DNA of 64,000 nt, from sequence record PZ053912.1; one strand, written 5' to 3'. The notes under the pieces were generated by a model. That model saw nothing but the letters and a program-made list of their open reading frames with translations. It was not told the DNA's origin and ran no database searches. This DNA is from a phage. The position numbers and the translations under genes were made by a program. Of the stretch, positions 1 through 64,000 are shown piece by piece. Within the stretch, counting starts at the first letter, position 1. The number at the start of each line of letters is the position of its first letter.

Positions 1-189
1 ACTGTTATCTAAAGCCACCTTTAATGCATTGATAGACGGCATTGCATTATATTCGTTAACGTGGCTCTTTATAATTTTAAAGACATTTTTTGCCGGTCCA
101 CGCTCAAAATACTCAGAATCCATATAAGGCCAAACCTTAGAAAAATAAGCCTGGTCATATACTAGATGAGACAAAATAATTTCTACCAC
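1..189 (-). CDS. 41: DNA helicase gp41, N-terminal 63 codons only; gene runs off the window start; GTG start at 187-189
   Basis: Minus-strand translation from 189 gives VVEIILSHLVYDQAYFSKVWPYMDSEYFERGPAKNVF..., recalled as the T4 gp41 N-terminus; AAGGAG 7 nt upstream; synteny uvsX-40-41. Confidence 0.6.
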   Translation of the reverse strand, partial: MVEIILSHLVYDQAYFSKVWPYMDSEYFERGPAKNVFKIIKSHVNEYNAMPSINALKVALDNS

Positions 190-198
190 GATAACTCC

Positions 199-540
199 TT
201 AAAAGAATTTAAATTTTTTCTTGGTCCGTTCATTAAAAGCTTGTTGTACTTGCATTGTAACACATTTTTCAACATGTGGTGCAAGTTCTGCTTTTCTATC
301 CTGGTCAAGAACTGCAAAGTCCATTACGATTTTACCATCAACCCAGTCTAGTTTTGTAATATAGACTATATGATGAGAACCGTCTTCAAGTGTAATCAGA
401 ATCTCTTGAATGACATTTTCCATTGCTGAACGGATAATTTTAAGAGATTCATTAAACACTCGTTCTTTGCGAATGTCTTCCCCTTCCGAAGAAGGGGATT
501 CATCAACGATTTCTAGATTTAAATCATCGAGATTATTCAT
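199..540 (-). CDS. 40: gp40-like head vertex assembly protein; start taken at internal ATG 538-540 overlapping the uvsX stop
   Basis: ORF 199..561; 114 aa from MNNLDDLNLEIVD; position between uvsX and 41 as in T4. Confidence 0.6.
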   Translation of the reverse strand: MNNLDDLNLEIVDESPSSEGEDIRKERVFNESLKIIRSAMENVIQEILITLEDGSHHIVYITKLDWVDGKIVMDFAVLDQDRKAELAPHVEKCVTMQVQQAFNERTKKKFKFF

Positions 541-1705
541 CGAAATCTTCCATTTCGTCAAGGTCGTTTTCTATATCTGCTGCAGACGGAGCATCAGAAG
601 TTTTAACCGGAACTTTAGTTGTTGCTTTGCAATTAATAAGGTCATTAACAGCGTCATCAACTTCTTTAATAGAAGAGATAGCACCTAGTTTATATTTAGT
701 TTCAATTGCATCTCGGAAAGGTTTGTGTTTAAACAACGGTCCCCAGAATTCTACACAATCAGTAGCTTTAGCACGCCATGATTTCTCTTCACGAATCATT
801 TCGCCTGTTTCTTCGTCAAGGAATTCTCGAGCATACCAACCAGCTTTAGGCTTAACCACAAAACCGATTTCAGTTGCCATTTCTAACAAGCCACTGAATG
901 GGTCGATACCACCATCGAAATTAACCGTGATTGGGAAAGTAGATTTCTCTTTAACTGTACGAGATTTTTCTGCTTTCAACGTGAAGTCATAACCGGTCAA
1001 TTCTGTACCTTCTTTAACCTGACGTTTAGAGATAAAGAATACGGTGTTAGCAGAGTAAAGAATACCTGTGCCACCGCCCATAATCTCTTTAGGATACAAT
1101 CCGCCAATTTCCATTGCTGTATGGTTGATTGCAACACATGGAATATCTTTAATAGTCAGATAAGGAGTCACAATGCGGAACAGAGATTTAAGTGCCTTAG
1201 CACGAGACATATCACCTACGACTTTCTCGTTCAATGCATCTTCGGTTTCTTTCTTAGATGCAGTATTACCGATTGAATCGATAAAGATAATAACTTTATC
1301 ACCGCGTTCAATCGCGTCAAGCTGATTAGTCATATCAACTTTAAGTTGTTCGACAGATTGAATCGGAGTATGAACTACACGGTCTAAATCAACACCCATT
1401 GAACGAAAATAAGATTCTGAAGCACCAAATTCTGAATCATAGAACAAACAAATTGCATCTTTATATTTCTTCATATATGCTGCAACCATGGTCAGTCCAA
1501 ACAACGTTTTAAAGTGTTTAGAAGGAGCAGCAAAAATAGTTAAGCCTGATTGCAACCCGGCATTCAGTGCACCACCTAATGCAATATTCAACATCGGAAT
1601 ACGAGTAGGGACTTCATCGCGATTATTAAACAGCTTAGACTTAGTCAAGTCTGCAGTCATTTTAGAAGTAGAAGCTTTAATCAGACGAGATTTTAAATCA
1701 GACAT
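533..1705 (-). CDS. uvsX: UvsX RecA-like recombinase
   Basis: 390 aa; MSDLKSRLIKASTSKMTADL... and RecA-fold core recalled from T4 UvsX. Confidence 0.95.
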   Translation of the reverse strand: MSDLKSRLIKASTSKMTADLTKSKLFNNRDEVPTRIPMLNIALGGALNAGLQSGLTIFAAPSKHFKTLFGLTMVAAYMKKYKDAICLFYDSEFGASESYFRSMGVDLDRVVHTPIQSVEQLKVDMTNQLDAIERGDKVIIFIDSIGNTASKKETEDALNEKVVGDMSRAKALKSLFRIVTPYLTIKDIPCVAINHTAMEIGGLYPKEIMGGGTGILYSANTVFFISKRQVKEGTELTGYDFTLKAEKSRTVKEKSTFPITVNFDGGIDPFSGLLEMATEIGFVVKPKAGWYAREFLDEETGEMIREEKSWRAKATDCVEFWGPLFKHKPFRDAIETKYKLGAISSIKEVDDAVNDLINCKATTKVPVKTSDAPSAADIENDLDEMEDFDE

Positions 1706-1804
1706 TGTATTTTTCCATAGGCATCATTATATTTTACTCATGTTTAAAAGATAAGATGATTATATACTAAGGGTTATACAGCATTTAAAACTTTAAACAG
1801 GCTC

Positions 1805-2353
1805 TTAACGAGCCCATTTGATAATTTCTGTAATCAAATAATTACGTTCGCTTGCATTAAATCCTATAACTTTGTTAGCACCGTCATGATTAAGTAATTG
1901 ATACGTTTGGATTTTGTTATGAATTGCAAACTCTTCAAAATATGAAATGACTGTATTAAAACCGAATGAAGACAAAGTAATAAGATCGTCTTCAAAACTT
2001 TCAGTCATTTCGTTACGTGTTAAAATAATTGTGAACACATCATGGTTTTGGCAAAGACGAACATAATCCTGTTCATAAACGTCAAGAACCGAGTCCGCAT
2101 CTTGTCGAATACGTCCATAAACCCAGTTACTAATATATCCACGGTCTAACAGATAAATCTTAGTAGGGTCTAAATAATTCAACATCGTTTCGAAACAGCC
2201 AACTTCATTTCGAGACTTAACATCGAAACGTCCATCAACTGTTCGTTTAGGGAAATCAATCTTTACATATCTTTCACTAATTTCCATTATGTCATTAATG
2301 AAAGTTGTTTTACCAGCATTATCCGGGCCATCTACTAAAATAATTTTAGCCAT
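1805..2353 (-). CDS. P-loop NTPase, small kinase-like protein, substrate unknown
   Basis: 182 aa; Walker A GPDNAGKTT at residues 9-17; sits in the block between uvsX and gene 42. Confidence 0.5.
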   Translation of the reverse strand: MAKIILVDGPDNAGKTTFINDIMEISERYVKIDFPKRTVDGRFDVKSRNEVGCFETMLNYLDPTKIYLLDRGYISNWVYGRIRQDADSVLDVYEQDYVRLCQNHDVFTIILTRNEMTESFEDDLITLSSFGFNTVISYFEEFAIHNKIQTYQLLNHDGANKVIGFNASERNYLITEIIKWAR

Positions 2354-2354
2354 T

Positions 2355-3254
2355 TTATTCCTCGATTACGACATCTTCATATTTAGGTATATTATACGGC
2401 GAAGAAATTAAAGCGTTAAAGTAGATGAACTCGCCAAGACCTGGATGGAATACTTCTTCAGGATTTTCGAAATATTGAATCTTCGGCCGTCCTTTAAGAA
2501 TTTGATAGTACTCAGTTTTAGTTGGTTTAAAAATTCGAATCAGCGCTTCTTCAGGATACTTATTTCTGTCGAAGCTATTATTTGGATCGGTTATATAAAG
2601 CGGTTGGCCTAATTGAATTGCACATTCAACCACTTGTTCAAAACGATAGCACGGGTCACTAATTCGAAATGGATGAAAAATACCATCTAGATGAATAGGA
2701 GCCAAATCACCTACAAGACGCTGCATGATGGAAGGACGTATAACTTTCTGGGTTACGATAATCTTATTACCATCTGCACCTGCGTTAACCAGCACTTCTT
2801 TTTGACGTTCATTCAACACAGTAGTTTGAAGTGAACGATTAACCGACAACATATCAGTTTTTAAGAATTCGTCAATATAAAAACGTGGTTTATTAGGGTC
2901 TGCAGTGATATTGAAATTGAATTCCACATCAAAAGCGCCGTCATATCCGGTGATATCTGTGATTAGAAAATCACAATCATAATAAGCAATTAATGAATCA
3001 ACCACAAATTCATTTTCAGACCAGAAATATTTACGAGTGTTATACGCGTTATCTTTATACCATAATGGAACAAACTTAAATTCTGGAAAAAGACGTTCGC
3101 ATTCTTTAATATCAGATGCATTACGTGGATATGTAATCACATCACCCGGATTAGCACGGTGCAAATGAAGTTGGAAGTTGCCATCCTTAAGGATAGCATA
3201 CTGTCCAGTTTCATAAGACCGCATACTCAAGATAGGTACGCGGAAATTAGCCAT
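2355..3254 (-). CDS. Hypothetical protein at the locus where T4 has beta-glucosyltransferase; candidate DNA sugar transferase (inference only)
   Basis: 299 aa ORF tightly packed between the P-loop gene and gene 42; no resemblance to T4 beta-gt or any motif I recognise. Confidence 0.4.
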   Translation of the reverse strand: MANFRVPILSMRSYETGQYAILKDGNFQLHLHRANPGDVITYPRNASDIKECERLFPEFKFVPLWYKDNAYNTRKYFWSENEFVVDSLIAYYDCDFLITDITGYDGAFDVEFNFNITADPNKPRFYIDEFLKTDMLSVNRSLQTTVLNERQKEVLVNAGADGNKIIVTQKVIRPSIMQRLVGDLAPIHLDGIFHPFRISDPCYRFEQVVECAIQLGQPLYITDPNNSFDRNKYPEEALIRIFKPTKTEYYQILKGRPKIQYFENPEEVFHPGLGEFIYFNALISSPYNIPKYEDVVIEE

Positions 3255-3970
3255 TAGTCAAGGAATCCTTTAACATAATCAAAATCACGTTCAAACACAT
3301 GGGCACTTACCATGGTATGAGTATAATCACCAACTTCTACACCACATTCGTTAGCGATATAATGAAGTAATTTTCCTTGGAGATAAAAATCCAACTGCAT
3401 AACAACAGCACAGTTCTGAGAACGCATATGACAGTGGGTATAAAGCTTACCATCACGAATATAATAAGTCACTGAGTCAGTACATGGATATTCAAGTGTT
3501 TCGTCCGAATCAAGCAAAGCCTGATCTGAACTTTCAAGAATTTGAAACACAACTCTTCGAGAGTTAGGTTTCTCTTTAAGTTCTTTGAGAAGAGCTGGTA
3601 ATTGGGCCGCAATGCGAGGACCATAGAAAGTGTTGAAGTTCGCCGGCAAAACATCTGATTTTGGTTTAGAAATAAATTTAGCGACATTAGGATATGCCTT
3701 AAACGCTTCTTCTGCGTTGGTACCACCAGAAATCATAAACTTCCAGAAGTCTTCGGCATATTCATAAGAGATGCGGTTAATACGTGGGTCGGTCATTTTG
3801 AATGATGATGGAGTGTCAACAACTACTGTCATAGACCCAATTTCATTACAACGTCCAATACGAGAATCAGTTACGAATTCCGGGTTTTCTAAAATTTCAC
3901 GATTGACTGCTTTAAATGCGGTTTGAAAATCTGCGGCTTTGATATATTTCATTGTGTTATGTTTTCCCAT
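3254..3970 (-). CDS. 42: dCMP hydroxymethylase (thymidylate synthase family)
   Basis: 238 aa; CTDSVTYYIRDGKLYTHCHMRSQNCAVV resembles the active-site block of T4 gp42/thymidylate synthases; T4 position of gene 42. Confidence 0.8.
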   Translation of the reverse strand: MGKHNTMKYIKAADFQTAFKAVNREILENPEFVTDSRIGRCNEIGSMTVVVDTPSSFKMTDPRINRISYEYAEDFWKFMISGGTNAEEAFKAYPNVAKFISKPKSDVLPANFNTFYGPRIAAQLPALLKELKEKPNSRRVVFQILESSDQALLDSDETLEYPCTDSVTYYIRDGKLYTHCHMRSQNCAVVMQLDFYLQGKLLHYIANECGVEVGDYTHTMVSAHVFERDFDYVKGFLD

Positions 3971-3990
3971 GTTTACCTCAATACAATTTA

Positions 3991-4014
3991 TTATATACTC
4001 AATTCGTAAAGCTT
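3991..4014 (-). promoter_or_regulatory. Candidate MotA-type middle promoter upstream of gene 42
   Basis: Minus strand AAGCTTTAC (MotA-box-like) about 11 nt upstream of TATAAT, about 20 nt before the gene 42 ATG. Confidence 0.3.
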
Positions 4015-4146
4015 ATTTGAATTTCTTGACAATGTTGATATAACGTAAAGCTTCAGCATCGATACTTCCAAGAACACTATGAAGAAATGCATCAGCGTAG
4101 TATTCCAATTGAACAGGTTTCTTTAATCACTTTAGCCGCTTTAGTT

Positions 4147-4170
4147 TCAAACAGGCCCTTATGGGCCTGT
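4147..4170 (-). terminator. GC-rich perfect palindrome AAACAGGCCC-TTAT-GGGCCTGTTT (10-bp stem); terminator-like hairpin after the 386-aa gene
   Basis: Seen directly; no clear U tract. Confidence 0.35.
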
Positions 4171-4249
4171 TTAAGAATTTGTTCGTTGCTGTTAATTTTC
4201 ATAGTCAAAATCTCTTCATTAAGTTGGTGGTTAAAAGTTTTTCTAGAAA

Positions 4250-5410
4250 TCATTCCGGGTACCTCAAAGCGTCATCAGAGTTAGTTATATCAATAATAGA
4301 TATAGAGTTTTCTGCTAACCCATTTTTAGATAACTGACGTTTATAATATCTTTCACAATATGTACACGTCGTCCCGCAGATTTCATTAGCACAATCGAAA
4401 TCTGGATGTCTGAACCACCTTTTTTCTAAAAAGCCGTCTAACAAAGAGGTTTCAATATTTACTGTATGTGAAAACTCAATTTCGTTTTCAAGAGTGAAAA
4501 TAGTCTCTAAAGGCTTCCACAGTTCTAACAAATTACCTTCAAACTTTTCAGAAGCGTATGCTTCAAGAACTTTCAAAATGTAGTCTGTGCTACCTGTACG
4601 TCCTGAAACTTTGAATTGAGTGATACCAATATCATTATAAAGTTTCAAATCTTGAGGACGAACAAAACGAGTTCTCAACCAGTTAAATGGGTCTGTATCA
4701 CGAGCTTTAATACAGTGCTGCATAGGATATCCGTTTAAGGATTTAGCATCATCAGCTGTAACATCAGTACTATGGAAAATATAGCAAGAGTCACGATAGC
4801 TACAATGTGTTGTATACCCTTTACCAGCATTAGAACAGAACTCATTTACAAGAACTTCAAATATTATATTGTTCTTATTGCAAAACTCTGCTGCACGCTT
4901 CAGGAAAGAAACTGAACGGTTCTTATGAATTCCACAGCAGACCTTTTTGATATTATATTGGTCATGCAAATATTTGATTTGAGTTACAGCATCGACATGT
5001 AGAATTGTTGAAACTTCAATCTCAATGTCTTTATTGACTTCACGAACAATTTCCATAACAACAGGGTTAGCGATAGTAATACGCCATACGCCTATTGACC
5101 AAAGATACTGAACATAATCCTGAATAGCTTTCTTCTTCCACTCAACTAGTTCTCTTTTTGAACCAGGATTTATCGTGTTGAGTGTATAGTTAAAGCAAAT
5201 ACCTAATTCGTTACAACGTTTAACGTAATCTTCTAACATCTTTTTGTCAACGTCAGGAAGCCTAAAATCAGGTCTGGCTGCTACAAAAGCCATTTCTCTT
5301 GTAGAGCCGTATACTTCATTTATCAAGCTATTAGGATAAGTTTTATTGAGCTCTACGATTTTATCAAGAAGAGCTAAATCAAAATTCGTTCCGATTTTAA
5401 AAGTATTCAT
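4250..5410 (-). CDS. Cys-rich enzyme-like protein of unassigned family; possible Fe-S protein
   Basis: 386 aa; Cys clusters CSNAGKGYTTHCSYRDSC and C-terminal CANEICGTTCTYC (contains CxxxCxxC); lies inside the sugar-nucleotide gene block. Confidence 0.45.
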   Translation of the reverse strand: MNTFKIGTNFDLALLDKIVELNKTYPNSLINEVYGSTREMAFVAARPDFRLPDVDKKMLEDYVKRCNELGICFNYTLNTINPGSKRELVEWKKKAIQDYVQYLWSIGVWRITIANPVVMEIVREVNKDIEIEVSTILHVDAVTQIKYLHDQYNIKKVCCGIHKNRSVSFLKRAAEFCNKNNIIFEVLVNEFCSNAGKGYTTHCSYRDSCYIFHSTDVTADDAKSLNGYPMQHCIKARDTDPFNWLRTRFVRPQDLKLYNDIGITQFKVSGRTGSTDYILKVLEAYASEKFEGNLLELWKPLETIFTLENEIEFSHTVNIETSLLDGFLEKRWFRHPDFDCANEICGTTCTYCERYYKRQLSKNGLAENSISIIDITNSDDALRYPE

Positions 5411-5467
5411 TTTTTTACATCTCGCGTTAATTGATGCGATGGTTTTTTGCAGGTCTTACTTAAATTA

Positions 5468-5854
5468 TTATAGATTCGGTTTATATGATTTAAATGTTTC
5501 GAATTCGCCTTTATTCATAAGAGCTTTGAATTCGTCAGGACGCATAGCTTTGTCGTCGATAATCCAATCATATACTGGTTTATGTGTTAGCAAATTATGG
5601 TACTTCAAGCCAATGTTTGCCAAGTTCTGAATCAGACTTGGGAGAATGTCAATTGCTATACGACCAGGACCTACTGACTTCATACCACGAGCAGTGTAAA
5701 GCGTTATGGTATGCCCTGCATCATACAGGGCATTAATGGCAGACACCATTTCGACGTCTGGTTTGAAGTTCACGTAATCACGATTGTTATTCCACTCTGT
5801 TATACAATCATCGACATCAAAACAAAGATTAAGCATGTTTTCTACACGGTGCAT
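5468..5854 (-). CDS. HAD-superfamily phosphatase, small
   Basis: HAD motif I FDVDDCIT and C-terminal KPxxDWIIDD; start ambiguous (ATG at 5869, 5854 or 5836); 5854 gives a TAATG overlap with the upstream stop. Confidence 0.65.
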   Translation of the reverse strand: MHRVENMLNLCFDVDDCITEWNNNRDYVNFKPDVEMVSAINALYDAGHTITLYTARGMKSVGPGRIAIDILPSLIQNLANIGLKYHNLLTHKPVYDWIIDDKAMRPDEFKALMNKGEFETFKSYKPNL

Positions 5855-7542
5855 TAGATTCGTTCCCATTGATGAGTGATATCGCCACCGATTGGACGAT
5901 AGGAAACACCAGTTTCTTTATCAGTTAGTACCCATTTACCAGGATTTTTTGTAATCAGAGTAGCCGTTACAGGTTCTGCTACGTCATAACTAATAGAGCC
6001 GTCTTGAAGTACACGGCCCATGTTACGTAATTGCTTAGTCAGAAGTTCCATACCTTTATAATATGCGGCTACCGCTTTAAGTGGATTATTCTTGAAATAA
6101 CCACCTAATGCAATCCAGATAATTGCCACTGCCAAATGATGATACTCGTTAAACGAACTCATCTTTCCATATTTGTAAACTAATGGATTGATGTTAATAG
6201 TCACATTACAAGTTGTTTCATCAATAGTAAACTGTCCCCAGGTCGGATTAGCATTGAATTCATCATAACCTGAAACAGCATAAAGCACTTTAGCTTCATC
6301 GTACAATTTTGGCCCGTAAATCTTGGTTTCGCCAAAATATCCACGAGGGTCGATAAACTTGACTTCACCATTATCAGTAATCATAGTATTACTGAAGTTC
6401 GGGTCACCATGAATAACAGAGTACTGTCCCTGAGAACGGTTATGATAACGAATAAGGTGTTCTAAAGCTTGTTTCAACATTGGCTTCAGACGTCCAATCT
6501 TAGTGTAGTTCACATGTGTGATTTTACCGAATGAATCAATCAATGGTTGAATACTTTCACAACGATCAATAACTTTCGTATAGAACTCTTTAGTGAAATC
6601 ACGGCGAACAGTTTCAGGACTTACAAAATAAGTGTCTGTGCTGAATTTCAGTGCATCTAAAATTGCATCAACAATTTGTGGACGAGCAAGACTCGATTTG
6701 GATTTAATATATTCAAATGCCGGCTTACCTTTAATGCGTTCCATAATAAAGTGGCCGCCAGGATGATAACTTACAATCCGTGGAACTGAATCTGATTTAA
6801 CTTTCTTATACCAATTGACTTCATCTTTTTGAAGTGCAACGCCCTGTTCTGTTAAAGCAATCTTTGTTACCGTTTCTTCGCCAATTTCAACTGCATTAAA
6901 ACTACGATTAAGTTCACGAACTTCATGAGCTTTTTCAAGTTTAGGCATATCACCAAGGTCGATGATATTCATAAGCTCTGATTTATTGAATGCGCTGCCG
7001 TAAAGGAATTCTACGAAATCACGTCCTTTGCAGTATTCATGAATTTCCTCATCAGTAGAACCCATATAGAATTCCCAGTCTTTGAACTGATAAATTCCTA
7101 CAACATTACCACCTGTTGAACCTACATTAGTGATATTTTCACCGTCGAAATTATATCGACATTCGTCACCCTTAACATAGATTGCGTTAACATTCCAAGA
7201 CCACGAACCAAAATCAGGAATAATATCACACCAGTTAACAATTACATTATGGCCGTCTAAATCTTTGTGCAATTTAGCAAGAGCATAAGCAGAACCATAC
7301 GCTTCATCAACTGTACGAATAGTCACATTGAACCCTTCTTGCTCACAATAAGCTCGAACAGTTTCAGCAAATTTTGAATGAACTACTACAATAATTTCAT
7401 CTGCGCCAAGGTCAGAATAAATTGTATACAAATTGCTCAGAATAGTGTCTTGTTTATAGTTAACAAGCACCTTAGGAATATGATGCGTTATTGGATACAA
7501 ACGAGTTGCCAGTCCAGCACCAAGAATAACAGCTTTTTTCAT
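5854..7542 (-). CDS. Bifunctional sugar-phosphate nucleotidyltransferase (N-terminal) / APH-choline-kinase-fold kinase (central-C-terminal)
   Basis: 562 aa; N-terminal AVILGAGLATRL glycine-rich nucleotidyltransferase signature; later VIHGDPNFSN ... KFIDPRG resembles the catalytic loop of APH/choline kinases. Confidence 0.7.
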   Translation of the reverse strand: MKKAVILGAGLATRLYPITHHIPKVLVNYKQDTILSNLYTIYSDLGADEIIVVVHSKFAETVRAYCEQEGFNVTIRTVDEAYGSAYALAKLHKDLDGHNVIVNWCDIIPDFGSWSWNVNAIYVKGDECRYNFDGENITNVGSTGGNVVGIYQFKDWEFYMGSTDEEIHEYCKGRDFVEFLYGSAFNKSELMNIIDLGDMPKLEKAHEVRELNRSFNAVEIGEETVTKIALTEQGVALQKDEVNWYKKVKSDSVPRIVSYHPGGHFIMERIKGKPAFEYIKSKSSLARPQIVDAILDALKFSTDTYFVSPETVRRDFTKEFYTKVIDRCESIQPLIDSFGKITHVNYTKIGRLKPMLKQALEHLIRYHNRSQGQYSVIHGDPNFSNTMITDNGEVKFIDPRGYFGETKIYGPKLYDEAKVLYAVSGYDEFNANPTWGQFTIDETTCNVTININPLVYKYGKMSSFNEYHHLAVAIIWIALGGYFKNNPLKAVAAYYKGMELLTKQLRNMGRVLQDGSISYDVAEPVTATLITKNPGKWVLTDKETGVSYRPIGGDITHQWERI

Positions 7543-7723
7543 GTTGTGGTCCTCATTGGTAAGTAGGAGTATTGTACACTATTCTAGTTAAAGCATTCAT
7601 ACTTTGCTTGTAGTCCAATCATAATCCATCCAATTACAAGTGTTGGAATCATTACTGGAGCCGTTAAGCTCCAGTAGATAGTCATGACAAGCATCAATAG
7701 TAAAAGTCCTATTGTTATTGCTT

Positions 7724-8359
7724 TCATTGTTCGCCTCGTAACATGGCACCTAGTGCACCGCCAGGGTGGAACTTAAGGAAGTCATTAGAGGTAAATCCAC
7801 GCTCAGACGAAAGGTTGATAGCAAACGTATCGATAAGCGCTAACAACAATGTAGTGGACATGGTCGGAGCCAGAGAATTCTCATCAACCTCTACTGCGAT
7901 GCCTGTACAGAAAGAGTAATCAAAAAGGGCTTCATTTTCTTGTGGAATGTCCGGGTTACAATGCAACAGAATCTGTTTGACGTTCGGACGAATCATTTTA
8001 AGATGCTTAGCCACGCCTATCATTTCTTCAGTTTTACCAGAACGACTAATATGAATCAACACATCATTAGGCGCAATGAATCCTGCATCACCGTGAGAAT
8101 AATGCCCAGTGTTCAAGTACATACTCGGGATACCGAGTGAAGCAAATGTCTCAGAAGCTTTAGTTGCAATATTAGCATTCTTACCAACACCTGTAATAAT
8201 TACTCGGCTTTCATAATTACTAAGTCCTGGGCGTCGAAGAGTTTCTAGAATAGCATTATAACGAGCAGGGTTTTGACTAATTACTTTGGCCATAGCGGCC
8301 AAAGAAGAAGCTTGTTTTATGATTGCGTCAATAGCGATAGTAATAGGAGTAGTTTTCAT
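7724..8359 (-). CDS. SIS-domain sugar-phosphate isomerase, KdsD/GutQ-like arabinose-5-phosphate isomerase core without CBS domains
   Basis: 211 aa; GVGKNANIATKASETFASLG, HGDAGFIAP, ISRSGKTEE and C-terminal FHPGGALG match my memory of the KdsD SIS domain. Confidence 0.75.
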   Translation of the reverse strand: MKTTPITIAIDAIIKQASSLAAMAKVISQNPARYNAILETLRRPGLSNYESRVIITGVGKNANIATKASETFASLGIPSMYLNTGHYSHGDAGFIAPNDVLIHISRSGKTEEMIGVAKHLKMIRPNVKQILLHCNPDIPQENEALFDYSFCTGIAVEVDENSLAPTMSTTLLLALIDTFAINLSSERGFTSNDFLKFHPGGALGAMLRGEQ

Positions 8360-8399
8360 ATTTCTCTCATTTAATTAGTTTACCGTCCATGACATTATA

Positions 8400-11111
8400 T
8401 CAAAAATCGAACATATCGAACAGAGATGCTTTCTTCTCGTAATCGAGTTTCGCTGCTGATGTGAATCCTTCAAGTGGTTTAATAAATGTCTTCTCAAGGA
8501 GAACAGTGTAGTCCATCCAATGAAGTACGTCGTCTTTAATTAAATCGGTGATTTCAGTACCAGAAGGCCATGCGATACATTTATCACCGAATGGGTTTCC
8601 TTCACGTAAAGGCAGAACATATACTTTTTCACCTTCTACAACTTGCGGTGCATCGATATTACCTTTGATAGCCCGGTTATACGTCAGAATTCCACGAATA
8701 TGGAACGGGCATTTGGGACCAGGGAATCCACCTACATCATATTTAGCAATGTTATTCGCAGAAGATACCGACGCGATGCTAATATAATTCAATTGACGGA
8801 ATTCTTTTTCAAACTCTTTAAAATATTCTTGTAATGATTCTTCACCTTCTTGAAGCATACGACGAATACATTCTTTAAGAGCTTTCTGTACTGCTTTAGG
8901 AGTCGAAGATTTCTGAGTCTCTAGACCCATGATTTTGAGTTTAGGCTCAGCGTAACGAGTACCTTCCATATCCCACACGTTTAATGCATAACGTTTCTTA
9001 CCAGTCCAGAATCCACCAATACCTTTAGAACCGAGTGGAGGCCCAGCGATAGCTTCTCGGTCCATGAACATTAAGTGTTGTTTATTGTTCATGTATTCAC
9101 ACATTTCACGGAAACCTCTATCAATAGCTGGTTCCATACGTTCACGAGCGAACTTATCTAAGAAGTCTACCCAATGGTTGGTATCACGGAATTTAGATTC
9201 ACCAACCTTATCGATAATTTTATCAGCAGATACGTAAATAGAGTCTGTATCACCATAAAGAACGAAAGCTTCACCTTCTGTACCACAAACTTCATTCAGA
9301 TATTCATTAACTTTACGTTCAATCCACTGTAAAGCCATTTGACCAAATGTTGTGATTGCAGTAGCATTACGCAAATCATAATAACGGAACCAAACGTTGC
9401 CAAGTGCACCATAAAGTGAGTTGATAAGCAATTTACGGTTAATTTGGGCAGTCATACCTGCAACTTCAGTACGTTGAGCTCTAAACAACATTTCATTAAG
9501 AGATTTAGCAGACAACTTTTTAATCTTTTCTTTAATCTCATCGCTGAAGTCGAAACGATAATCAACATCTAATGGTTCGTCAACAGAAAGATTAGGATTA
9601 TGCAATGCCTCTTTAATTATTTCGCCATTACGTTGAGCCGCAAGCATATAACCTTTATGTTCTTTACGTTGATTAAAGACCTTAGTGATTTCAGTTGGAA
9701 CTACACCATCACGGTCTTTATAATACATCATGCCGTTAGGAGAGCAACTGTACACATCGGAAGGACGTTCAGCGATTGCGTTAATATAATCATGTAGTGG
9801 AGCTACTTTAAACGTTCCTGCTATTGTTTCTGGGCTAATATTCACTTGGCGAATAATACTTGGATACAGAGATGTAAGGTCGAAACTCATTACATATTTG
9901 TATCGATTTGGAATAGGTTCCTTAACAAAAGCGCCGGGATAAGGTTGAACCGGGTGAGAACGACCTTGTGGAATCACCTTGTTCTGCTCTTTAAGGCTAT
10001 TAAAAATAATAGCATCCCATGTTTTAATTGGGCTAAACACAGATTGAATCTGTATCTTAGCATAATAACCCATGTCCAAACTCAAGTTGATGAACTGACG
10101 CTTAGCATCAATTTGCAATACACGATACACGTCGATAATGTTATAAGAAATATATCGTTGGTGATTGCTTTCACGAAGCTTAGAAATAGGGCCGTCATAT
10201 TTCAGTTTACCAACGTTCAATTCAAATTCTGAAATGTAATCCAGAGAATATGACGGTTGATTGGTAAAAGAGAATTTTTTGTAAAGGTCAATGTAATCAA
10301 GAACAGAGATACCGAACAATGTAATGATTTCACGAGAACCATACATGTTTTCGATAACTTTAACACGAGTTTTACGATGTGGTGATAAACGTTTCGCAGT
10401 AGATTCGCCAAAAATATTCTTGATTCGGTTATACACATATGGAATATCAAATGACTCAACGTTCCATCCAGTCAAAATGACAGGAGTTTTCTGTTGCCAG
10501 AAGTTGAGATATTCCATCAACAATTCTTTTTCGTTATCGAACGGCATATAAATGATTTTATCGATAATTTCTGATGGAACTTCATCACCACCTTGTTCTT
10601 GAAGCTTAGCCGCAATTTCGATAGACCATTCTTCTACATTACCATATGGAGAATTCAATAGATCAAATACGTAGAACCTGTCATCAATTGAGTCATAATG
10701 GGTGATAGCATCAATCGGATGTTTTGCTTGCGACGGCTCAGGGAACCCATCCGGAGATGTTACTTCGATGTCGAAGTTAGCCACACGAATTTTTGTATGG
10801 TCGTATTTGATTTCATAGTTATAAGTGTCAGACAAATACGCCAATTTGAAATCGTCCATGCCAAGTGCTTCAAGTCCGATATCTTCCATGCGTTTAATCC
10901 ATTGGGAGGCATCACGCATATTAGCGAACAACTTACGAGTGCACGGCTTACCGTAGATATCGAAATATTTCGTAGCCTGACTTTCTGGACAATGAGCAAA
11001 CAGTGATGGTTTATATTCTACTTCACGAGTACGTTCACGACCATTAGAATCGATGTAACGTTCAAAAATTGAATCACCAATCTGTTCAACCGTTAAGTAA
11101 AATTCTTTCAT
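8400..11111 (-). CDS. 43: DNA polymerase gp43 (family B)
   Basis: 903 aa; MKEFYLTVEQIGDSIFERYIDSNGRERTREVEYKPSLF..., exo motif FDIEV, pol motifs SLYPS and YGDTDS; recalled as RB69-type gp43. Confidence 0.97.
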   Translation of the reverse strand: MKEFYLTVEQIGDSIFERYIDSNGRERTREVEYKPSLFAHCPESQATKYFDIYGKPCTRKLFANMRDASQWIKRMEDIGLEALGMDDFKLAYLSDTYNYEIKYDHTKIRVANFDIEVTSPDGFPEPSQAKHPIDAITHYDSIDDRFYVFDLLNSPYGNVEEWSIEIAAKLQEQGGDEVPSEIIDKIIYMPFDNEKELLMEYLNFWQQKTPVILTGWNVESFDIPYVYNRIKNIFGESTAKRLSPHRKTRVKVIENMYGSREIITLFGISVLDYIDLYKKFSFTNQPSYSLDYISEFELNVGKLKYDGPISKLRESNHQRYISYNIIDVYRVLQIDAKRQFINLSLDMGYYAKIQIQSVFSPIKTWDAIIFNSLKEQNKVIPQGRSHPVQPYPGAFVKEPIPNRYKYVMSFDLTSLYPSIIRQVNISPETIAGTFKVAPLHDYINAIAERPSDVYSCSPNGMMYYKDRDGVVPTEITKVFNQRKEHKGYMLAAQRNGEIIKEALHNPNLSVDEPLDVDYRFDFSDEIKEKIKKLSAKSLNEMLFRAQRTEVAGMTAQINRKLLINSLYGALGNVWFRYYDLRNATAITTFGQMALQWIERKVNEYLNEVCGTEGEAFVLYGDTDSIYVSADKIIDKVGESKFRDTNHWVDFLDKFARERMEPAIDRGFREMCEYMNNKQHLMFMDREAIAGPPLGSKGIGGFWTGKKRYALNVWDMEGTRYAEPKLKIMGLETQKSSTPKAVQKALKECIRRMLQEGEESLQEYFKEFEKEFRQLNYISIASVSSANNIAKYDVGGFPGPKCPFHIRGILTYNRAIKGNIDAPQVVEGEKVYVLPLREGNPFGDKCIAWPSGTEITDLIKDDVLHWMDYTVLLEKTFIKPLEGFTSAAKLDYEKKASLFDMFDF

Positions 11112-11155
11112 TTAATTTCCTTTAGACGAGTTATTGTCTTTTGTTTGTTGATGAA

Positions 11156-11189
11156 CTTATTATACTCCAAATGGGACCGAAGTCCCATT
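11156..11189 (-). promoter_or_regulatory. UUCG-tetraloop hairpin (AATGGGAC-UUCG-GUCCCAUU on the transcript) directly after the regA stop, abutting a TATAAT element upstream of gene 43
   Basis: Seen directly; hairpin 11170-11189, TATAAT (minus) at 11156-11161. Confidence 0.4.
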
Positions 11190-11192
11190 GCT

Positions 11193-11561
11193 TTAATTAC
11201 CAATTGTATATTTTGCTTTCAAAGTCCAGTCATCTTTCTGTTTAAAGGAGATAACACGGAAGTTATTAGTCAGGCCAAACAGATCTTCACGAGCAGAATC
11301 TTCAATAACAATCAATCCCCAGTCTTCAAGCAACTGAGCAATCGAATCACGTCGCTGATAGTCTTCACCGTCAATATCAACCTGACGTCCATCCATACGC
11401 AACATTTCTTTAAAGTGGACGATATAGTACTTACCTTGCTTTTGGAGGATATGACAAGACTGGTAAAGGACTTTATCCTTGTTATTAGCGATGCCCATGC
11501 GGGTCAAAGTCTCTTTGACTTTCAGAAAATCTTCAGGGTTCTTCAATTTAATTTCAATCAT
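11193..11561 (-). CDS. regA: RegA translational repressor
   Basis: MIEIKLKNPEDFLKVKETLTRMGIANNKDKVLYQSCHILQK... closely matches recalled T4 RegA; start at internal ATG overlapping the gene 62 stop. Confidence 0.9.
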   Translation of the reverse strand: MIEIKLKNPEDFLKVKETLTRMGIANNKDKVLYQSCHILQKQGKYYIVHFKEMLRMDGRQVDIDGEDYQRRDSIAQLLEDWGLIVIEDSAREDLFGLTNNFRVISFKQKDDWTLKAKYTIGN

Positions 11562-11563
11562 TT

Positions 11564-12127
11564 TTACCATTCCAATGCTAATTTTTTAAATTGTTTTTGT
11601 TCTTTCACATTTTTTGTAACTTCTTTGAGAAACTCATCAGTGACCATGGCCTTCAGTTCTTTAAGGACTATTGGCAACTTGTTATTTTTTTCAAGGAGCC
11701 ACTTATACTCAGTAGCATCATTCATGTTGATTGTGTAATGTTTCATCAACAGTTTGATAACTAGTAACTCTGAAGTGTCTTCGACTAGTTTAGCCCATTT
11801 AGAGAATCGACGACCACGCGGAATTGCCGCCATCATATAGTTGAAGTGCGCTTCATCACTTAATTCAGAACCGACTAAGTTCATCATGTAAACAGCTGGC
11901 ATACATTCTGGGAACTGGGATAATGAGTTCTCAACCATAAATTTTGAGTAGTCAACCTGAGCAATTGACATAGATTTCTTTTCATTAATAGCATTAATGA
12001 TTTTAAAGAATTCATTCTCAGGTTTTTCTTTAAACATATCAGCACATTTTTGAATCGCATCAGCGTCATTAGACTTCCATGCAATTTGGTGCTCGTTAAG
12101 CTGGACGTCATCATCGAATAAGTTCAT
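11564..12127 (-). CDS. 62: Clamp-loader small subunit gp62
   Basis: 187 aa; T4 position between regA and 44. Confidence 0.8.
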
Positions 12128-12128
12128 A

Positions 12129-13091
12129 TTATTTCCAAGTCAGTTCACAGGTCAGTTGAAGAAGCATATACATAACATGTAATTCAATATTACTTGCTAG
12201 TCCATGAAACTTATTATTTTCGCCTGCAATTTCGTAAAGCGAAATAATACTTTTACCAGGTGCAACTTGGTCATAACATTCTGAAACTAATTTATCGATG
12301 AACCATGAATAATCTGCAGCATATTTTGGAGCTAATGCACGAAGTTGTTTGATATCTTTGTTCTTCATTGCTTCAATAACATCAGAGACTGTGCCACGGT
12401 CATTAGTTACAATAGACAGAATACCTGCATCAAGAACACCTTTAGATGAGTACTGGTCTAATTGGCCAATTGTACGACGAAAGTCTGGGAAGTTCTTTTT
12501 AACAAGAGCTGCAACAACTTTCATATCAGCGATTTCGATATTTTCGTTCTTACAGATTTCAACCATACGATGAATCATTTTCTTCATCATCGAGATTTTA
12601 TCTTCTTCGGTTGGACGCCCGAATTCGATAACTCGACAACGACTACGTAATGGTTCAATAATTCCATCGATGTTGTTAGCAGTAATAATAATAGAACAGT
12701 TACTAGAGAATTCTTCCATAAACGTACGAAGGTGACGTTGTGATTCGGCGAGGCCACTACGGTCAAATTCATCGATAACAATAACTTTTGGCTTGCCTTC
12801 CATTGAGACTGAACGAGCAAATGCAGTTAATGGACCGCGTACAAAATCAATTTTACAATCGGAACCGTTGACGAACATCATTTCAGCGTTGATATCATTA
12901 CATAATGCTTTTGCTACGGTTGTTTTACCTGTACCAGGAGAAGGAGAGTGCAAAATAATATGAGGAAGTTTTCCTTTAGATACTAAAGACTTGAATGTTT
13001 CATGGTCATACGCAGGCAGAATACATTCGTCAATGGAAGAAGGACGATATTTCTGTTCTAGAATGTGTTCTTTGGAATTGATAGTAATCAT
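12129..13091 (-). CDS. 44: Clamp-loader large subunit gp44 (AAA+ ATPase)
   Basis: 320 aa; Walker [11 protein letters not shown]; synteny. Confidence 0.9.
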
Positions 13092-13116
13092 GTAATTTTC
13101 CTCATTATCATTAAAC

Positions 13117-13134
13117 TGGAGGATTTCTCCTCCA
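13117..13134 (-). promoter_or_regulatory. Hairpin UGGAGGA-GAAA-UCCUCCA in the 45-44 intergenic region
   Basis: Seen directly; 7-bp stem, GNRA-type loop on the minus-strand transcript, about 25 nt upstream of the gene 44 SD. Confidence 0.35.
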
Positions 13135-13166
13135 TAATCGTATCACAATAAACGTAAAGCTTTGAC

Positions 13167-13853
13167 TTAGAAGTCGTGAGTAGAATCGGCTTCCATCGCA
13201 ATAACATAACTTACTTGAGAGCTTTCAAACTTGGCTGCAACTTTATCACCAGCTCCCCACAACATTACTTTATAATTACCCGGCTGAATTTTCATATTAG
13301 CCATATTGATTACGAAGTTAAAGTTATTAGAACCATCATAATCGGTAAGAGTCAAAGAATACTTAGGACGAGTTAGTCCAGAATCTTCAACTTTATTATA
13401 GCCATTGATAACAATTTTACCATCTTTATTTGTAATAGCAATTGTATCAATCTGAAGACCACGTGAAACTCGAAGCAATTGTTGAAGGTCTTCAGCTTTA
13501 ATTTCAGTAATCACAGAAGCCACTGGGAATTGAATTGGCTTATTAGGAAAAACAATGGTGCTCTTGTCAGCGGCAGGCCAATAAACTGTGGAACGTGTAT
13601 CTGCAATTTTAATATTGCCATCAGTGTGCATTGAAATTTCAGCATCATCAGACACTAGACTCAAAATGCTTAAGAAGCTATTCAAATCATAAAGTGCTAC
13701 GTCAAAATCAATTTCATCAGAGATATTTGCTTCCGCATAAGTGGTGCCATTAACTGCACGAGTCATAATAAATTTACCTTGACTCAGCAGAATGCCAGAG
13801 TTAATAGAGGCAAAGTTTTTCAGAATAGCGATAGTATCTTTAGACAGTTTCAT
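13167..13853 (-). CDS. 45: Sliding clamp gp45
   Basis: MKLSKDTIAILKNFASINSGILLSQGKFIMTRAVNGTTYAEANISD... matches recalled T4 gp45; the ORF track start at 13868 is a TTG, so the ATG at 13853 is taken. Confidence 0.92.
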   Translation of the reverse strand: MKLSKDTIAILKNFASINSGILLSQGKFIMTRAVNGTTYAEANISDEIDFDVALYDLNSFLSILSLVSDDAEISMHTDGNIKIADTRSTVYWPAADKSTIVFPNKPIQFPVASVITEIKAEDLQQLLRVSRGLQIDTIAITNKDGKIVINGYNKVEDSGLTRPKYSLTLTDYDGSNNFNFVINMANMKIQPGNYKVMLWGAGDKVAAKFESSQVSYVIAMEADSTHDF

Positions 13854-13893
13854 TTTATTTCCTTTCAAGACAATTCAAAGTTTAACAAATTTA

Positions 13894-14310
13894 TTATGCA
13901 GCAACCATTTGCTTTTTGATAGCTTCAGGCAGTGATTCAATATATTCTGGAATTTTAGAAGCAACAATTTCGCCAGCTGCAATTAGTTGTTCGTCGGCAT
14001 CAACACAGTAGAGATCTTCCAGACGCTCAGAACCATCTTTATCAAGAACGATTTTTCCGCCGGCTTCAATAGAATCTTTATAGTGCTTACGCATCAGATG
14101 AATCCACATATCAGATACATCGTTATCAATAAAACCATAAATCATAAAACGAGTTTCTTGTGGCAAAGATTGGAGTTTTTTAGCACTTGCGTCATCACAA
14201 TGCAGGACCCATGCTTTACGAACACGATTATGGTTATGTGGGTTAGCGTCAGTACGGATAGAAGTAACTTTCAGATCAGCAGCAGTGAAACCTTTAGCAG
14301 TAGTAAACAT
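13894..14310 (-). CDS. rpbA: RpbA-like RNA polymerase-binding protein
   Basis: 138 aa ORF at the T4 rpbA position between 45 and 46; sequence not individually recognised. Confidence 0.55.
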   Translation of the reverse strand: MFTTAKGFTAADLKVTSIRTDANPHNHNRVRKAWVLHCDDASAKKLQSLPQETRFMIYGFIDNDVSDMWIHLMRKHYKDSIEAGGKIVLDKDGSERLEDLYCVDADEQLIAAGEIVASKIPEYIESLPEAIKKQMVAA

Positions 14311-14322
14311 ATTATTTCTCTC

Positions 14323-14523
14323 TTATTCGTAGAAGTCGGTAACTGTCCATGCGGAATTGCGATTAGACATTATTTTATTATACTCATCTTTAAAAGCAGA
14401 TTTGAGCATTTGTTCAGTAACAATATGTTCTTCACCTGAAAACGTATTGGTCAAAACATATTTTTTAATTTCAGGGACAACGAGAAGATGTTGGCCGGTT
14501 GAATACTCCATGTTGTTCTCCAT
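14323..14523 (-). CDS. Small hypothetical protein (45.2 position)
   Basis: 66 aa ORF; synteny only. Confidence 0.45.
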   Translation of the reverse strand: MENNMEYSTGQHLLVVPEIKKYVLTNTFSGEEHIVTEQMLKSAFKDEYNKIMSNRNSAWTVTDFYE

Positions 14524-14565
14524 TTAATTTGATGTGGTCATTATAACCACATCATGTTAAAGCGT

Positions 14566-16254
14566 TTATGAAACAGTCATTACCGTAAATCGTCCAACTT
14601 TGCTCATTTGAAGATGTTGTCCATAACGTTGAGGGTCATGGTCTCGATGAGAGATAATGAACACATTAGTATTTTGTAAACTTCCAAGAATGGTATCTAT
14701 AGCCTTAACAGCCTCAGAATCGACAGCACCATCAAAAACCTCATCAAGAATCAGAGTGTTGATTTTAACACCAGAGACCTTTTCAGCAATATCTCGCCAT
14801 GTAAACAACAATGCGATATCGATACGTGCCTTTTCACCTTGACTAAATGAAGCATAACTAAAATCTTCACGACCACGTGATTTTATAGATTCATTGAATT
14901 CTTCATCAATAGAAAACACGTAATCAGCTTCCATGATTTTAAGATAATAGTTAATCTGCTTGTTGAACAGAGGCACATATTTTTTAATGATAGCACCTTT
15001 AATACCAGAATCTTTTAACATATCTGTGATAATACCACGATGGTATTTTTCAAGAACGATATCTGATTTTGTTTTAATGATTTTATCAAGTTCTTTTTGA
15101 AGCAAAGCTATCTCATCAGCATGGTCGATAAATTCCGCCGAGGCTTGTTCTATTGCAGCTTTAACTTTCTTAGCTTTATCAATAGTGGCAATCATTGCTT
15201 GTTTCTTGGTACGAATATCAGATGCAAGGTCCTGTTTAGTCTTAACATTAGCTCTATATTCGTCCACTAGGACACTCAGATTATCTCTGTGACATGTAAG
15301 TTGCTCGAATGAGTGATTACATTCATGAAGCTTATCGGTAATCTTAGAGACAATAGGATCACCCTGGTGCAACTGCGATGCACAAGTAGGACATGTACCA
15401 CCATCATGATACATCTTAATAACTTTGTTATACGAGTCAATTTTAGATTTAATCAAGAATGCTTCTTGTCCTATCTTGTTGAATGCCTCAGTAGGGTCTT
15501 CATCAAGAACGATATTAAGTAGTCGCTCATTAGCTTCTTCGATTTCTGCTTTTAATGAACGAGCTTCTTTGGCTAGGTCGTCATACATATTCTGTAGACG
15601 CGCTACATTATCACCAGATAATTTCTTTTGACGTTCGATATTCTCGTTATAAATCTTAATTTGTTGGATAACACCATCTTTCTTGGCATCGAGAACTTGT
15701 CCCTGGGAATTAAGTTCTCGAACTTGAGACTTATTGATTTTATCCATTTCAGCGAGTGTGCCGACTTCTAAAAGGTCTTCGACAAGTTTTCTACGAGCAG
15801 GGGTGCTAAGAGCCATGAAAGGGGTATACCCTGCCGTCCCAAGCACAACGATTTGTTTAAAAGACGCGTATGACATTCCGATGCTACGTTCAAATTCTTC
15901 TTGGAAGTCACGACTGCTGGCAGATTCATCAAGACGAACACCGTCAACGGAGATTTCGAAAATATTGGGTTTTTGGCCACGTTTAATGAAGTATTTTTTA
16001 CCATCGAATTCCATCCAAAGCTCAACTAAGAGCTCTTTCTTGTTCGTGCTATTAATGATTTGCCCTTTCTTAACATCACGAAATGGTTTACCAAAAAGTC
16101 CGAAAGTAATGGCTTCTAACATCGTAGATTTACCACCACCATTTTTACCAGTGATTAATGTCTTTTGGACTTTATCTAATTGGATGTCAATAGGATTCCC
16201 ACCTACCGACATGATGTTTTGATAACGAACACGATTTAATTTAAATGATTTCAT
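14566..16254 (-). CDS. 46: Recombination endonuclease subunit gp46 (Rad50/SbcC-like ATPase)
   Basis: 562 aa; Walker A ITGKNGGGKST, long coiled-coil middle, C-terminal LILDEVFDG (Walker B-like). Confidence 0.9.
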   Translation of the reverse strand: MKSFKLNRVRYQNIMSVGGNPIDIQLDKVQKTLITGKNGGGKSTMLEAITFGLFGKPFRDVKKGQIINSTNKKELLVELWMEFDGKKYFIKRGQKPNIFEISVDGVRLDESASSRDFQEEFERSIGMSYASFKQIVVLGTAGYTPFMALSTPARRKLVEDLLEVGTLAEMDKINKSQVRELNSQGQVLDAKKDGVIQQIKIYNENIERQKKLSGDNVARLQNMYDDLAKEARSLKAEIEEANERLLNIVLDEDPTEAFNKIGQEAFLIKSKIDSYNKVIKMYHDGGTCPTCASQLHQGDPIVSKITDKLHECNHSFEQLTCHRDNLSVLVDEYRANVKTKQDLASDIRTKKQAMIATIDKAKKVKAAIEQASAEFIDHADEIALLQKELDKIIKTKSDIVLEKYHRGIITDMLKDSGIKGAIIKKYVPLFNKQINYYLKIMEADYVFSIDEEFNESIKSRGREDFSYASFSQGEKARIDIALLFTWRDIAEKVSGVKINTLILDEVFDGAVDSEAVKAIDTILGSLQNTNVFIISHRDHDPQRYGQHLQMSKVGRFTVMTVS

Positions 16255-16505
16255 ATGTATTCTCTTCGAATGAAGTCCTCTACATATTTTAACATGTCAT
16301 CTCTATCAGCAAAATATTCATCTAGTTCTGCATATATAACAACACCTGGCGCGTACTCACAGGTAACATACATTGTTCCAAAGAAACGAGGAGTTGATTC
16401 CTCGTAATTCTCAGTCCATTCAACGACGCCAATATAACCGTCACCAATACTAAATTCATGACGATGGATTTCATAATCAGTCTTCGTCATTATATGCATC
16501 CTCAA
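16251..16505 (-). CDS. Hypothetical protein (46.1 position)
   Basis: 84 aa ORF; overlapping stop-start arrangement. Confidence 0.45.
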   Translation of the reverse strand: MRMHIMTKTDYEIHRHEFSIGDGYIGVVEWTENYEESTPRFFGTMYVTCEYAPGVVIYAELDEYFADRDDMLKYVEDFIRREYI

Positions 16506-16734
16506 TACACGCTTCAGCCATTTTAAGAATAGAGCCAGGAGTATCGTTGTCCATTATATTAAAGCTAAATTCAATAGCCCAGTCGGTGCAGACATGAACT
16601 GCTTTAACTTCATTGCCTTCAACGCGTAATGGCTCAATCCAATACTTGATAGTGTTCTCGAATCCATCATCGTCTTTAACGTCCATTTCGACTTCAAGCC
16701 TGAGTCCAGCATTGTTAAATTCATCTAAAGTCAT
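16477..16734 (-). CDS. Hypothetical protein (46.2 position)
   Basis: 85 aa ORF. Confidence 0.45.
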   Translation of the reverse strand: MTLDEFNNAGLRLEVEMDVKDDDGFENTIKYWIEPLRVEGNEVKAVHVCTDWAIEFSFNIMDNDTPGSILKMAEACIEDAYNDED

Positions 16735-17750
16735 TGTGTTGCCTCAATATAAAGTTCGTTGGAATATTTGACCAGCGCTTCTCTGTCTTCGTCTGAGATA
16801 TCTGGAATCGCGTCAATATATTCTTTAATGATATCTTGAAGTGATTTAATCTCGATTTCCTGGTCGTCATCAGATTCAACACTGTTATCAACTTTAGAAA
16901 CCATACGAAGAGAGTGGACTACTTTTTCAAGTTCAGATTCAAACTTAGTCAACTCTGAATCAATTTCTGATACTATAACACGTAAGGCTAGATTAGTATA
17001 ATCAGAATAATTGATTTTGCCTTTAAACGGATAAGTGATTCGTCGATGCCATGTTGTTTCATTAGGAATAAATTCCATACGTTCAACATCAGTGTCAAAT
17101 ACCCAGAATCCGCGCGGGTCGTTCTCATCGCCTGCAGTAAGGGTCCATGGTGTCCCAATATATTTGACGTTAGCAGCTTCAGAGATTGTGTGGAAGTGGC
17201 CGGACCAGACTTGTTTATAGGTCTTTAAGAAATCAGGTTCAAGCCCATGAGACTTCATTCCTTTATAGAAATAAAAGCCATTCAGTTCCCAGTGCCCAAC
17301 ACAATACGCGGCAGAAGAAGTCTTGATGTGCTCTAAGATTTCACCTGTATTTTCTTCACACATCCATGGAACGATATCAATCAGACATCCGTCAAAATCT
17401 ACAGTAGTTGGATGCTCGTAAATAGTAAAGTTTTCAAATTGAGTTAACAATTCAGAAACAGTGTTAGGTGTTATTGTATTCTTGAACGCCATGTCATGGT
17501 TTCCTATCGTGACATGAACGTGAATGCCTGCTTTAGAAATCATATCAACGATTTCACGATTGAATTCCATTGTACGATGTGTTATTGCTTTACGGACGTC
17601 AAACCAATCACCATACTGAATCCAAGTTTTAATCCCGTGTTTCTTAGAGTATTCAATTGCTTGACGAATACCATCACGTTGAATATCTTGAACCCATGGG
17701 TCATCTTGTTTGACTCCGATATGGAAGTCGCCTAAGTGCAAAATTTTCAT
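16731..17750 (-). CDS. 47: Recombination endonuclease subunit gp47 (Mre11/SbcD-like phosphoesterase)
   Basis: 339 aa; MKILHLGDFHIG metallophosphoesterase motif I, later GNHD. Confidence 0.9.
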   Translation of the reverse strand: MKILHLGDFHIGVKQDDPWVQDIQRDGIRQAIEYSKKHGIKTWIQYGDWFDVRKAITHRTMEFNREIVDMISKAGIHVHVTIGNHDMAFKNTITPNTVSELLTQFENFTIYEHPTTVDFDGCLIDIVPWMCEENTGEILEHIKTSSAAYCVGHWELNGFYFYKGMKSHGLEPDFLKTYKQVWSGHFHTISEAANVKYIGTPWTLTAGDENDPRGFWVFDTDVERMEFIPNETTWHRRITYPFKGKINYSDYTNLALRVIVSEIDSELTKFESELEKVVHSLRMVSKVDNSVESDDDQEIEIKSLQDIIKEYIDAIPDISDEDREALVKYSNELYIEATQ

Positions 17751-17796
17751 ATTATTTCCTCATTAGTTAATTCATTCTATCATCCGTTTATAAAGC

Positions 17797-17820
17797 AAAA
17801 AAGGAACTCCGAAGAGTTCC
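17797..17820 (-). terminator. Rho-independent terminator: GGAACUC-UUCG-GAGUUCC followed by UUUUUU
   Basis: Seen directly; hairpin 17803-17820 with the U run at 17797-17802 on the minus strand; lies upstream of gene 47. Confidence 0.7.
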
Positions 17821-17993
17821 TATCCACATAGTACACCGTACAGAGGCTCATTTGAACTTTTAAATCGAATGGGCTTGTATGTAATAGTTCCTTCGGCTTT
17901 AGCTTTATCATAAGACTCTTTAAAACGTCTCATTCTTTCTGCTTTGCCTTTACGGATTTTATCGAAATTTTCAGAGGTCAGGTCGTTCGTCAT
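17820..17993 (-). CDS. Small ORF (57 aa) missing from the ORF track
   Basis: Minus ATG at 17991-17993 preceded by GAGGTGA; translates MTNDLTSENFDKIRKGKAERMRRFKESYDKAKAEGTITYKPIRFKSSNEPLYGVLCG; stop abuts the terminator hairpin. Confidence 0.45.
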   Translation of the reverse strand: MTNDLTSENFDKIRKGKAERMRRFKESYDKAKAEGTITYKPIRFKSSNEPLYGVLCG

Positions 17994-18032
17994 GCATAAT
18001 CACCTCTCAGAAAATACCTAAATCGATTTCTC

Positions 18033-18254
18033 TCATCGTTTCCACCATTTCTTAACTTGAAATGAATCAACCCACACGAGTTGTTTTGGGTCTGCCTTTA
18101 CAATAGGCGGACAAATTTCTGTAATAGAACCGTCGTGATATTCCTTTTCGGAAATTTTAACACAAAGAGGACCTCCCAATTTAAGGGTGAATCCTGCGTT
18201 CAGATTAAGACGTTTAAACTTTGTTTGAACTAGCGCCATTAATGATGTCCTCAA
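18033..18254 (-). CDS. Hypothetical protein
   Basis: 73 aa ORF. Confidence 0.4.
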   Translation of the reverse strand: MRTSLMALVQTKFKRLNLNAGFTLKLGGPLCVKISEKEYHDGSITEICPPIVKADPKQLVWVDSFQVKKWWKR

Positions 18255-18537
18255 TAGCCTGACGAGTAGTAATCCACTGGATTTTAATTAACTTGTCATT
18301 ATATGGTTGTCGTAGAATATCCCGAGATTTCTTAATAGCATATTCGTAAGCTTCGAAGTTGTTTTGAATTGCTGCTTCTTGAGCATGAGCATAAAGACGG
18401 TTTAGTTCAAAACGATTCTTTTTAAGAATCTTTTCGGATTTTTTACGTGCTTCAGCTTCATTTTTCTTTTGGATTTCTTGTAGCATTTTAGCTACTGCAT
18501 CTTCTGCTTCTTTATTTTCAATAATCTCGGTAGTCAT
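18214..18537 (-). CDS. Hypothetical protein
   Basis: 107 aa ORF. Confidence 0.45.
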   Translation of the reverse strand: MTTEIIENKEAEDAVAKMLQEIQKKNEAEARKKSEKILKKNRFELNRLYAHAQEAAIQNNFEAYEYAIKKSRDILRQPYNDKLIKIQWITTRQAIEDIINGASSNKV

Positions 18538-18538
18538 A

Positions 18539-18748
18539 TTATCTCATTAAATTAAAATAAAAACGTCCATCCTCTTCAATACAGAACTCATACTCAACCG
18601 GAGTCCCATTTATCGAAAATGACACGTCATGTGGGTTCAAAGGGTCGATGTCAAAATTAATTTTAAATTCACGACCCAACAGTTTTACCAAATAAGGGAT
18701 TGCTTCGTCAAAAGGTTCTTCTAAGTAGTTAGAGATGTCAATTGTCAT
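18539..18748 (-). CDS. Hypothetical protein; start trimmed to an internal Met to avoid a 95-nt overlap with gene 55
   Basis: ORF 18539..18832. Confidence 0.4.
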
Positions 18749-19295
18749 CCTCATATAAAAAATCCAAACTAGGCGAATCGCTAACAACTTCCTTCTTTTC
18801 AGCCCCAGGAGCTTTATAAGCGGATTCTTCATAATGCGTCATTTTATCGTAGATGTCTTGAATAAACGTTTCATCTACCAACGCTACCATATCATCGTCA
18901 TGACTGTCGTAGACATTATGAACGAAGTAACTATATTTCTTTGCAACTTCCTTACGTTCTTTTTTGATACGTTGGACAAAAGCATTAAAACAAGCTCGAG
19001 TTATGTATGCATGTGGGTTATTGTACTTAGTTTCGTCGAAATTATGAAGTCCCTTAATAGAGGCTTCAATCCCATCTGCAATCATCTCCTGCTTCCAAGA
19101 CTGGGTATATCCTGAAAAGTTGAAACGTTTGGACAGGCCTTCGGCGATAAGCATAATTGCTAAACCGATGGTATCATTCTGACGAATAATTTTGTTTGGG
19201 TCTTTATTATTTAAGAGCTCCTTTTTCCACTCGATTATAGCGGCGAGAAGCTCTTTATTATTCACATAGTTATTTTTAGGTTTTTGTTCAGTCAT
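18738..19295 (-). CDS. 55: Late-transcription sigma factor gp55
   Basis: 185 aa; [74 protein letters not shown]... matches recalled T4 gp55. Confidence 0.95.
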
Positions 19296-19335
19296 AAGTA
19301 CCTCTTAGCTCAATTCATAGGTCTATTATATCATA

Positions 19336-19359
19336 ATATTTAGAGACCTATCTTAAAGC
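19336..19359 (-). promoter_or_regulatory. Candidate MotA-dependent middle promoter upstream of gene 55
   Basis: Minus strand TGCTTTA (MotA-box consensus) at 19353-19359, 11 nt upstream of TAAATA; a second TATAAT lies at 19324-19329. Confidence 0.4.
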
Positions 19360-19450
19360 ACGAGATACTATCAAAGATACATAACTTTCATAAAGTTGTT
19401 GACTTAAAATTCACCAAACTTTTCTTCGGTTATAGCGATTCAAGATAGTT

Positions 19451-19678
19451 TCATTCTATTTCCTTTGCTGCAAATAAGGCAGCATCCAACGAATCAAATT
19501 GGTCAACGAAATCAATATTCAACGCATCGTCAACTGTAGCATATAACCACCATTGTTTGAATTCGTATTCAAGAATAAATCCAGGACCTTCAATCTGAGG
19601 AAGACCTAGGCTATTTGTACCAACTTCGTAACCAGCTAGACGCAGGTCATTAATCAAAGTTTCTGTTAATACGCTCAT
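19451..19678 (-). CDS. Hypothetical protein
   Basis: 75 aa ORF. Confidence 0.45.
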   Translation of the reverse strand: MSVLTETLINDLRLAGYEVGTNSLGLPQIEGPGFILEYEFKQWWLYATVDDALNIDFVDQFDSLDAALFAAKEIE

Positions 19679-20007
19679 TTTACCGCCTTAACAATTTTCA
19701 AGTCAGCGAATTTTTTCTTACGTTGATTTTTCATACGACGGATAGTTTTTTCAGAGATTTCATGTTTCTGATAAGCTTTAGATTCAACACCAAATGCAGC
19801 AACGTCAAATTCAGAAAGAATATATTGTACTAGAATTTCGCGAATAGAATTACGTCCAATTTTCTGGTCGTGTTTTTGCATGATTTCATAAAGACGGAAT
19901 TCCCACGCGTCAAGAACTTGAGGAGTAACAATATTGCCGGATTCCAGAAGAGCAACAACTTTATCGAAAGCGAAAGAATTAACTACGTTTTTGATTTTAG
20001 TAGACAT
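19675..20007 (-). CDS. Hypothetical protein; start at MSTKIKN after GAGGAAAA
   Basis: ORF 19675..20046; the first 13 codons of the track ORF translate the promoter cassette. Confidence 0.45.
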   Translation of the reverse strand: MSTKIKNVVNSFAFDKVVALLESGNIVTPQVLDAWEFRLYEIMQKHDQKIGRNSIREILVQYILSEFDVAAFGVESKAYQKHEISEKTIRRMKNQRKKKFADLKIVKAVK

Positions 20008-20037
20008 ATTATTTTCCTCGGTTGTTTTATTATCCAA

Positions 20038-20066
20038 TGAGAGCATTATACTCTGCTCTCAAGAGT
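20038..20066 (-). promoter_or_regulatory. Early sigma70-type promoter (TGTACA-17-TATAAT) with inverted repeat GAGAGCA/TGCTCTC flanking the -10
   Basis: Seen directly; near-identical 47-nt copy at 49741-49788. Confidence 0.5.
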
Positions 20067-20073
20067 TTGTACA

Positions 20074-20313
20074 TTATTTCGTGATAAGATAATGTAAATA
20101 GTTTGCTTGACGAACACTGATATCAACACCCATATCAAAGATACCTTTATAGAACGGGTATTTGTTTTCAGTAGAATCTAGACTAAAAGCCTTTCCACCA
20201 CAACTAACGGTAATAGCATCAGTTAAAGTGTCATATACAAACTTAATAGTTGAGCCATTCACTACGACTTCAAGACGTTTTTTCGATGTAGTAATGTCTA
20301 ATTCTTGTTCCAT
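20074..20313 (-). CDS. Hypothetical protein
   Basis: 79 aa ORF. Confidence 0.45.
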   Translation of the reverse strand: MEQELDITTSKKRLEVVVNGSTIKFVYDTLTDAITVSCGGKAFSLDSTENKYPFYKGIFDMGVDISVRQANYLHYLITK

Positions 20314-20334
20314 GATATTTTCCTCATTTTAAGA

Positions 20335-20363
20335 CGATAGGAATATAATAACATGTCTTCCTA
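20335..20363 (-). promoter_or_regulatory. Early promoter-like element (TGTACA-17-TATTAT) with 9-bp arms CGATAGGAA/TTCCTATCG flanking the -10
   Basis: Seen directly. Confidence 0.4.
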
Positions 20364-20376
20364 TCGTTGTACATTA

Positions 20377-20589
20377 TTAACCGAACTTTTTAGCGCCTTT
20401 CCAGCCTTCGTACATAACTGCGCAAGTCAGTAGTACAGCGTGCTGGCATTCTTTGTATTTGTAAATCCAGAACCAACGTAAAAAGTCTTCATCATCAACA
20501 CCGTTGAGTTTCATATTGGCAAAGAATTCGGCACGTTCTTCACGAAGTTGCCATGACACAATATTTTCAGGATTCATTTTGTGTTCCAC
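20377..20589 (-). CDS. Hypothetical protein
   Basis: 70 aa ORF. Confidence 0.4.
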   Translation of the reverse strand: MEHKMNPENIVSWQLREERAEFFANMKLNGVDDEDFLRWFWIYKYKECQHAVLLTCAVMYEGWKGAKKFG

Positions 20590-20801
20590 GCCCCATTTTC
20601 ATCGATGAACTTAATCCAGTCATTTACAGACCATTTAGTTGTATCACCCTTTGGATTAGCATTTAAAGTATATAATCCCTGCTTAAAAAGCATTCGTTTG
20701 ATATTCATAATTTCCTCAACTGTACCGATAACATTCGTTAGCTTTACGTTTGGCTTCAGTATGAGAAGTATTATAATCATAATCTTCTTTACTGTAAACA
20801 T
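20574..20801 (-). CDS. Hypothetical protein; start uncertain
   Basis: 75 aa ORF; hydrophobic N-terminal part may be spurious. Confidence 0.3.
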   Translation of the reverse strand: MFTVKKIMIIILLILKPNVKLTNVIGTVEEIMNIKRMLFKQGLYTLNANPKGDTTKWSVNDWIKFIDENGAWNTK

Positions 20802-21009
20802 CTTTTTTCAACTTACGAACTTCTTTGCGAAGTTGTCGATTCATTTCATTCTTGACTTCAGAATCAACGCCTTTCATACGTTTCCATTTATCTGAGCGGA
20901 AAATGTTTTCAACCATGTCTTTGTGGCTAACACCGTCAGGAGCTTTACGCTTACCAAAATAGTCGTAATCACGAACTTTCAAATCTTTACGACGATACGT
21001 TTTACCCAT
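20716..21009 (-). CDS. Hypothetical basic protein
   Basis: ORF 20716..21036; Lys/Arg-rich. Confidence 0.4.
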   Translation of the reverse strand: MGKTYRRKDLKVRDYDYFGKRKAPDGVSHKDMVENIFRSDKWKRMKGVDSEVKNEMNRQLRKEVRKLKKDVYSKEDYDYNTSHTEAKRKANECYRYS

Positions 21010-21016
21010 AGGTACC

Positions 21017-21265
21017 TCAGAGGTTGATTGATACAATGCGTTTGATAAAATTCACTTCACTTACTGAAAGGTCTTTAAGACCGATTGATTCTAAACGCTG
21101 AGTAAGCGTCAACATTGGGATATAGTCCCATTGTGTTTTAGACGTTTGATAAGTACGGACGCCATTAGCAATTTCAACATGCAAATCGGAAATGGTAATG
21201 AATATCAGACGTTCGTTGTTTACATTAAGAGTTAGAACAACTTTCTTTGAATCTAAACTAATCAT
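21017..21265 (-). CDS. Hypothetical protein; start at MISLDSK after GAGGAAAA
   Basis: ORF 21017..21385. Confidence 0.4.
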   Translation of the reverse strand: MISLDSKKVVLTLNVNNERLIFITISDLHVEIANGVRTYQTSKTQWDYIPMLTLTQRLESIGLKDLSVSEVNFIKRIVSINL

Positions 21266-21430
21266 TTTATTTTCCTCTATAGTAGATGGTTTAATCTTAA
21301 CACATCTATTGAGGATGTAAACTGTTTTATGAAAATATTTTCGATTTGAGAGGGGCACAAGGAGATAGTGAAGTGAAGATTCCAATGGATTATATTAGAA
21401 ATGAGATAAAGAAGACCAGGCGGCACCTGG

Positions 21431-21730
21431 TCAATCTTCTATGATATCAGAGTCATATCCTAATGAAATCAAGGACTTTTTAAACTCTGCAATATTCTTT
21501 TGTTTCTTATCATTTAAAAATATGACAGGATAACGAATATTAAGTGAAGTGAATCCTGCACGTTTAGCAAGAGATACGATTAAAGGACGGTCGTATTCAA
21601 TCTTACCATTATTAGTGAGGACTTTATAAAACGTATAAGGAGCATTGAGCTCCTTTAAAAGTTTTGTAACAGTATAACATCCCGGACAACGTCCTACTTC
21701 TTCAGGGATGCCATAAATTTCAATCTTGTT
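21431..21730 (-). CDS. Glutaredoxin/NrdH-like redoxin; start unresolved
   Basis: CPGC redox motif in IEIYGIPEEVGRCPGCYTVTKLL; the reading frame overlaps the upstream ORF 21720..22037 by about 160 nt and has no in-frame ATG after that ORF's stop. Confidence 0.5.
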   Translation of the reverse strand, partial: NKIEIYGIPEEVGRCPGCYTVTKLLKELNAPYTFYKVLTNNGKIEYDRPLIVSLAKRAGFTSLNIRYPVIFLNDKKQKNIAEFKKSLISLGYDSDIIED

Positions 21731-22037
21731 CTTTAAGTTCGAGTTTTGTTCCACGAGAAATAATTCCTTGGTAAGCCCAATAAGGAGGATTAACAGAATC
21801 CTCACCAGAGTTTTCTTCAGGAAAATAAACCTGGATAACAAATCCAGATTCATCAAAGGTAAAATAAACCGTAGGCAGTTCACCTAACAATTCGGCGCGA
21901 GCATTAATTTCTTCGAGATCTCGTTCACGTCCAGCCCAAAAACTAGGATTTAGATTACATTCGTAAAAATAATAGTCATTACCGAACATATCAAACCCAT
22001 TCCAACTCTCTACCACGTACCGCTCAAAACTAATCAT
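21720..22037 (-). CDS. Hypothetical protein
   Basis: 105 aa ORF. Confidence 0.45.
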   Translation of the reverse strand: MISFERYVVESWNGFDMFGNDYYFYECNLNPSFWAGRERDLEEINARAELLGELPTVYFTFDESGFVIQVYFPEENSGEDSVNPPYWAYQGIISRGTKLELKEQD

Positions 22038-22039
22038 AA

Positions 22040-22255
22040 TTAAGCCTTTTTATCAAGAACAGAATTCAGTTTGTTAGTAATTTTGTCCAAACGTTCATTG
22101 AATTCGCTGGAGGATAAACCCTTTTCCGGAGAAATTAAACTAATCAAGAAAAATACAACAGTAAAAGGAATAAGAAAAATAGCTCCAACTGCCATAAACA
22201 GAAAGAATGTTACAGTTGTAAGAAAATCAGCTAAACCTTTACGAAATTTATACAT
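22040..22255 (-). CDS. Small membrane protein
   Basis: 71 aa; one hydrophobic span. Confidence 0.45.
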   Translation of the reverse strand: MYKFRKGLADFLTTVTFFLFMAVGAIFLIPFTVVFFLISLISPEKGLSSSEFNERLDKITNKLNSVLDKKA

Positions 22256-22365
22256 ATTTACCCTTAATTAACTAAGCATTGATAAGCACTAAACTATATT
22301 GCGAATAAAATTCTGGACCAAAACGAAAAATCATATCATTTATAGTATCCATAATGTAATTCAAT

Positions 22366-22836
22366 TTAATCATGTTTCCACACCCCATCGGTATTTGACC
22401 AAAGTCGCTGATTATCTGATCCTCGCCACAGCTTTTTAGTCGGAAGATTTTTCTCATACTTCCCATCAATAATAACATCAACATATTTAAGCATTTCTAG
22501 TTGTTTAATATCTTCAAACTTATATCCTGTCCACAACCAAATGCTTTTATTAGGATAAAGATTTTTTACTGTTTGAACGATGCAATGAACAACATCTCGG
22601 TTGTCAGGATAGAGAGGGTCACCTCCGGTTATAGTCAATCCTTCTATATAATCATTATTCAAGCATTCAATTAATTGTTCTAGTGTCTCTCCAGTGAATG
22701 GAATGCCATTTCTAGCATTCCATGTTGATTTATTATAACACCCTTCGCATTTATGCAAACAACCTGTAACGAAAAGAACGACCCTGCATCCAGGGCCATT
22801 CACAAAATCGCAAGGATAAAATCTATCATAATTCAT
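22366..22836 (-). CDS. nrdG: Anaerobic ribonucleotide reductase activase NrdG (radical SAM)
   Basis: 156 aa; CLHKCEGCYN (CxxxCxxC); adjacent to nrdD. Confidence 0.9.
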   Translation of the reverse strand: MNYDRFYPCDFVNGPGCRVVLFVTGCLHKCEGCYNKSTWNARNGIPFTGETLEQLIECLNNDYIEGLTITGGDPLYPDNRDVVHCIVQTVKNLYPNKSIWLWTGYKFEDIKQLEMLKYVDVIIDGKYEKNLPTKKLWRGSDNQRLWSNTDGVWKHD

Positions 22837-24650
22837 TGGTGTTTAACCCTATGCATGATTTCTTTATTTTTACCGAGATTAAATCCGCGTTCGTTCGGAT
22901 TTCCCAAATAACCGCATGTTCTTCTTATGGTGTTCATCTTTTTAGGATCACTTTCTCCACAAATAGAACAAACAAATCCGTTTTCAGTAGGAGTCATTTC
23001 ATGGGTACTTCCACATGTAAAACATTTATCTACTGGCATATTAACACCAAAATAATCTAAATGCTGTGCAGCATAATCCCATACAGCCTCAAGACCTTTT
23101 AGGTTATTTTTCATATCAGGAAGTTCAACATAAGAAATGTGACCACCTGTTGCAATGAAATGATACGGGGCTTCGCGAGAAATCTTTTCAAACGGAGTAA
23201 TATTTTCTTCTACCGAAACGTGGAAACTATTAGTGTACCAGCCTTTATCAGTAACATCTTTTACACTTCCATATTTCTCAGTATCAAGTTTACAGAAGCG
23301 ATAGCACAGGTTTTCAGCAGGTGTAGAATACAAGCTAAAAGCAAAACCGGTTCTTTCAGTCCACTGCTTAAGACGAGCATTCATTTTAGTTAAAATTTCC
23401 TGTCCAATATCACGTCCGACAAGAATATTCAATTCGTGAATACCAATGTATCCTAGGGACACTGAACTTCTACCATTTTTAAATAACTCAATTATATCGT
23501 CATCAGGTTTAAGACGAACCCCGAATGCACCTTCTTGGTAAAGAATAGGAGCTACAGTTGCTTTAACACCCTTTAAAGAACTAATTCTACACATCAAAGC
23601 TTCAAAACACAGATCCATTCGTTCATTAAATAGCTCAACAAATTTCTGTTCATTGAATTGTGTTCCAATATAAGAATCTAATGCAATACGAGGAAGATTC
23701 AGTGTTACAACACCAAGATTATTACGTCCATCAAGAATTTCATTACCAGTCGAATCTTTCCATACGCTCAAGAAACTACGACAGCCCATCGGAGAAACAG
23801 GAACTGAAGAACCAGTAATAGCTTTATTATTCTTAACCGAAATAATGTCAGGATACATTCTTTTGCTTGCACATTCTAACGCAAGTTGTTTAATATCATA
23901 GTTCGGATCATCTTTATAAAGATTAACACCTTCTTCAACAAACATAACAAGTTTAGGAAAAATAGGAGTTATCCCATCACGACCAAGGCCTTTAATGCGG
24001 TTTTTAAGAATTGTCTTCTGAATAATTCGTTCAGTCCAGTCAGTTCCAGTACCAAATGTAATTGTCACAAAAGGCGTTTGTCCGTTTGAACTAAAGAGAG
24101 TATTTACTTCATATTCATAAGCTTGGAATGCATCGTATACGTCTTTTTCTGTTTTAGATTGGGCGTAATTCAACGCATCAGCGATTTGCCATTTTTCTGC
24201 ATCCTCAATATGTTTTGCATAGGTGCGTTTAACATAAGGAGAAAGTACTTTATCTACATTCGCAAATGTAGTTCCACCATACTGATGCGAAGCAACTTGT
24301 GCAGTAATTTGTGCCATAATTGCAGTAGCAACGCCAATAGATTTAGGCGTTTCAATTTGAGCATTGCCTAATTTAAATCCATTCTCAAGCATTCCTTTTA
24401 AATCTACTAAACAGCAATTAGTAAATGGAAGAGCAGGAGAATAATCAATATCATGGAAATGGATAATTCCGCTTTCATGTGCTTTCATAATAAAAGACGG
24501 GACCATATTTTTGGCAATGTGCTTAGACACAATACCAGCCATAAGGTCCCGTTGAGTTGGAAAAACACGAGAATCTTTATTAGCATTCTCGTTCAAAAGA
24601 TCTTTATTAGTTTTATGAATTAATCCTTCAATTTCTTTTTCAATTTTCAT
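22833..24650 (-). CDS. nrdD: Anaerobic ribonucleoside-triphosphate reductase NrdD (glycyl radical enzyme), uninterrupted
   Basis: 605 aa; C-terminal Cys cluster CFTCGSTHE...CSICGESD and glycyl-radical tail RTCGYLG. Confidence 0.95.
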   Translation of the reverse strand: MKIEKEIEGLIHKTNKDLLNENANKDSRVFPTQRDLMAGIVSKHIAKNMVPSFIMKAHESGIIHFHDIDYSPALPFTNCCLVDLKGMLENGFKLGNAQIETPKSIGVATAIMAQITAQVASHQYGGTTFANVDKVLSPYVKRTYAKHIEDAEKWQIADALNYAQSKTEKDVYDAFQAYEYEVNTLFSSNGQTPFVTITFGTGTDWTERIIQKTILKNRIKGLGRDGITPIFPKLVMFVEEGVNLYKDDPNYDIKQLALECASKRMYPDIISVKNNKAITGSSVPVSPMGCRSFLSVWKDSTGNEILDGRNNLGVVTLNLPRIALDSYIGTQFNEQKFVELFNERMDLCFEALMCRISSLKGVKATVAPILYQEGAFGVRLKPDDDIIELFKNGRSSVSLGYIGIHELNILVGRDIGQEILTKMNARLKQWTERTGFAFSLYSTPAENLCYRFCKLDTEKYGSVKDVTDKGWYTNSFHVSVEENITPFEKISREAPYHFIATGGHISYVELPDMKNNLKGLEAVWDYAAQHLDYFGVNMPVDKCFTCGSTHEMTPTENGFVCSICGESDPKKMNTIRRTCGYLGNPNERGFNLGKNKEIMHRVKHQ

Positions 24651-25120
24651 TTTAAACTCTTTCTAAGCTGCTTTTTGAATGAAGCTATTAATTGTGTTTT
24701 GGTATCAGATTCATTATATTCAAATCCTCTTTGAAGCATCTCGGACATCATTTCCTCTTTACCTAGTCTTGAGAACTCTTTAGTTTTGTCTGGAACAAAA
24801 TTAGGATGGATATTATTATCAGAATAATCTTGTTTCAAATAAGCAAGAAGAGCTTCAAGCCATTCGAGGTAGTCGACATCACGTCCTTTAAGACCGGAAC
24901 GGTTGAACTTATGCTTCATTTGACCTTCTGCTGCATTGCACAGATTACAGAGTAACCCACGAACTCTACCTGCTTTTGGCCCGTTTAATTCATGGTCGTG
25001 GTCAAGATGGTTACCTTGAACATCAGGGTCTAATTCACGGTGGCAAATAGGACACTTACCATTCTGTGCATCGTAAAATTTTTGTTTTTCTTCTTTATAT
25101 TTTGCGCCTGATAATAACAT
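24647..25120 (-). CDS. 49: Endonuclease VII (Holliday junction resolvase) gp49
   Basis: 157 aa; CPICHRELDPDVQGNHLDHDHELNGPKAGRVRGLLCNLCNAAEG matches recalled T4 endo VII. Confidence 0.9.
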   Translation of the reverse strand: MLLSGAKYKEEKQKFYDAQNGKCPICHRELDPDVQGNHLDHDHELNGPKAGRVRGLLCNLCNAAEGQMKHKFNRSGLKGRDVDYLEWLEALLAYLKQDYSDNNIHPNFVPDKTKEFSRLGKEEMMSEMLQRGFEYNESDTKTQLIASFKKQLRKSLK

Positions 25121-25159
25121 GATAAACCCTTACCTTAAATAGATAAGGGTATTTATAAT

Positions 25160-25585
25160 TTAGTAAACGTTATAAAAGTCTCGATGAAAACGTCTTTCTA
25201 AATATTCAATGTATTCCGCTGCGGCTTGCATCAGATTACCTTCATAACCGTCATTATTTTCTTGGGCGGCTAATTTAGCTAGAGCATAAGAAATACGTTC
25301 ACCTTCGAATTCGCCAACACAAACTACTTGGTCAATTTCTTCGAGTTCATCTATTGAATGGGATTCCCAGAAGCACCAAAGAGAAGTATCACGGTCATAG
25401 ATGCAAAGTTTCTCACCTGTGTTCAACATCACTTCGTTAATGCCATGGCCGCCATAACCATCTTCGGTAGTAGTACCAATTACCTTGATGAGTGTTCCTT
25501 TCTTTAATTCAGGAAACTTGACTTGTAGTTCTTCATCTTCTTTAACAATCTTGAACCATTTACCGCGAGTTTCAGAAATATTCAT
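25160..25585 (-). CDS. Hypothetical protein (T4 pin / 49.x position)
   Basis: ORF 25160..25723 trimmed to internal MNISETRGKW. Confidence 0.4.
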   Translation of the reverse strand: MNISETRGKWFKIVKEDEELQVKFPELKKGTLIKVIGTTTEDGYGGHGINEVMLNTGEKLCIYDRDTSLWCFWESHSIDELEEIDQVVCVGEFEGERISYALAKLAAQENNDGYEGNLMQAAAEYIEYLERRFHRDFYNVY

Positions 25586-25586
25586 A

Positions 25587-25757
25587 TCAATATTCTCTAT
25601 AAAAGTTACGATGAGAACGTTTAGCTTTGCGAAGCTGACGTTTAGTAGGACGAACTGTAAATGGTTGTCCAGAGAAAAAATTCGGATCGGTTTTAATAAG
25701 CAAATACCAATCATGCTTGCCATTTTTTAATAAACGGTACAATAATTTAACTTGCAT
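25587..25757 (-). CDS. Small basic hypothetical protein
   Basis: ORF 25587..25784. Confidence 0.3.
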   Translation of the reverse strand: MQVKLLYRLLKNGKHDWYLLIKTDPNFFSGQPFTVRPTKRQLRKAKRSHRNFYREY

Positions 25758-25885
25758 AATAATCTCTTCCCATTTCCATATCAATTAATTCATTTATTGA
25801 AGGTTCATCATAACACGTTTCTTCGTCATTGTAAACTGTTTCGACGTCTGGCTCGACTGTCTCCCATCGAGCCGAATACCACGGT

Positions 25886-26242
25886 TTAACCCCGGAGTTT
25901 ATTGAGCTCTTCATAATCAATCCAGGATTCTAGTCCGGATGGCAGGTCACATTCAATGTTCCACAGAAGCTCTTCAATGGCTTGCAGGCGATTATATTCT
26001 TCAACGGTAATGGTAACCATTGGTGCAACCGGTTCTGCCTTTTTAACCATCATATCGTTCATCAGGACGTAAAGGTCATCACGAACGACAGTGTCGTTCC
26101 AACCCCATGATTTGGCTTCGTAAGCTAATGATGAAGGGAGCACATTTAAAACTTCAATAATAGTTGGAGCATCAGGACCAAGTTCATTGGCACAAACTTC
26201 GTATACATCTTGGAAATCTTTAAGATTTAATGAATATGTCAT
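25886..26242 (-). CDS. Hypothetical acidic protein
   Basis: 118 aa ORF. Confidence 0.45.
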   Translation of the reverse strand: MTYSLNLKDFQDVYEVCANELGPDAPTIIEVLNVLPSSLAYEAKSWGWNDTVVRDDLYVLMNDMMVKKAEPVAPMVTITVEEYNRLQAIEELLWNIECDLPSGLESWIDYEELNKLRG

Positions 26243-26502
26243 TTAAAATATTCTCGTAGTTGGTCAAAGCCACCGATCGAAGTTCCATCAGGAGCAAACA
26301 CTTGAGGCATAGTCAATCCAACTTGTGATTCACGTCCAAGCTTAACCAGAAGCTCAGCAATTTTCTCATCATCGAACACACCTTTTTCTGGCATAACATT
26401 AATGAATTCGAATGGTTGTTTCTTAACAGTCAGCAATCGTTTCGCATTATCGCAATAAATGCATTTATGAATAGTAGAGTCATACCCGTACACTTTAAAC
26501 AT
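26239..26502 (-). CDS. nrdC: Glutaredoxin NrdC
   Basis: MFKVYGYDSTIHKCIYCDNAKRLLTVKKQPFEFINVMPEKG... matches recalled T4 NrdC; AAGGA before the internal ATG. Confidence 0.9.
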   Translation of the reverse strand: MFKVYGYDSTIHKCIYCDNAKRLLTVKKQPFEFINVMPEKGVFDDEKIAELLVKLGRESQVGLTMPQVFAPDGTSIGGFDQLREYFK

Positions 26503-26908
26503 TATTTTTCCTTTCATCGATTAAATATGCAATGCCAAATACAATACATATAATAAAACCTGTGATACAGATAGAAACCAACAACACTGTACCAAAGAAC
26601 CAAATCAAGTTATCTTTAGTAGTTTGTTTGATATCCATCTCACGAATTTCTATAGCTATCGTATCACCTTTATTCAGAAGCGTATAAAACGATGGCGATA
26701 CACGCCTGTCAAAAACTCGTCCTTGCTCATCTTTATAGACTGCAATAAATTCTAATTTAGAATATTTTCCTGTAGATTGGCCTGAGATTAATTCCACTAC
26801 CTCCACAGGAATTACTTTAGTTTCCATGTAAGTATTCTGGCTGTTCCAAATGAATGGAATAATAGCAAAAACTAAAGCTGCGATAAAACAACGAAGGCTA
26901 TATCTCAT
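26495..26908 (-). CDS. Membrane protein, hypothetical
   Basis: 137 aa; N- and C-terminal hydrophobic spans. Confidence 0.45.
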   Translation of the reverse strand: MRYSLRCFIAALVFAIIPFIWNSQNTYMETKVIPVEVVELISGQSTGKYSKLEFIAVYKDEQGRVFDRRVSPSFYTLLNKGDTIAIEIREMDIKQTTKDNLIWFFGTVLLVSICITGFIICIVFGIAYLIDERKNNV

Positions 26909-27213
26909 TATAATGTTCTCTCAAATTTGTGGAAGCATTTACGGCATTTCAATTTCAAGTTATCAGTGGTCCAGTTAACCAGTTGGACTTGGATAGTTCC
27001 ACATTCCGGGCACGGATGTTTTGCTGCCGATTTGGCAGCATTTTCACGTCGTTCAACCATTTTCATTATTTCGTTCCATGCCGGAGGAACGAACTCTTCT
27101 TCACCGTGGATTTTATCTCGCTGAACAAATTCAATCTTTGAACTATCGTCAATAAACTTAACCAAGCCGTGATTAGTGCTCATATCAATATCCTCTAAAA
27201 GACGTAGTTTCAT
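26908..27213 (-). CDS. Zn-ribbon-like hypothetical protein
   Basis: 101 aa; CPECG ... CRKCFHKF. Confidence 0.45.
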   Translation of the reverse strand: MKLRLLEDIDMSTNHGLVKFIDDSSKIEFVQRDKIHGEEEFVPPAWNEIMKMVERRENAAKSAAKHPCPECGTIQVQLVNWTTDNLKLKCRKCFHKFERTL

Positions 27214-28157
27214 TATAAAACCTCAATGGCATTTCGTAAACCATCAGCTTTTGCATTCAGAGCTTTTAATGATTTAGTTTGTTCTGCAATCTGGGCTTCG
27301 ACTTCTTTCAGGCGAGATTTGAGATATTCGCGTTCTTCTCTTAAGTTATCAACTTTTTCTGCTTTAGGCTCTTTAATAGGCTTATACTCGTTATGGTTCT
27401 TCAACTTAATTTGAATGCGAGAACTGTATAACATTGAACCATTATCTTCGGTTTCATCATACATTTCTACCACGTCCATGATTCTTAACATCATGCGAAG
27501 TTTATAAGACAGCGAACGAATGGTTTTGTTGTGCTTATTAATTTCTTCGGCTTTCATGGTACCGAGATTACGTGAGTAGTAATAAGGAACCTGGATATCA
27601 ATTGATAATGATGCGGTACCATTACCTGTTGGTTTGAACACTGCAGTAACCCAATCTTTAGCATGAACTGTATTTGTACGATCATCGCCACCTGTGAATA
27701 ATTTACGTGAATGTTTAAAAAGCATATTCACTTGGTTATTGAATTCACAAGCAAATTTATCAGCAAATTTAGTTTCAGGAATGGTAGATAACCAATCAGC
27801 CAAATGAGTCTTTTTAACATCGTTAATAATAGTAAATTCAACTAAATCAGTTTTAGATGTCACAGATTTAATAAAGCTCGGCTTCATAAAGTTTTTAATG
27901 TTATCACGAGCTACAGTAGAAGATAATAAACGAGAACGTTTGAACCATTGAAGCAGTGTCCCTAATGAATGAGAATATGCATTCTGAGTATCTTTACAGA
28001 TATGATTTTCTTGGCCTGTGTATGTACCAAAATCGCGAAGAATACCACTTACTACAACTCGGTGTGGAACATCAAATCCTAATGAACCAGAAGCACGTTG
28101 GGCATGAACGTTAGCGATAAGACCTGCAAAATAATCAATGTAATGTGAACGTGTCAT
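27213..28157 (-). CDS. Hypothetical protein with C-terminal coiled coil
   Basis: 314 aa ORF. Confidence 0.55.
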   Translation of the reverse strand: MTRSHYIDYFAGLIANVHAQRASGSLGFDVPHRVVVSGILRDFGTYTGQENHICKDTQNAYSHSLGTLLQWFKRSRLLSSTVARDNIKNFMKPSFIKSVTSKTDLVEFTIINDVKKTHLADWLSTIPETKFADKFACEFNNQVNMLFKHSRKLFTGGDDRTNTVHAKDWVTAVFKPTGNGTASLSIDIQVPYYYSRNLGTMKAEEINKHNKTIRSLSYKLRMMLRIMDVVEMYDETEDNGSMLYSSRIQIKLKNHNEYKPIKEPKAEKVDNLREEREYLKSRLKEVEAQIAEQTKSLKALNAKADGLRNAIEVL

Positions 28158-28185
28158 AATATTTTCCTCTCGTTAAGATAGAAAG

Positions 28186-28214
28186 ATTATACTCCAACCA
28201 TCCTTGGTTGTAAA
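28186..28214 (-). promoter_or_regulatory. Early promoter (TTTACA-17-TATAAT) with hairpin CAACCA-AGGA-UGGUUG inside the spacer
   Basis: Seen directly; same architecture at 29182-29210 and 50056-50084. Confidence 0.5.
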
Positions 28215-28219
28215 CTGAT

Positions 28220-29155
28220 TTATGATTTTAATGCATTCATTGCGTTAAAAAGTTTAGAGTACTGCAACTGGAGCTTGGTAACTACTTGTTGAGCATCACG
28301 AAGCTTAGCTTGTGCTTTGTCAAGTTCAACAGACAGTTGGTCCACAGTGGCTTTGATTTGATTATAATAGTAATCTTCGGCAGGAAGAAGACCGTTAGAG
28401 ATTTCCAGTTTAGTCGACGGTGAAGTGTATATAGATGGAGCAGTAAAATATGCACCTTGAACTTCAGCATTGCCAATTGGGGTTGTAGTAATTGACGCTT
28501 CGAACGTTGCATTTTCCTTTTTAAGATTTTTATAATATTCAGAGTCTTTGTGCCACCATGGCGCAGGAACCTTTTTACCAATAGATACACGAGCCTGGAT
28601 AGCGATATGGCCCTTATTCTTGATAGGGTTGATAATATTAAGCTCACGAGAATAAATTGCTTTAATCTGGTGAATATTATCACCTAACACTTCCAACGCT
28701 TGGTGGAATACACGAGCAACGTTATCATTCTTAGGTTTATACGTAAGAGTGAACTCGTTCTCACTGATAACCATGATTTCTAACTTATCGTAAGTATATT
28801 TCAAATGTTTCATGTTAATTGCTTGAGGACGAATACGAGAAGCAATGGCCATCAGATTGTTAAGGTTATTTCTGAACTGTTTAGCAAAATATTGTCCTTC
28901 ACCGCCAATACAAAAATTACGAAGTTTCTGTTTGGCTAATAAACGGCTGAACTCACCATTTTTAATGAACTCTTTAACGGGTGTGTTAGTAACGCATTCA
29001 AATTGAGTAAACTTACGAGAATTAATCCCATAATATGAACAGATTTCCTCAATCTCTTCAGGAGTCTTTACAGGCATACGGATAGGATTAGGTCCTGGGG
29101 TATATGCGTTCGAGGTAAATTCTTTGATAAGTTCTCTACGTGTAATAGAAGCCAT
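28220..29155 (-). CDS. Hypothetical protein
   Basis: 311 aa ORF. Confidence 0.55.
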   Translation of the reverse strand: MASITRRELIKEFTSNAYTPGPNPIRMPVKTPEEIEEICSYYGINSRKFTQFECVTNTPVKEFIKNGEFSRLLAKQKLRNFCIGGEGQYFAKQFRNNLNNLMAIASRIRPQAINMKHLKYTYDKLEIMVISENEFTLTYKPKNDNVARVFHQALEVLGDNIHQIKAIYSRELNIINPIKNKGHIAIQARVSIGKKVPAPWWHKDSEYYKNLKKENATFEASITTTPIGNAEVQGAYFTAPSIYTSPSTKLEISNGLLPAEDYYYNQIKATVDQLSVELDKAQAKLRDAQQVVTKLQLQYSKLFNAMNALKS

Positions 29156-29181
29156 TTTATATTCCTCATGTTGAAAAATTT

Positions 29182-29210
29182 ATTATACTCCAACCATCCT
29201 TGGTTGTACA
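29182..29210 (-). promoter_or_regulatory. Early promoter (TGTACA-17-TATAAT) with the CAACCA-AGGA-UGGUUG spacer hairpin
   Basis: Seen directly. Confidence 0.5.
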
Positions 29211-30206
29211 TCATTCCTTAAGAAGTTTTACTACCTGAATAAGATTAGCTCGTTCTGTTTTATTTTTACTGTTTAAGCCTGCTAATCGTGAGATTTCATC
29301 GTCAGTCTGTTGAATAGTTACATTAAGTTCGTTAATCAAAGCTTCAAAGTATTTGATTTGCTCAGCATGTTTTGATTCGAATTTCTGAACCGGAATAACG
29401 TCTTGGTTTAGTTCATCAATAAGGTCTTTAAGAGCATCTTCTTGGTTGATATCATATTCAACTTCTTTTATTTCTTCAACGAGCTCGTCTTTATATCTAA
29501 CGTCTTTTAGTCCTGGTGCTGGTCCTGAAATCTCTTCTTTAAGAGTACAAACATATCCAATACGGTATCCAATGCTGTCTCGCTTGATATCAACTTCGTC
29601 GATAAATCCACAATGTTTAAGTCCAGAGCCGATTAGGTCAAAATATCCTTGACGTCGTCCTTCAAACGTTACACGAACTACTAAGACAGTTTTACCTGCG
29701 ACCTTTTGAAGCTCACATTTATAAAAGTCTGTTGAACCTGAATAACGTGGATGAGTTTTAAAGTTCATCTGACGATCTAGGCCCATTTGTAAGCGTGCTG
29801 ATACGGCCATAAAACGTGTTTGATTCTCGTTAAGATGAGCAACAATCCATTTCAAAGGCATTTTACACTGTTCACGACCGAACAAATCAGTACGTCCTAG
29901 ATTACGCAGGATGTTGTTAGAGTTAATCATCGACAGAACGTTAAGTTTATTCAGCGCGCTGAAGATTCCATCGGCCATTGATTTTCCGTAACCTTTACAC
30001 GCTTTAATAAGCGCTCGTGGTAGGTTAGTATAGATTTCAGACGGCATATGAAAATCAAATTTACTAGTCAGTAATTGATGAACTTGGATAGCAATTTGCT
30101 CATAATTAAGTGCTCTGCGATCATTATGGTCTTTAAACCACACTTTAATCTGTGAAGCACATAAACCGTTAATTTCATGTTTTACCGCATCAGATGTAAT
30201 GCTCAT
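29211..30206 (-). CDS. Hypothetical protein
   Basis: 331 aa ORF. Confidence 0.55.
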   Translation of the reverse strand: MSITSDAVKHEINGLCASQIKVWFKDHNDRRALNYEQIAIQVHQLLTSKFDFHMPSEIYTNLPRALIKACKGYGKSMADGIFSALNKLNVLSMINSNNILRNLGRTDLFGREQCKMPLKWIVAHLNENQTRFMAVSARLQMGLDRQMNFKTHPRYSGSTDFYKCELQKVAGKTVLVVRVTFEGRRQGYFDLIGSGLKHCGFIDEVDIKRDSIGYRIGYVCTLKEEISGPAPGLKDVRYKDELVEEIKEVEYDINQEDALKDLIDELNQDVIPVQKFESKHAEQIKYFEALINELNVTIQQTDDEISRLAGLNSKNKTERANLIQVVKLLKE

Positions 30207-30268
30207 AACTATTTCCTCAGATTGAATTGGAACTCAAAACCATTATAACCCGTCCTTGGGTAAAGCGT

Positions 30269-30796
30269 TTATGCGTGAACCGTCTTTAAACGTTCTTCAA
30301 ATTTCCGAAGAGTACTAATACGTTCTGCTTTCTGTTTTGTATAGTTTGCAATACGTTCTGAAGTGAGAGCGTATCGTTCGTTTACTGTTTCTTTCATGAA
30401 GTCAGGGATTTCACGAGAAGCTTTAATTTCATCAAACTTATCGAGTACTGCCTGGTCTTCAGCAATTAAATTTTCGTACATCTCGATATCTTTCTTGATG
30501 AAGTCGATATCTTCCTGGGTTACTTTGGATAAACGAGATGCTTTATCCTTTTTGTACTGCTCGTTAGTTTCACGAGACCAGAATAATGTACGTTTTTTGT
30601 TAGTGTTTTTGTAGACTTCCACAATTCCAACTGAATCGATGATAACAATCCAATTCCAGCGAGATTTGAAAATCTGACCTCCGTCCACGGTAATCTCGTT
30701 ACCATAAGCAACGTCATTAAAGAACTTGCTTTGTGCTTCAGATTTAAATTTACCGTCGTTATAATTTACCAGGTTGAAAATATCTTTAGCGTTCAT
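30269..30796 (-). CDS. Hypothetical protein
   Basis: 175 aa ORF. Confidence 0.55.
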   Translation of the reverse strand: MNAKDIFNLVNYNDGKFKSEAQSKFFNDVAYGNEITVDGGQIFKSRWNWIVIIDSVGIVEVYKNTNKKRTLFWSRETNEQYKKDKASRLSKVTQEDIDFIKKDIEMYENLIAEDQAVLDKFDEIKASREIPDFMKETVNERYALTSERIANYTKQKAERISTLRKFEERLKTVHA

Positions 30797-30823
30797 GTTT
30801 TACCTCCAGTAGTTGATAGGTCT

Positions 30824-30852
30824 ATAATAACATAAACATAGACCTTGTAAAC
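30824..30852 (-). promoter_or_regulatory. Early promoter (GTTTAC-17-TATTAT) with AGGTCTAT/ATAGACCT arms around the -10
   Basis: Seen directly. Confidence 0.45.
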
Positions 30853-30854
30853 AA

Positions 30855-31142
30855 CTAAAAGAAACTTTTTTCGGTATTTTTTCCACTGAACCAAACCGAC
30901 TTCGGGACTTTCTGTAATTTTTCGGATTTAAGTTTCTCTTCCTGTTCTTTCTTATATGCATCCTTGTCGTACTGGAACAACTCTAGGGCATTCTTTTGCA
31001 AACGATCTAAGGTAATTAAGGCTTTAGTTTTTCCTTTCAAGGAAGAGTCCTGGCGAACCTCCTCGCTATATTGCATCGTAGAACTAACCATACGATGAGC
31101 ATAGAGTTCTACTGCGGCTTTAATTTTTTGCATAAAATCCAT
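30855..31142 (-). CDS. Hypothetical protein
   Basis: 95 aa ORF. Confidence 0.45.
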   Translation of the reverse strand: MDFMQKIKAAVELYAHRMVSSTMQYSEEVRQDSSLKGKTKALITLDRLQKNALELFQYDKDAYKKEQEEKLKSEKLQKVPKSVWFSGKNTEKSFF

Positions 31143-31280
31143 AACATATCCTCTTTGATTTGTACATCATTATTTTTAAATATTTCTATGCCCTCAGTAG
31201 GTTCCTGGTGTCCTTATTTGAGGTAAGCCATATGATTATTCATCTTTATGGCTTTTGTTACCTCAGGACTTCCTGTAAGC

Positions 31281-32261
31281 TTATTTCAGTAAAGTTACTT
31301 CAGAGATTTCCTCCCAACCATCTTTATCAGTTGAAATAAAATCTGCTACGTAAAGAGCCGTACGTAATGATACATTGCGAAGACGAGATACGTTAGCCTT
31401 CATCCAGGACAATGCTTTATACGTTTCTGCATCCGTCAGACCACGTTTCTGCATCATGTCAGTAGATAATATTACATCTTCAACTCGAACCATAATCTCT
31501 TCATTAGAGTGTACTCCAAGGTCGAGATACACTGAACGAGATACTAAAGCTTGAAGGTGTGGGGCAAGTTTCGAACCGCGTTCTAACTCTTTATCGATAT
31601 CAACGTTAGTAATGAAAACGATAGTACCTTCAAACTCAAATTCTTTATCAATACCCTTATCATCGAGATAAGATGACGCAGTGCTCCAACAAACTTTGCG
31701 TTTATCTCCAGTATCTAATGCTGCTTTAAGAAGGTTCAAGATGTCCATATCTGAGAATACGTCAACGTCGTCGATTAAGAGAACGCTGTCTGCATCACGG
31801 TTGAGCCAAAGTTGTTCGTAAAGGCCGATACCAGAGATTTTACCATTAATGCTTTTGTATTTGATGAAACCATTATCATTAGCGTTATTAAGTGCTTTAT
31901 CCAGAGAATACGTCTTACCAATACCGGCTGCACCTGAAATAATGAGTGAACGAATTTTGCCATCAATAATGCCATTCGTCATCATGTTCATTACTTTAAA
32001 GCGTTTGTTGATACGAGTTTTCATATCTTCAGTGCTTTCAACAACTGCAACTGGTGACGTCTCAACTCCTTCCATTACGATGTCTGATTTGAAGACCCAT
32101 ACTCCACGTTCAGAACCATCAATCATAACGAAAATTTTGCCATCACCTAAGTGGGAACATTCAGGATTAAGCTTTGCCGGGAACCAGGTCTTTGTGGCAA
32201 CATAAGAACCAGAGATTTCGTTATTACGATAGATACCTTTTTTGATTTGAACGTTGAACAT
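31281..32261 (-). CDS. P-loop ATPase (AAA-like), hypothetical
   Basis: Walker A ISGAAGIGKT and Walker B-like LLIDDVD; start moved to MFNVQIK after GAGGAGAA. Confidence 0.6.
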   Translation of the reverse strand: MFNVQIKKGIYRNNEISGSYVATKTWFPAKLNPECSHLGDGKIFVMIDGSERGVWVFKSDIVMEGVETSPVAVVESTEDMKTRINKRFKVMNMMTNGIIDGKIRSLIISGAAGIGKTYSLDKALNNANDNGFIKYKSINGKISGIGLYEQLWLNRDADSVLLIDDVDVFSDMDILNLLKAALDTGDKRKVCWSTASSYLDDKGIDKEFEFEGTIVFITNVDIDKELERGSKLAPHLQALVSRSVYLDLGVHSNEEIMVRVEDVILSTDMMQKRGLTDAETYKALSWMKANVSRLRNVSLRTALYVADFISTDKDGWEEISEVTLLK

Positions 32262-32289
32262 TTTATTCTCCTCTTGTTTTGATAGGTCT

Positions 32290-32318
32290 ATAATAACATA
32301 TCCTAAAAGCATGTACAC
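32290..32318 (-). promoter_or_regulatory. Early promoter-like element (TGTACA-16/17-TATTAT)
   Basis: Seen directly; lies inside the N-terminal extension of track ORF 31281..32318. Confidence 0.4.
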
Positions 32319-32347
32319 TACTTTTTTAAAAATATTTTAACCCCATA

Positions 32348-32365
32348 AAGGGCCCGAAGGCCCTT
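32348..32365 (-). terminator. Hairpin AAGGGCC-UUCG-GGCCCUU directly after the stop of the 328-aa gene
   Basis: Seen directly; weak U-rich tail. Confidence 0.45.
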
Positions 32366-32366
32366 A

Positions 32367-33353
32367 TCATTTATAGTATGAATTGTGGTTTTCTAAGTAG
32401 ACTTGCTCAAGGAAGTCATCCCAGAAACTCATATCTACTTTTTGTTGCATACCATTCTTGGCAGCTTGTTCTGACGCATGTTCAACTTGGTCAACGATAT
32501 CTTCTAGGAATTCTTGTACAGTTTTAAACGTATGTTTACCAAGCTTAACATCGAGAATAAATGGAGCATCCTGAAGTGGGTAAACCAGGTCGCCGGTTTT
32601 GTAAATTTCCAATAGTTGAAGTCCACCGCGACATGCATGACTCAGTGCTTTCCAGTCAATACCTTCGTTAGCTTCTGCCTTACGAGCACGTTCACCATAG
32701 TTCTCTTCCAGTTTAACCAGGATGGCATTGAACTCTTTATTGGTTAACGTGTCTTGGAATTTACGGTCTAACAGATTATAGAATGTTTGCTTACCTGTTT
32801 TCTCGTTTTCGGTTTCAACCCATGAAGCAAATTCACCTACAGGCAGAACATTCTTCATATGTGATAAACGAATTACTGCACCATTATCAAAGTATTGTCC
32901 CCATTCATTAGAACGTTTAAGGGCTTGACGAAGAACAGCCAGTCGAGAACCCTTGACACCGTATTTAGAAGCTTGCTTACGGACATACCCTAAATAAGAT
33001 TTCATGTTAGTGGTATAGAAACGAGACCTGTTGTCTTGAATATACTTCCATACATCAGGCAAATCGGATTTAACTACTAAACTTGGCGGAGTGTGAAGCA
33101 TATCTAATGCGACAGTTTCACCATCCGCAGCTAGTTTAAAGAAATATTTGAGACTATACAACTCATGGTCCACGTCGTCTTTTGTGTTCTTAGAAGATGT
33201 GTTATTCGTGTTCTTGCTCATGTGTTCTTTAACGTTACCGGTCAAGATATCACGAGCATGAGGGACATAAATTTCTTTAAAATCGACGTCAGATTCAGGA
33301 GTAGACGTTCCATAAAGGTGGCTACCAAAGTAAGCCTTAACAATCGTTTTCAT
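32367..33353 (-). CDS. Nucleotidyltransferase-fold protein (pol-beta superfamily-like)
   Basis: 328 aa; N-terminal GSHLYGTSTPESDVDF resembles the G[SG]...DxD nucleotidyltransferase signature. Confidence 0.5.
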   Translation of the reverse strand: MKTIVKAYFGSHLYGTSTPESDVDFKEIYVPHARDILTGNVKEHMSKNTNNTSSKNTKDDVDHELYSLKYFFKLAADGETVALDMLHTPPSLVVKSDLPDVWKYIQDNRSRFYTTNMKSYLGYVRKQASKYGVKGSRLAVLRQALKRSNEWGQYFDNGAVIRLSHMKNVLPVGEFASWVETENEKTGKQTFYNLLDRKFQDTLTNKEFNAILVKLEENYGERARKAEANEGIDWKALSHACRGGLQLLEIYKTGDLVYPLQDAPFILDVKLGKHTFKTVQEFLEDIVDQVEHASEQAAKNGMQQKVDMSFWDDFLEQVYLENHNSYYK

Positions 33354-33826
33354 TATTTAGCCTTATATTCAAGAGTAGGACAGACTTTTTCTTTACGAGC
33401 TTTAAGGTATTCACCTATTAATGATTTCTTACGTTCAATAGGTTCAAGTCCATTTTTAATTCGTTCTTGGTTTTGCGCAATGAGCTCAATTTCTTTATAA
33501 TATTTTCTGTCGTTATATTTGTCTAACAACCAAGACGGACCAATTACCAACCCGGTAGAAATAAAAGCCATGACTGATACCATTAAAATGCCTACACCAA
33601 TTGAGGCCGGAACTAATGTCCATAGACTGCTAAAAACAAAGAATCTAGTTAAAATTTCCTGACCAATGATTATGACTGCTGCTAAAATCGCAAATCCAAT
33701 AATTGAAACAGACAATACTGGGATTAACGTTTTCCAAAAATAAGCACACAACGTTTTCGGGCGATTCCATGTACTATTGAACGCGGCATAAATTTTAAAG
33801 TGCCAAGAGTTTTCATTGATAATCAT
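33353..33826 (-). CDS. Membrane protein, hypothetical
   Basis: 157 aa; multiple hydrophobic spans. Confidence 0.45.
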   Translation of the reverse strand: MIINENSWHFKIYAAFNSTWNRPKTLCAYFWKTLIPVLSVSIIGFAILAAVIIIGQEILTRFFVFSSLWTLVPASIGVGILMVSVMAFISTGLVIGPSWLLDKYNDRKYYKEIELIAQNQERIKNGLEPIERKKSLIGEYLKARKEKVCPTLEYKAK

Positions 33827-33835
33827 AATAATTCC

Positions 33836-34378
33836 TTATTTCAAAGTCGGGATAATAGAATCAAGATAAGCTTTAAGAGCAACTGCTTCATCTTTGTCTA
33901 ATGTAACGATATGTTGACGAAGGTCATCAATTTGACGAATAACTACGACATCACCATCTTCATACGAAGGATTAACGCCTAGGACTGTTGTATAGTCAGG
34001 GTGGTCCTGATTTGTAATAAAAGCATTACGGCATTTAGCCCATTGAAGTTTGGCCTTTTTGGCTGTTTCAGATTCCATTAATTCTTTCACCTTAGTGACG
34101 AATGTTTTCCAATTATTAATAGAAAAACATTCGTCTTCAGTTTCGATATTAACCCCACTATAAAGTCCATGATAAAAACGAACTTGGAGGTCTTCACCAA
34201 TGTTAATTACAGATGCATGGCCGGGTGGATTGAGTTTCAAAATCTTGTCTAGTTCCATAGGAAGAATAGTAGCAGCATCATCTTCTTGTGTCAGAACATA
34301 CACATAACCGCGTTTTTCGATACATAAATCACCAAACAACTCGGTTGTTTCAATTACAGTTTTCATATTATTCACCAA
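33836..34378 (-). CDS. Hypothetical protein
   Basis: 180 aa ORF. Confidence 0.5.
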   Translation of the reverse strand: MVNNMKTVIETTELFGDLCIEKRGYVYVLTQEDDAATILPMELDKILKLNPPGHASVINIGEDLQVRFYHGLYSGVNIETEDECFSINNWKTFVTKVKELMESETAKKAKLQWAKCRNAFITNQDHPDYTTVLGVNPSYEDGDVVVIRQIDDLRQHIVTLDKDEAVALKAYLDSIIPTLK

Positions 34379-34645
34379 TTAAAGTTTCGACAAAATTCAC
34401 CAAAGCGTTCTGGCAAGCATCAACCTGATTTCTATAAAATTAAATAAGATCCATCAATTTATTAGCTTGTTCACGGGTCATTTTACCATACTCGTTTCAA
34501 TAAGATTCACTATGCCGTTTACCATGTTATAAGTAAACATCGGATAATTGTATTGTACTACAACATAAGCGATAAGCAAAAGTTTCATTTTGTTCTCCAT
34601 TTGTTTTGGTAGGATTACTATATCATAGTCCTACCAAGACGTAAA

Positions 34646-34879
34646 CTACCGATTGTGTTTTAAATGTTGATAAAGTTCTTCAACTTGTTTAGGGTCTAAA
34701 ACAATTAAGTCATTTTCTTGGCGAAGATAAATCCATCCCTTATCCCCAGGGCCATTTTTACAAAACATCACCACCATATCGTCATCTTCAGCGCTTTCAG
34801 GTAAAAGTTCAAGTACGCCGTCTTCAGATTTTCCAGTATAATCGTAAAGCATAATATCCTCACATAATCTCGTTAACAT
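34646..34879 (-). CDS. Hypothetical protein
   Basis: 77 aa ORF. Confidence 0.45.
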   Translation of the reverse strand: MLTRLCEDIMLYDYTGKSEDGVLELLPESAEDDDMVVMFCKNGPGDKGWIYLRQENDLIVLDPKQVEELYQHLKHNR

Positions 34880-35038
34880 ACATTTGCAATTCGGTGTGGG
34901 CTTCGGTCATCTTTTTCATAGCTCTGTTAATGTCGATGTCTCCATCTTCGCAACCATGAGCATTTTCCCAATCGGACACCGCATTAGCGTACTCTTCAAT
35001 CAAAAACATTAACTTAGAAATTTTTTCTTTACGTGTCA
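34860..35038 (-). CDS. Small hypothetical protein; start at MTRKEKISK after GAGGAGAA
   Basis: ORF 34860..35108 trimmed; the upstream part is promoter/hairpin sequence. Confidence 0.45.
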
Positions 35039-35043
35039 TAACG

Positions 35044-35095
35044 TTCTCCTCTAGTAAGTAAGATCTACTATAACACAACCTGAGGAGAAGTAAAC
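35044..35095 (-). promoter_or_regulatory. Early promoter (GTTTAC-17-TATAGT) enclosed by 8-bp arms that pair the SD (GAGGAGAA) with an upstream anti-SD
   Basis: Seen directly; arms at 35044-35051 and 35082-35089, -10 at 35067-35072. Confidence 0.5.
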
Positions 35096-35105
35096 TGATA
35101 GATGC

Positions 35106-35135
35106 CAAAAAGCCCCAACCTTTCGGAAGGGGCTT
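35106..35135 (-). terminator. Rho-independent terminator (GCCCC...GGGGC stem plus U5) after the 185-aa gene
   Basis: Seen directly; near-copies at 35729-35757 and 51369-51396. Confidence 0.6.
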
Positions 35136-35138
35136 TGA

Positions 35139-35696
35139 TTAGTTTTTGTAATATCGTAAAGGGTTAATATGGAATGAAAGCATTGCGCGTGGAATAGGAC
35201 GACTCAAAAGACTCTTAAGTTTCCAACCACAGTAAACACGCAGATAAAATGTAATACCACCAACCTTAAGATAAGGTATAGCAGCGAATAATCCCCATGC
35301 CGACTCGTTCCAAACTAAAAGATATCCATGATGTGCCGGATCAGGAGATCCAGATTTAGTTTCGGCGTTGCCTTTATAGTGCCATTCTGATGAAGCTTCG
35401 CGACCTAAAACATGATACGAAAAATTATATGCTTTGTTGCGCCATAGCCAAGCTACGCGTTGAGCATATTTACCTATAACAGGAATTTTACGTATTTTAG
35501 ACCAACGTTCAACATGGCCGCGGTCACCATCGATAGGATTATCGTAAGTCATCATCCAGTCAAAGCCATAAGGTAGTTTACCGGTTTTTTCACTATGGAA
35601 TGGAACTACAAATGGTGCTAGAATAATTGCTAAAATCGCTGCGATCCAATCTATAGGAACAAGAACAACCCAACTTATGTATTTTAAAAATTTCAT
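35139..35696 (-). CDS. Membrane-anchored hypothetical protein, apparently late-expressed
   Basis: 185 aa; N-terminal transmembrane span; TATAAATA late promoter 25 nt upstream. Confidence 0.55.
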   Translation of the reverse strand: MKFLKYISWVVLVPIDWIAAILAIILAPFVVPFHSEKTGKLPYGFDWMMTYDNPIDGDRGHVERWSKIRKIPVIGKYAQRVAWLWRNKAYNFSYHVLGREASSEWHYKGNAETKSGSPDPAHHGYLLVWNESAWGLFAAIPYLKVGGITFYLRVYCGWKLKSLLSRPIPRAMLSFHINPLRYYKN

Positions 35697-35720
35697 ATAT
35701 CCTCTCTTAGTTTACAAGGA

Positions 35721-35728
35721 TATTTATA
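35721..35728 (-). promoter_or_regulatory. T4-type late promoter TATAAATA
   Basis: Exact consensus on the minus strand, immediately downstream of a terminator and about 25 nt before the ATG at 35696. Confidence 0.6.
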
Positions 35729-35757
35729 CAAAAAAGCCCCAACCATAAGGAAGGGGC
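35729..35757 (-). terminator. Rho-independent terminator (GCCCCUUCC...GGUUGGGGC plus U6)
   Basis: Seen directly; follows the stop of gene 35765..36067. Confidence 0.6.
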
Positions 35758-35764
35758 AGGTAAA

Positions 35765-36067
35765 TTAGATAGATGTAGGCTCTAATTTTATTTTCATGAA
35801 CTCTGCAAATTGTCTGGCAGTTTTTATGCCTTGTTCATGACATTCAAATGCATCATCACAGGGGCTATTTTTGTAATGCTTTGCCATATACTTATAGAAT
35901 TTTTCAGAATTCTCGACATTTTGAATTTCAAACAAAGTATATACGTTTTTAATCCCTGATTCCATAAAGTTGTCAAAATATGGGTCGGTGTACGCAGTAC
36001 CAACGATAGGAGTTGTTGCTGCAAAAAACCCCAGCATCGCCATGACAGCTATCGCTCTTAAGGCCAT
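35765..36067 (-). CDS. Secreted or periplasmic small protein
   Basis: 100 aa; N-terminal signal-peptide-like MALRAIAVMAMLGFFAATTPIVGTA. Confidence 0.5.
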   Translation of the reverse strand: MALRAIAVMAMLGFFAATTPIVGTAYTDPYFDNFMESGIKNVYTLFEIQNVENSEKFYKYMAKHYKNSPCDDAFECHEQGIKTARQFAEFMKIKLEPTSI

Positions 36068-36079
36068 ATAGGCCTCCTG

Positions 36080-36292
36080 TTAATTTTGGCCAGTATTTAT
36101 TTTTCGCCTTTGGACGGCCTTAACATCTGTGAGGTATTTTTCCAGCTTGCGCTTGCGTGTATAATCAGCTTTAGAACCAGTTTGACGGATATCCTCGTTT
36201 AAATGAGAAATAGAATGTCCTAATTCTCTTCGGATTTCATCCAGTTGGGTTACAGTAAGATTACGAAGTTGTCTTTCGTTTAATTGCTGCAT
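36080..36292 (-). CDS. Hypothetical protein
   Basis: 70 aa ORF. Confidence 0.4.
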
Positions 36293-36319
36293 ATATACCT
36301 CTTGGTTAGATATTAGTAT

Positions 36320-36901
36320 TTATAACAACCCTGTCAAATCATTCCAATGCTTCCGGCATAATGACACATATCTATCAGTATCACCAATTTCAATTTGACT
36401 GCCATCTGTAATTGGAAGTCCGTCTTCCGTGACTCTAGCTACCATTGTGGCCTTTTTACCACAATGACAGACACCTTTAAGTTCAACAAGCTTATCGGCA
36501 ATAGCCATTAACGCTTGAGAACCTTCAAATAGATTACCTTTAAAATCTGTTCGTAGTCCATATGCCATTACCGGCACATTGTATACGTCAACAATACGAC
36601 TAAGTTGATACACCTTTTCAGTAGTTAAGAATTGAGCTTCGTCAACAAATACACAATGAATATCCTTTTGTGCTGCAGCCCATTTATAGAACTCAAAAAT
36701 ATCCATGTCTTTTGTAATTATATTGGCGTCCTGACGAATACCAATACGAGAGACTATTTCACCTTTTGAATCGCGAGTATCAATAGCCGGTTTAAGAACT
36801 AATACACCCATGCCACGTTCTTTATAGTTATGTGCGGCCGTAAGTAATGAAGCAGACTTACCAGCGTTCATAGCGGCATATGTAAAAATTAAACTAGCCA
36901 T
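36320..36901 (-). CDS. tk: Thymidine kinase
   Basis: 193 aa; Walker A AAMNAGKS; C-terminal Cys pairs CHCG ... LCRKH typical of type II thymidine kinases. Confidence 0.92.
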   Translation of the reverse strand: MASLIFTYAAMNAGKSASLLTAAHNYKERGMGVLVLKPAIDTRDSKGEIVSRIGIRQDANIITKDMDIFEFYKWAAAQKDIHCVFVDEAQFLTTEKVYQLSRIVDVYNVPVMAYGLRTDFKGNLFEGSQALMAIADKLVELKGVCHCGKKATMVARVTEDGLPITDGSQIEIGDTDRYVSLCRKHWNDLTGLL

Positions 36902-37091
36902 AAGAGTCCTTAGTTAAATTTTCTAAATATGTTTCTAAATCATTTTCAGCTTTATCGATAGATTTTACTAATTCGTAGTATGTTTCAGCATCTCCATAAT
37001 CCGAAGCCAATTCAAAAGATAAATCTCGTTCTAAACTAATAATTTCGCTGATTAAAAATCGTATTTCATTCTTTTGTTCGCGAGTAATCAT
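36894..37091 (-). CDS. Hypothetical protein
   Basis: 65 aa ORF. Confidence 0.4.
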   Translation of the reverse strand: MITREQKNEIRFLISEIISLERDLSFELASDYGDAETYYELVKSIDKAENDLETYLENLTKDSYG

Positions 37092-37294
37092 AAGGAATTT
37101 ATATAATCAATAAGTTCTTGTTCTTTATCGTCGAAATCTTTACACAGTTCTTCGTATTCATCGGTATTAAAAGGACCGCATTCATCGCAAACTTTTTCCA
37201 ATTCACTATTTTTATCCATAACTTCGTGAATAAGAGAAAACAGTCTGTCTTTTTGTTCTTTACTTAAACTCATAACCATGTAACCTTTAAGCAA
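37088..37294 (-). CDS. Hypothetical protein
   Basis: 68 aa ORF. Confidence 0.4.
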   Translation of the reverse strand: MLKGYMVMSLSKEQKDRLFSLIHEVMDKNSELEKVCDECGPFNTDEYEELCKDFDDKEQELIDYINSL

Positions 37295-37497
37295 TATTCT
37301 TCTACATGTTGTTTACGACCTTTCTTATCAATAAAGGTATATTCAACGAATGTTCCAATATAGTCTTTATCTACATCATGTGGACTATTAATTGGGCATT
37401 TAGTACGGCAAATACGTTCCCATTGACGAATAATTACTGCCTTATTCTTTGGGTCATATGGATGTGGATAATGTATATTCATAATAATGGTTCCCAA
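37270..37497 (-). CDS. Hypothetical protein
   Basis: 75 aa ORF. Confidence 0.4.
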   Translation of the reverse strand: MGTIIMNIHYPHPYDPKNKAVIIRQWERICRTKCPINSPHDVDKDYIGTFVEYTFIDKKGRKQHVEEYCLKVTWL

Positions 37498-37976
37498 TCA
37501 ACAATCACAATTTCTAGTTTAGTGGAATACGTATCTAAAATCTCTTCGATGACATCCCAGTTTCCACCACCGATACCTGCACCAATTCTTGGCATATAAA
37601 TTACAGGCTTTGTTATCTTATTCTTTCCGAATTCATTTAATTCTATTATACAATTCATTAAAGCAGAGTACTCAAAATTAGGTCCCGGCTCAAACTGCGT
37701 ATAAAGATTAAAGCAATAAGCTTTATGGGTCTTAAAATATTTTTCATAAACTGAATAAGTCCCGAGTTTAGACTCGTCTCCGAATTCGGTTTGAAGTTTA
37801 TCGGCTTCTAAAATTTTTGGATAAGCCTTTGCTAATTGTCCTGCCACACCAGCGCCCATTGTATGAAAACAATTACACCCATGAGCAATATTATTACCTT
37901 TAGAAAACAGGGCGACAATATCGCCCTTGATATAGTTTTTAATCACTTGCTGCAAGTCCTCTAGTATAAGAGTCAA
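37479..37976 (-). CDS. Macro-domain protein (ADP-ribose binding/processing)
   Basis: 165 aa; GNNIAHGCNCFHTMGAGVAGQLAKAYP and IGAGIGGGNW resemble macro-domain glycine-rich loops. Confidence 0.6.
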   Translation of the reverse strand: MTLILEDLQQVIKNYIKGDIVALFSKGNNIAHGCNCFHTMGAGVAGQLAKAYPKILEADKLQTEFGDESKLGTYSVYEKYFKTHKAYCFNLYTQFEPGPNFEYSALMNCIIELNEFGKNKITKPVIYMPRIGAGIGGGNWDVIEEILDTYSTKLEIVIVDWEPLL

Positions 37977-38286
37977 CTAGACGGTCCACCATAGAATTGC
38001 ATGCTGCCTTATCTTTAGGTTCCGCCACCGAGCATTCTAATATTTGCCATTTTTTATAGTATCTTTTAATTAAGGTAGACGCCTTGAACCTACTAGACGC
38101 CCCATCTTTTTCTCCGTCTTTATACGCATATAACAATTTTTGTGAAAAATCTACTTTACACTCTTGACTTTTACCACAATAATCAGACGCTGTTCTGTTT
38201 GTATACTCCGTTACATCAGTATATGTAGTATTAGCAAGAGCGTTAAATGAAACCAAGCCAACTATTAAAGCCAACATTTTGGTCAT
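37939..38286 (-). CDS. Secreted small protein
   Basis: 115 aa; signal-peptide-like MTKMLALIVGLVSFNALA. Confidence 0.45.
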   Translation of the reverse strand: MTKMLALIVGLVSFNALANTTYTDVTEYTNRTASDYCGKSQECKVDFSQKLLYAYKDGEKDGASSRFKASTLIKRYYKKWQILECSVAEPKDKAACNSMVDRLVDSYTRGLAASD

Positions 38287-38825
38287 TCTTTTATTTCCAG
38301 TAGTTTATTTGATTTAAGGTAATTAGCCTTTTCTAGGACTTCAGAAGCATATTTACTTCCAGCACTTGTCTTCCATCCCGCATTATATGAGGATATAGCT
38401 TTTCTTATATCCCCATTATGTATATTTAACCAATAAGAAAATTCGATATAAGCCCATCTGGCTGAATTAGACCGCTTAGATAGCATTTTCTTAATTTGGG
38501 CATCAGTCATATTATAACCAAGCTGGTTAATTCTTGCCCTCATTGTTGGTAGATAATTTTGGAACATTCCATACGCATGGTGACCTTTCTTATTTTTAAG
38601 ATTAATACCGGCAGATGATTCCTGCCATAGTATTGCGGCCATTATGTATCCAAGTCCTTTCTTATGCATATTTTCATGCGTTTTAAATTTTCCGTCCTTA
38701 GAAAACTGTTCCCCAAACTGATAAGCATAATTCAAGTTATCGAGTTGGACATTACTAAAAGTATGCTCGGAGCTATGTGCTGATAATGAAAGAGCAAATA
38801 GACCAGCGAGTAGTGCTTTTCTCAT
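38283..38825 (-). CDS. Exported lytic transglycosylase-like protein (SLT domain)
   Basis: 180 aa; signal peptide MRKALLAGLFALSLSAHS; motifs WQESS, AYGMFQ, YNAG. Confidence 0.55.
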   Translation of the reverse strand: MRKALLAGLFALSLSAHSSEHTFSNVQLDNLNYAYQFGEQFSKDGKFKTHENMHKKGLGYIMAAILWQESSAGINLKNKKGHHAYGMFQNYLPTMRARINQLGYNMTDAQIKKMLSKRSNSARWAYIEFSYWLNIHNGDIRKAISSYNAGWKTSAGSKYASEVLEKANYLKSNKLLEIKE

Positions 38826-38833
38826 GTTTACCT

Positions 38834-39292
38834 CTAGATTTTAATCACTGCTTTAGAAGCTTTTCCTGGTAGTCGTTTACTGTTAATAATAGCCATTCTG
38901 CATTGAAGAGTCTTCATTTTGAATGCTGGATTTTCGCGACAAACTGTAAGTCCTAACCAAAGATTTCCATCAGTTATTTCTAAACGGCCTGGACGATATT
39001 CGACACCTTCGACAAAATCTTCATCAACATCTGGACGTGCCGGCATTGATAAAAATTCTGCAACTTCTTTAACATGATTTTTTACTTTACGAAATAATTC
39101 AAAAACGTAATTCTCATCTATTTCTCTCTGGATGGCACGATCTAAGAGATGTTGAGAATACTTGATATGAAAGCCTGGTAGTCCAAGAGACTTTGCAGCA
39201 TCTTTTATACCGGCATTTATTTTGCGGAACTCCGTTTCAAAGATTCGACGGAGTTTATTACGGCGGATAAAAACGTCAGAATTGATAGTCAT
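38834..39292 (-). CDS. regB: RegB sequence-specific endoribonuclease
   Basis: MTINSDVFIRRNKLRR...HIKYSQHLLDRAIQREIDENYVFELF...YRPGRLEITDGNLWLG...CRMAIINSKRLPGKASKAVIK matches recalled T4 RegB. Confidence 0.9.
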   Translation of the reverse strand: MTINSDVFIRRNKLRRIFETEFRKINAGIKDAAKSLGLPGFHIKYSQHLLDRAIQREIDENYVFELFRKVKNHVKEVAEFLSMPARPDVDEDFVEGVEYRPGRLEITDGNLWLGLTVCRENPAFKMKTLQCRMAIINSKRLPGKASKAVIKI

Positions 39293-39300
39293 TTTTGATT

Positions 39301-39350
39301 TCTCCTCTAGTTGACAGGTCTATAGTAACACATCTAGAGGAGAAGTAAAC
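39301..39350 (-). promoter_or_regulatory. regB early promoter (GTTTAC-17-TACTAT) enclosed in a 10-bp hairpin pairing the regB SD with an anti-SD in the promoter spacer
   Basis: Arms UCUCCUCUAG (39334-39343) and CUAGAGGAGA (39301-39310); -10 at 39322-39327. Confidence 0.55.
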
Positions 39351-39354
39351 AACT

Positions 39355-39570
39355 TTATTGATAAAATGGAGTTAAAGCCCAAGATTCTTTAGATACCATA
39401 TCGGCGAAATGCCTCATCTCTTCGATTTGGCGACGACGTTGGTCAGCATAGTCTTCTTCGCCTTCTTCCTTACAATCATCAAGGTCTTCTTCAAGATACT
39501 TTAAGTATTCACTACAAATTTTGTTGACCTTTTCTTGAAAGTCCAATAACCCAGTAATAGTAGAAGCCAT
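39355..39570 (-). CDS. Hypothetical acidic protein
   Basis: 71 aa ORF. Confidence 0.45.
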   Translation of the reverse strand: MASTITGLLDFQEKVNKICSEYLKYLEEDLDDCKEEGEEDYADQRRRQIEEMRHFADMVSKESWALTPFYQ

Positions 39571-39836
39571 TAGTATTTTTCCTCAGGTCGAAATACTGCA
39601 CGGCATGCCCACATGCTGGCTTCTTTTAGATGTTGCTTAGCATACTTAAGAGCCTGCACTGCATCCATATCTTCTTTGGTTTGTTGCTCTGATTCATTTT
39701 CTTTCAAGATATATGCTTCTTCAATCAGAGCATCAAACATCAATCCAAGACGGACTTCTGCATCTTTAATAGCGTTCACTTTACTGATTTTATCATCGGT
39801 ATGCGGCTTGTAGCCTTTGATGTCTTCAATCGACAT
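39570..39836 (-). CDS. Hypothetical protein; start trimmed to MSIEDIKG
   Basis: ORF 39570..40004 overlaps the upstream ORF by 180 nt in another frame. Confidence 0.4.
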   Translation of the reverse strand: MSIEDIKGYKPHTDDKISKVNAIKDAEVRLGLMFDALIEEAYILKENESEQQTKEDMDAVQALKYAKQHLKEASMWACRAVFRPEEKY

Positions 39837-40050
39837 AAGGAATTTCCTCATCGGTGGCAAGGTCATATTCGACCAATTGGATAGGCTCATTAATACCATA
39901 TCCACGTACAGTGATATCGGTTGTCGGATATTTTCCAGTAATATCACCCATTCTAAATGCTTCAATGAATGATTGCTCGCCTGAGCAACTAAACCAGGCG
40001 GCAAAACATTTTAAAACATCTTCAGACCCTTCTATAATCAATTTAGCCAT
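39826..40050 (-). CDS. Hypothetical protein
   Basis: 74 aa ORF. Confidence 0.45.
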   Translation of the reverse strand: MAKLIIEGSEDVLKCFAAWFSCSGEQSFIEAFRMGDITGKYPTTDITVRGYGINEPIQLVEYDLATDEEIPYVD

Positions 40051-40412
40051 TATAGACTCTCAGTAAAGGTACGAGCGATAACATCGCGCTGCTGTTCCGG
40101 AGTCAGAGAGTTAAAGCGAACTGCATAACCGGATACACGGATGGTCAGCTGCGGATATTTTTCCGGATGCTTAACTGCATCTTCCAGAGTTTCACGACGC
40201 AGAACGTTAACGTTCAGGTGTTGACCACCTTCAATTTTAACTTTAGGTTGATGTTCAATTTCAATTTCACGGGCATTCAAACCGTAGAAAATTTCCGGGT
40301 CTACAATAGCGTCTTCTTTAAAAGTCTTAGAGACAATAATCCGGGCTTGAGTACCGTCTTCAAAATAAATAGTGCCTTTATGTGCACCTTCAAGAATTTG
40401 ATATGCTTTCAT
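40050..40412 (-). CDS. Autonomous glycyl-radical cofactor (GrcA/YfiD-like; T4 Y06I-type)
   Basis: 120 aa; C-terminal [43 protein letters not shown] with the RVSGY glycyl-radical motif. Confidence 0.8.
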
Positions 40413-40418
40413 ATAACC

Positions 40419-40727
40419 TCAATTAGAAAATAAATTTATCCAAGATTTTTCTTTAATCAAAAATGGGTCGGAATTAAACGCCATTAAACTTTGAGTGATT
40501 AATCCCTTAAATGGCCCATCAATAAATTCCATTTTGAAATGCGGAATACTAGTCATCAACCGTGCATTAGGAGCAGTACAAAGAACATGCTGCCCTGCGA
40601 ACGGACCTTTAGTCAAACGATATCGTTTAGGTTTAAAATGGTAAATCTCGTAATTTTCTACAAGAGCCCTTTTATTGCATGCTGGGCTGTTATAACAATA
40701 CTCAAAAACTTCAATAGTGGTCATCAT
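40419..40727 (-). CDS. Hypothetical protein
   Basis: ORF 40419..40775; start uncertain. Confidence 0.4.
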   Translation of the reverse strand: MMTTIEVFEYCYNSPACNKRALVENYEIYHFKPKRYRLTKGPFAGQHVLCTAPNARLMTSIPHFKMEFIDGPFKGLITQSLMAFNSDPFLIKEKSWINLFSN

Positions 40728-41263
40728 TGCATTCCAATCACAAAAAATTGAGGACGAGCAATACCGCCTATGCAATATTTGCTTTTGCAGCAGTGCTGTA
40801 CTGATTTAATATGGACATTGTAAATCTTATCCATATCAGGAGCTTTAATAGGCTCGTCAATTATGTATAGAATACGAGAAAGCGTTAATCCACGGAATTT
40901 AGAACCTTCATTGCCAATAAAACTACGGACAGAATCAGTAAATAAACGGAATCGAATATCATCGCTAGAATAACGAGAAAATTCTTTTTTAATGTTGCCA
41001 GCAGAAATTTTAGCATAAGCTGAAGTATTAGAAAGAACAATAACTGTTCCATCGTCGTGCAGCCAATTAGCAGCAAAATTAGTTACTGCAGTGGATTTAC
41101 CTGATTGTCTGCCACCGTCTAAACGAAGTGTACAGTACTGCTTGAGTATGTCTTCAAATGGTGGGACATAACCGTTCTTACAAATTTCTTCTACTCTAGC
41201 ATCAGAATGGTGTGTAAAAGCATTCATCAGGGATAGATAAGGTCCAGTTAAAAATGTTTTCAT
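40724..41263 (-). CDS. P-loop NTPase, hypothetical
   Basis: Walker A GGRQSGKST; start taken at MKTFLTGP after GAGAGAA. Confidence 0.5.
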   Translation of the reverse strand: MKTFLTGPYLSLMNAFTHHSDARVEEICKNGYVPPFEDILKQYCTLRLDGGRQSGKSTAVTNFAANWLHDDGTVIVLSNTSAYAKISAGNIKKEFSRYSSDDIRFRLFTDSVRSFIGNEGSKFRGLTLSRILYIIDEPIKAPDMDKIYNVHIKSVQHCCKSKYCIGGIARPQFFVIGMQ

Positions 41264-41535
41264 TTTGTTCTCTCTAAGTTTGGGCCATTCCATGGCACAT
41301 GAATTGTCCATTTCTGTATTTACCCATTACCGCACTTGGGCTCGACCTTATTACAGGTTGGCGGGAATCCCTCATAGAATCATGAGGTCCAGCTTGTTCC
41401 CATGTTATTTGAATGTAAATATTTTTGCCTTAATACTTATACCAGTGTGGCTTCATTAAAATTTTTTCATCGAGTCATTTTACCTCTCCAAGTAATTATG
41501 ATTATACTATCACAATTCTAGGAGAAAGTAAACTG
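41264..41535 (-). other. 272-nt untranslated leader with an early promoter-like element near 41500-41530, a 3-codon uORF and internal hairpins
   Basis: No ORF longer than 8 codons on the minus strand; hairpin CCUCAU-GAUUCU-AUGAGG. Confidence 0.35.
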
Positions 41536-41838
41536 TTATTTACCTTTAATTACTTTAGCTGCTTCGATAGCCGCTTGCTGAAGGTCATCCATAGACATAC
41601 CGAATTTAGAAGCAAAGTTATCAATTTTCTTTTCAACAGCATTCAAAGGCTTGGCCTGTTTACCTTCATTAGCGCCAGGAAGAGCGAGAATACGCTCTTT
41701 GTCAATATAAAGGCTTACAAGTTTCTTACGGTCTTTATCGGACAAATCGTGAAATGAATGGGCCTTTTTATTTATAGCGGCTTCTAATTTACCTGCACTC
41801 ACTCGCGCTTCAGTAATAAATTCTTGATATGTTTTCAT
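41536..41838 (-). CDS. ipIII: Internal head protein IPIII-like, with N-terminal capsid-targeting sequence
   Basis: MKTYQEFITEARVSAGKLEAAINKKAHSFHDL...; the leader MKTYQEFI-x-E is the recalled T4 CTS. Confidence 0.8.
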   Translation of the reverse strand: MKTYQEFITEARVSAGKLEAAINKKAHSFHDLSDKDRKKLVSLYIDKERILALPGANEGKQAKPLNAVEKKIDNFASKFGMSMDDLQQAAIEAAKVIKGK

Positions 41839-41929
41839 TTTTGTTTCCTTGTTTGTTTTGATAGAGTAATTATACCATATTAATACTTAAGCGTAAACTG
41901 TTTAAGCTTTACCATCGCAACCTTTTTCC

Positions 41930-42343
41930 TTAGTAAATTGATTTACCATAGTATTTGTACCAAGTAGGACGTTGAGCAATTTTTTCATCTAAACGAGCTT
42001 GACTTATCGCAATGGACGCTTCGGTCGGGACATAATTATTACGAAATTCGGCAGGGATGTCGGAAATATCTTGGACAGTCGTGTCCTTGATTTTGAAACC
42101 ACGTTTCAAGCATTCAGCGATTAGCTCGATTTGACGTAAACGTAAAAATTCGAGTTTGTCGTAAAAGAATGTTACATGACCTGTGCCTAAGATAAATGTC
42201 GGGGAGATTTTAAAATCCTTTACACGTTTACCGTTTTGAACATGTTTACGGACTGCACCAAATACGCGTGGTAATTCACGATACTCAGCCATAAGATGTT
42301 GGTCGGTCAGTTCAGAAACAAGTGTTAAATTGATACGAGTCAT
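41930..42343 (-). CDS. denV: Endonuclease V (pyrimidine-dimer DNA glycosylase) DenV
   Basis: [34 protein letters not shown]... matches recalled T4 DenV; start at internal ATG after GGAGGAA. Confidence 0.9.
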
Positions 42344-42346
42344 AAT

Positions 42347-42400
42347 TTCCTCCAAGTAGTTGATGAATGTATAGTATCAAAACCCTTGGAGGAAGTAAAC
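42347..42400 (-). promoter_or_regulatory. denV early promoter (-10 TACTAT at 42371-42376) enclosed in a 10-bp hairpin pairing the denV SD with an anti-SD at the -35/spacer
   Basis: Arms ttcctccaag (42347-42356) and cttggaggaa (42385-42394) on the plus strand. Confidence 0.5.
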
Positions 42401-42401
42401 A

Positions 42402-42683
42402 CTATTTTTCTGAAGCGCCTGAAATATATTTTTCAAGACGTTGTTTCATCAGCGAGCCATTCTTAGCGATTTCTTCCGGTTTATCACACATACGCAACAA
42501 GGCTTCAAGCTTAACGATATCACTGGTGCGCTCAAATTTGCGAGTATCTATCTTACTAGCAAGTTCAGAAATACGTGCTAATAGACTTTCAGCTTCAACC
42601 AAAGCTGCACCTAGCTTGGTTGCAAATGTGTCAGTAGCTTCGTTAAGAATAGATTCTGATAAAAATTCACTATATGTTTTCAT
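42402..42683 (-). CDS. ipII: Internal head protein IPII-like, with capsid-targeting sequence
   Basis: [15 protein letters not shown]...; start at the internal Met of ORF 42402..42698. Confidence 0.75.
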
Positions 42684-43168
42684 ATATACGCTTTCCAAGT
42701 TCCTGTTTTAAATGTTGAGATTACGCGTTTCGCGCGATTAGGTGTCTGACGATACCATTTAGATTGGGCTAGATTTACTGCCGCTTCATCCCAACGTTTC
42801 TGTTGAAGCATACGAAGAGAATTAGTAAAACCTGCGACGCCTGCTACACCCATTTGGAAGACCATATTGACCAATGCACATCGACGAACTGCATCTAAAG
42901 AATCATATACCGGTTTAAGTTTAGCATTACCCAAGATTCCGCGAACGGCTTTATCAACGTCTTCATTAAATAGCTTTTCAGCCTCATCAAGGGTAATTGT
43001 ACCGTTGCATTTACGACCGATCATTCTGTCAAGTTCAGCTTTAGCTACGGCTAAAGACGGGTTCTTTGTTACTAAATGGCCTATGCCAATCGTCCAAAAG
43101 CCTTCGGTGTCTTTGTATAAAGTCAGTCTAAGACCTTCGTCATTACGAAGCATTTCAAATATATTCAT
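42680..43168 (-). CDS. e: Endolysin (T4 lysozyme, gene e)
   Basis: [32 protein letters not shown]... matches recalled T4 lysozyme, including the catalytic Glu and the DTEG block. Confidence 0.95.
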
Positions 43169-43170
43169 AA

Positions 43171-43194
43171 TACCTCCCACGTTTATAGGAGGTA
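43171..43194 (-). promoter_or_regulatory. Hairpin sequestering the gene e ribosome-binding site, with a late-promoter-like TATAAACG in the loop
   Basis: Arms UACCUCC and GGAGGUA, loop UAUAAACGUG; the same arrangement is documented for T4 gene e. Confidence 0.6.
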
Positions 43195-43202
43195 TTTATT
43201 AC

Positions 43203-43661
43203 TTATAGGAGGGTAGTGAGCACCTTATATAATGATTTGCCCATTACATATTCCCATTGAGAAGGTTTAATTAAAGCGAATGCATCAAATTCAGGAATCT
43301 GTCGTCCGTCTGGGAATGTATGATAGGAATTACAAACACTGTTTCTGAATTGCTCGTGCTCTACAGGGATGGTATATAGGAACAGATGAATATTCTTATT
43401 GTCTGAGTAATGATGTTCACCTAGGTCTTTCAGGAAGGCAGGGTCATATTGTGTAAACCCAGTTTCTTCTTCGCATTCGCGAATAGCGGCTTCAATAGGA
43501 GATTCGGCGGGCTCGACACGTCCTTTAGGAATATCCCACCGATGAGCTAAAGAACCTTTAGGACGAGAACCAGTTACACGCCCCATGAATAATTCTTTAT
43601 CTTCGGTAAGGAAAATAATACCGGCTGATAGTTCTTTCACTTTATTTTTCTTACTCATCAT
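43203..43661 (-). CDS. nudE: Nudix hydrolase NudE
   Basis: 152 aa; Nudix box GRVEPAESPIEAAIRECEEETG. Confidence 0.85.
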   Translation of the reverse strand: MMSKKNKVKELSAGIIFLTEDKELFMGRVTGSRPKGSLAHRWDIPKGRVEPAESPIEAAIRECEEETGFTQYDPAFLKDLGEHHYSDNKNIHLFLYTIPVEHEQFRNSVCNSYHTFPDGRQIPEFDAFALIKPSQWEYVMGKSLYKVLTTLL

Positions 43662-43902
43662 CTCGGTCCCATGATTTAGCCATTAATTCGGACATAAATT
43701 CTTCAATGCGCGTTTCTTTAGATGGACTTTCACTATTAGAGACCGCAAGTTTGTAATCTGCAATAGGACAGAACATATCAAGGTCCATATTAAGATCGTC
43801 TTTGATTTTTTCTTCTGACACGTCTTTATCGTATGTGTACAGATAACTATCACATGATTCTGATTTAATGTAAATTGCTATACTCATCTCAAATTCCTGC
43901 AT
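43651..43902 (-). CDS. Hypothetical acidic protein
   Basis: 83 aa ORF. Confidence 0.45.
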   Translation of the reverse strand: MQEFEMSIAIYIKSESCDSYLYTYDKDVSEEKIKDDLNMDLDMFCPIADYKLAVSNSESPSKETRIEEFMSELMAKSWDRDDE

Positions 43903-44375
43903 TCGGTAATAAAACGTTCAACTTCATTATTCTTGGCCTTTATCTTGGCTTTATGTTCTTGTAAACTACTTTTAATAAGATTAATAATGATGGCGGCGGT
44001 ACCGCCGCCAATGATGCCACCAACAACACTTATGATACTAGATGCTAATAAGATGGCAATAATATCAACAAAACCGAAAGAACTCACCTTAGTACTGAAA
44101 AACCATATAGACGGTACAAATATAATCCATCCTGTTATCCATTGGCACTTATTGAAAAACTTTTCAAGCTCAGCTTGAGTTGTTCGTATTACTTCATCGA
44201 TAGGTTGATATCCATTAATGTATCTGTTCACGATAATACCTGCTGGCTGGTCGATTTTAAATTCTTGGCAAATATGTTTCACTAAGTAGGATGGACATCC
44301 TGTCCAATCTACTGAATAGTATGAAATACCTTCGTTGCCATCGTCTATATTAGACCAATATGTTTTGCTAATCAT
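43884..44375 (-). CDS. Membrane protein, hypothetical
   Basis: 163 aa; central hydrophobic spans. Confidence 0.45.
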   Translation of the reverse strand: MISKTYWSNIDDGNEGISYYSVDWTGCPSYLVKHICQEFKIDQPAGIIVNRYINGYQPIDEVIRTTQAELEKFFNKCQWITGWIIFVPSIWFFSTKVSSFGFVDIIAILLASSIISVVGGIIGGGTAAIIINLIKSSLQEHKAKIKAKNNEVERFITECRNLR

Positions 44376-45061
44376 TACCAGCCTTCCATAGGGAATTCCA
44401 GATAAACTTGAGCGTTGACACGAATTTCATTGGTAATCTTTTTAACTCGGTCTGTATTACGAGATACACGGCCGAACCAACGCCATCCATTACTAATTGC
44501 ACGAGAACCAGTGTGCCATGTTTGCCAATCAAACTGAAGAAGAGTACGATCTGGAGCTTCCCATTTCTCTAGTTCGCCTTTTTCGATTTTTTCGAGGACT
44601 TCTTTGTGCCACTGGCGATAGATAAGTTCGCCATCAGGAATCTGACTGAACTCTGCAGTTCCTGTTGCAAAATGAGTAGGACACACATCAGCGTTAACAA
44701 GACCAAGAATATGTTCAGACAAATAGCGAGGATTGTCATAATCAGGTTGTCCCGCAGTAATAAAGTGCTGACCAACTGGAATATCAGGGCGTGGTACGTC
44801 ATCATGGTGATATCCAGGAATAGCAGGATACCAACCAGGCATCAGCATGTGGACTCGTGAATCAAATACAACCTGGTCGGTGTTCCAATCATCAGGCAAG
44901 TTCATGATGAAGCTGCGAGTAATAGGACCACCGTTATTATAAGCAAATTCTAAACTACAGTTGAAGAACATAGGCTCGTTTTTAATCTGGTCATTTTTAA
45001 TCGCATGAGCAAAACCACCTACTGCACGAGCTTGACTATTAAACACTTTAGAACTATTCAT
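44375..45061 (-). CDS. Hypothetical protein
   Basis: ORF 44375..45088 trimmed to the ATG after GAGGAAAA. Confidence 0.5.
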   Translation of the reverse strand: MNSSKVFNSQARAVGGFAHAIKNDQIKNEPMFFNCSLEFAYNNGGPITRSFIMNLPDDWNTDQVVFDSRVHMLMPGWYPAIPGYHHDDVPRPDIPVGQHFITAGQPDYDNPRYLSEHILGLVNADVCPTHFATGTAEFSQIPDGELIYRQWHKEVLEKIEKGELEKWEAPDRTLLQFDWQTWHTGSRAISNGWRWFGRVSRNTDRVKKITNEIRVNAQVYLEFPMEGW

Positions 45062-45062
45062 A

Positions 45063-45368
45063 TTATTTTCCTCGACATTCTTTAACAAAATTTTCTAAAT
45101 CTGTTGATTCAATAGCTTTTTTACGAGCTTCAGCGTGTTCTTCTTCAGTTAATCTACGTTTAAACTTGACCCAAACATTATGGTCGAAACCTGTTGTCGC
45201 GTATAATAACAGAGCACCAACGAATAACAAAAACGGTGATAAAAATACACAACCAGGAACACCGTCCATGCCATAGGCCTTTTGTAATACTGCAACAGAA
45301 AGCACAGCATAAAAAGGTGATGTAAGTATCGTTAAAAGGCCAATTCGGTTGGTTTCTGTTAATTTCAT
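45063..45368 (-). CDS. Membrane protein, hypothetical
   Basis: 101 aa; two hydrophobic spans. Confidence 0.45.
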   Translation of the reverse strand: MKLTETNRIGLLTILTSPFYAVLSVAVLQKAYGMDGVPGCVFLSPFLLFVGALLLYATTGFDHNVWVKFKRRLTEEEHAEARKKAIESTDLENFVKECRGK

Positions 45369-45396
45369 ATTATTCTCCTCATGTTTTAATAGGACT

Positions 45397-45425
45397 ACTA
45401 TAACATAGCCCTATCAATTTGTACA
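45397..45425 (-). promoter_or_regulatory. Early promoter (TGTACA-17-TATAGT) with arms ATAGGGCUA/UAGUCCUAU flanking the -10
   Basis: Seen directly; same cassette at 46950-46978 and 53685-53713. Confidence 0.5.
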
Positions 45426-45426
45426 C

Positions 45427-45627
45427 TTATTTTGACATTTCTTCGATATCACGACGATACCCGTCACGAACTTCACGAAGAGCTTCAAGGCCACACATAG
45501 GCTCGATGCCAGTAATGTGAACTTGATTAATCTGATACTCTACATCTTCTAACTGAGCGAAAATGTAACGACGTTCTGCTGCACAGCCAGGTTTAGCTTT
45601 ACCGAAACGTTTATTCAAAGTAGTCAT
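45427..45627 (-). CDS. Small hypothetical protein
   Basis: ORF 45427..45648 trimmed to MTTLNKRF. Confidence 0.4.
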   Translation of the reverse strand: MTTLNKRFGKAKPGCAAERRYIFAQLEDVEYQINQVHITGIEPMCGLEALREVRDGYRRDIEEMSK

Positions 45628-45664
45628 TTTGTATCTCCATTCACTCATTTGTTTTGATAGGTCT

Positions 45665-45693
45665 ATAGTATCAACAACTACAGACCTTGTAAA
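45665..45693 (-). promoter_or_regulatory. Early promoter (TTTACA-17-TACTAT) with arms GGUCUGUAG/CUAUAGACC
   Basis: Seen directly. Confidence 0.45.
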
Positions 45694-45706
45694 CAGTTTG
45701 GTGAAA

Positions 45707-46663
45707 TTATTTGAAAGGTTTTACCATATGGAAATTTTGTTTGAAACGTTTGACGTAATCATCATGTCCTAAGCTTTGGTACATACTTACTACTTTGCTG
45801 TAGTTCTCCCAGGCATACTCACGGAACCAGCCTGATGTGATTGAAGTACAGACCTTTTCTAATGCCATCATAAAACTATCACGAGGATGGATTTCAAAGC
45901 CATTAGGAATCTGAGAACGTTCTAATGCTAGTACACATGATTCTTCATATACACCGGCCAATTTGACCATTTCTGGTAACGATTCGAACTTCTCGCGTGA
46001 GGTCATGACTTCAGAACCGTCTTTCATATAAAATGTATATGCTGGACGGTCTGTTAGTGCAATGGCTTCATGAATAGTATCATGGTCATATGTATAGATG
46101 TCATCTTTAAAGAACGCACTTTTAGAAGTGTCAAGAACTGGGTGAGCATAGTTCAAGGTTTCTTTCTGACGTTTCAGCATAATTTCAGTAAGTTCATCAT
46201 TCAGTTTAACACCTTTACCACGAAGATACTGAATATGGTTCATAGTCTTTAAAAAGAATGGATTATTTTTCTTGAAACGATGAGACATCTTAATTGCAAG
46301 GCACATCTCAGGAGTTGCCCAGTAAAACCCGTTCAAACGGTCTTTAGTCAAATTTTTCTTGGCGTATTTTAAAAGGTCATAAGAAGACGTGAAATCTTCA
46401 GGAGTGAGTTCACCGACTAGTTCACGGACATTAGTGATTGCCGGAACAATATATGCTTCAAAATGAGTTTCGCGTCCGTTATGGAAGCATTTGAAAACTT
46501 GGACATCAGGGTTATCTTGATGAACATATATACCCATCATTTGATTTTTGAATGCATTCCAAGAACCTTGGTCTGCAATAAAGTCCCAGTCACTATTTTT
46601 GATAGCGTTAGAATCAATAAGACCGTGATAGTGAAGTGCACGAGAACCAATAACTAACATCAT
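45707..46663 (-). CDS. Hypothetical protein
   Basis: 318 aa ORF. Confidence 0.55.
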   Translation of the reverse strand: MMLVIGSRALHYHGLIDSNAIKNSDWDFIADQGSWNAFKNQMMGIYVHQDNPDVQVFKCFHNGRETHFEAYIVPAITNVRELVGELTPEDFTSSYDLLKYAKKNLTKDRLNGFYWATPEMCLAIKMSHRFKKNNPFFLKTMNHIQYLRGKGVKLNDELTEIMLKRQKETLNYAHPVLDTSKSAFFKDDIYTYDHDTIHEAIALTDRPAYTFYMKDGSEVMTSREKFESLPEMVKLAGVYEESCVLALERSQIPNGFEIHPRDSFMMALEKVCTSITSGWFREYAWENYSKVVSMYQSLGHDDYVKRFKQNFHMVKPFK

Positions 46664-46691
46664 AATATTTTCCTCGGATTAATTCATTAAC

Positions 46692-46943
46692 TTAAATTTC
46701 ACGACATGCGGTATCATATTCATCCCAGAGGTCGTCATGTGAAGCCTCTACCAATGGAACGATTGTACCATTTATATCTTCATTATAAGGGCAAATTGTA
46801 CAATGTGCATCTTCGAATCGGATGCCTTTGTGTTCAGATTTTTTATAACGCATATCGAATATCTTTGCAAACTTTTCACGAGTAATGGTTTTAGCAACCA
46901 CTTCGGTTCCAACACTTTCGTAATAAATCATTGTGGACTCCAT
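46692..46943 (-). CDS. Hypothetical protein
   Basis: 83 aa ORF. Confidence 0.45.
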   Translation of the reverse strand: MESTMIYYESVGTEVVAKTITREKFAKIFDMRYKKSEHKGIRFEDAHCTICPYNEDINGTIVPLVEASHDDLWDEYDTACREI

Positions 46944-46949
46944 TTAATT

Positions 46950-46978
46950 TGATAGGACTACTATAACATAGCCCTATC
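46950..46978 (-). promoter_or_regulatory. Early promoter (TTTACA-17-TATAGT) with arms ATAGGGCUA/UAGUCCUAU
   Basis: Seen directly. Confidence 0.5.
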
Positions 46979-46993
46979 TTGTTGTAAACTGTT

Positions 46994-47191
46994 TTAGCAA
47001 GAATAACTAGATGATACCCAGCCTTGAACAGTAATACTATTATTTGATACCGAGATTGCGTTCTGGAGATTCAGACCTGCGTTATCTTCAATCCATAATG
47101 TAACTTCTTCGTGTTCTTCTGTTGCAATTTGGAACAGGTTTTCCAGGGCAGCTACTGCCGTACGTACAGCACAATCTAATTCACGAGACAT
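46994..47191 (-). CDS. Hypothetical protein
   Basis: 65 aa ORF. Confidence 0.4.
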   Translation of the reverse strand: MSRELDCAVRTAVAALENLFQIATEEHEEVTLWIEDNAGLNLQNAISVSNNSITVQGWVSSSYSC

Positions 47192-47200
47192 ATGGTTTCC

Positions 47201-47473
47201 TTAGCAAGTGTGAGAAGATGCAATCCAACCACCAGTTTCGAGGCTCAGGTTGTAGTCGTATTGGTAAACGTCAGCCCATTCGGCATAGCCGTTTTTTGTA
47301 CAACGTTCAAGATCGGCTTTAAGTTGTCCGGGTGAATGATAGGTTCCACCCATACCATAAGCTGGATACAAGTCGAATGATGTGTTTTGTTTATCAGCAA
47401 TTTCTTTGGCAGCCTCAATAGCTGCATAGATTTTTGCTACAGCTTCAGCCAGTTCGGTTTGTTCTTTAGACAT
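47201..47473 (-). CDS. Hypothetical protein
   Basis: 90 aa ORF; shares the C-terminal ...WIASSHTC / ...WVSSSALC theme with its neighbours, suggesting local paralogs. Confidence 0.45.
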   Translation of the reverse strand: MSKEQTELAEAVAKIYAAIEAAKEIADKQNTSFDLYPAYGMGGTYHSPGQLKADLERCTKNGYAEWADVYQYDYNLSLETGGWIASSHTC

Positions 47474-47482
47474 AGTGATTCC

Positions 47483-47788
47483 TTAGCACAACGCAGAAGA
47501 CGAAACCCAAGCACCTTCAGTAATAACGTAACCATTACCTTCACGCTTAACATCGCCACCGTTATTTTCAATTTCATCTTTCATCCACTGGGATACAATT
47601 TCACCCTTAGGATAATAAGTACGACCGCTACCATAATCACCTACAGAAAATGATACAGCATATTGGTCTGCGATCTTTGTTGCTTCTTCTTCGATACGTT
47701 CAGCTTGATTCAGAAGTTTATAAATTGCATCTGAAGCGGATTTAGCATCATTAAACTCTGGTACTTTAATTTCAATAATCTTACTCAT
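47483..47788 (-). CDS. Hypothetical protein
   Basis: 101 aa ORF; C-terminal GAWVSSSALC. Confidence 0.45.
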   Translation of the reverse strand: MSKIIEIKVPEFNDAKSASDAIYKLLNQAERIEEEATKIADQYAVSFSVGDYGSGRTYYPKGEIVSQWMKDEIENNGGDVKREGNGYVITEGAWVSSSALC

Positions 47789-48144
47789 TTTCTACATTCC
47801 TTAATAAAGTTTTCTATTGTTTCATTTTCACGTCTAGCTAGGAGTTCATTATAACTAATCATTTGAGAAGCGTAAACCTTTTTATTTTTCTTGTTATGGT
47901 TTATAAAATCGTAGTAAAAATAGACTACAGTACAAAATGATGCGATAGATGCAAAAGCTTGGGTGTATCTTAGGTCCTGCCATTGGTCTGTGAATCCACC
48001 TGTATTCCCTATAAATCCTAACACAACTCCGTCAATAAGAAATCCAACTAATCCAAAGGCAAATCCCATGCCAATACTCATAATAAAAATTAGAATGTTC
48101 TCACCAAGAGACGGCCATACGGTTAAGAGTTGAGGCTTTTGCAT
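47785..48144 (-). CDS. Membrane protein, hypothetical
   Basis: 119 aa; hydrophobic spans. Confidence 0.45.
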   Translation of the reverse strand: MQKPQLLTVWPSLGENILIFIMSIGMGFAFGLVGFLIDGVVLGFIGNTGGFTDQWQDLRYTQAFASIASFCTVVYFYYDFINHNKKNKKVYASQMISYNELLARRENETIENFIKECRK

Positions 48145-48548
48145 CTTATTTCCTTAACGAATTCCATAGCTTCTTCATATTCATACTTTTTAACAGCTTC
48201 ATCATATTGAGCTTGGGCTTTTGCGCACTGAACTTTCCATTCTCTTAATCGGGCTCTGTGATGACGGCCTTGGTGCCAATATCCTACCCAATTAATAGGC
48301 ATTAATAAAAACGGTACAATAAGTGGTGCGACGAACATTAATGAAAATGCTGCATCAGACGATATAACTTTATTGGAATCTAAAATAGCTCCTATAATCA
48401 TAAAGATTAAAAATGCTAAAGCTAAAATAGGACCAAACAACACTTCATTAGGAATTAGTTTACGTTTGTATTCGTATGCCCAGGGCTTAATTGGCATGTA
48501 TAGGGTTGGCTTTGACATATTCTCTACATTCCATAATAAATTGCTCAA
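48123..48548 (-). CDS. Membrane protein, hypothetical
   Basis: 141 aa; hydrophobic spans. Confidence 0.45.
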   Translation of the reverse strand: MSNLLWNVENMSKPTLYMPIKPWAYEYKRKLIPNEVLFGPILALAFLIFMIIGAILDSNKVISSDAAFSLMFVAPLIVPFLLMPINWVGYWHQGRHHRARLREWKVQCAKAQAQYDEAVKKYEYEEAMEFVKEIRCKSLNS

Positions 48549-49104
48549 GGATTAAATTGTTAGTGAAATTAGGACTAACAACCATGGTTTCATAAAGCGC
48601 ATCAATAGCACTTAAAGCATCAACTCTTTTAAGCAAAGGCTTGCCTTCATACATAGTTTCAGAATCGACGATTAACGTAAAGTAATATTTTTTATTATCG
48701 ACTAGAACTTCAGTATCGATATAAAACATGTTAGACCTTAAGAGCTTATCTCTAAAACCATAATAATCTTCAGAGCGTTCACTGATATAGTCCCATTCAG
48801 TGTTTAAACAACAAACAGACCACGTAGGAGCAACGAAATCAGTGAATCTAATATCATGGTCCGCAACTAGTTTAGCAATAGCTCCGATATCATGAATCAT
48901 AATACCTGGGGCTAATAAAGATTTTCGGTTATTTGCATATTCAGTTGTCTCATAAGAAGACGACCAGTACCATTTACGTCCAGTTGCAACATATCGTAAT
49001 GAATCAACTAAAGACGTAGGTGGATTTACCTTATCTCGGAACTCTTCGAACATTGAGTCAATATCATTATTTTGGTTTCGCATGTTAACTCCTTTATTAT
49101 CCAA
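48487..49104 (-). CDS. Hypothetical protein
   Basis: 205 aa ORF; start uncertain. Confidence 0.5.
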   Translation of the reverse strand: MDNKGVNMRNQNNDIDSMFEEFRDKVNPPTSLVDSLRYVATGRKWYWSSSYETTEYANNRKSLLAPGIMIHDIGAIAKLVADHDIRFTDFVAPTWSVCCLNTEWDYISERSEDYYGFRDKLLRSNMFYIDTEVLVDNKKYYFTLIVDSETMYEGKPLLKRVDALSAIDALYETMVVSPNFTNNLILEQFIMECREYVKANPIHAN

Positions 49105-49132
49105 AAGGAGGACCGGAGTCCTCCGTATTATT

Positions 49133-49726
49133 TTATTTCAAAGAGTTAATATATTCTTGTACATCAGCAGAAGTGGTTTCGACACCGGCTGGAGTACCAT
49201 TGAACGTTTCAACACGAGTCAGAGTGTCTTCGATATCAACCTTAGTCAGTGCAGCGATTTCAATTACATCATCGGCCGTAGAGATACCAAGGGCATTGGC
49301 TGCTCGAGTTTCACGAATGTATTCGAGTTTGATTGCCAGATTCTGACGAGCATCGTCAAGTTCAACCACCTTACGAGCAATTTCAATTCGCATAGCAGCG
49401 TACCCGTCAGCTTTTGTATTAAGTTGTTCGGCAGTTCGACGATACAGAAGACCAAGCTTAGCATGCATGGTAACATCTTGTCCTTCAGCCAGGAGCTTAC
49501 GAATTTCACGTTCCTTAGAAGCGGCTTGCTTATTCTTTTCAATAACAAGTTCGCGAATACGTTTTTCTTCATTAATAGATTTAACAGAAGCCGTTTTTAG
49601 TTCTTTGATTTGGGTAATCAACTTATCTGCAGCTGCGTTATACTGTTCTTCGACAGTCAGATTTTTAGCCATAGCAGTACCCAGTTTAGTGCGGATGAAT
49701 TCAACAAGTTTCTTCAGTGTGTTCAT
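49133..49726 (-). CDS. Coiled-coil hypothetical protein; start at [10 protein letters not shown]
   Basis: ORF 49133..49771; the first 15 codons of the track ORF translate the promoter cassette. Confidence 0.5.
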
Positions 49727-49759
49727 ATTATTACCTTTCAATTGGTGGTGTTTATTATC

Positions 49760-49788
49760 CAATGAGAGCATTATACTCTGCTCTCAAG
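49760..49788 (-). promoter_or_regulatory. Early promoter (TTTACA-17-TATAAT) with the GAGAGCA/UGCUCUC arms; copy of the cassette at 20038-20066
   Basis: Seen directly. Confidence 0.5.
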
Positions 49789-49798
49789 AGTTTGTAAA

Positions 49799-50026
49799 TT
49801 ATTTTTTAATCAAATTGACATAAAACTCGGCGTCTTCCGGGTGCATGCCTTCGCAGTATTCTTCAACCATGAACTTCTTAACGGCTTCATAAGGACCACT
49901 CAGATTAAGCTCAGTTGTCCAGAACTTGGAATCTTGGACTGAATCGATACGAACTTCAGGGTGACGGTTGCGAATAACTTCTTCGGTGTATTCATAATCA
50001 ACGACATCAATACTAACTGTAGCCAT
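49799..50026 (-). CDS. Hypothetical protein
   Basis: 75 aa ORF. Confidence 0.45.
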   Translation of the reverse strand: MATVSIDVVDYEYTEEVIRNRHPEVRIDSVQDSKFWTTELNLSGPYEAVKKFMVEEYCEGMHPEDAEFYVNLIKK

Positions 50027-50055
50027 TTTGTTTCTCCTCTGTAGTTGATAAGTCT

Positions 50056-50084
50056 ATAGTATCACCATCCTTGGTGCTTGTACA
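50056..50084 (-). promoter_or_regulatory. Early promoter (TGTACA-17-TACTAT) with spacer hairpin CACCA-AGGA-UGGUG
   Basis: Seen directly. Confidence 0.45.
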
Positions 50085-50588
50085 TCATTTATTTTTAATT
50101 TTGCAAATTTTTTCTGCTTCAACAATTGCAGCGTCAATGATGCTTTGTGCAATTTTATTACTAGTTGACCTGGCAATCACACTAAGAACAATTTCTTTTT
50201 CTTCACCACCCCAACCCCAAGTCCTTTGTTCGTGGGTACCTTTAACTACAGCTGAAACTTCAACAGAACGTCCGCCATCAGAAGTTTTAACATCTACAAC
50301 CCAATCACCATCTTTCTCTTCTACCCTTGATTTATCCCAAGAAATACTAATATATGATTCGCTATCAATAGAAGTCGCCTGGTTTTTCTCTACCGTAAGA
50401 CCTTCACTTTCCAGCCATTCAATAGTATTTGCGCATAAATCAGAAGAACACCTCATCGGAAACTGGCAAGATTTTTCACCTTTAGATGCAGCGTTATACA
50501 TCTTTTCTAAAATACGCTTTTGCACGTTTTTAAAAATAGTTTCAGCGGATTCTTCAGATTTTTTATTCAGTTCAGTATAAAGACTCAT
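50085..50588 (-). CDS. Hypothetical protein
   Basis: 167 aa ORF. Confidence 0.5.
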   Translation of the reverse strand: MSLYTELNKKSEESAETIFKNVQKRILEKMYNAASKGEKSCQFPMRCSSDLCANTIEWLESEGLTVEKNQATSIDSESYISISWDKSRVEEKDGDWVVDVKTSDGGRSVEVSAVVKGTHEQRTWGWGGEEKEIVLSVIARSTSNKIAQSIIDAAIVEAEKICKIKNK

Positions 50589-50616
50589 AATATTCTCCTC
50601 ATGTTTTAATAGGACT

Positions 50617-50645
50617 ATAGTAACACATCTAGGGAAGAAGTAAAC
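50617..50645 (-). promoter_or_regulatory. Early promoter (GTTTAC-17-TACTAT)
   Basis: Seen directly. Confidence 0.45.
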
Positions 50646-50673
50646 AACTTTTTCAGTAAGTTATAGACCCCCT

Positions 50674-50695
50674 AATGGGGACCGAAGTCCCCATT
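50674..50695 (-). terminator. Hairpin AAUGGGGAC-UUCG-GUCCCCAUU directly after the stop of the IPI-like gene; no U tract
   Basis: Seen directly; near-identical to the hairpin at 11170-11189. Confidence 0.4.
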
Positions 50696-50697
50696 CT

Positions 50698-51324
50698 TTA
50701 CTTACGAGTTTTTGCATACTGAGCAGCGTCAGCAGCCAAACGACCTGCCTGACGAAGTTTTTCTTTAATCGCATCGTGAAGTGGTTGAGTATACTTCAAA
50801 CCTTCGATAGTCAAATAAAGACGATAAAGGTCTGGGGTATCAAGGTTGTTGATATGTTGGCCATTACGAAGACTGTTGAATTCACGAACGAGTGAAGATG
50901 TATCGGATTCAATATCACGAACAAGCGAAGATAGTTGTTTATATTTTTTTTCCAGGCTAGAAGTATCAAACTTAAGAGCAGGAGCTTTAGGAGTTGCTTT
51001 TACTTCCGGCTTAGGCTCAGGTTTTGCTATTGCTTTAGGGGTCGCAGGCTTAGGAACGGTAGGAGCAGGTTTTACTTTAGGCGAACCCGATTTAGCAGAA
51101 ACACCGCCACTAACAATATCTTTGAATGCTTTAGAAGCTCTGTAATATTCTTTTTGGCTGGAAGTGTCGATACCATACATGGCTTGAACGTTTTTGAAAA
51201 ACTCTGTACTAGTTTTTGTACCAGAAATAGCATCGTAAGCAGCTTGCCATTTCTCTTTTGTCATACGTACACCGGCTTCGGTGATTACTTCCGTTTCGGC
51301 TAAAAATTCATTAAAAGTATACAT
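50698..51324 (-). CDS. Candidate internal (injected) head protein: CTS-like N-terminus plus Pro/Lys/Ala-rich linker
   Basis: 208 aa; MYTFNEFLAETEV resembles the MKTYQEFIAE capsid-targeting leader; late promoter TATAAATA upstream; T4 ipI sits at this locus. Confidence 0.5.
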   Translation of the reverse strand: MYTFNEFLAETEVITEAGVRMTKEKWQAAYDAISGTKTSTEFFKNVQAMYGIDTSSQKEYYRASKAFKDIVSGGVSAKSGSPKVKPAPTVPKPATPKAIAKPEPKPEVKATPKAPALKFDTSSLEKKYKQLSSLVRDIESDTSSLVREFNSLRNGQHINNLDTPDLYRLYLTIEGLKYTQPLHDAIKEKLRQAGRLAADAAQYAKTRK

Positions 51325-51359
51325 TGATGGTCCTTAGAAAGTAGGTTTATTGTTTACTA

Positions 51360-51367
51360 TATTTATA
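51360..51367 (-). promoter_or_regulatory. T4-type late promoter TATAAATA
   Basis: Exact consensus on the minus strand, about 36 nt upstream of the ATG at 51324 and just downstream of a terminator. Confidence 0.55.
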
Positions 51368-51368
51368 C

Positions 51369-51396
51369 AAAAAAGCCCCAACCTTTCGGAAGGGGC
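51369..51396 (-). terminator. Rho-independent terminator (GCCCCUUCC-GAAA-GGUUGGGGC plus U6)
   Basis: Seen directly; same element as 35106-35135. Confidence 0.6.
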
Positions 51397-51440
51397 TATA
51401 TACCTTGTTGGGGTTTCCACCTACTAAGGCAAGTGTTTGT

Positions 51441-51531
51441 ACGAAACGCCGGGATTCGAACCCGGTTATTAAGCAGTTGACGCTACTCAATATTTTTAAA
51501 AGGCCATATCTCGACCATATCCGAACGTTCC
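51441..51531 (-). ncRNA. tRNA-like element: canonical T-arm and a 7-bp acceptor stem can be drawn but no convincing D or anticodon arm; degenerate tRNA or stable-RNA 3' end
   Basis: Minus strand CCGGG-UUCGAAU-CCCGG followed by CGUUUCG, which pairs with CGGAACG 91 nt upstream. Confidence 0.3.
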
Positions 51532-51700
51532 GTCAAAAACGCTACTCGGCTTACGGCAAAGATATTTCCTCGAATCGATAATTCTTTGCGCCGTTTCTGC
51601 TGTGATGTAAGGGGATATTAACAAATCATAAAGATTTATTAAGACCAGTCCTTACTCAGGGAACATCAGTCCGACGACTTGCCGGTAGCGACCCGGCTTC

Positions 51701-52045
51701 TTATTTTGACATATCATCAATTTGTTCTCTACGTCTACGCCATAGATTAATTACTTCATCAACACATTCAGCATTTGGTATATGACGACAATAGTATAGT
51801 GATTCGCGTTTCTGGAACCGATGTTGTAATGGAATTTCGTTTAAAAGGTCTTTACGGTCAAAGTATTCAAAACTAGTTAACCCGGAACGGTTTTTAAGAA
51901 ACTTCCAATGTCCGAATTCATTTTGAAAATAAACGTAATCAGCGTGTTGATATAACGAATTAATCAACCGATCGGAAATAACTGTATCCTGTTCGTTAAA
52001 ATAAAACGTTAAATCATGAACTACCAAATAAATATTGCCTTTCAT
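51701..52045 (-). CDS. Hypothetical protein in the tRNA region
   Basis: ORF 51701..52093 trimmed to MKGNIYLVV so that it does not overlap tRNA-Arg. Confidence 0.45.
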   Translation of the reverse strand: MKGNIYLVVHDLTFYFNEQDTVISDRLINSLYQHADYVYFQNEFGHWKFLKNRSGLTSFEYFDRKDLLNEIPLQHRFQKRESLYYCRHIPNAECVDEVINLWRRRREQIDDMSK

Positions 52046-52055
52046 ATTTTCCTCA

Positions 52056-52132
<77 letters not shown>

Positions 52133-52136
52133 ATGC

Positions 52137-52210
52137 CTCGAATTGGTGACCCTGGCTGGTTTCGATCCAGCTACCTATCAGTTATGAGCTGACAGCTCTC
52201 CCATTGAGCT
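52137..52210 (-). tRNA. tRNA with CAU anticodon (Met, or Ile if lysidine-modified)
   Basis: Cloverleaf drawn by hand: acceptor GGCCCUG/CAGGGUC, D-arm GCUC/GAGC, anticodon loop CUCAUAA, T-arm GCUGG-AUCGAAA-CCAGC, encoded CCA. Confidence 0.8.
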
Positions 52211-52297
52211 ACAGGGCCTAAATAACTTTCTATTATGAAAGGCACTTTAGAGTACCTTTGGTAATAGAGGGTATGAATTAATAATAACACATAATTC

Positions 52298-52813
52298 TTA
52301 AAGCAAATCAATCATTTTAACAGTCGGCAAAACAATTTCTTCTTCAATATAAGCGAATTCAACACGTTCAACTACACGCAAGAAATCATAGTCGTAGTAT
52401 TCAGAAGCATAGCCAAGAATATCAATAAGGCCTTGGGATATCTCATCGCCTTTCACAAAGAACAGGTCGAATACACGCGATTCGTCTTCTTCAGATTTAT
52501 TACCAAGGTCGACTTCAATATCAAAGACCTTTTTAATGAATTCTGGATAAAGCTGGTCTGAGAACAGTCCTTCAACCAAGTATTCATAGATTAAAAGCGA
52601 GCAATCACTGAATGGTGTATTACCACAGTAACGTTCAGCTTTAGTGCTAGAATGACGACTCTTAAATTTCTTCAAGAGATATTTAAACTGTTGGAGCTCA
52701 TGCTCTTCTACACCAAATAATGTTTTGGTTTTATAGTTGTCGCCGTCATTTTCCCAAGTAGTGACATCAATTACGTAACCTTTAGGAATTGTACTGCCTA
52801 AACAAATATTCAT
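52298..52813 (-). CDS. Hypothetical protein
   Basis: 171 aa ORF. Confidence 0.5.
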   Translation of the reverse strand: MNICLGSTIPKGYVIDVTTWENDGDNYKTKTLFGVEEHELQQFKYLLKKFKSRHSSTKAERYCGNTPFSDCSLLIYEYLVEGLFSDQLYPEFIKKVFDIEVDLGNKSEEDESRVFDLFFVKGDEISQGLIDILGYASEYYDYDFLRVVERVEFAYIEEEIVLPTVKMIDLL

Positions 52814-52817
52814 TTAC

Positions 52818-53108
52818 TCACCGTACCATATTAATGTAATTATATTCAATGCAACATAATTTCAAAGGATTCTTGAAAATATCATATTCAAGAGGACCTT
52901 TTTCTGTTTCAATAAAGAAATCAAAGTTCACACTATTAAATTTGCGGTCTTCCCAAAGTAATTTAACCTGTGAAGATGAACGGTCGACGTAAACCTTTTC
53001 AACTTCAAAGTGGGTCAAAATACCATAGTAATCGACTAGTGCTTTAGCTGCAGCTCGGTCGCTTTCATATCCATTCTCAACGGATTTTACCTTAGCATAA
53101 AGAATCAT
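52818..53108 (-). CDS. Hypothetical protein
   Basis: 96 aa ORF. Confidence 0.45.
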   Translation of the reverse strand: MILYAKVKSVENGYESDRAAAKALVDYYGILTHFEVEKVYVDRSSSQVKLLWEDRKFNSVNFDFFIETEKGPLEYDIFKNPLKLCCIEYNYINMVR

Positions 53109-53485
53109 GAATGTTCCACCATTTCAAAGGTATGAGCATCAACAATATGATACCAGTCGAAATTTTCTTCAGCGTTCTTATATATTTCACGAAGAGCTTC
53201 GACAGTTTTACCTTTAGCGTAAAGGTCGTCGATACCACCATAAGGATAGTATTCATAACCAGCAAACAGAAGGAAATTAATAGTTTCCGTAGGGGCTGGA
53301 TGCAGTGTACCATTGTCATCGACTACTTCAAAGAACATATAACCGGGTGATTTAGATTTAATCCAGTGCCATGCTTCTGTGGCTGAATCAAACGGTTCAC
53401 GTAACAAACGACAATCAGGGTCTTTAGAAGGATTAGCTTCAAAATCAGAATATACATGATATTTCATTTTACTCACCTTTTGCAA
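53105..53485 (-). CDS. Hypothetical protein
   Basis: 126 aa ORF. Confidence 0.45.
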   Translation of the reverse strand: MQKVSKMKYHVYSDFEANPSKDPDCRLLREPFDSATEAWHWIKSKSPGYMFFEVVDDNGTLHPAPTETINFLLFAGYEYYPYGGIDDLYAKGKTVEALREIYKNAEENFDWYHIVDAHTFEMVEHS

Positions 53486-53654
53486 TTTTATCCATAACGA
53501 TGGCGATTAAGCCGATTAGAAATGCCACTACCAATGAGATAGAGTTTTCGGTTGTCGTCAGTAGTCCACAAATGAATCCTACAAACATCGAAAAACTAAA
53601 AGCCATTGAAGCAATTACTACAGCAACATTACGAATCAGTTCAGCGCGTTTCAT
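53469..53654 (-). CDS. Small membrane protein
   Basis: 61 aa; hydrophobic. Confidence 0.4.
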   Translation of the reverse strand: MKRAELIRNVAVVIASMAFSFSMFVGFICGLLTTTENSISLVVAFLIGLIAIVMDKIAKGE

Positions 53655-53684
53655 TTTATTATCCTCTCATGTTTTGATAGGACT

Positions 53685-53713
53685 ACTATAACATAGTCCT
53701 ATCATCATGTAAA
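53685..53713 (-). promoter_or_regulatory. Early promoter (TTTACA-17-TATAGT) with perfect 9-bp arms AUAGGACUA/UAGUCCUAU flanking the -10
   Basis: Seen directly; arms at plus 53677-53685 and 53694-53702. Confidence 0.5.
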
Positions 53714-53716
53714 CTA

Positions 53717-53980
53717 TTAAATACCAGCTTCGCGTTTAACATAATCGACGTAAGCTTGGATAGCTTTCTTGCTGGTAATTTTTACCTGACCACGACCATT
53801 GCCTTCTTTAGAGTTTTTCTTAACAACTACATTACCATCTTTAACACCCCATACATGGACGTAAGTACCGATGTTTCGGTCGTAGAACATTGCATGGTCG
53901 TTGTTGTAAGAGAATGATTCGTAGTTCTCTGTCAGAGTAGAAGATTGAGATTCGGCGATAAATTCTTTATAGGTTTTCAT
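53717..53980 (-). CDS. Internal head protein IPI-like, with capsid-targeting sequence
   Basis: 87 aa; MKTYKEFIAESQS is a near-consensus CTS; small and basic as expected for an injected internal protein. Confidence 0.65.
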   Translation of the reverse strand: MKTYKEFIAESQSSTLTENYESFSYNNDHAMFYDRNIGTYVHVWGVKDGNVVVKKNSKEGNGRGQVKITSKKAIQAYVDYVKREAGI

Positions 53981-54014
53981 TTTATTTCCTTGAGGCTGTT
54001 TATTTGATAGGATG

Positions 54015-54043
54015 ATAGTAACACACCATCATCCTTATGTAAA
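54015..54043 (-). promoter_or_regulatory. Early promoter (TTTACA-17-TACTAT) with arms GGAUGAU/AUCAUCC flanking the -10
   Basis: Seen directly. Confidence 0.45.
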
Positions 54044-54057
54044 CTGTTTTGTGAAAA

Positions 54058-54743
<686 letters not shown>

Positions 54744-54747
54744 TTTA

Positions 54748-55482
54748 TTACCTTAAGATTGTTTCAATTTTAGAATAAAGCTCTTCTAAAGAGCCGTCGT
54801 TTGTAATAACTAAATCGCCTTCTTCAATAGGCAACCCAGCTTCTGTAATATGTTTATCAGTGGATTCCGTACCAGAGCGAACCACATGAATAACTGTAGC
54901 ACCCATCGCTCTAGCGGTTTCCATTTCATGGACTTGACGTGTATCTGTTACAACATAGTAATCGAAATCACTTCCAATATAATCCATATAGTTTAATGCA
55001 AAAAGCTTAACCCAATACATACGGTCAAATAAATTAACGACAACATCCGTACCGAGGGCTTGCATAAGACGGCGGATTGACCATGTGTCGTTGATATTAT
55101 TTATAGCTTCACGCAGGGCTTCGTATGGTTTAATATCTAGATACGAATATCCACCTTCTAACGATGATAATACTTTAACATTATTAATTGGTAAATATTG
55201 ACTTTGCAAATAAATTAGCGCTTCTTCCAATAATTCAATAACATCCAACTTATTGAGATTTAATGGTGTTTCACGGTCGTATCCAATGCCTTCAAAGTAT
55301 TCGTATTTCAACTCTGTGAATACATCAGGGTTTTCAGCATGCCTACGTCCCCAGGCTATTGCTAGAGCGTCTTTAATCGGATATGCCAATTGGTATTTTA
55401 CGGATTTAAAGTTTGAATTGATGTAATCAGCAGTAGTGTCTTTACCACTACGTTTGATGCCACTTAAAAAGATTAGCTCCAT
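54748..55482 (-). CDS. 1: Deoxynucleoside monophosphate kinase gp1
   Basis: 244 aa; IFLSGIKRSGKDTTAD and RRLMQALGTDVVVNLFDRMYWVKLFAL... match recalled T4 gp1. Confidence 0.93.
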   Translation of the reverse strand: MELIFLSGIKRSGKDTTADYINSNFKSVKYQLAYPIKDALAIAWGRRHAENPDVFTELKYEYFEGIGYDRETPLNLNKLDVIELLEEALIYLQSQYLPINNVKVLSSLEGGYSYLDIKPYEALREAINNINDTWSIRRLMQALGTDVVVNLFDRMYWVKLFALNYMDYIGSDFDYYVVTDTRQVHEMETARAMGATVIHVVRSGTESTDKHITEAGLPIEEGDLVITNDGSLEELYSKIETILR

Positions 55483-55535
55483 AGGTTTTCCTCATATAAT
55501 TTATGAGTGATTATAACATACGGAGCTAGAAGCGA

Positions 55536-56126
55536 TTAACGCAAGGAAGGGTGTCTAGAAATGGATTTAGATTCGACAGCTTGGCGTGGTTGTTGAGATA
55601 CAATGACTTCGCCATCCTTTTCTATCGTCATATACGCGTAGTGAATAGTTGCTACGCACGTAACGGCAGGGTCAGAGTCTTCGGTGTAACTAAATTCAAT
55701 TTCACTCAAATCAGAAATCCATGGTTTATAGAAATTTGCCGTCAAAACTACTTCGGTCTTATTGTTGTTTAAAATGTGCAAAGTAACAAACTCAGGACCA
55801 TCAGAGTGGGCCGTATTATGGCCGGTTATATAGTTATTAGTGCTGAGCATCCATTTATACATGTTCATCCAGGACGTCATGTCTTCATCAACTATAAATC
55901 GTACAATAAAAGGGTCATATTCAAATGTGGTGCCTGCACGCATTGCACGCCCTAGCCCCATTGTGCCTGTCACAGTTTCAACAACAGGAATTCTCACACC
56001 TGGCAATGGAGCCGTTTGGGCATTGAGCACAAAACCTGAAGTTCGTGTACTATCTGGGATATCCACAACAAAGTTTGTTATATTTGTTTGGTTAAAAATC
56101 TGTCTCGCTGGACGAGTCATAAGCAC
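55536..56126 (-). CDS. 3: Tail completion / sheath stabiliser gp3
   Basis: 196 aa ORF at the T4 gene 3 position; start may be internal. Confidence 0.65.
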   Translation of the reverse strand: MLMTRPARQIFNQTNITNFVVDIPDSTRTSGFVLNAQTAPLPGVRIPVVETVTGTMGLGRAMRAGTTFEYDPFIVRFIVDEDMTSWMNMYKWMLSTNNYITGHNTAHSDGPEFVTLHILNNNKTEVVLTANFYKPWISDLSEIEFSYTEDSDPAVTCVATIHYAYMTIEKDGEVIVSQQPRQAVESKSISRHPSLR

Positions 56127-56222
56127 CTCAAAAACGCTTTAATAAAAATGCAGTATAATGGTTTTAGGTCTCTTCCATTAATCCGGTTCAATAGAATATC
56201 AGACGAACGGAAGAGAATAGAA

Positions 56223-57044
56223 TTAAGATTTCCAAACAGTATTCGCAGAGAAACGTTTTCCTTTTGACATAAACTGTTGAGTAGGTAACATGATTATGTT
56301 AGCCCAGTCTTTAGGAGCTATTTCTGTTATTGTTCCTCTAATGTGGCCTGGCAGGTATGCTTTAATCATTTTGTCAGCACCTTGAAATCCTTTCACCTTG
56401 CTCCAGTCTATCTTCAACTTTGTGTTATTAGTAATAGTAGTTGTGCTAGCATATTGCTTCAGCAATTCTTCAAGAAACTGTTGACGTGCTTTAGGTGGGA
56501 TATAGTGCAAGTTTAACCCATACATCAAATTATGTTTACCTAATCCTAAATAAATAATCAAAGGATATCGGTCCCAGTATGGCAGAGTATCTTTATGTTT
56601 AGCATCATACACGTAAGTATAAATTTTGCCTGGCGTAGGCTTGACTACTTTATGACCTTTTACACTTTTCTTAATTGTTTCAACAAACCACTTAGATGAT
56701 TTGTTGTTTACTGCTGCGCCTTCATTTCTAATCTTTTCTCGTATTGAACTGCGAAACGAGTTTATCATCAGAAGTTGACGTTCTTGCTTATTGAGTTTAT
56801 TTTTAGGTTTAGATTCAAGCGTTTCAATTTTCTGTGCAATCTTAATAGATGATGCATATCTAGACATTGCAGATGTAAACGACGAGTATTTTATTCCTTT
56901 TGATTCTGCAAATGCTTTTGCAGTGATTCCTTTCTCTTTAGCTTTCCTGTATTCTAATCCTATCTCAATCCATTTTCTTTCATTCATAGACTGAGCAATC
57001 TTAGGGGCTTGTACGCCTTCAGATATAATTTGGAATATGCTCAT
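56223..57044 (-). CDS. 2: DNA end protector gp2
   Basis: 273 aa, basic; T4 position between 3 and 4. Confidence 0.75.
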
Positions 57045-57046
57045 AA

Positions 57047-57496
57047 TTACCCCTTGTATCCGAGTTTTCTAAGTCCGTCTTCGGTTAGAACTCGAAATTT
57101 TATATTTCTCTTTTCAGCAACAGCTGAGGCAGCTTTCCATTTGTCACAGTTCACAGACCACGTGTAGATTTCATTCATATAACGTTTCTTAGCCGCAGTT
57201 GTAAGATTCACCGGTTTAATAGGTGGCTGAGTTTCTTTCTTTGGTTTTATTTCTACAAAGAACTCTTGACCTGATGCATCTTTCATCCATATGTCCATAT
57301 AGTATCGACGTTTCTTACCTTCAGCATTACAAAAATATGGAATTACTGCTGTTTCACTACCCCATGCAATAATTTCTGGATTTTTATCTAACCATTCGAA
57401 AAAGAATTTTTCCCAGTTTGAACGATACGTTATTTTGGTATGGTCTCCACGGTATTTTTTTAAATTTTTTGGGACCCATTTACCAGAGTAGGCCAT
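57047..57496 (-). CDS. 4: Head completion protein gp4
   Basis: 150 aa from the ATG at 57494-57496 preceded by AAGGAGGA; the longer track ORF would run through the divergent promoter and into gene 53. Confidence 0.75.
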
Positions 57497-57506
57497 GTTG
57501 TCCTCC

Positions 57507-57514
57507 TTATAAAT
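57507..57514 (+). promoter_or_regulatory. Late promoter TATAAATA for gene 53
   Basis: Exact consensus on the plus strand, 44 nt upstream of the gene 53 start. Confidence 0.55.
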
Positions 57515-57521
57515 AGTATTA

Positions 57522-57529
57522 TTATTTAT
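57522..57529 (-). promoter_or_regulatory. Late promoter TATAAATA for gene 4 (divergent from the gene 53 promoter)
   Basis: Exact consensus on the minus strand, 26 nt upstream of the gene 4 ATG. Confidence 0.55.
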
Positions 57530-57557
57530 ACCAATTTCATATTGGAAGGAGACTATC

Positions 57558-58133
57558 TTGTTATTTACATTCTTCGACCCAATAGGATATAGTGCTAAAA
57601 CAGTTAATAAGAACGCACCTACTATTCCTATGACAGACATATTTCGTAACTATAAAGAGTACTTTAAGCGTGTTGCTGCCAATTATAGATTACGTTCTTA
57701 TTATATTAAAGGCTCTCCGCGTCCTGAAGAACTAGCAAATATAATTTATGGCAACCCTCAATTATACTGGGTCCTTTTGATGTGTAATGACAACTATGAT
57801 CCGTATTATGGTTGGATTACATCTCAGGAAGCAGCGTATCAAGCTTCTATTCAGAAATATGCTAATGCTGGCGGTGACCAAATTCTTTATCATATTAACG
57901 AGAACCGTGAGAAATTTTACAATTTGGTTTCATATCCGGACGAGCCTTTAGTGTGGTACGATAAAGGTGATGAAGCTCGTAAGTATCCGCAATATAAAGG
58001 ACCTTTAGCTGCAGTAGATACTTATGAAGCGGCAGTATTAGATAATGAAAAACTTCGTAAAATAAAAATTGTTGCAAAAGAAGATATAAACTCGTTTATC
58101 ACAGATTTGATTCGTGAGATGGAGATTGCATAA
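57558..58133 (+). CDS. 53: Baseplate wedge protein gp53
   Basis: 191 aa; MLFTFFDPIGYSAKTVNKNAPTIPMTDIFRNYKEYFKRV matches recalled T4 gp53. Confidence 0.85.
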   Translation: MLFTFFDPIGYSAKTVNKNAPTIPMTDIFRNYKEYFKRVAANYRLRSYYIKGSPRPEELANIIYGNPQLYWVLLMCNDNYDPYYGWITSQEAAYQASIQKYANAGGDQILYHINENREKFYNLVSYPDEPLVWYDKGDEARKYPQYKGPLAAVDTYEAAVLDNEKLRKIKIVAKEDINSFITDLIREMEIA

Positions 58134-59866
58134 TGGAAATGATTAGCAGTAGCCTTAATTGGTTCGTGGGTGTTGTCGAGGACAGAATGGACCCATTAAA
58201 ACAAGGGCGAGTTCGAGTTCGAGTCGTTGGTCTTCATCCGGCACAGAGAACACAAGGTGATGTACAAGGTATTCCTACAGAAAAACTTCCATGGATGACT
58301 GTTATTCAACCTATTACGTCTGCATCAATGTCAGGTATTGGTGGTTCTGTTACAGGTCCTGTTGAAGGAACTCGAGTATATGGTCATTTCTTAGACAAAT
58401 GGAAAACAAACGGGATTGTACTTGGTACATACGGTGGAATAGTACGTGAAAAACCTAATAGACTTGAAGGTTTTTCAGACCCGACAGGTCAGTATCCGCG
58501 ACGTTTAGGTAATGATACGAACGTATTAAACCAAGGTGGTGAAGCTGGTTATTATTCGAACTCTAACGTAATTCAAGATAACAACTTGGATTATGGTATA
58601 AACCCAGACGATACAGATTTAGCAAATATTCCAGAAGATGATGACCCTAATTTTACAATAACAGAAATGTTACGTCGTGACGAAGGTCTTCGTGATAAAG
58701 TGTATTGGGACCATCTCGGATATCCTACAGTAGGTATTGGACACCTTATAGTAATGGAAAAAACCCGAGATATGTCTCGAATTAATAAATTGTTATCTGA
58801 TCAAGTAGGGCGTGAAGTAACAGGAAATCCGGGAACTATTACATTAGAAGAAGCAACAGCGTTATTTGAGAAGGACCTTGCTAAGATGCAGAAAGACATT
58901 CGTTCTAATTCTAAAGTAGGTCCTGTTTATGCTAAAATGAACAGATCTCGCCAAATGGCATTAGAAAACATGTGCTTCCAGATGGGCGTTGGTGGTGTAG
59001 CAAAATTCAATACTATGCTTAAAGCAATGGCCACAGGTGATTGGAAAACCGCATACAAATCTGGACGCGATTCGTTATGGTTCCAACAGACTAAAGGGCG
59101 TGCTTCACGTGTAACAACAATTATTTTAACTGGTAACATGGAATCATATGGCGTTCCTGTTAAAACACCACCTTCACCAGGAGTTGGTGCTGATTTAGTT
59201 ACTAGAAATACCGATCCAGAAGACCCAGCTGGTCCTCCTGTTCCGTTAGATTCACGCATCCTTTTTAAAGAACCGGAATCAAGTTATCGTGGTGAGTATC
59301 CATACGTTCATGCTATGGAAACAGAAAGCGGTCATATCCAAGAATTTGACGATACTCCAGGTAATGAACGTTATCGCTTAGTTCATCCAACAGGGTCATA
59401 TGAGGAAGTTTCTCCGTCTGGGCGTCGTACTCGTAAAACTGTAGAAGACCTTTTTGACATCACTAATGGCGATGGGAACTTCTTGATTTCTGGTGATAAG
59501 CTTGTTAACGTTGGTGCTAACGAAATATATTATAACATGGCAGACCGCCTCCATCAAATAGATGGCAATGACACAATCTTTATTCGCGGTAACCAATCTA
59601 AAACTGTTGAAGGCGATGGAACTCTTTACGTTAAGGGTAATATCAAAATAGTTGTTGACGGAAATGCAGATATTCTTGTTAAAGGTGATGCTAAAACTCA
59701 GGTCGAAGGGAATCATGATTACACCGTCAACGGAAACGTTAAATGGACTGTTAATGGTAATGTTGATATGACTGTTGCCGGGGATTGGGCAGAAACAATG
59801 ACTACAATGAGCTCAGTAGCTTCAGGACAATACACTGTTGACGGATCTCGTATTGATATTGGGTAA
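58133..59866 (+). CDS. 5: Baseplate hub / cell-puncturing protein gp5 with lysozyme domain
   Basis: 577 aa; T4-lysozyme-like block TEMLRRDEGLRDKVYWDHLGYPTVGIGHL; C-terminal VxGxxxxxV beta-helix repeats. Confidence 0.95.
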   Translation: MEMISSSLNWFVGVVEDRMDPLKQGRVRVRVVGLHPAQRTQGDVQGIPTEKLPWMTVIQPITSASMSGIGGSVTGPVEGTRVYGHFLDKWKTNGIVLGTYGGIVREKPNRLEGFSDPTGQYPRRLGNDTNVLNQGGEAGYYSNSNVIQDNNLDYGINPDDTDLANIPEDDDPNFTITEMLRRDEGLRDKVYWDHLGYPTVGIGHLIVMEKTRDMSRINKLLSDQVGREVTGNPGTITLEEATALFEKDLAKMQKDIRSNSKVGPVYAKMNRSRQMALENMCFQMGVGGVAKFNTMLKAMATGDWKTAYKSGRDSLWFQQTKGRASRVTTIILTGNMESYGVPVKTPPSPGVGADLVTRNTDPEDPAGPPVPLDSRILFKEPESSYRGEYPYVHAMETESGHIQEFDDTPGNERYRLVHPTGSYEEVSPSGRRTRKTVEDLFDITNGDGNFLISGDKLVNVGANEIYYNMADRLHQIDGNDTIFIRGNQSKTVEGDGTLYVKGNIKIVVDGNADILVKGDAKTQVEGNHDYTVNGNVKWTVNGNVDMTVAGDWAETMTTMSSVASGQYTVDGSRIDIG

Positions 59867-59869
59867 TAT

Positions 59870-60385
59870 ATGGCACAAATACTTCCTTTAAATACCGACT
59901 TAGGAGAAGACATGGAAGGGGCGTCTATTGACGTCCTTTTTACTCCACAGTTAGAAACAACCGAAACTTTAGTGTCAATAAATATAACAGATTATGAACC
60001 GACACAAGGCATTACGGTAGACGGTAATCGTTTATATGGAACATATGAAAGTGTGTTTAGCTTTTCTTCGGATGCATTGAAATACCGATTAAATGATGAT
60101 TTTGAAACCGCATCTTCATGGGATGATTTACCAAAAGATGAATCCACACAGTTATATTTGTGGAGAGCTCCTCAGAATCTTCGTAAAGTGTTTAGTTATA
60201 CGGTTGAAATGATTTATAACTACCAAGAAGAAAGTTCATCAGGCGGTTCTAGAAGTGACTCTGGTACAGAACCTCCACCGGCTCCAGTACAAAAAACTCT
60301 TACTAAGGTTTATACAAAAACTATAGTAGGAAATTGGAGCAAATGGGCTCAACAATTACGAAACTATGTTTATGTGAGGCCGTGA
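59870..60385 (+). CDS. 5.1: gp5.1-like baseplate-region protein
   Basis: 171 aa ORF immediately after gene 5. Confidence 0.6.
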
Positions 60386-60387
60386 AA

Positions 60388-60681
60388 ATGTCTGGCTTAA
60401 GTTACGACAAGTGCGTTACAACAGGTCATGAAGCATGGCCTCCTACTGTGATAAATGCTTCCCAATCTAAAGTGTTCACCGGTGGTATTCCTGTTCTTGT
60501 GGCAGGAGACCAAATAACACCTCATACAGAAATTAAAAAACCATACGAGACTCATGGAGGTGTTACTGAACCTCGTACATCCAAAGTATACGTCACCGGT
60601 AAAAAGGCCGTTCAAATGGCCGACCCAATTTCATGCGGGGATACTGTTTCTCAGGCCTCGTCAAAAGTCTTTATAAAATAG
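60388..60681 (+). CDS. 5.4: PAAR-repeat spike-tip protein gp5.4
   Basis: 97 aa from [14 protein letters not shown]...; small Gly/Thr-rich PAAR-like protein; the track ORF start at 60334 overlaps 5.1. Confidence 0.7.
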
Positions 60682-60689
60682 GAATTAAA

Positions 60690-62663
60690 ATGGCAAACAC
60701 TCCTGTAAATTATCAATTAACACGAACAGCGAATGCTATTCCCGAGATTTTTATCGGGGGCACATTTGCCGAAATCAAACAGAACATTATCGAATGGCTC
60801 AATGGACAGAATGAATTTCTTGATTATGATTTTGAAGGTTCGCGTTTAAACGTATTATGTGACCTTTTAGCATATAACACTCTTTACATCCAACAGTTTA
60901 GTAATAGTGCAGTGTATGAAAGTTTTATGCGTACTGCAAACTTGCGTAGTTCTGTTGTACAAGCGGCTCAAGATAACGGATATCTGCCTTCATCTAAATC
61001 AGCAGCACAAACAGAAATTATGCTCACATGTACGGATGCATTAAATAGAAACTATATCACCATTCCACGTGGCACTCGTTTCTTAGCATACGCTAAAGAT
61101 ACTTCTGTTAACCCGTATAACTTTGTTTCTACTGAAGATGTCATTGTAGTTAAAGACAAAAATAACCAATATTTTCCACGTCTTCGATTAGCTCAAGGAC
61201 GTATTGTTCGCACTGAATTAACATTCGATAGATTAAAACCTATCATTATTCGTGATAAGAATATTGACCGTAATTTGGTTAAGTTGTATGTTGACGGAGC
61301 AGAATGGATTAACTGGACTCGTAAGTCGATGGTTCACGCTGGTTCTACGTCAACAATCTATTATATGCGTGAAACAGTTGATGGGAACACCGAATTTTAT
61401 TTTGGTGAAGGCGAAATCTCTATTAACACATCAGAAGGTGCGTTAACATCTAACTATATTGGTGGCCTTAAACCTGTTCAGGGTTCTAAAATCGTAATTG
61501 AGTATATTTCTACTAACGGCGCAGATGCTAACGGTGCTGTAGGATTTTCTTATGCTGATACATTAGCTAATATCACGGTAATCGGTATTAACGAGAACCC
61601 TAGCAATAACCCAGACTTTGTTGGGGCTGATGGTGGTGGCGACCCTGAAGATATTGAACGTATCCGCGAATTAGGCACAATTAAACGCGAAACTCAACAA
61701 CGTTGTGTAACTGCTTCCGACTATGACACATTCGTCTCTGAGCGGTTTGGTTCTATTATTCAAGCGGTTCAAACATTCACAGATTCATCTAAACCAGGGT
61801 ACGCATTTATTGCTGCTAAACCTAAGTCTGGGTTGTATTTGACTTCTGTTCAACGTGATGATATCAAAAACTATTTAAATGATTATAACTTAGGGACTAT
61901 TACACCTGTTGTTATTTCGCCTGATTATTTGTTTATCAAAATGAATATCAAAGTTACGTACGCGTTGAATAAACTCCAAGAATCAGAACAATATCTTGAA
62001 GGGCAGATTATTAATAAAATAGACCGTTATTATATTGAAGATGTAGAAATTTTTAACTCATCGTTTGCAAAATCTAAAATGCTAACTTATGTCGATGATG
62101 CAGATATTTCTATTATTGGTTCTTCAGCTACTATTCAAATGGTTCGCGAAGTACAAAACTTCTATAAAACGCCTGAGGCCGGTATTAAATACAATAATCA
62201 GATTAAAGATAGATCGATGGAATCTAATATATTCTCGTTTGATTCACACAGACCTAATCCAGAAAATGCAAACGAAACTATTAAATACGGTGTTCGCATA
62301 GTATCTTCTGACCGTAATGACCGTGGCATAGGTCAAGTTATTATTGGTCCATTTGCAGACGGCGATGTTGTTGAAAACGAAAATATACAACCTTATACAG
62401 GTAATGATTTTAATAAACTTACTGTTACTGACGGACGAAACAAATACTATTCAATTGGTGAAGTGAATTATCCTGCCGATTCGATTTATTGGAACATTGC
62501 TAAAATTGACCTCACTTCAGACCGTTTTGAAGTTCAAACAATTGAACTTTATTCCGACCCTGCAGATGATATTATTTTTACAAAGGATGGTTCTTTAATC
62601 GTATTCGAAAATGACTTACGTCCTCAGTACTTAACTATAGATTTGGAGCCTATTTCACAATGA
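60690..62663 (+). CDS. 6: Baseplate wedge protein gp6
   Basis: MANTPVNYQLTRTANAIPEIFIGGTFAEIKQNIIEWLNGQNEF... recalled as T4 gp6; start at the ATG after GGAATTAAA. Confidence 0.88.
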   Translation: MANTPVNYQLTRTANAIPEIFIGGTFAEIKQNIIEWLNGQNEFLDYDFEGSRLNVLCDLLAYNTLYIQQFSNSAVYESFMRTANLRSSVVQAAQDNGYLPSSKSAAQTEIMLTCTDALNRNYITIPRGTRFLAYAKDTSVNPYNFVSTEDVIVVKDKNNQYFPRLRLAQGRIVRTELTFDRLKPIIIRDKNIDRNLVKLYVDGAEWINWTRKSMVHAGSTSTIYYMRETVDGNTEFYFGEGEISINTSEGALTSNYIGGLKPVQGSKIVIEYISTNGADANGAVGFSYADTLANITVIGINENPSNNPDFVGADGGGDPEDIERIRELGTIKRETQQRCVTASDYDTFVSERFGSIIQAVQTFTDSSKPGYAFIAAKPKSGLYLTSVQRDDIKNYLNDYNLGTITPVVISPDYLFIKMNIKVTYALNKLQESEQYLEGQIINKIDRYYIEDVEIFNSSFAKSKMLTYVDDADISIIGSSATIQMVREVQNFYKTPEAGIKYNNQIKDRSMESNIFSFDSHRPNPENANETIKYGVRIVSSDRNDRGIGQVIIGPFADGDVVENENIQPYTGNDFNKLTVTDGRNKYYSIGEVNYPADSIYWNIAKIDLTSDRFEVQTIELYSDPADDIIFTKDGSLIVFENDLRPQYLTIDLEPISQ

Positions 62664-64000
62664 CAGTAAAAGCGCCAGCAGTCACAAGTCTCAGAATATC
62701 CAAGTTGTCCGCTAACCAAGTTCAAATACGCTGGGATGACGTTGGTGCTAATTTCTACTATTTCGTAGAAATCGCTGAGACTAAAACGGCAGACGGGGAA
62801 ATAATTCCCCTTGCCAGCTACAGATGGATAAATTTAGGATATACTCCTAATAGCGACTGGTTCGAAAGTAGCTTAGACCCATTAACTTCTTATATTATTC
62901 GTGTATCAACTGCCGCCGAAGGCTTCGAGAGATCTGATTGGGTATATACCGAAATATTTGAATCATTTCAGACCAACGCGTATACATTTCAACATATGAT
63001 TGAAATGCAATTGGCTAACACTTTTATTAGAGAAAAATTTACAAATAACAACACGGCTTATGTCGATTTTAATAACGACACTATAATGGCAGCTCTAATG
63101 AATGAATCGTTCCAATTTAGCCCTGCTTATGCGGATATTTCATCTATTAAAAATTTCATTATTGGCGAAAATGAGTATCATGAAATTCAAGGTTCGATTC
63201 AACAGGTGTGTCATGATATAAACCGCGTTTATTTGATGGAATCCGAAGGAGTTCTTTATTTGTTTGAACGGTACCAGCCTGTGGTTAAAGTCTCTAATGA
63301 TAAGGGACAAACCTGGAAATCGGTTAAATTGTTTAATGACCGTGTAGGGTACCCTGTATCAAGAACAGTGTATTACCAGACAGATCACACCACGTATGTT
63401 CTTGGGTATGATAAATTATTTTACGGCCGTAAATCAACTGACGTTCGTTGGTCTGCTGATGATGTGAGATTTAGTTCTCAAGATATAACATTTGCTAAAA
63501 TTGGCGACCAATTAAATTTAGGATTTGATGTAGAAATATTTGGTAACTACGCATCATTACCTGCTAACGTATCGCGTATTGCAGAAGCTATCGTTTGCAA
63601 TGACGATTATGTATACGTTGCTGCTCGAGATAAAGTTCGTTTTATTAAAACTAGTAATGCCCCTATTGATTCGGACCCATTATCTCCGACATATTCCGAA
63701 CGTTTATTTGAACAAGAAACATTTAACATCACAGGTAACCCTAAGGCAGTTTGCTATAAAATGGATTCTGTCGGTGGTAAAATATTTGCACTGATTATCG
63801 GTGAAGTTGTTAATCTTAATGACGACCCGAGGACCACTCCTATTGTTGATTCTGTTGATAAGGGTGTTTACGTTCTAGACCATGATGCTGGCACATTTAA
63901 ACGTGTGTTTGGTAATACTGAAGAAGAACGCCGTCGTATTGAACCTGGGTACACCAGTATGTCTACTGATGGTGTTGAGTTATCTATTTCATCTAGTAAT
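62660..64000 (+). CDS. 7: Baseplate wedge protein gp7, N-terminal 446 codons; continues beyond the window end
   Basis: ATG at 62660 overlapping the gene 6 stop (ATGA); hand translation MTVKAPAVTSLRISKLSANQVQIRWDDVGANFYYFVEIAET... stays open to the end of the window. Confidence 0.85.
   Translation, partial: MTVKAPAVTSLRISKLSANQVQIRWDDVGANFYYFVEIAETKTADGEIIPLASYRWINLGYTPNSDWFESSLDPLTSYIIRVSTAAEGFERSDWVYTEIFESFQTNAYTFQHMIEMQLANTFIREKFTNNNTAYVDFNNDTIMAALMNESFQFSPAYADISSIKNFIIGENEYHEIQGSIQQVCHDINRVYLMESEGVLYLFERYQPVVKVSNDKGQTWKSVKLFNDRVGYPVSRTVYYQTDHTTYVLGYDKLFYGRKSTDVRWSADDVRFSSQDITFAKIGDQLNLGFDVEIFGNYASLPANVSRIAEAIVCNDDYVYVAARDKVRFIKTSNAPIDSDPLSPTYSERLFEQETFNITGNPKAVCYKMDSVGGKIFALIIGEVVNLNDDPRTTPIVDSVDKGVYVLDHDAGTFKRVFGNTEEERRRIEPGYTSMSTDGVELSISSSN

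What the first reader, a model, noticed from the sequence alone, without database searches (positions are those of the whole stretch)
5854..7542. Fused nucleotidyltransferase / APH-like kinase, a one-polypeptide route from free sugar to NDP-sugar
The N-terminal AVILGAGLATRL nucleotidyltransferase signature and the central HGDPNFSN...IDPRG kinase catalytic loop sit in one 562-aa protein. That resembles the LicA/LicC division of labour but fused. With the adjacent HAD phosphatase and SIS isomerase it would complete an activated-sugar pathway. The NTP used (UTP, CTP, other) cannot be read from the sequence.
Basis: partly seen in the sequence, partly recalled or inferred. Interest (0 to 1): 0.55.

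Follow-up and report, generated by a model that had tools for sequence, protein, structure and literature searches.

The report
Phage bifunctional UDP-arabinose synthesis enzyme
This gene of an RB69-like T4-type phage encodes a two-domain enzyme, already described in the literature as AfhE, that helps turn a host pentose phosphate into UDP-arabinose so the phage can decorate its DNA cytosines with arabinose; it is real but already known.

Summary
Window 5854..7542, minus strand, is an intact 562-codon gene with an N-terminal sugar-phosphate nucleotidyltransferase domain and a C-terminal APH/choline-kinase-fold domain. All catalytic motifs are invariant in 45 homologues down to 25% identity.

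The window is an RB69-like Mosigvirus. The protein is 560/562 identical to the gene product of coliphage HY126. A 2026 NAR paper, citing He et al. [quoted passage not shown] Thomas et al. (2018) had already shown that RB69 ORF053c and ORF052c are one gene.

Two points differ from the literature:
- **Substrate:** the reported route does not start from free sugar. It runs Ru5P → Ara5P (SIS) → Ara-1,5-P2 (kinase domain) → Ara-1-P (HAD) → UDP-Araf (transferase domain). The phosphatase therefore acts between the two half-reactions, the same logic as GmhA/HldE/GmhB in ADP-heptose synthesis.
- **Purpose:** the product feeds arabinosylation of 5-hydroxycytosine in phage DNA.

Novelty: already known. 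Side observations are widespread cellular relatives, HAD-SIS-NT-kinase four-domain fusions, and an uncharacterised U32-family gene in the module.

The parts
5854..7542 (-). AfhE-type gene (562 codons plus TAA stop): bifunctional sugar-phosphate kinase / nucleotidyltransferase
   Evidence: ORF. It is 560/562 identical to HY126 XAN60479.1 and matches PHROG 4098 end to end.
6928..7542 (-). N-terminal nucleotidyltransferase domain, about aa 1-205 (boundary approximate, taken from the model's secondary structure)
   Evidence: Pfam PF00483 matches above cut-off. The best Foldseek PDB hits are MurU, RmlA, GalU, LicC and HddC, with TM 0.65-0.69 relative to the target. G10, R14, T19, K24 and D106 are invariant or nearly so.
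7498..7533 (-). AVILGAGLATRL: G-x-G-x-x-R NTP-binding signature of sugar-1-P nucleotidyltransferases
   Evidence: G10 and R14 are conserved in 44 of 45 sequences.
6028..6927 (-). APH/choline-kinase-fold kinase domain, about aa 206-505
6388..6411 (-). HGDPNFSN catalytic loop (Brenner motif HxDxxxxN)
   Evidence: H378, G379, D380 and N385 are invariant in 45 of 45 sequences.
6340..6354 (-). IDPRG: metal-binding Asp (the DFG equivalent) followed by an invariant Arg
   Evidence: I397, D398, P399, R400 and G401 are invariant in 45 of 45 sequences.
5857..6027 (-). C-terminal tail of about 57 aa, lower model confidence, apparently specific to T4-like phage members
   Evidence: pLDDT is 70-86. Among the listed best matches, those from non-phage-type proteins stop at about residue 295-300 of the 357-aa query.
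5468..5854 (-). HAD-type phosphatase (AfhF-type, 128 aa), translationally coupled to the AfhE-type gene (TAATG)
   Evidence: Sequence overlap. It is 128/128 identical to PDB 9iqw and matches TIGR01689 at E 4e-13. The NAR 2026 paper describes its role as the Ara-1,5-P2 5-phosphatase.
7724..8359 (-). SIS-domain arabinose-5-phosphate isomerase (211 aa, no CBS domains)
   Evidence: Pfam SIS E 1e-10. NCBIfam KpsF/GutQ E 2e-32 and KdsD E 7e-31, both below the full-length cut-offs.
7584..7727 (-). 47-codon hydrophobic small ORF between the SIS and AfhE-type genes (ATGA overlap with the SIS stop)
   Evidence: Sequence read. It is annotated as a 144-nt CDS in HY126.
7571..7595 (-). T4 middle-promoter-like site (TGCTTTA, 12 nt, TACAAT) 29 nt upstream of the start; GAGGA Shine-Dalgarno 7 nt before the ATG
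   Evidence: The pattern occurs 10 times in the window against 3.7 expected. Function is not tested.
3254..3970 (-). Thymidylate-synthase homologue: 5-hydroxy-dCMP synthase of the same module
   Evidence: Pfam match. It is near-identical to PDB 9iqc/9ir2/9iqu. Function comes from NAR 2026.
2355..3254 (-). 299-aa putative DNA arabinosyltransferase 1 (RB69 gp46:47, intact here)
   Evidence: PHROG 3891.
4250..5410 (-). U32-family protein of the module, role unknown
   Evidence: Pfam Peptidase_U32 E 7e-11. A homologue 51% identical sits next to SIS and NT-kinase genes in the distant phage contig L009.

Best explanation
The gene encodes the Mosigvirus orthologue of AfhE, a bifunctional enzyme of the pathway that makes the sugar donor for arabinosylating 5-hydroxycytosine in phage DNA. 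The proposed sequence of steps is as follows. The SIS protein isomerises host ribulose-5-phosphate to D-arabinose-5-phosphate. The C-terminal APH-fold kinase domain uses ATP to phosphorylate the anomeric C1-OH, giving arabinofuranose-1,5-bisphosphate. The separate, translationally coupled HAD phosphatase removes the 5-phosphate. The N-terminal nucleotidyltransferase domain then condenses arabinofuranose-1-phosphate with UTP to give UDP-D-arabinofuranose, which the phage glycosyltransferases transfer onto 5-hydroxycytosine. Shown here: the gene, the two folds, the intact catalytic motifs, near-identity to the HY126 protein, and the genetic linkage to SIS and HAD across phages, cells and gene fusions. 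Taken from the literature, second-hand: the substrates, the order of steps and UTP.
For: The protein is 560/562 identical to HY126 XAN60479.1, in a module that is 98% identical at nucleotide level and syntenic.

The neighbouring HAD protein is 128/128 identical to PDB 9iqw, and the TS homologue is near-identical to 9iqc, 9ir2 and 9iqu. I read these deposits as belonging to the HY126 structural work; the NAR text mentions only the crystal structure of the TS homologue.

Thomas 2018 (PMC6024577) showed arabinose in RB69 DNA and showed that ORF053c and ORF052c are one 561-aa protein. I reproduced the single extra C of the RB69 record at codon 219.

The catalytic residues of both domains are invariant over 45 homologues.

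Independent linkage evidence: HAD-SIS-NT-kinase four-domain fusions exist, and a SIS homologue lies within 6 kb of the NT-kinase gene, mostly adjacent, in 36 of 81 loci examined.
Against: The primary biochemical paper (He et al. 2026) is not in the library. The substrate order and UTP therefore rest on one secondary description.

That same NAR paper is internally inconsistent. Its Table 1 lists the HAD as 'dephosphorylates Araf5p to Ara' and the kinase as 'phosphorylates Ara to Araf1p'.

The assignment of the name AfhE to XAN60479.1 is my inference from architecture and synteny.

The kinase domain misses the Pfam APH cut-off and is no closer to sugar kinases than to choline or antibiotic kinases, so specificity cannot be read from fold.

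No structure of the protein itself is in the PDB.
Confidence: 0.85

Rival explanations
1. Free-sugar route. The HAD phosphatase first hydrolyses arabinose-5-phosphate to free D-arabinose. The kinase domain then phosphorylates C1 of the free sugar, and the transferase domain makes NDP-arabinose. The two domains would thus act consecutively.
Against: The text of the same paper, citing the in-vitro work on HY126, says that AfhE is a D-arabinose-5-phosphate kinase producing the 1,5-bisphosphate and that AfhF dephosphorylates that intermediate. The well-established ADP-heptose pathway (GmhA, HldE, GmhB; textbook knowledge) shows that a kinase/transferase fusion with an intervening separate phosphatase exists. 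An invariant Arg (R400) directly after the metal-binding Asp, together with invariant R213, R327 and K418, is compatible with an anionic substrate, though this is inference only.
Confidence: 0.12
2. A fused LicA/LicC-type enzyme that activates choline, or another small alcohol or amino-alcohol, as a CDP derivative.
Against: The phage module has an arabinose-5-P isomerase and a sugar-type HAD phosphatase, and the DNA of this phage group carries arabinose. SIS linkage is conserved and SIS is even fused to the enzyme. Sequence identity to any choline kinase is only 12-16%.
Confidence: 0.02
3. An antibiotic (aminoglycoside or macrolide) phosphotransferase, or a MurNAc-recycling AmgK/MurU-type pair, unrelated to DNA modification.
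Against: These are only superfamily-level similarities (10-17% identity). The gene lies in the replication-gene region of a lytic phage, inside a DNA-modification module. There is no plausible use for antibiotic resistance or cell-wall recycling during lytic growth.
Confidence: 0.01

Closest known systems
AfhE of Escherichia phage HY126 (He et al., Nat Chem Biol 2026, as described in PMC13326640)
   Same: The sequence is 99.6% identical (560/562) and the same length. [quoted passage not shown]
   Different: There are two substitutions, G392C and T448S, neither in a conserved motif.
RB69 ORF53_52c / gp52:53 (Thomas et al. 2018; NAR 2026)
   Same: It is the orthologue, and the module is 97.5% identical at nucleotide level. 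It was proposed in 2018 as a UDP-arabinose synthesis candidate.
   Different: The RB69 GenBank record carries one extra C that splits the gene. RB69 is one codon shorter and has a locally divergent patch at codons ~227-262.
ADP-heptose pathway GmhA / HldE / GmhB (established knowledge)
   Same: The pathway logic is identical. A SIS isomerase makes a sugar phosphate. A bifunctional kinase/nucleotidyltransferase phosphorylates C1 to a bisphosphate. A separate HAD phosphatase removes the distal phosphate. The transferase domain of the same bifunctional protein then makes the NDP-sugar.
   Different: The catalytic domains are not homologous: the HldE kinase has a ribokinase/PfkB fold and its transferase has a cytidylyltransferase (HIGH-motif) fold. 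The domain order is reversed, the sugar is a heptose and the nucleotide is ATP.
AmgK / MurU (MurNAc anomeric kinase plus MurNAc-1-P uridylyltransferase)
   Same: It uses the same pair of folds: an APH-like anomeric sugar kinase plus a minimal sugar-1-P uridylyltransferase. MurU is the top structural match of the N-domain.
   Different: These are usually separate proteins. The substrate is a free amino sugar, no phosphatase step is involved, and identity is about 17%.
LicA / LicC of Streptococcus pneumoniae
   Different: The substrate is choline, not a sugar. The nucleotide is CTP and the proteins are separate.
5-methylthioribose kinase MtnK
   Different: It has no transferase domain, its 5-substituent is methylthio rather than phosphate, and it belongs to the methionine salvage pathway.

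Membership tests
AfhE-type phage bifunctional Ara5P kinase / UDP-Araf pyrophosphorylase | Orthology to the characterised HY126 protein | tested here: met
   The protein is 560/562 identical over its full length. Caveat: the link between the name AfhE and XAN60479.1 is inferred from the NAR 2026 description, because the primary paper is not held.
AfhE-type phage bifunctional Ara5P kinase / UDP-Araf pyrophosphorylase | N-terminal nucleotidyltransferase plus C-terminal kinase in one polypeptide with intact catalytic motifs | tested here: met
   G10, R14, K24, K227, E241, H378, D380, N385 and D398 are conserved.
AfhE-type phage bifunctional Ara5P kinase / UDP-Araf pyrophosphorylase | Genomic association with an Ara5P isomerase (SIS) and an AfhF-type HAD phosphatase inside a cytosine-modification module | tested here: met
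   The HAD protein is identical to PDB 9iqw.
AfhE-type phage bifunctional Ara5P kinase / UDP-Araf pyrophosphorylase | Ara5P 1-kinase and UTP:Ara-1-P uridylyltransferase activities | not testable with these tools
   Known only from the literature report for the 99.6% identical protein.
Sugar-1-phosphate nucleotidyltransferases (Pfam PF00483 NTP_transferase) | Profile match above the gathering threshold | tested here: met
   38.9 bits against a cut-off of 21.2, but only profile positions 1-101 of 245 are matched.
Sugar-1-phosphate nucleotidyltransferases (Pfam PF00483 NTP_transferase) | Complete Rossmann-like NT fold | tested here: met
   Foldseek aligns about 225-250 columns to MurU, RmlA and LicC, with probability 1.00 and TM (target) 0.55-0.69.
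APH / choline-kinase phosphotransferases (Pfam PF01636) | Profile match above the gathering threshold | tested here: not met
   17.2 bits against a cut-off of 23.2. This is a divergent member by sequence.
APH / choline-kinase phosphotransferases (Pfam PF01636) | Bilobal eukaryotic-like kinase fold with HxDxxxxN and a metal-binding Asp | tested here: met
LicA/LicC choline activation | Choline as substrate and a CDP-choline product feeding a LicD transferase | not tested
   No LicD or choline-related gene was seen among the module genes scanned in the window, and the context argues for arabinose. The enzyme works in a similar way but is not a member.
HldE (ADP-heptose bifunctional enzyme) | PfkB/ribokinase-fold kinase plus cytidylyltransferase-fold adenylyltransferase | tested here: not met
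   No PfkB or CTP_transf_like match was found. The folds are APH-like and RmlA/MurU-like. It is an analogue, not a homologue.

The most novel reading that the evidence does not exclude
The phage enzyme is one branch of a large, functionally undescribed cellular family. Full-length NT-kinase fusions occur in at least 393 species-representative bacterial and archaeal genomes, and a KdsD-like SIS gene lies nearby, mostly adjacent, in 36 of the 81 loci examined. HAD-SIS-NT-kinase four-domain proteins of about 900-1000 aa also exist, one on a contig that looks like a giant virus and one in a slime-mould transcriptome. If these also convert Ru5P/Ara5P into an NDP-D-arabinofuranose, or a related NDP-pentose, they would define a widespread nucleotide-sugar route to D-arabinofuranose in glycans that does not use polyprenyl phosphate. 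I found no description of such a route for cells in the searchable literature.
Probability: 0.35. Interest if true: 0.5.

Novelty: already known. Interest (0 to 1): 0.15.

Why it matters
UDP-D-arabinofuranose made by this enzyme is the donor for arabinosylating 5-hydroxycytosine. This DNA hypermodification shields RB69-like phages from restriction and CRISPR nucleases and exposes them to modification-dependent defences. For this window, the finding adds only a correct annotation. Many database records still call the gene 'hypothetical', 'GlmU' or 'mannose-1-phosphate guanyltransferase', and call its HAD partner 'phosphoheptose isomerase'. Wider value may lie in the uncharacterised cellular relatives and in the module's U32 gene.

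Tried and rejected
- **Primary paper.** I tried to read the primary biochemical paper (doi 10.1038/s41589-026-02150-z). It is not held. Full-text searches for AfhE/AfhF, HY126 and 'arabinofuranosylation' returned only secondary citations.
- **PDB sequence search.** The search with the whole protein found no structure of the enzyme itself, only distant nucleotidyltransferases.
- **HAD in cellular loci.** I looked for the phage-type HAD next to cellular homologues. tblastn found it only in another T4-like phage contig. An archaeal-type 127-aa neighbour shows only sub-threshold HAD matches and no BLASTP similarity.
- **Nucleotide specificity.** I considered predicting UTP, CTP or GTP from base-contacting residues and dropped it. 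I had no reliable structure-based alignment to RmlA Q83-type determinants.
- **Rejected readings.** I rejected the antibiotic-kinase, choline-activation and MurNAc-recycling readings on context (see the rival explanations).

Full report
**1. What is there**

The coordinates 5854..7542 delimit a 562-codon ORF plus TAA stop on the minus strand. Its G+C content (37.4%) equals that of the window (37.1%). With the window's composition, 562 stop-free codons have a probability of about 1e-18.

A GAGGA Shine-Dalgarno sequence lies 7 nt before the ATG. The stop overlaps the start of the next gene as TAATG.

**2. Where the window comes from**

The flanking genes are T4-type replication and recombination genes: uvsX, the 903-aa gp43 DNA polymerase, gp45, gp44/62, gp46/47 and nrdD/G.

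Megablast of 1700..8400 gives 97.5-98.2% identity over 100% of the query to RB69, HY126, JS09, ZQ3 and about 150 other Mosigvirus-type phages.

In the RB69 reference record the gene is split into ORF053c ('similar to mannose-1-P guanyltransferase') and ORF052c. Thomas et al. 2018 resequenced the region, found that C-29116 does not exist, and expressed a single 63.9-kDa protein of 561 aa, ORF53_52c (PMC6024577). Aligning the window with the RB69 record reproduces exactly one extra C in RB69 at codon 219.

**3. Domains**

- **Profile matches.** Pfam NTP_transferase matches aa 3-99 above threshold. The APH, fructosamine-kinase, EcKL and RIO families match aa ~240-410 below threshold. NCBIfam gives only partial nucleotidyltransferase matches to archaeal GlmU, AglF, RmlA, MurU and HddC.
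- **Whole-protein model.** An AlphaFold2 model built on 45 homologues is confident, with pLDDT 93.0 and pTM 0.89.
- **N-terminal domain.** Foldseek against the PDB aligns aa ~1-230 with MurU (top hit), RmlA, GalU, GDP-mannose pyrophosphorylases, LicC and HddC. LicC is also the best PDB hit by sequence, at E 2e-5.
- **Conservation.** Across 45 homologues down to 25% identity, the following residues are invariant or nearly so:
  - In the N-domain: G10, R14, T19, K24 and D106.
  - In the kinase domain: K227, E241, H378-G-D380, N385 and I397-D-P-R-G401.

  Both active sites are under selection.
- **C-terminal tail.** The last ~57 residues are less confident in the model. Among the listed best matches, they are not covered in the non-phage-type proteins.

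**4. What it does**

NAR 2026 (PMC13326640) reports the following.

- RB69-type phages carry arabosylated 5-hydroxycytosine, not hydroxymethylcytosine.
- The thymidylate-synthase homologue (window 3254..3970) is a flavin-dependent 5-hydroxy-dCMP synthase.
- RB69 gp55 (SIS), gp52:53 and gp51 (HAD) are proposed to convert ribulose-5-P to NDP-arabinofuranose.
- Citing He et al. [quoted passage not shown]
- AfhF is a Mg-dependent phosphatase that converts Araf-1,5-P2 to Araf-1-P.

The window protein is 560/562 identical to the only protein of this architecture in the syntenic HY126 module, XAN60479.1. The adjacent HAD protein is 128/128 identical to PDB 9iqw, and the TS homologue is near-identical to 9iqc, 9ir2 and 9iqu. 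I read these deposits as coming from that structural work.

I therefore assign the gene as the AfhE orthologue. The steps are: Ru5P → Ara5P by SIS (inferred from homology); Ara5P → Ara-1,5-P2 by the kinase domain (literature); → Ara-1-P by HAD (literature); → UDP-Araf by the NT domain (literature); → DNA by the glycosyltransferase at 2355..3254 and a second one outside this window (literature proposal).

**5. Caveats**

I could not read the primary paper. The NAR paper's Table 1 still lists the older order, with the HAD making free arabinose and the kinase acting on free arabinose. Fold alone cannot decide between the two orders.

**6. Independent support for the pathway linkage**

- **Protein database search.** The search returns the phage family at 97-40% identity: T4-like phages of Escherichia, Serratia, Edwardsiella, Yersinia, Pectobacterium, Acinetobacter, Pseudomonas and Shewanella. 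Below that come proteins of 890-955 aa with the domain order HAD-SIS-NT-kinase, and one SIS-NT-kinase protein of 761 aa. These are classic Rosetta-stone fusions of all four activities.
  - One fusion cluster of 52 members lies on a contig with a 1429-aa SNF2 helicase and a C48 peptidase, which looks like a giant virus.
  - Another fusion is from the Ceratiomyxa fruticulosa transcriptome.
- **Species-representative genomes.** A scan of these genomes finds at least 393 with full-length relatives at 25-30% identity. They include Gastranaerophilales, Oscillospiraceae, Lachnospiraceae, Helicobacter, Elusimicrobia, Treponema, Massilia, CPR bacteria, Micrarchaeota and Thermoplasmata.
- **SIS adjacency.** In 36 of the 81 loci examined, a homologue of the window's SIS protein lies within 6 kb, mostly directly adjacent.
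- **Kinase-domain search.** An exhaustive phmmer search with the kinase domain alone finds 1303 representative clusters. In the listed best matches, the domain usually starts near residue 200-245 of a ~500-560-aa protein, meaning it is NT-fused.

**7. Comparison with known systems**

The pathway logic is that of ADP-heptose synthesis: the GmhA SIS isomerase, the HldE bifunctional kinase/nucleotidyltransferase, and the GmhB HAD phosphatase acting between the two HldE reactions. However, the catalytic folds are different, APH-like and RmlA/MurU-like rather than PfkB and cytidylyltransferase-like. It is an analogue, not a homologue.

At fold level the closest pairs are AmgK/MurU and LicA/LicC. 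The closest chemistry among structural neighbours is MtnK, which phosphorylates C1 of a 5-substituted pentofuranose.

**8. Verdict**

The biological purpose, DNA hypermodification, was missed. The gene was proposed for this role in 2018 and reported as biochemically characterised in 2026, so it is already known and interest is low.

The residual novelty lies outside the finding proper, in the undescribed cellular and giant-virus relatives and in the U32-family gene of the module.

Noticed in passing
window 4250..5410 (-); L009 8308..9453: A 386-aa U32-family protein belongs to the modification module but has no assigned role. NAR 2026 lists it only as 'sugar or heterocycle reductase'. A homologue 51% identical sits beside SIS and NT-kinase genes (only 30% identical) in a distant phage contig that carries T4-type topoisomerase II. 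Eleven Cys are conserved between the two, including a C-terminal C-x4-C-x3-C-x2-C. The U32 family includes the O2-independent hydroxylases RlhA (ho5C in rRNA), TrhP and UbiU/V. It could therefore be an anaerobic route to 5-hydroxycytosine, complementing the O2- and flavin-dependent TS homologue. No PDB relative was found by sequence.
   Followed up: partly
P0080, P0082, P0086, P0089, P0093; L003 5545..8283: Four-domain HAD-SIS-NT-kinase proteins of about 890-955 aa exist. One cluster of 52 members lies on a contig with a 1429-aa SNF2 helicase, a C48 peptidase and an asparagine synthase, which looks like a giant virus. Another is from the slime mould Ceratiomyxa fruticulosa transcriptome.
   Followed up: partly
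L010-L086 (genome-contig loci): At least 393 bacterial and archaeal species genomes encode full-length NT-kinase relatives at 25-30% identity, and 36 of the 81 loci examined have a KdsD-like SIS gene nearby, mostly adjacent. In Helicobacter sp. 13S00401-1 (L043) the gene sits between a TagD-like cytidylyltransferase and a SIS-CBS protein with an N-terminal extension, three genes upstream of a LicD-family transferase. This points to a surface-glycan role and possibly a different nucleotide.
   Followed up: partly
L006 7397..10835: An archaeal-looking contig (diphthamide synthase, translin, an L16-family ribosomal protein) carries, in order, a SIS gene (37% identical to the phage SIS), an NT-kinase gene (509 aa), a 127-aa protein with only sub-threshold HAD matches, and a 312-aa unknown. 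This is the same gene order as the phage cassette.
   Followed up: partly
window 7571..7595 (-): The sequence TGCTTTA, 12 nt, TACAAT lies 29 nt upstream of the AfhE-type start and fits the T4 MotA-dependent middle-promoter consensus. The pattern occurs 10 times in the window against 3.7 expected, and 8 of the 10 are on the minus (coding) strand.
   Followed up: partly
window 7584..7727 (-): A 47-codon, strongly hydrophobic ORF (MKAITIGLLLLMLVMTIYWSLTAPVMIPTLVIGWIMIGLQAKYECFN) lies between the SIS and AfhE-type genes, with an ATGA overlap onto the SIS stop. It is annotated as hypothetical in HY126. RB69 annotates a shorter ORF here, 'similar to T4 42-imm intercistronic region'.
   Followed up: no
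window 2355..3254 (-): The 299-aa putative arabinosyltransferase is intact here and in HY126, but is split into ORF046c and ORF047c in the RB69 record. NAR 2026 attributes this to a second sequencing error.
   Followed up: partly
window 6770..6862 (-), codons ~227-262 of the AfhE-type gene: A locally divergent patch relative to RB69, with a cluster of substitutions and a one-codon length difference, sits in an otherwise ~97% identical gene. This suggests mosaic exchange within the N-lobe of the kinase domain among Mosigviruses.
   Followed up: no
L008 (Dyella japonica DSM 16301 contig, 385 bp) and L007 (167-kb contig in a 'bacterium' MAG): These are phage sequences inside bacterial genome assemblies. 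L008 is a 385-bp contig whose translation is 97% identical to this protein, probably coliphage contamination. L007 is a whole T4-like phage genome, carrying the complete SIS, AfhE, HAD, TS-like, GT and kinase module but no U32 gene in the stretch examined.
   Followed up: no
database annotations of the module: Misleading names persist. The AfhE-type gene is annotated as 'GlmU bifunctional protein', 'mannose-1-phosphate guanyltransferase' or hypothetical. The HAD phosphatase is called 'phosphoheptose isomerase' in RefSeq RB69 and PHROG 1238, and 'Capsule biosynthesis protein' in PDB 9iqw.
   Followed up: yes

Follow-up and report, generated by a model that had tools for sequence, protein, structure and literature searches.

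Promoter-early stem-loops (PeSLs) have been described in the T4-like phage pairs RB49/phi1, PST/T4 and nt-1/KVP40 (Arbiol et al. 2010, PMC2839356; Comeau et al. 2014, PMC4122927). In a PeSL, AT-rich DNA and a sigma-70-like promoter are combined with a stem-loop and with a Shine-Dalgarno (SD) sequence and ATG; PeSLs are intergenic, repeated and concentrated in hyperplastic regions (PMC2839356, PMC4122927), and their stem-loop can occupy five positions relative to the promoter, including the one between -35 and -10 (PMC2839356). One PeSL stem-loop lowered the expression of a downstream lacZ gene like a strong terminator, and recombination between PeSLs deletes the intervening ORF (PMC2839356, PMC4122927). 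Start-site-dependent RNA structures are further known from the T4 genes e, soc, 49 and I-TevI (reviewed in PMC3014915), while the target of the T4 endoribonuclease RegB acting with S1 is the 11-nt single-stranded GGAGRAYARAA, for which GGAGUAUAAAA of the motB leader is the model substrate (PMC1702504).

Here, we analyzed a 64,000-nt stretch of phage DNA (sequence record PZ053912.1; the window), in which a sequence-only reading had pointed out promoters with a hairpin in their spacer as a second promoter class. Judged by their sequence, these AGGA-hairpin cassettes fit a subclass of PeSLs with the stem-loop between -35 and -10, and promoter-embedded stem-loops in T4-like phages are thus already published (PMC2839356, PMC4122927); no description of PeSLs in Mosigviruses was found in the literature. 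Like PeSLs, they are repeated intergenic promoter/stem-loop cassettes whose stem-loop may sit between the two hexamers, and an ORF has been deleted between copies. Whereas published PeSL stems are GC-rich (G-tract/C-tract) in RB49/phi1 and of the AGNA...TCNT type in PST/T4, the stem described here is a weak helix of 5-6 bp that closes an invariant AGGA tetraloop and is supported by covariation.

Anatomy of the AGGA-hairpin cassettes

A 4-kb piece around the first site shared 99% identity with Escherichia phage DCP548 and 97% with JS09, a Mosigvirus (Straboviridae, Tevenvirinae), which identifies the window as belonging to an RB69/JS09-like T4-type phage. Its G+C content is 37% (average A+T, 63%). 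The sites and the genes that they are predicted to serve are as follows.

28186..28214, minus strand: C1, TTTACA-N17-TATAAT; predicted early promoter in the 62-nt intergenic gap before nrdC.3
28195..28210, minus strand: C1 hairpin CAACCA-AGGA-TGGTTG (-6.9 kcal/mol; pairing probability 0.97 in the modelled read-through RNA; covariation)
27213..28157, minus strand: nrdC.3 (314 aa), gene served by C1
29182..29210, minus strand: C2, TGTACA-N17-TATAAT; predicted early promoter in the 55-nt intergenic gap before nrdC.5
29191..29206, minus strand: C2 hairpin CAACCA-AGGA-TGGTTG (folding, covariation, read-through RNA model)
28220..29155, minus strand: nrdC.5 (311 aa, DUF7235), gene served by C2; lies between two 27-nt repeats and is missing in phage F2
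50056..50084, minus strand: C3, predicted early promoter TGTACA-N17-TACTAT, upstream of frd.3
50063..50076, minus strand: C3 hairpin CACCA-AGGA-TGGTG, wholly within the spacer, with no GGAG after the stem
49799-50026, minus strand: frd.3 (PF05798), gene served by C3
30242..30264, minus strand: C4, a fourth, degenerate short-form copy, between nrdC.8 (upstream gene) and nrdC.6 (downstream gene)

The sequence supports C1, C2 and C3 as predicted sigma-70-type early promoters of the phage. C1 (28214 to 28186) reads TTTACA-accaaggatggttggag-TATAAT, its spacer also being given as ACCAAGGATGGTTGGAG, and matches the sigma-70 consensus at 11 of 12 positions. C2 (29210 to 29182) reads TGTACA-accaaggatggttggag-TATAAT (spacer also given as ACCAAGGATGGTTGGAG), with the stop codon of nrdC.6 abutting its -35, and C3 (50084 to 50056) reads TGTACA-agcaccaaggatggtga-TACTAT (spacer also given as AGCACCAAGGATGGTGA), whose -10, TACTAT, is a variant that this phage uses repeatedly. 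At all three sites the spacer measures 17 nt, the gap from stop codon to next ATG 55-62 nt, and an SD sequence with ATG follows 26-29 nt past the -10; the 25 nt upstream of C1, C2 and C3 contain 76%, 68% and 88% A+T, respectively. The three locations, all on the minus strand, and their description as phage sigma-70-type promoters with a small AGGA-loop hairpin in or at the spacer therefore agree with the sequence-only reading. Its placement of the hairpin wholly inside the spacer holds for C3; in C1 and C2, the stem begins with the CA that ends the -35 hexamer.

The list of three copies was itself correct, yet it had overlooked C4. This copy (30264 to 30242) reads TTTACC-CAAGGACGGGT-TATAAT with its hexamers only 11 nt apart, and forms a stem of ACCC (30261-30258) with GGGT (30251-30248) around the loop AAGGAC; the same short form follows nrdC.8 in T4, where it lies upstream of nrdC.7, and in IME08. 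The four window copies, three of them in the nrdC cluster, together with the deletion of nrdC.5 and homology breakpoints at the -35 described below, show the repetition, hyperplastic location and insertion/deletion behavior of PeSLs, while the sigma-70-like promoter, AT-rich upstream region, stem-loop and SD plus ATG, intergenic and after a stop codon, are evident from the sequence.

C1 and C2 share an exact direct repeat of 27 nt (28186-28212 and 29182-29208, minus strand) whose copies lie 996 nt apart, and CCAAGGATGG occurs exactly three times against an expectation of 0.06, a count reached in none of 100 shuffles. The hairpins of C1, C2 and C3 have energies of -6.9, -6.9 and -5.7 kcal/mol, with z scores of -2.9, -2.1 and -1.3 over 29 nt; in 49-nt windows, the scores against dinucleotide shuffles were only -1.0, -0.6 and -0.2, and an energetic significance of the AGGA hairpin was rejected, as it is no outlier there. 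A search of the window against Rfam 15 returned only two tRNAs, adjacent genes at 52067-52218 on the minus strand (RF00005; 71 and 59 bits), and the AGGA hairpin matched no family at the gathering score. NrdC.3 and NrdC.4 are distant paralogues, and NrdC.5 and NrdC.6 are unrelated to both, which argues against a simple inheritance of the promoters along with a single duplicated gene.

The window contains further promoter-associated inverted repeats. In the main promoter class, a 9-13-bp inverted repeat flanks the -10, with its 5' arm (often AGGA/AGGG) in the spacer and its 3' arm (UCCU) in the first transcribed bases; its -10 elements end, on the minus strand, at 20045, 20345, 30824, 34617, 45397, 45665, 46960, 49770, 53685 and 54015, and folding z scores are -3.3 to -5.6 in most. 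A third class, also on the minus strand (35067-35094, 39322-39349 and 42371-42399, with a weaker member at 50617-50644), has after its -35 (TTTACT-TCTCCTCTAG or TCCTCCAAG) an anti-Shine-Dalgarno spacer of which 8-11 nt are complementary to the SD of the next gene. It serves regB among others, and the regB SD, CTAGAGGAGAA, is complementary to the spacer of its own promoter. Such an anti-SD would be present only in read-through RNA and would, by analogy, recall the start-site-dependent translation of T4 e, soc and 49. A GC-rich hairpin, AAGGGCCCGAAGGCCCTT, at 32339-32365 lies just upstream of a promoter at 32290-32317 and is terminator-like on both strands; it would correspond to a PeSL with the stem-loop upstream of the -35.

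Covariation of the stem across three genera

The gene nrdC.3 is carried by roughly 650 Tevenvirinae genomes. Homologues were gathered through the downstream protein, through DNA patterns in which the stem was unconstrained and from the annotated genomes of T2, RB14, HY03, ESCO10, IME08, F2 and T4, and yielded an alignment of 15 distinct hairpins from the window, other Mosigviruses, Dhakaviruses and Tequatroviruses, including those of T4 nrdC.3, nrdC.4 and nrdC.7. Anchored on the loop, the stems comprise CAACCA/TGGTTG, CATCCA/TGGATG and CTTCCA/TGGAGG, as well as AGCCA/TGGCT at nrdC.3 of T4, T2 and RB14, (G)CCACA/TGTGG(T) at nrdC.4 of T4, RB14 and HY03 and at T4 rIIA.1, and TTATACCA/TGGTATAA at T4 nrdC.7 and IME08 nrdC.6; some variants lose the loop-adjacent pair (AAGGAC). 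The AGGA loop and the CA preceding it are invariant in all 15 sequences.

Paired cells made up 91% of the alignment against 62% in shuffles (reached in 0 of 500), and the covariation score was 0.66 against 0.14 in shuffles (again 0 of 500), falling to at most 0.16 when the partner columns were slid by 1-3. The fourth pair occurs in all four Watson-Crick types (A-U in five sequences, C-G in four, U-A in four and G-C in two) and the fifth as A-U in nine, C-G in four, U-A in one and U-G in one; neither has an unpaired cell. Compensatory changes affect four stem positions in three genera. Since the retrieval patterns fixed at most three inner pairs, pairs 4-6 are unbiased, and among 41 unrelated IMG/VR matches to TTTAC-N8-AAGGAT-N4-TATAAT only one had four Watson-Crick flanking pairs. 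The 15 sequences are related by descent and recombination, and the cell counts overstate the number of independent events; a single event cannot explain the covariation, however, because at least four pair types occur at one position and three at another. Selection for pairing of the AGGA-hairpin stem, from T4 to Mosig- and Dhakaviruses, is therefore strongly supported by these comparisons.

The claim, made from three copies, of paired stem substitutions around a constant loop is thereby upheld on far broader evidence. For C3 itself, which had been described as changed by paired substitution, the loop-anchored comparison gives one such substitution (fifth pair, A-U to C-G) and the loss of the sixth pair.

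These data also bear on the view that the hairpin has no function and is an accident of promoter sequence, copied by duplication and recombination. The identity of C1 and C2 over 27 nt, the unexceptional folding energy and the location of most copies within one gene cluster, nrdC.3 to nrdC.8, are what such an accident would leave behind. Against it stand the compensatory changes at four positions in three genera, a score that no shuffle attained and the near absence of pairing in unrelated sequences of the same frame, and we assign this view hardly any probability.

Assignment of the pairing to a strand through wobble pairs was equivocal, as three cells hold sense-compatible G.U and four hold A.C or C.A (G.U on the antisense strand), counts that do not decide between RNA and DNA pairing. 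In Tequatroviruses, one homologue upstream of nrdC.3 (IMG/VR 2974742932) has a C.A mismatch in the stem (TAGCT) and the -10 TACAAA, while that of RB14 retains an intact stem with the -10 CATAAA; the nrdC.3 promoter may be decaying in some members of this group. T4 (NC_000866) has a second nrdC.4-type AGGA-hairpin promoter, GTTTACTTTACCACAAGGATGTGGTATAAT, at about 2405-2457 on the minus strand, upstream of rIIA.1.

Hairpin position and the read-through transcript

The position of the hairpin relative to the promoter elements varies among homologues. Its loop lies 3-10 nt from the -10, and there are copies in which the hairpin runs into the -35 and others in which it runs into the -10. It is kept where the -35 is mis-spaced (nrdC.6 of the window, T4 nrdC.7 and IME08 nrdC.6), and the short form after nrdC.8 retains the stem in T4, in a Dhakavirus and in the window phage with the -35 only 10-11 nt from the -10. 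In every copy, the hairpin starts 4-9 nt past the upstream stop codon. Owing to the variable distance, the overlaps, the conserved short form and the four pair types, the selected structure is probably not part of promoter recognition, and the proposal that the stem contributes to recognition or regulation of the promoter was not sustained.

A related proposal is that of a DNA operator in the spacer, an inverted repeat that an early protein of the phage would bind, or RNA polymerase would sense, and that would tune or shut off this promoter subclass. The core CAAGGATG is invariant, the AGGA element is always associated with a promoter, and in T4, where early promoters have extra conserved positions, the mechanism of early-promoter shut-off is unknown (PMC2988021). 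Base-specific read-out by a protein is nevertheless not expected to tolerate four Watson-Crick types at one stem position with compensatory changes elsewhere, a pattern that points to nucleic-acid pairing. The loop, moreover, is not palindromic, its spacing to the -10 can be anything between 3 and 10 bp, the register against the -35 shifts by at least 2 bp, and the short form has no properly spaced -35. Altogether, we consider an operator distinctly unlikely.

As the hairpin lies upstream of the expected transcription start, only read-through transcripts of the upstream gene would contain it. In models of this read-through RNA, the hairpin formed with a probability of 0.89-1.0 in eight of nine cases. 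With a gap of only 55-62 nt, the spacer is the only unconstrained DNA between the upstream stop codon and the start. We therefore consider, with roughly even confidence, that the sites are composite cassettes of the PeSL type in which the hairpin acts as intercistronic punctuation of the read-through RNA. Each cassette would start from an AT-rich upstream region and a strong early promoter of the sigma-70 type, and continue through a short 5' UTR to an SD sequence with ATG. Its own promoter would not transcribe the hairpin, which would fold 4-9 nt past the upstream stop codon once transcription arrives from the preceding gene. There, it could punctuate the cistrons by weakly attenuating or pausing upstream transcription, a role already suggested for PeSLs, and/or form a 3' barrier to decay that stabilizes the upstream message once it has been processed. 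As DNA, the repeated cassettes would serve as sites of homologous recombination, deleting or swapping the genes between copies. We infer both that RNA is the selected structure and that this RNA has such a role. Our literature search found no maps of T4 transcript starts or ends that cover the homologous sites.

The hairpin resembles intrinsic terminators as an intergenic stem-loop just past a stop codon, and differs from them in having no U-tract, only three G-C pairs and an energy of -6 to -7 kcal/mol. An intrinsic terminator was rejected, as the tails GAGUAUAA and AUACUAUA have no U-tract and a consensus scan of 26500-32500 did not report the hairpin. Efficient intrinsic termination is accordingly unlikely for a weak stem (-5.7 to -6.9 kcal/mol) that is neither terminator-like nor an energetic outlier; the terminator activity recorded for PeSLs comes from one GC-rich (RB49-type) stem only, and it is doubtful for the AGGA hairpin.

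A switch of SD accessibility was likewise rejected. When promoter-initiated RNA, read-through RNA and read-through RNA with a mutated 5' arm were folded for nine homologues, the unpaired probability of the SD and AUG showed no consistent effect. The arrangement shares with T4 e, soc, 49 and I-TevI a promoter in or beside an RNA structure, and read-through and promoter-initiated transcripts that fold differently. Unlike the T4 structures, which sequester the ribosome-binding site, the AGGA hairpin is local and its disruption in silico left SD accessibility unchanged, so that the start-site-dependent masking of T4 is not applicable to this class. A mini-ORF starting at the AUG of AAGGAUGG was also rejected; its SD would abut the AUG, neither the length nor the sequence of the peptide is conserved, and the AUG is lost in three lineages with AAGGAC.

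The invariance of the AGGA loop implies sequence-specific recognition, for which the read-through RNA model names no partner. Pfam and PHROGs searches with the flanking proteins returned only proteins of unknown function and gave no hint of a cognate binding protein. One candidate trans factor for a neighboring element is encoded in the window, as listed with its potential sites.

28185..28195, minus strand: C1 RegB/S1-consensus-like 11-mer GGAGTATAATC, overlapping the -10; present only in read-through RNA
29181..29191, minus strand: C2 RegB/S1-consensus-like 11-mer GGAGTATAATA, overlapping the -10
38834..39292, minus strand: regB endoribonuclease gene (Pfam PF10715, E 8.8e-69), possible trans factor for GGAG sites

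In C1 and C2, as in 10 of the 15 variants, the stem leads into GGAG and then into the -10, giving GGAGUAUAAU(C/A) in the read-through RNA. The -10 preceded by GGAG could thus be dual-coded, as a sigma-70 element in DNA and as a RegB/S1 site (GGAGUAUAAU) in read-through RNA. Cleavage at GG^AG would then detach the downstream cistron, promoter-initiated RNA would be free of the site, and the hairpin would become the protective 3' end of the upstream fragment. The regB gene is present, and the C1 and C2 sequences, GGAGUAUAAUC and GGAGUAUAAUA, fit GGAGRAYARAA, with 1-2 of their 11 positions deviating from GGAGUAUAAAA, the validated site of motB (PMC1702504). More precisely, the two 11-mers match the consensus at GGAG and at positions 6-9, carry U at positions 5 and 10, and take their first G from the last stem base; the U at position 10 speaks against the assignment, A being preferred there. 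On the early strand of the window, consensus matches outside SD sequences are confined to C1, C2 and the regA-gene 43 gap, and in all three places a hairpin lies immediately 5' of the match; T4 has the same arrangement at nrdC.3, in the gene 43 leader, upstream of gene 39 and in the motB leader. As at the T4 motB RegB site, which lies 2 nt 3' of a promoter-embedded hairpin, GGAGUAUAAU(C/A) in C1 and C2 is directly 3' of the hairpin (Durand et al. 2006, PMC1702504). The sites described here, unlike that of motB, are candidates only, and GGAG is missing from about half of the hairpin family.

The hairpin is, in particular, conserved in C3, C4, T4 nrdC.4, T4 rIIA.1 and T4 nrdC.7, where GGAG is missing, and Durand et al. 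found that RegB/S1 requires nothing 5' of GGAG (PMC1702504). The loop offers a second conceivable target, as the substrate that RegB cuts independently of S1 has a looped GGA whose two following bases are paired (PMC1702504); since 28 of 30 intergenic GGAU sites in T4 are resistant (PMC1702504), however, the GGAU of the loop is probably not cut. On balance, we regard the RegB module as unlikely. Were it true, RegB would separate the downstream cistron from read-through transcripts only and spare those that start at the promoter, which would provide a general logic for stem-loops inside T4-type promoters.

The regA-gene 43 gap (11158-11190, minus strand) contains a UUCG-tetraloop hairpin, GGGACTTCGGTCCC, followed by ATTT-GGAGTATAATA, that is, the hairpin and GGAG-TATAAT architecture without a recognizable -35. 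The sequence before T4 gene 43 matches this arrangement, and that before gene 39 does so more loosely.

Cassettes as sites of gene loss and exchange

In phage F2 (NC_054913, 2440-2560), nrdC.5 is absent and nrdC.6 is followed directly by nrdC.3. At the junction, the flank upstream of C2 is joined through the core common to both copies to the flank downstream of C1; being such a C2/C1 chimaera, it indicates that a crossover inside the 27-nt repeat removed nrdC.5. In F2, AV109, FL31 and ESCO47, homology to the window sets in at the -35, in Dhakaviruses only a 78-nt cassette of promoter and 5' UTR is similar to it, and one metagenomic contig (L248) shares with it nothing other than promoter cassettes. 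C3 looks like a mosaic, in which an AGGA-hairpin spacer is joined to a TACTAT-AGACTTATCAAC module typical of the main promoter class.

The covariation is equally compatible with pairing in DNA, and the hairpin could accordingly be a cruciform or single-strand structure that serves as a recombination hot spot (for example, as a target of endonuclease VII) or as a supercoil-sensitive promoter switch. A synthetic promoter was reportedly repressed by cruciform extrusion in its spacer (Horwitz and Loeb, 1988), which favors such a switch. Against this, 5-6 bp of stem around a 4-nt loop fall far short of what stable extrusion of a cruciform requires. The F2 deletion fits a hot spot, as do the PeSL crossovers mapped in or next to the stem-loop and the proposal that a recombination protein recognizes it (PMC2839356). 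Nevertheless, the 27-nt homology alone suffices to explain the F2 deletion, and mismatches of both wobble types are tolerated in the stem. We hold such a DNA structure to be very improbable.

PeSLs have been put forward as joints for the shuffling of accessory genes in T4-like phages, and the loss of nrdC.5 from F2 is a clean natural example of gene loss mediated by such a cassette. Recombination homology cannot account for everything, because a weak, non-terminator-like AGGA stem has been selected for pairing across T4, Mosig- and Dhakaviruses. What is added here to the published PeSLs is an AGGA-tetraloop family traced from T4 to Mosig- and Dhakaviruses, its formal support by covariation, the F2 deletion and the juxtaposition with RegB-like sites. 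T4 carries the AGGA hairpin before nrdC.3, nrdC.4, nrdC.7 and rIIA.1, where both the function of the stem and the link to RegB can be tested.

Follow-up and report, generated by a model that had tools for sequence, protein, structure and literature searches.

A predicted Shine-Dalgarno-masking hairpin in the early promoter of mobD.2a of a Mosigvirus phage, and its sister modules at regB and denV

In phage T4, the translation of some genes depends on where their RNA was started. For gene e and I-TevI, RNA made from an internal promoter is devoid of the 5' arm of a hairpin and is translated, while the longer RNA is folded and silent (PMC3014915, section 29). The hairpins of e, soc, 49 and I-TevI, together with that of Aeh1 mobE and the predicted ones of I-TevII and I-TevIII, have the Shine-Dalgarno sequence (SD) or the AUG in the 3' arm, and the proximal transcript does not have the 5' arm. 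A like arrangement is predicted at the early gene mobD.2a described here, where the SD is part of the helix. However, e, soc, 49 and I-TevI have late promoters (TATAAATA, gp55) or middle ones, by which translation is turned on late, whereas the internal promoter at mobD.2a (GTTTAC-17-TATAGT), which we predict from its sequence, is of the early sigma-70 type.

The layout of the mobD.2a cassette is also that of the promoter-early stem-loop (PeSL) cassettes of T4-like phages (Arbiol et al. 2010, PMC2839356; Comeau et al. 2014, PMC4122927). The early promoter consensus of PeSLs in the T4/PST group is TTTACW-N17-TAYWAT (PMC4122927), with which the mobD.2a promoter, GTTTACT-N17-TATAGT, agrees. In both, a stem-loop or terminator is located just upstream of a TTTAC-type promoter, and an SD and an ATG follow at a fixed distance at the 3' end. 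Both also lie in a hyperplastic region of small ORFs with an indel, which at mobD.2a is a 185-aa gene between repeated terminators. In the PeSL papers the stem-loop is given the roles of terminator or attenuator and of recombination substrate; pairing between the promoter spacer and the SD is outside their definition, and the words 'ribosome' and 'translation' are absent from the 2010 paper (PMC2839356).

Our literature text searches found no description of SD hairpins at early promoters, and the reviews give only cases with late or middle promoters. Valerie et al. in 1986 (Nucleic Acids Res 14:8637) reportedly pointed out possible stem-loops before ipIII, ipII, denV and orf61.9, the last of which is regB. 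In the transposon IS10/Tn10, Davis, Simons and Kleckner are said to have described in 1985 a 'fold-back inhibition' of transposase translation in transcripts from external promoters. As predicted for mobD.2a, a sigma-70 promoter lies between the arms, only the RNA started outside carries the masking arm, and the gene is insulated from read-through. IS10/Tn10 is, however, a transposon that has no sequence relationship with mobD.2a, and the analogy is a functional one only.

Anatomy and predicted folding of the mobD.2a cassette

We analysed a stretch of 64,000 nucleotides of phage DNA (sequence record PZ053912.1; the window). It comes from a Mosigvirus, an RB69/JS09-like T-even phage, and the 1.15 kb around the hairpin matches 175 phage records, the best of them with 96-98% identity. 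The early genes follow the order known from T4 and are encoded by the minus strand: tk, rI.1, rI, a 185-aa gene (DUF7338), the hairpin cassette and a 59-aa gene, which is annotated as mobD.2a in RB69. The elements of the cassette, in the direction of transcription, are the following.

35136-35109, with a T run to 35107, minus strand: intrinsic terminator; the stem AAAGCCCC/GGGGCTTT encloses a CC/GG pair and the loop GAAA
35095-35090, minus strand: -35 hexamer GTTTAC, the T4 early-promoter consensus (PMC1524935); invariant in 14 relatives
35089-35082, minus strand: 5' arm (anti-SD) TTCTCCTC, the first 8 nt of the 17-nt promoter spacer
35072-35067, minus strand: -10 hexamer TATAGT with TG before it (extended -10), in the hairpin loop
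35058-35061, minus strand: predicted transcription start, 6-9 nt past the -10 hexamer, as expected from promoter geometry
35051-35044, minus strand: 3' arm GAGGAGAA, the SD of mobD.2a; invariant in 14 relatives
34860-35039, minus strand: mobD.2a homologue of 59 aa, with its ATG at 35039-35037; Pfam DUF7438 / phrog_2758

An earlier note on this DNA had described 8-bp arms with a 30-nt loop bracketing a GTTTAC-17-TATAGT promoter, and we found all these elements on the minus strand. By an inverted-repeat search, TTCTCCTC and GAGGAGAA form eight perfect pairs with 30 nt between them. The 5' arm begins directly 3' of GTTTAC, the spacer between the two hexamers is 17 nt long, and the promoter is also listed by a promoter scan of the window. 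The downstream arm is the SD of the gene, as the note had it: four nucleotides (CGTT) separate the arm from the ATG, and the GGAG core ends 6 nt before the ATG. The gene end given there (35038) was one base short of 35039. Judged from promoter geometry, the transcription start would fall ~22 nt downstream of the 5' arm, which leaves a predicted leader of ~21 nt without that arm.

The whole element, comprising terminator, promoter, SD and ATG in that order, is ~60 nt long. The distance from GTTTAC to ATG is 59 nt; when 15 early cassettes were compared, 13 of them had a distance of 59-63 nt. A position immediately after a rho-independent terminator, also proposed in the note, was borne out: the terminator stem is followed by five Ts at 35111-35107, its hairpin is 11 nt upstream of the -35 hexamer, and the related GenBank record SA35RD (OL960577) has a rho-independent terminator and a T4 early promoter annotated at the same place. 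Among the 14 relatives the stems of the terminator are invariant and its loop is variable (GAAA/TTAT/TTAC). In the coding part of the ortholog alignment, four of five variable columns are third-codon positions. We dismissed an 82-aa TTG-initiated ORF (34860-35108) as an artefact, since it runs through the promoter. For positions 33000-44000, nothing in Rfam matched at E<=1.

The region upstream of the cassette carries a second copy of this terminator. One copy (35757-35730) follows the rI stop codon, the other (35136-35107) precedes the mobD.2a promoter, and between them lie a late-type TATAAATA at 35728-35721 and the 185-aa gene, in this order. The region of the 185-aa gene (35139-35767, minus strand) looks like an inserted cassette. 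Only 23 of the 175 related records carry most of it, and in RB69-type genomes rI is directly followed by the single terminator.

The isolated mobD.2a hairpin has a predicted free energy of -13.2 kcal/mol. When a 155-nt read-through RNA was folded, seven of the eight pairs had probabilities of 0.95-0.99 (0.56-0.99 with the eighth included) and two more pairs formed across a one-base bulge. These predictions suggest that the helix should form and should dominate the ensemble in read-through RNA. As a measure of masking, we compared the cost of opening positions -14 to +3 in the read-through RNA with that in the RNA predicted to start at the gene's own promoter. The predicted cost for the mobD.2a ribosome site was ~10.5 kcal/mol in the former and ~3.3 kcal/mol in the latter; the 5' arm would be present only in RNA started upstream, and the own-promoter RNA would have no anti-SD. 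This difference ranks third among the 18 early promoter-gene pairs of the window, after those of regB (15.4 versus 4.2 kcal/mol) and denV (13.9 versus 2.9 kcal/mol). In 12 of the 18 pairs the two costs differ by less than ~3 kcal/mol.

In the mechanism that we propose, polymerase at the mobD.2a promoter would start past the anti-SD and produce an RNA with an open ribosome site. As this internal promoter is early, translation is predicted to be confined to the early burst. An RNA started further upstream and passing the terminator would carry both arms, and the hairpin of about -13 kcal/mol would bury the SD, so that mobD.2a would not be translated from the folded read-through RNA. Candidate sources of such RNA are the early or middle tk and rI transcripts, or the late promoter before the 185-aa gene; the late-type TATAAATA at that place makes late RNA leaking through the terminator a plausible target. 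The terminator would thus limit read-through, and whatever RNA passes would then be masked. The added benefit of the mask may be small, since the terminator already limits read-through. We lean, with modest confidence, towards reading the locus as an early cassette in which the start of the promoter spacer masks the SD in read-through RNA, mobD.2a being translated only from RNA of its own promoter.

Sister modules at regB and denV

A scan of the window for perfect stems of at least 7 bp that include an SD gave seven stems, all on the minus strand. Three of them share one architecture, with the 5' arm right after GTTTAC. These are the mobD.2a hairpin (8 bp) and the stems at 42400 (10 bp) and 39350 (11 bp), which belong to denV and regB.

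39350-39292, minus strand: regB module, GTTTAC, 5' arm TTCTCCTCTAG at 39344-39334, 3' arm and SD CTAGAGGAGAA at 39310-39300, 11 bp
42400-42343, minus strand: denV module, GTTTAC, 5' arm TTCCTCCAAG at 42394-42385, 3' arm and SD CTTGGAGGAA at 42356-42347, 10 bp

The proteins are 91% (denV) and 76% (regB) identical to those of T4. As a positive control, the scan recovered the gene e hairpin with its late promoter in the window, and the same scan on T4 recovered the known hairpins of gene 49 and I-TevII. In the window, the gene e (lysozyme) leader at 43196-43169 (minus strand) has the hairpin AATACCTCC/GGAGGTATT, with a late-promoter-like TATAAGTAATAAATA stretch at and just upstream of the 5' arm. 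T4 has the early-promoter design at regB (TTTTCCTCTTGACTG/CAGTTAAGAGGAGAA), denV (TCTCCTGTAG/CTACAGGAGA) and nrdC.8, and the regB and denV leaders of T4 and its relatives are identical to that of mobD.2a in architecture and register.

We compared the regB and denV loci of T4-like phages from IMG/VR. The arms were observed to differ between lineages and yet to remain complementary (TTCTCCTCTAGTTG/CAACTAGAGGAGAA, ATCTCCTTTTAGT/ACTAAAAGGAGAT, ATCCTCATTTG/CAAATGAGGAT and ATCTCCGTTTG/CAAACGGAGAT are examples). At regB, changes had occurred on both sides in 12 of 15 pairs. The covariation score at regB was 0.328, compared to 0.142 in shuffles (0/500 as high) and 0.07-0.11 with slid partners, for arm segments anchored on the GGAG core, whose register was fitted to the helix and is thus biased in favour of covariation. 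These anchored segments replaced a plain MAFFT alignment of the regB leaders, in which the 3' arms were out of register. Cognate arms paired better than non-cognate ones in 5000 of 5000 permutations, both for regB and for denV. G-U pairs were found on the sense strand only, which points to pairing of RNA and not of DNA.

In nearly all the helices of at least 7 bp that have an arm in the spacer, the 5' arm follows the -35 hexamer at a distance of 0-3 nt. The spacer is the sole stretch of the cassette that is both upstream of the start and free to vary, and this explains the constant register. A second variant of the denV leader was seen in eight IMG/VR loci (L061, L067, L068, L075-L077, L083 and L085), where the 5' arm overlaps the -10 hexamer and the discriminator and the loop is 8-12 nt; such leaders solve the problem of masking the SD with a different structure. 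The predicted start lies downstream of the whole 5' arm in the spacer variant, and of all but at most 3 nt of it where the arm overlaps the -10 hexamer. A 5' arm so placed matches the need of the masking model for a proximal transcript without it. Taken together, these sequence comparisons indicate that the promoter-embedded SD hairpin is a real design and is under selection as a class.

The upstream stop codon is 7-10 nt before the 5' arm at regB and denV, and a terminating ribosome could open the helix there, giving translational coupling. At mobD.2a it is 50 nt away, and therefore coupling cannot apply to this gene.

Several other structures were observed in the window. Around the promoter of an 82-aa gene (21322-21265, minus strand), a two-part helix, TCCTC/GAGGA plus TAGATG/CATCTA, was predicted to raise the opening cost to 7.3 kcal/mol in read-through RNA against 1.3 kcal/mol in the gene's own transcript, and this gene is possibly a fourth masked early gene. 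In the tk.2/tk.3 region (37338-37283, minus strand), the SD of a 63-aa gene is paired, through the 7-bp stem ACCTTTA/TAAAGGT, with coding sequence that lies 42 nt further upstream. This stem is conserved between the window phage and T4 (T4 start codon at ~60722) and may reflect translational coupling.

At least seven other minus-strand promoters (54044, 53714, 49799, 46989, 45694, 34646 and 30852) have GTTTAC and a 6-10 bp inverted repeat bracketing the -10 hexamer. These repeats have one arm in the spacer and the second around +1 to +10, frequently as AGTCCTATCAA or AGACCTATCAA, and the SD is untouched. T4 ipII and ipIII carry longer versions of them. At 41533-41470 (minus strand), TTGGAGAGGTAAAATGACTCGATGA comes after an early promoter that is ipIII-like; this sequence resembles the SD and first codons of denV (ATGACTCG...) and is ended by a stop codon; this fragment is possibly a scar of cassette recombination. 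In one IMG/VR locus (L074), denV itself lies directly behind the ipIII-like type of promoter.

Chance and descent at the mobD.2a position

The complementarity at mobD.2a could also be an unselected by-product: the cassette would descend from one of the regB type, as a relic or a recombinant, its inner pairs having been lost, and any masking would be incidental. We hold this explanation to be rather unlikely, although several properties of the cassettes speak for it. The early promoter-leader cassettes of the window are ~68% alike (median pairwise identity), and the nearest neighbour of the mobD.2a cassette is the regB module, at 77% identity. A sub-family of these cassettes has a pyrimidine-rich spacer start (TTCTCC...), and their SDs are GGAG-rich. 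PeSL cassettes are known to recombine between the -10 hexamer and the SD (PMC2839356). When the promoters were swapped in the predictions, mobD.2a's own promoter tied for fifth of 18, and the regB promoter masked the mobD.2a ribosome site at 16.6 kcal/mol against 10.1 for its own, because the 3' context of mobD.2a, CTAGAGGAGAA, is identical to the full 11-nt regB 3' arm.

The shuffle controls also fit a by-product. Perfect stems of at least 8 bp including an SD number four among the 74 SD-bearing starts on the minus strand; shuffled upstream DNA gave 1.6 such stems on average, and 3 of 200 shuffles reached four. At mobD.2a itself, the local fold (71 nt) has a z of -0.71. When the 48-nt promoter segment upstream of the predicted start was shuffled, the site was masked equally well or better in 51 of 200 trials by dinucleotides and in 38 of 200 by mononucleotides (19-25%), compared to 0-2 of 200 at regB and denV. 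We used the 48-nt segment instead of 80 nt of upstream sequence, as shuffling the latter frees the C-rich arms of the terminator and inflates the null. It follows from the unremarkable mobD.2a shuffles that the pyrimidine-rich composition of the spacer does much of the masking, and taken alone the mobD.2a copy exceeds chance only marginally. The common register is not a matter of chance: at mobD.2a, as in nearly all the regB and denV leaders with a spacer arm, the 5' arm lies 0-3 nt from the -35 hexamer, and this identity with the selected helices argues against a mere by-product.

Conservation of the arms was assessed in 14 Mosigvirus orthologues taken from GenBank phage records (with the 59-aa protein as query, IMG/VR yielded no more than five loci). 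Both arms are unchanged in 12 of the 14, and RB69 and OLB35 are predicted to mask even more strongly (13.0 kcal/mol), which again does not favour a by-product. In the other two, p000v and CCU7, a T-to-G change at 35083 turns the 5' arm into TTCTCCGC. It is uncompensated, and the predicted masking is nearly lost (5.8 versus 3.4 kcal/mol), as a by-product would allow. The arms have one variable column in 16, against 5 in 31 elsewhere outside the two hexamers, a difference that is not significant. Since the arms are near-invariant, covariation among the orthologues is uninformative at mobD.2a. Compensatory changes were found in none of the 14 orthologues for this 8-bp helix, whereas the regB and denV helices are 10-15 bp long, are conserved across genera and have many such changes.

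The mobD.2a helix is restricted to Mosigvirus. In Tequatrovirus, no promoter is dedicated to mobD.2a, and the equivalent terminator-plus-promoter of T4, after rI.-1, drives mobD.5 from a promoter that was mapped by primer extension (PMC1702504, Fig. 5 legend). The SD of T4 mobD.5 is nearly the same (GAGGAGAAC), the spacer is not complementary to it, and the predicted costs of 4.7 versus 3.0 kcal/mol amount to no mask, in keeping with a by-product. The reverse is seen at nrdC.8. The T4 gene (start codon at 53885; locus L017) has an early-promoter SD hairpin, GTTCCTC/GAGGAAC, with opening costs of 16.7 versus 3.5 kcal/mol, while the homologous window promoter, 30852, has no mask; this difference also suits a by-product. 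Masks of this kind thus arise and disappear from one genus to another. Those at regB and denV persist, and others come and go.

The earlier note had concluded that upstream read-through is first limited and then translationally masked. The anatomy, the thermodynamics and the regB and denV modules are in line with this; that the mobD.2a hairpin itself is kept up by selection would be a further step, for which the support at this locus is weak. Even an unselected helix, however, should form and lower translation from long RNAs. The mobD.2a hairpin is a weak example of a device already known in T4.

Other readings, and what the hairpins may mean for T-even phages

The hairpin might act on the RNA and not mainly on translation, by shielding GGAG from RegB or other nucleases, by affecting RNA stability or punctuation, or by attenuation. 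RegB cuts GGAG in early SDs and is inhibited by secondary structure (PMC1702504; PMC3014915), and PeSL stem-loops lowered the expression of a downstream reporter (PMC2839356). The inverted repeats around the -10 hexamer of at least seven other early promoters, in which the SD is untouched, may likewise hint at a general role in read-through. The hairpin was ruled out as an intrinsic terminator, however, as no U run follows the 3' arm. The AACGUUA after the mobD.2a GGAG is a poor match to the RegB/S1 consensus GGAGRAYARAA (PMC1702504), and an SD buried in a helix of -13 kcal/mol must affect initiation regardless. We consider an action of this kind improbable as the main one.

That the inverted repeat works as DNA, being a protein-binding palindrome, a recombination site or an element of promoter strength, is very improbable, even though PeSL cassettes are recombination hot spots (PMC2839356, PMC4122927) and the mobD.2a cassette adjoins the presence/absence polymorphism of the 185-aa gene with its two flanking terminator copies: the arms of the sister modules covary without conservation of their sequence and have G-U pairs on the sense strand only, cruciform extrusion is made less favourable by the loop of 30 nt, and the repeated terminator alone would be enough for recombination.

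We thus return to the masking of the mobD.2a SD in read-through RNA. If this reading is true, changing the 5' arm from TTCTCCTC to TTGAGCTC would restore the expression of mobD.2a from read-through RNA. A more ambitious extension is conceivable, and we offer it only tentatively. The spacer anti-SDs might constitute a layer of early-gene control that is general, selected and as yet undescribed; for a chosen set of genes it would license translation only on the gene's own immediate-early transcript and silence delayed-early, middle and late read-through, persistently at regB and denV and sporadically at nrdC.8, mobD.2a and others; the mobD.2a hairpin would then be functional and shut the gene off once the early promoters are off.

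The stronger result is that of the sister modules, as the hairpins of regB and denV are found across many T4-like phages with abundant compensatory changes. RegB is already known to cut its own SD, and regB now gains a testable translational control. For the annotation of such genes, RNA abundance across them need not mirror protein output. If the hairpins are functional, T-even phages use one device both ways, to delay late genes and to confine some early genes to the first minutes, and the hairpin would also insulate mobile promoter-gene cassettes from the transcription of their neighbours.

Follow-up and report, generated by a model that had tools for sequence, protein, structure and literature searches.

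The question raised by this locus is what a small macro-domain protein does for the phage that encodes it. The window, by which we mean the whole stretch of DNA analysed here (64,000 nucleotides from sequence record PZ053912.1), belongs to a T4-like Mosigvirus (the RB69 group of T4-like phages), and over the 3.5 kb in which the gene lies it shows 98.5% identity to members of this group, among them Shigella phage phi25-307. The gene adjoins the tk.3 and vs orthologs in a block with the order rI, rI.1, tk, tk.1, tk.2, tk.3, adfM/tk.4, vs, vs.1 and regB, as found in T4. An initial annotation had described it as a macro-domain gene among early genes whose product might reverse ADP-ribosylation or degrade ADP-ribose-derived immune signals. 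The early placement matches what we take to be the transcription of the tk–vs–regB block in T4. A promoter scan of positions 35500–42500 identified 21 sigma-70-like sites compared with the 25.2 expected from shuffled sequence, and as there was no excess the scan is uninformative on timing.

The gene had been placed at 37479–37976, which is a minus-strand open reading frame of 165 amino acids when read from a TTG codon and whose translation carries both of the motifs quoted at the time, HGCNCFHTMGAGVAGQLA and PRIGAGIGGGNW. We retain the reading frame and the stop side but not the start, as the TTG at 37976 only marks the longest mechanically called frame, and we prefer the GTG at 37946 because the ATG of T4 tk.4 aligns with this internal codon and the annotated orthologs of the protein are 155 amino acids long. 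This choice is also favoured by the GAGGA found 10 nt upstream of the GTG (the same sequence precedes the tk.4 ATG of T4 by 11 nt, at the corresponding position). The ten extra N-terminal codons of the TTG form coincide with the 3' end of vs in a different reading frame, and this extension is probably not translated within the AdfM/Tk.4 protein. The overlap between the vs stop codon (TAA at 37939–37941) and the GTG start is 8 nt, which would allow translational coupling, whereas T4 tk.4 has an ATG start and a 4-nt overlap. Residue numbers used throughout refer to the 155-residue protein, and the features concerned are as follows.

37479–37946, minus strand: adfM/tk.4 ortholog coding sequence, 155 amino acids from GTG with the stop codon at 37479–37481, encoding a stand-alone ALC1-like macrodomain.
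37947–37976, minus strand: in-frame stretch upstream of the GTG, starting at the TTG at 37976 and covered by the initial annotation, corresponding to the vs 3' end in the other frame.
37957–37961, minus strand: Shine-Dalgarno-like GAGGA within the end of vs, as read from the sequence.

The macro-domain assignment was upheld and goes far past what chance would give, with Pfam, PHROG and the predicted fold all giving this family and no fold outside it being seen. The profile search proposed in the initial annotation returned Pfam Macro PF01661 above its gathering score (28.1 bits compared to 22, E = 2.2e-6, profile positions 2–117 of 118), and PHROG 335 was matched at 7e-67. A high-confidence AlphaFold2 model of the window protein produced with 62 homologs (pLDDT 95.8, pTM 0.91) has the three-layer α/β/α macro fold with a central mixed sheet. 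The top Foldseek matches to this model in the PDB were TARG1, placed first, followed by Poa1p, DarG, BT1257 and SCO6735, and the same set was recovered when the family profile was compared with PDB sequences (E 4.5e-17 to 1e-11). We therefore place the protein in the ALC1-like (TARG1/DarG/SCO6735) class, within which the nearest structural neighbours of the predicted model lie, clearly apart from other classes. As both glycine-rich loops and the conserved Asn25 are present, the protein is predicted to bind ADP-ribose.

The window protein is 84% identical to T4 Tk.4 (NP_049723) over 155/155 residues with no gaps, and this full-length identity together with the T4 gene order makes the gene the Mosigvirus ortholog of tk.4, which has recently been renamed adfM. 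The two proteins have the same length, the same position between tk.3 and vs, an overlap with the vs stop codon and all of the family-invariant residues in common, and differ at residue 127, which is Gly in the window protein and in 109/121 homologs but Lys in T4 Tk.4. It should be noted that the gene is already known, with near-identical proteins annotated in the databases as 'macro domain protein' or 'phosphatase' and a named anti-defence function for the T4 ortholog, and given these labels and the published T4 genetics little is added here by way of discovery. The only match in the PADLOC defence-system library was DarG (1.4e-8), and the only NCBIfam match was the DarG antitoxin model NF048014 (31.6 bits compared to a cut-off of 250, covering positions 4–146 of 338). 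We rejected filing the protein as a DarG antitoxin because of this low score, the missing C-terminal domain and catalytic Lys, and the lack of a neighbouring darT.

The function of the T4 ortholog comes from a preprint of November 2025 in which a T4 transposon library was screened on E. coli expressing DarTG2 (bioRxiv 10.1101/2025.11.20.689424), whose toxin DarT2 ADP-ribosylates thymidines in single-stranded DNA. There, tk.4 was the single significant hit, T4 became sensitive to DarTG2 on clean deletion of tk.4, and the gene was renamed adfM (anti-DarT factor, macrodomain) with a structural likeness to M. tuberculosis DarG being noted, while enzymatic removal of ADP-ribose from DNA by Tk.4 was said only to be what 'seems likely'. 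The finding fits the earlier report that T4 retains full DarTG2 resistance in the absence of adfA and adfN (PMC11825919). The Tk.4 protein has been detected in T2-infected cells, and our literature search turned up no biochemical study of T4 Tk.4 or of close relatives. [quoted passage not shown] The suggestion that the protein reverses ADP-ribosylation therefore agrees with the evidence, the substrate being DNA and not protein, since T4 Tk.4 is required against DarTG2 and the class removes thymidine-ADP-ribose. The T4 anti-DarTG2 factor is conserved in the RB69/Mosigvirus group.

We then compared the active site of the window protein with those of characterised members of the class, using the following elements.

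37839–37883, minus strand: HGCNC motif and glycine-rich loop 1, residues 22–36, HGCNCFHTMGAGVAG, covering His22-Gly-Cys-Asn25-Cys.
37695–37709, minus strand: N80-L-Y-T-Q84, with Gln84 in the column of TARG1 K84, DarG K80 and SCO6735 Gln85.
37557–37592, minus strand: glycine-rich loop 2, residues 119–130, PRIGAGIGGGNW, with Gly126 at the TARG1 Asp125 position.

Loop 1 ('MGAGVA') aligns with 'RMGAGIA' of TARG1 and is TARG1/DarG-like, and loop 2 was aligned to PRIGCGLDRLQW in TARG1, PRIGCGLAGGTW in SCO6735 and PRIGCGLAGGKW in BT1257. A profile alignment against TARG1 and a MAFFT alignment that takes in SCO6735, BT1257 and TARG1 agree in placing Gln84 at the TARG1 Lys84 column and Gly126 at the Asp125 column, with NLYTQ84 set against NMIGQ85 of SCO6735 and NMIGQ of BT1257 (both alignments were needed, as single-sequence phmmer comparisons with BT1257 and SCO6735 mis-gapped the Gln motif). 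The PDB chain numbering of SCO6735, with a 20-residue tag offset, reproduces the Val25, Lys34, Gln85, Lys89 and Lys94 of PMC9411070, where a structure-based alignment equates TARG1 Lys84, DarG Lys80 and SCO6735 Gln85. The window protein thus has neither the catalytic Lys of the DarG/TARG1 active site, which is replaced by Gln84, nor the TARG1-type Asp125, which is replaced by Gly126 (Ala in most homologs); DarG too is without this Asp (PMC9411070). Asn25 is kept in 119/121 close homologs and in all 142 sequences of a cluster-representative set (the window protein and 141 new representatives of clusters at 50% identity), and Gln84 is invariant in both (121/121 and 142/142). The invariant motifs of the T4-type family as a whole are H-G-C-N-C, D49, N-x-Y-T-Q and G-x-G-I-[AG]-G-G-x-W.

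Because Gln84 is invariant at the catalytic-Lys column, we regard the T4-type family as Gln-type, in which it resembles SCO6735 (Streptomyces coelicolor, PDB 5E3B) and BT1257 (Bacteroides, PDB 2FG1), two ALC1-like proteins with about 22–30% structure-based identity to the window protein. SCO6735 cleaves thymidine-ADP-ribose and its Gln85 is essential, as Q85A and Q85E both abolish activity, and in the mechanism proposed for it the Gln holds the distal ribose in position and the reaction is started by a backbone-held water acting as proton donor (PMC9411070). We could not, however, assign the window protein to the SCO6735/BT1257 subclass in full, as both the long mobile loop and an equivalent of Lys34 are absent. 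A mobile loop some five residues longer and carrying Lys89 and Lys94 is characteristic of this subclass (PMC9411070), and in the MAFFT alignment a 5–6-residue Lys-rich insertion is found in the SCO6735 and BT1257 rows only, whereas the loop following Gln84 has the TARG1/DarG length and Lys34 is replaced by Ala32.

The remaining comparisons separate the window protein from each of its better-known relatives. The macrodomain of DarG (PDB 5M31/5M3E from Thermus aquaticus and 5M3I from M. tuberculosis) has about 20% structure-based identity to it, and differs in having the catalytic Lys80 where the window protein has Gln84, a C-terminal DarT-binding domain and an adjacent darT. Human TARG1/OARD1 (PDB 4J5R, 4J5S), which reverses thymidine ADP-ribosylation, has a similar loop 1 ('MGAGIA'), an equally short mobile loop and a 'PRIG-x-G' motif in common with the window protein, but its Lys84/Asp125 catalytic dyad corresponds to Gln84/Gly126. 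PhiKZ gp104, also called AdfM, is like T4 Tk.4 a stand-alone phage macrodomain that counters DarTG2, and has been found in vitro to strip a TNTC oligonucleotide of the ADP-ribose added by DarT2, with activity lowered by N23A (Cell Rep 2026, PMC13309987). Its Asn23 lies opposite Asn25 of the window protein in the hhalign alignment, a residue thus common to both, yet it is a remote homolog (BLASTP aligns 23 residues, while hhalign gives 96% probability and 21% identity), it keeps the DarG-type Lys ('FPTKD') where the window protein has Gln84, and it is imported into the phage nucleus, a compartment that T4-like phages are without. Two remotely related phage macrodomains have therefore been named AdfM independently, and as PhiKZ gp104 is Lys-type and T4 Tk.4 is Gln-type, the one name covers two mechanistically different proteins.

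Judged from these alignments, the T4-type family has Gln, not the catalytic Lys, together with a short mobile loop and is neither DarG/TARG1-like nor fully SCO6735-like. The invariant Gln, found where DarG, TARG1 and PhiKZ AdfM have Lys, appears to go beyond the published literature we found. A T4-type enzyme cannot use the DarG/TARG1 lysine mechanism, and the residual novelty of the locus is this Gln-type, short-loop active site. We think it rather unlikely that the T4-type AdfM family is a third mechanistic type within the ALC1-like class and perhaps a broader eraser; if it were, its members might take ADP-ribose off other bases, RNA or proteins, such as the marks made by other ART-based defences or by Alt, ModA and ModB, and their role would reach past DarTG2.

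Our preferred reading is that the tk.4/adfM ortholog counters DarTG2 by the catalytic removal of thymidine-ADP-ribose from phage DNA, and taking the whole chain of steps together we consider this probable. Host DarT2 would ADP-ribosylate thymidines in single-stranded phage DNA and so block replication, and the window protein would bind the ADP-ribosyl-thymidine and hydrolyse the bond between base and ribose, releasing ADP-ribose and restoring replicable DNA. The glycine-rich loops would hold the diphosphate, with Asn25 and Gln84 holding the distal ribose, and the protein would in effect be an orphan DarG-like antitoxin lacking the C-terminal DarT-binding domain. Given the changes of Lys to Gln84 and of Asp125 to Gly126, SCO6735-type chemistry seems the more likely, in which the Gln would position the distal ribose and a backbone-held water would be the proton donor. 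We infer both catalysis on DNA and the same DarTG2 phenotype for the window ortholog, the phenotype having been measured for T4 Tk.4 only and not for the 84%-identical Mosigvirus protein, which counts against the reading to that extent. Other points on the same side are drawn from the alignments: the catalytic Lys of DarG/TARG1 and the Asp125 of TARG1 are absent, as are two features credited with the DNA activity of SCO6735 (Lys34, aligned with Ala32, and the Lys-rich insertion of 5–6 residues), and the N-terminal half resembles Poa1p at least as well as DarG.

The loss of the DarG/TARG1 Lys also lends itself to a different explanation, namely that DarT2 is neutralised mainly by binding of the toxin or of its ADP-ribosylated product, with catalysis not being required. 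The catalytically dead variants SCO6735 Q85A, DarG K80A and TARG1 K84A all inhibit DarT in vitro, SCO6735 most strongly (PMC9411070), and the ICP1 anti-DarT factor AdfB acts purely through DarT binding (PMC11481870). We nevertheless regard this as quite unlikely, as the DarT-binding domain of DarG falls outside the region matched by the window protein (positions 4–146 of 338 in NF048014), the PhiKZ macrodomain AdfM is catalytic (PMC13309987), and the residues of the ADP-ribose site (Asn25, Gln84 and both glycine-rich loops) are invariant in hundreds of divergent homologs, as would be expected of an enzyme.

If the protein is an enzyme, its main job might still be to erase ADP-ribosylation from proteins or RNA (by the phage Alt, ModA and ModB or by host ART toxins), with the anti-DarTG2 phenotype being a side effect. 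T-even phages encode three ADP-ribosyltransferases (Alt, ModA and ModB), which speaks for this, and the very large and mostly stand-alone family (18,077 representatives) suggests roles past a single defence system. SCO6735 and TARG1 also hydrolyse protein-linked ADP-ribose (PMC9411070). On the other hand, T4 does without tk.4 on plain E. coli K-12 and needs it only against DarTG2 (bioRxiv 10.1101/2025.11.20.689424), bacterial DarG2 macrodomains counteract DNA ADP-ribosylation only (PMC13309987), and Tk.4 is not known to be tied to Alt or Mod targets. As the main role this is improbable; as an added activity alongside the removal of ADP-ribose from DNA it is possible.

A role as a small-molecule enzyme, either a Poa1p-like ADP-ribose-1''-phosphate phosphatase or an O-acetyl-ADP-ribose deacetylase, is implied by the database labels 'phosphatase' and 'A1pp', but such names are carried over from the domain family and we consider the role very unlikely. 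Its only phenotype on record is the DarTG2 one (bioRxiv 10.1101/2025.11.20.689424). The yeast phosphatase Poa1p (PDB 6LFQ–6LFU) matches the window protein poorly in the C-terminal half and, in a tentative hand alignment, appears to have Ser at the Gln84 position. Its substrate, in eukaryotic tRNA splicing, is a small molecule, and we know of no evident source of Appr-1''-p in T4 infection. The breakdown of ADP-ribose-derived immune signals such as the gcADPR or His-ADPR of Thoeris, the other activity raised in the initial annotation, deserves almost no credence: to our knowledge DarTG2 uses no ADP-ribose-derived second messenger, the nearest structural class of the predicted model comprises DNA/protein glycohydrolases and not the signal-binding class, and in the literature we found neither support for it nor any report of a macrodomain cleaving gcADPR or His-ADPR, with the genetic screen having tied tk.4 to DarTG2 (bioRxiv 10.1101/2025.11.20.689424).

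Further analysis of the family indicates that it is widely distributed, with tblastn homologs in 2,801/50,697 phage records (about 5%) and an exhaustive HMMER search giving 18,077 cluster representatives at a threshold of E ≤ 0.001, of which 1,199 also pass E ≤ 1e-30. Among the 150 best-scoring of these, stand-alone proteins predominate and the median length is 159 amino acids. No family member was found in the genome of T5, the standard DarTG2-sensitive phage, where the best hmmsearch E value was 0.067 compared to 3.9e-64 for the T4 control in the same search. A review places T5 and SECphi18 among the targets of DarTG2 and RB69 among those of DarTG1, which agrees, though only indirectly, with a working ortholog in the RB69 group. 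We also considered whether T5.105 (L004 8089–8595), labelled in RefSeq as 'Sir2 (NAD-dependent deacetylase)', might hide a macrodomain, but Pfam gives a HAD_SAK_2 domain instead (4e-20). From the domain match the RefSeq annotation appears to be wrong, and a genuine SIR2 domain is found next to it, in T5.102.

One further element lies inside the start of the adfM/tk.4 coding sequence.

37909–37927, minus strand: conserved RNA hairpin with an 8-bp stem (AGGGCGAU-AUU-GUCGCCCU) and a 3-nt loop, followed by GUUUUCU.

The hairpin is 12 nt past the vs stop codon and 19 nt into the coding sequence, was flagged as terminator-like (RNA MFE -13.8 kcal/mol, z = -2.8), and sits in a 26-nt stretch which is identical in T4, synonymous sites included. 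One possibility is that it acts between vs and tk.4 as an attenuator or to set RNA stability; another is that its conservation simply results from protein constraint on IKGDIVALF, and it may be unrelated to the function of the macrodomain protein.

Several other genes in the window merit comment. The vs.4 ortholog (39570–39836, minus strand), some 1.6 kb upstream of adfM, contains the Pfam Acb2/Tad1 hairpin domain (PF24729, 3e-17) and is presumably the anti-CBASS nucleotide sponge Acb2, and with an Acb2-type gene this close to adfM there are at least two anti-defence genes in this stretch (the mechanical vs.4 reading frame extends to 40004 and 144 amino acids, compared to 88 in the annotated orthologs). 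A NUDIX hydrolase gene at 43203–43661 (minus strand; PF00293, 1.9e-15) is probably the ortholog of T4 e.1, and enzymes of this type act on ADP-ribose, the product that a macrodomain glycohydrolase would release. The small GrcA/YfiD-like glycyl-radical domain protein encoded at 40050–40412 (minus strand; PF01228, 2e-18) is annotated as an autonomous glycyl radical cofactor in phi25-307. Such proteins can replace the damaged portion of a glycyl-radical enzyme, and a putative NrdD, judged by size, is found at 22833–24650. The tk.1 and tk.2 orthologs (36894–37091 and 37088–37294, minus strand) both match phrog_653, which is of unknown function (2.9e-21 and 1.1e-23), and are apparently small acidic paralogs arranged in tandem. 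Adjacent genes for tRNA-Arg (tct) and tRNA-Met (cat) lie at 52064–52218 (minus strand), and no other tRNA genes were found in the window. Finally, the vs.1 ortholog (38283–38825, minus strand) shows weak similarity, below the threshold, to the SLT lytic transglycosylase domain (PF01464, 20.0 bits compared to a cut-off of 21.3), and one GenBank record names a protein of the tk–vs–regB block as a lytic transglycosylase.
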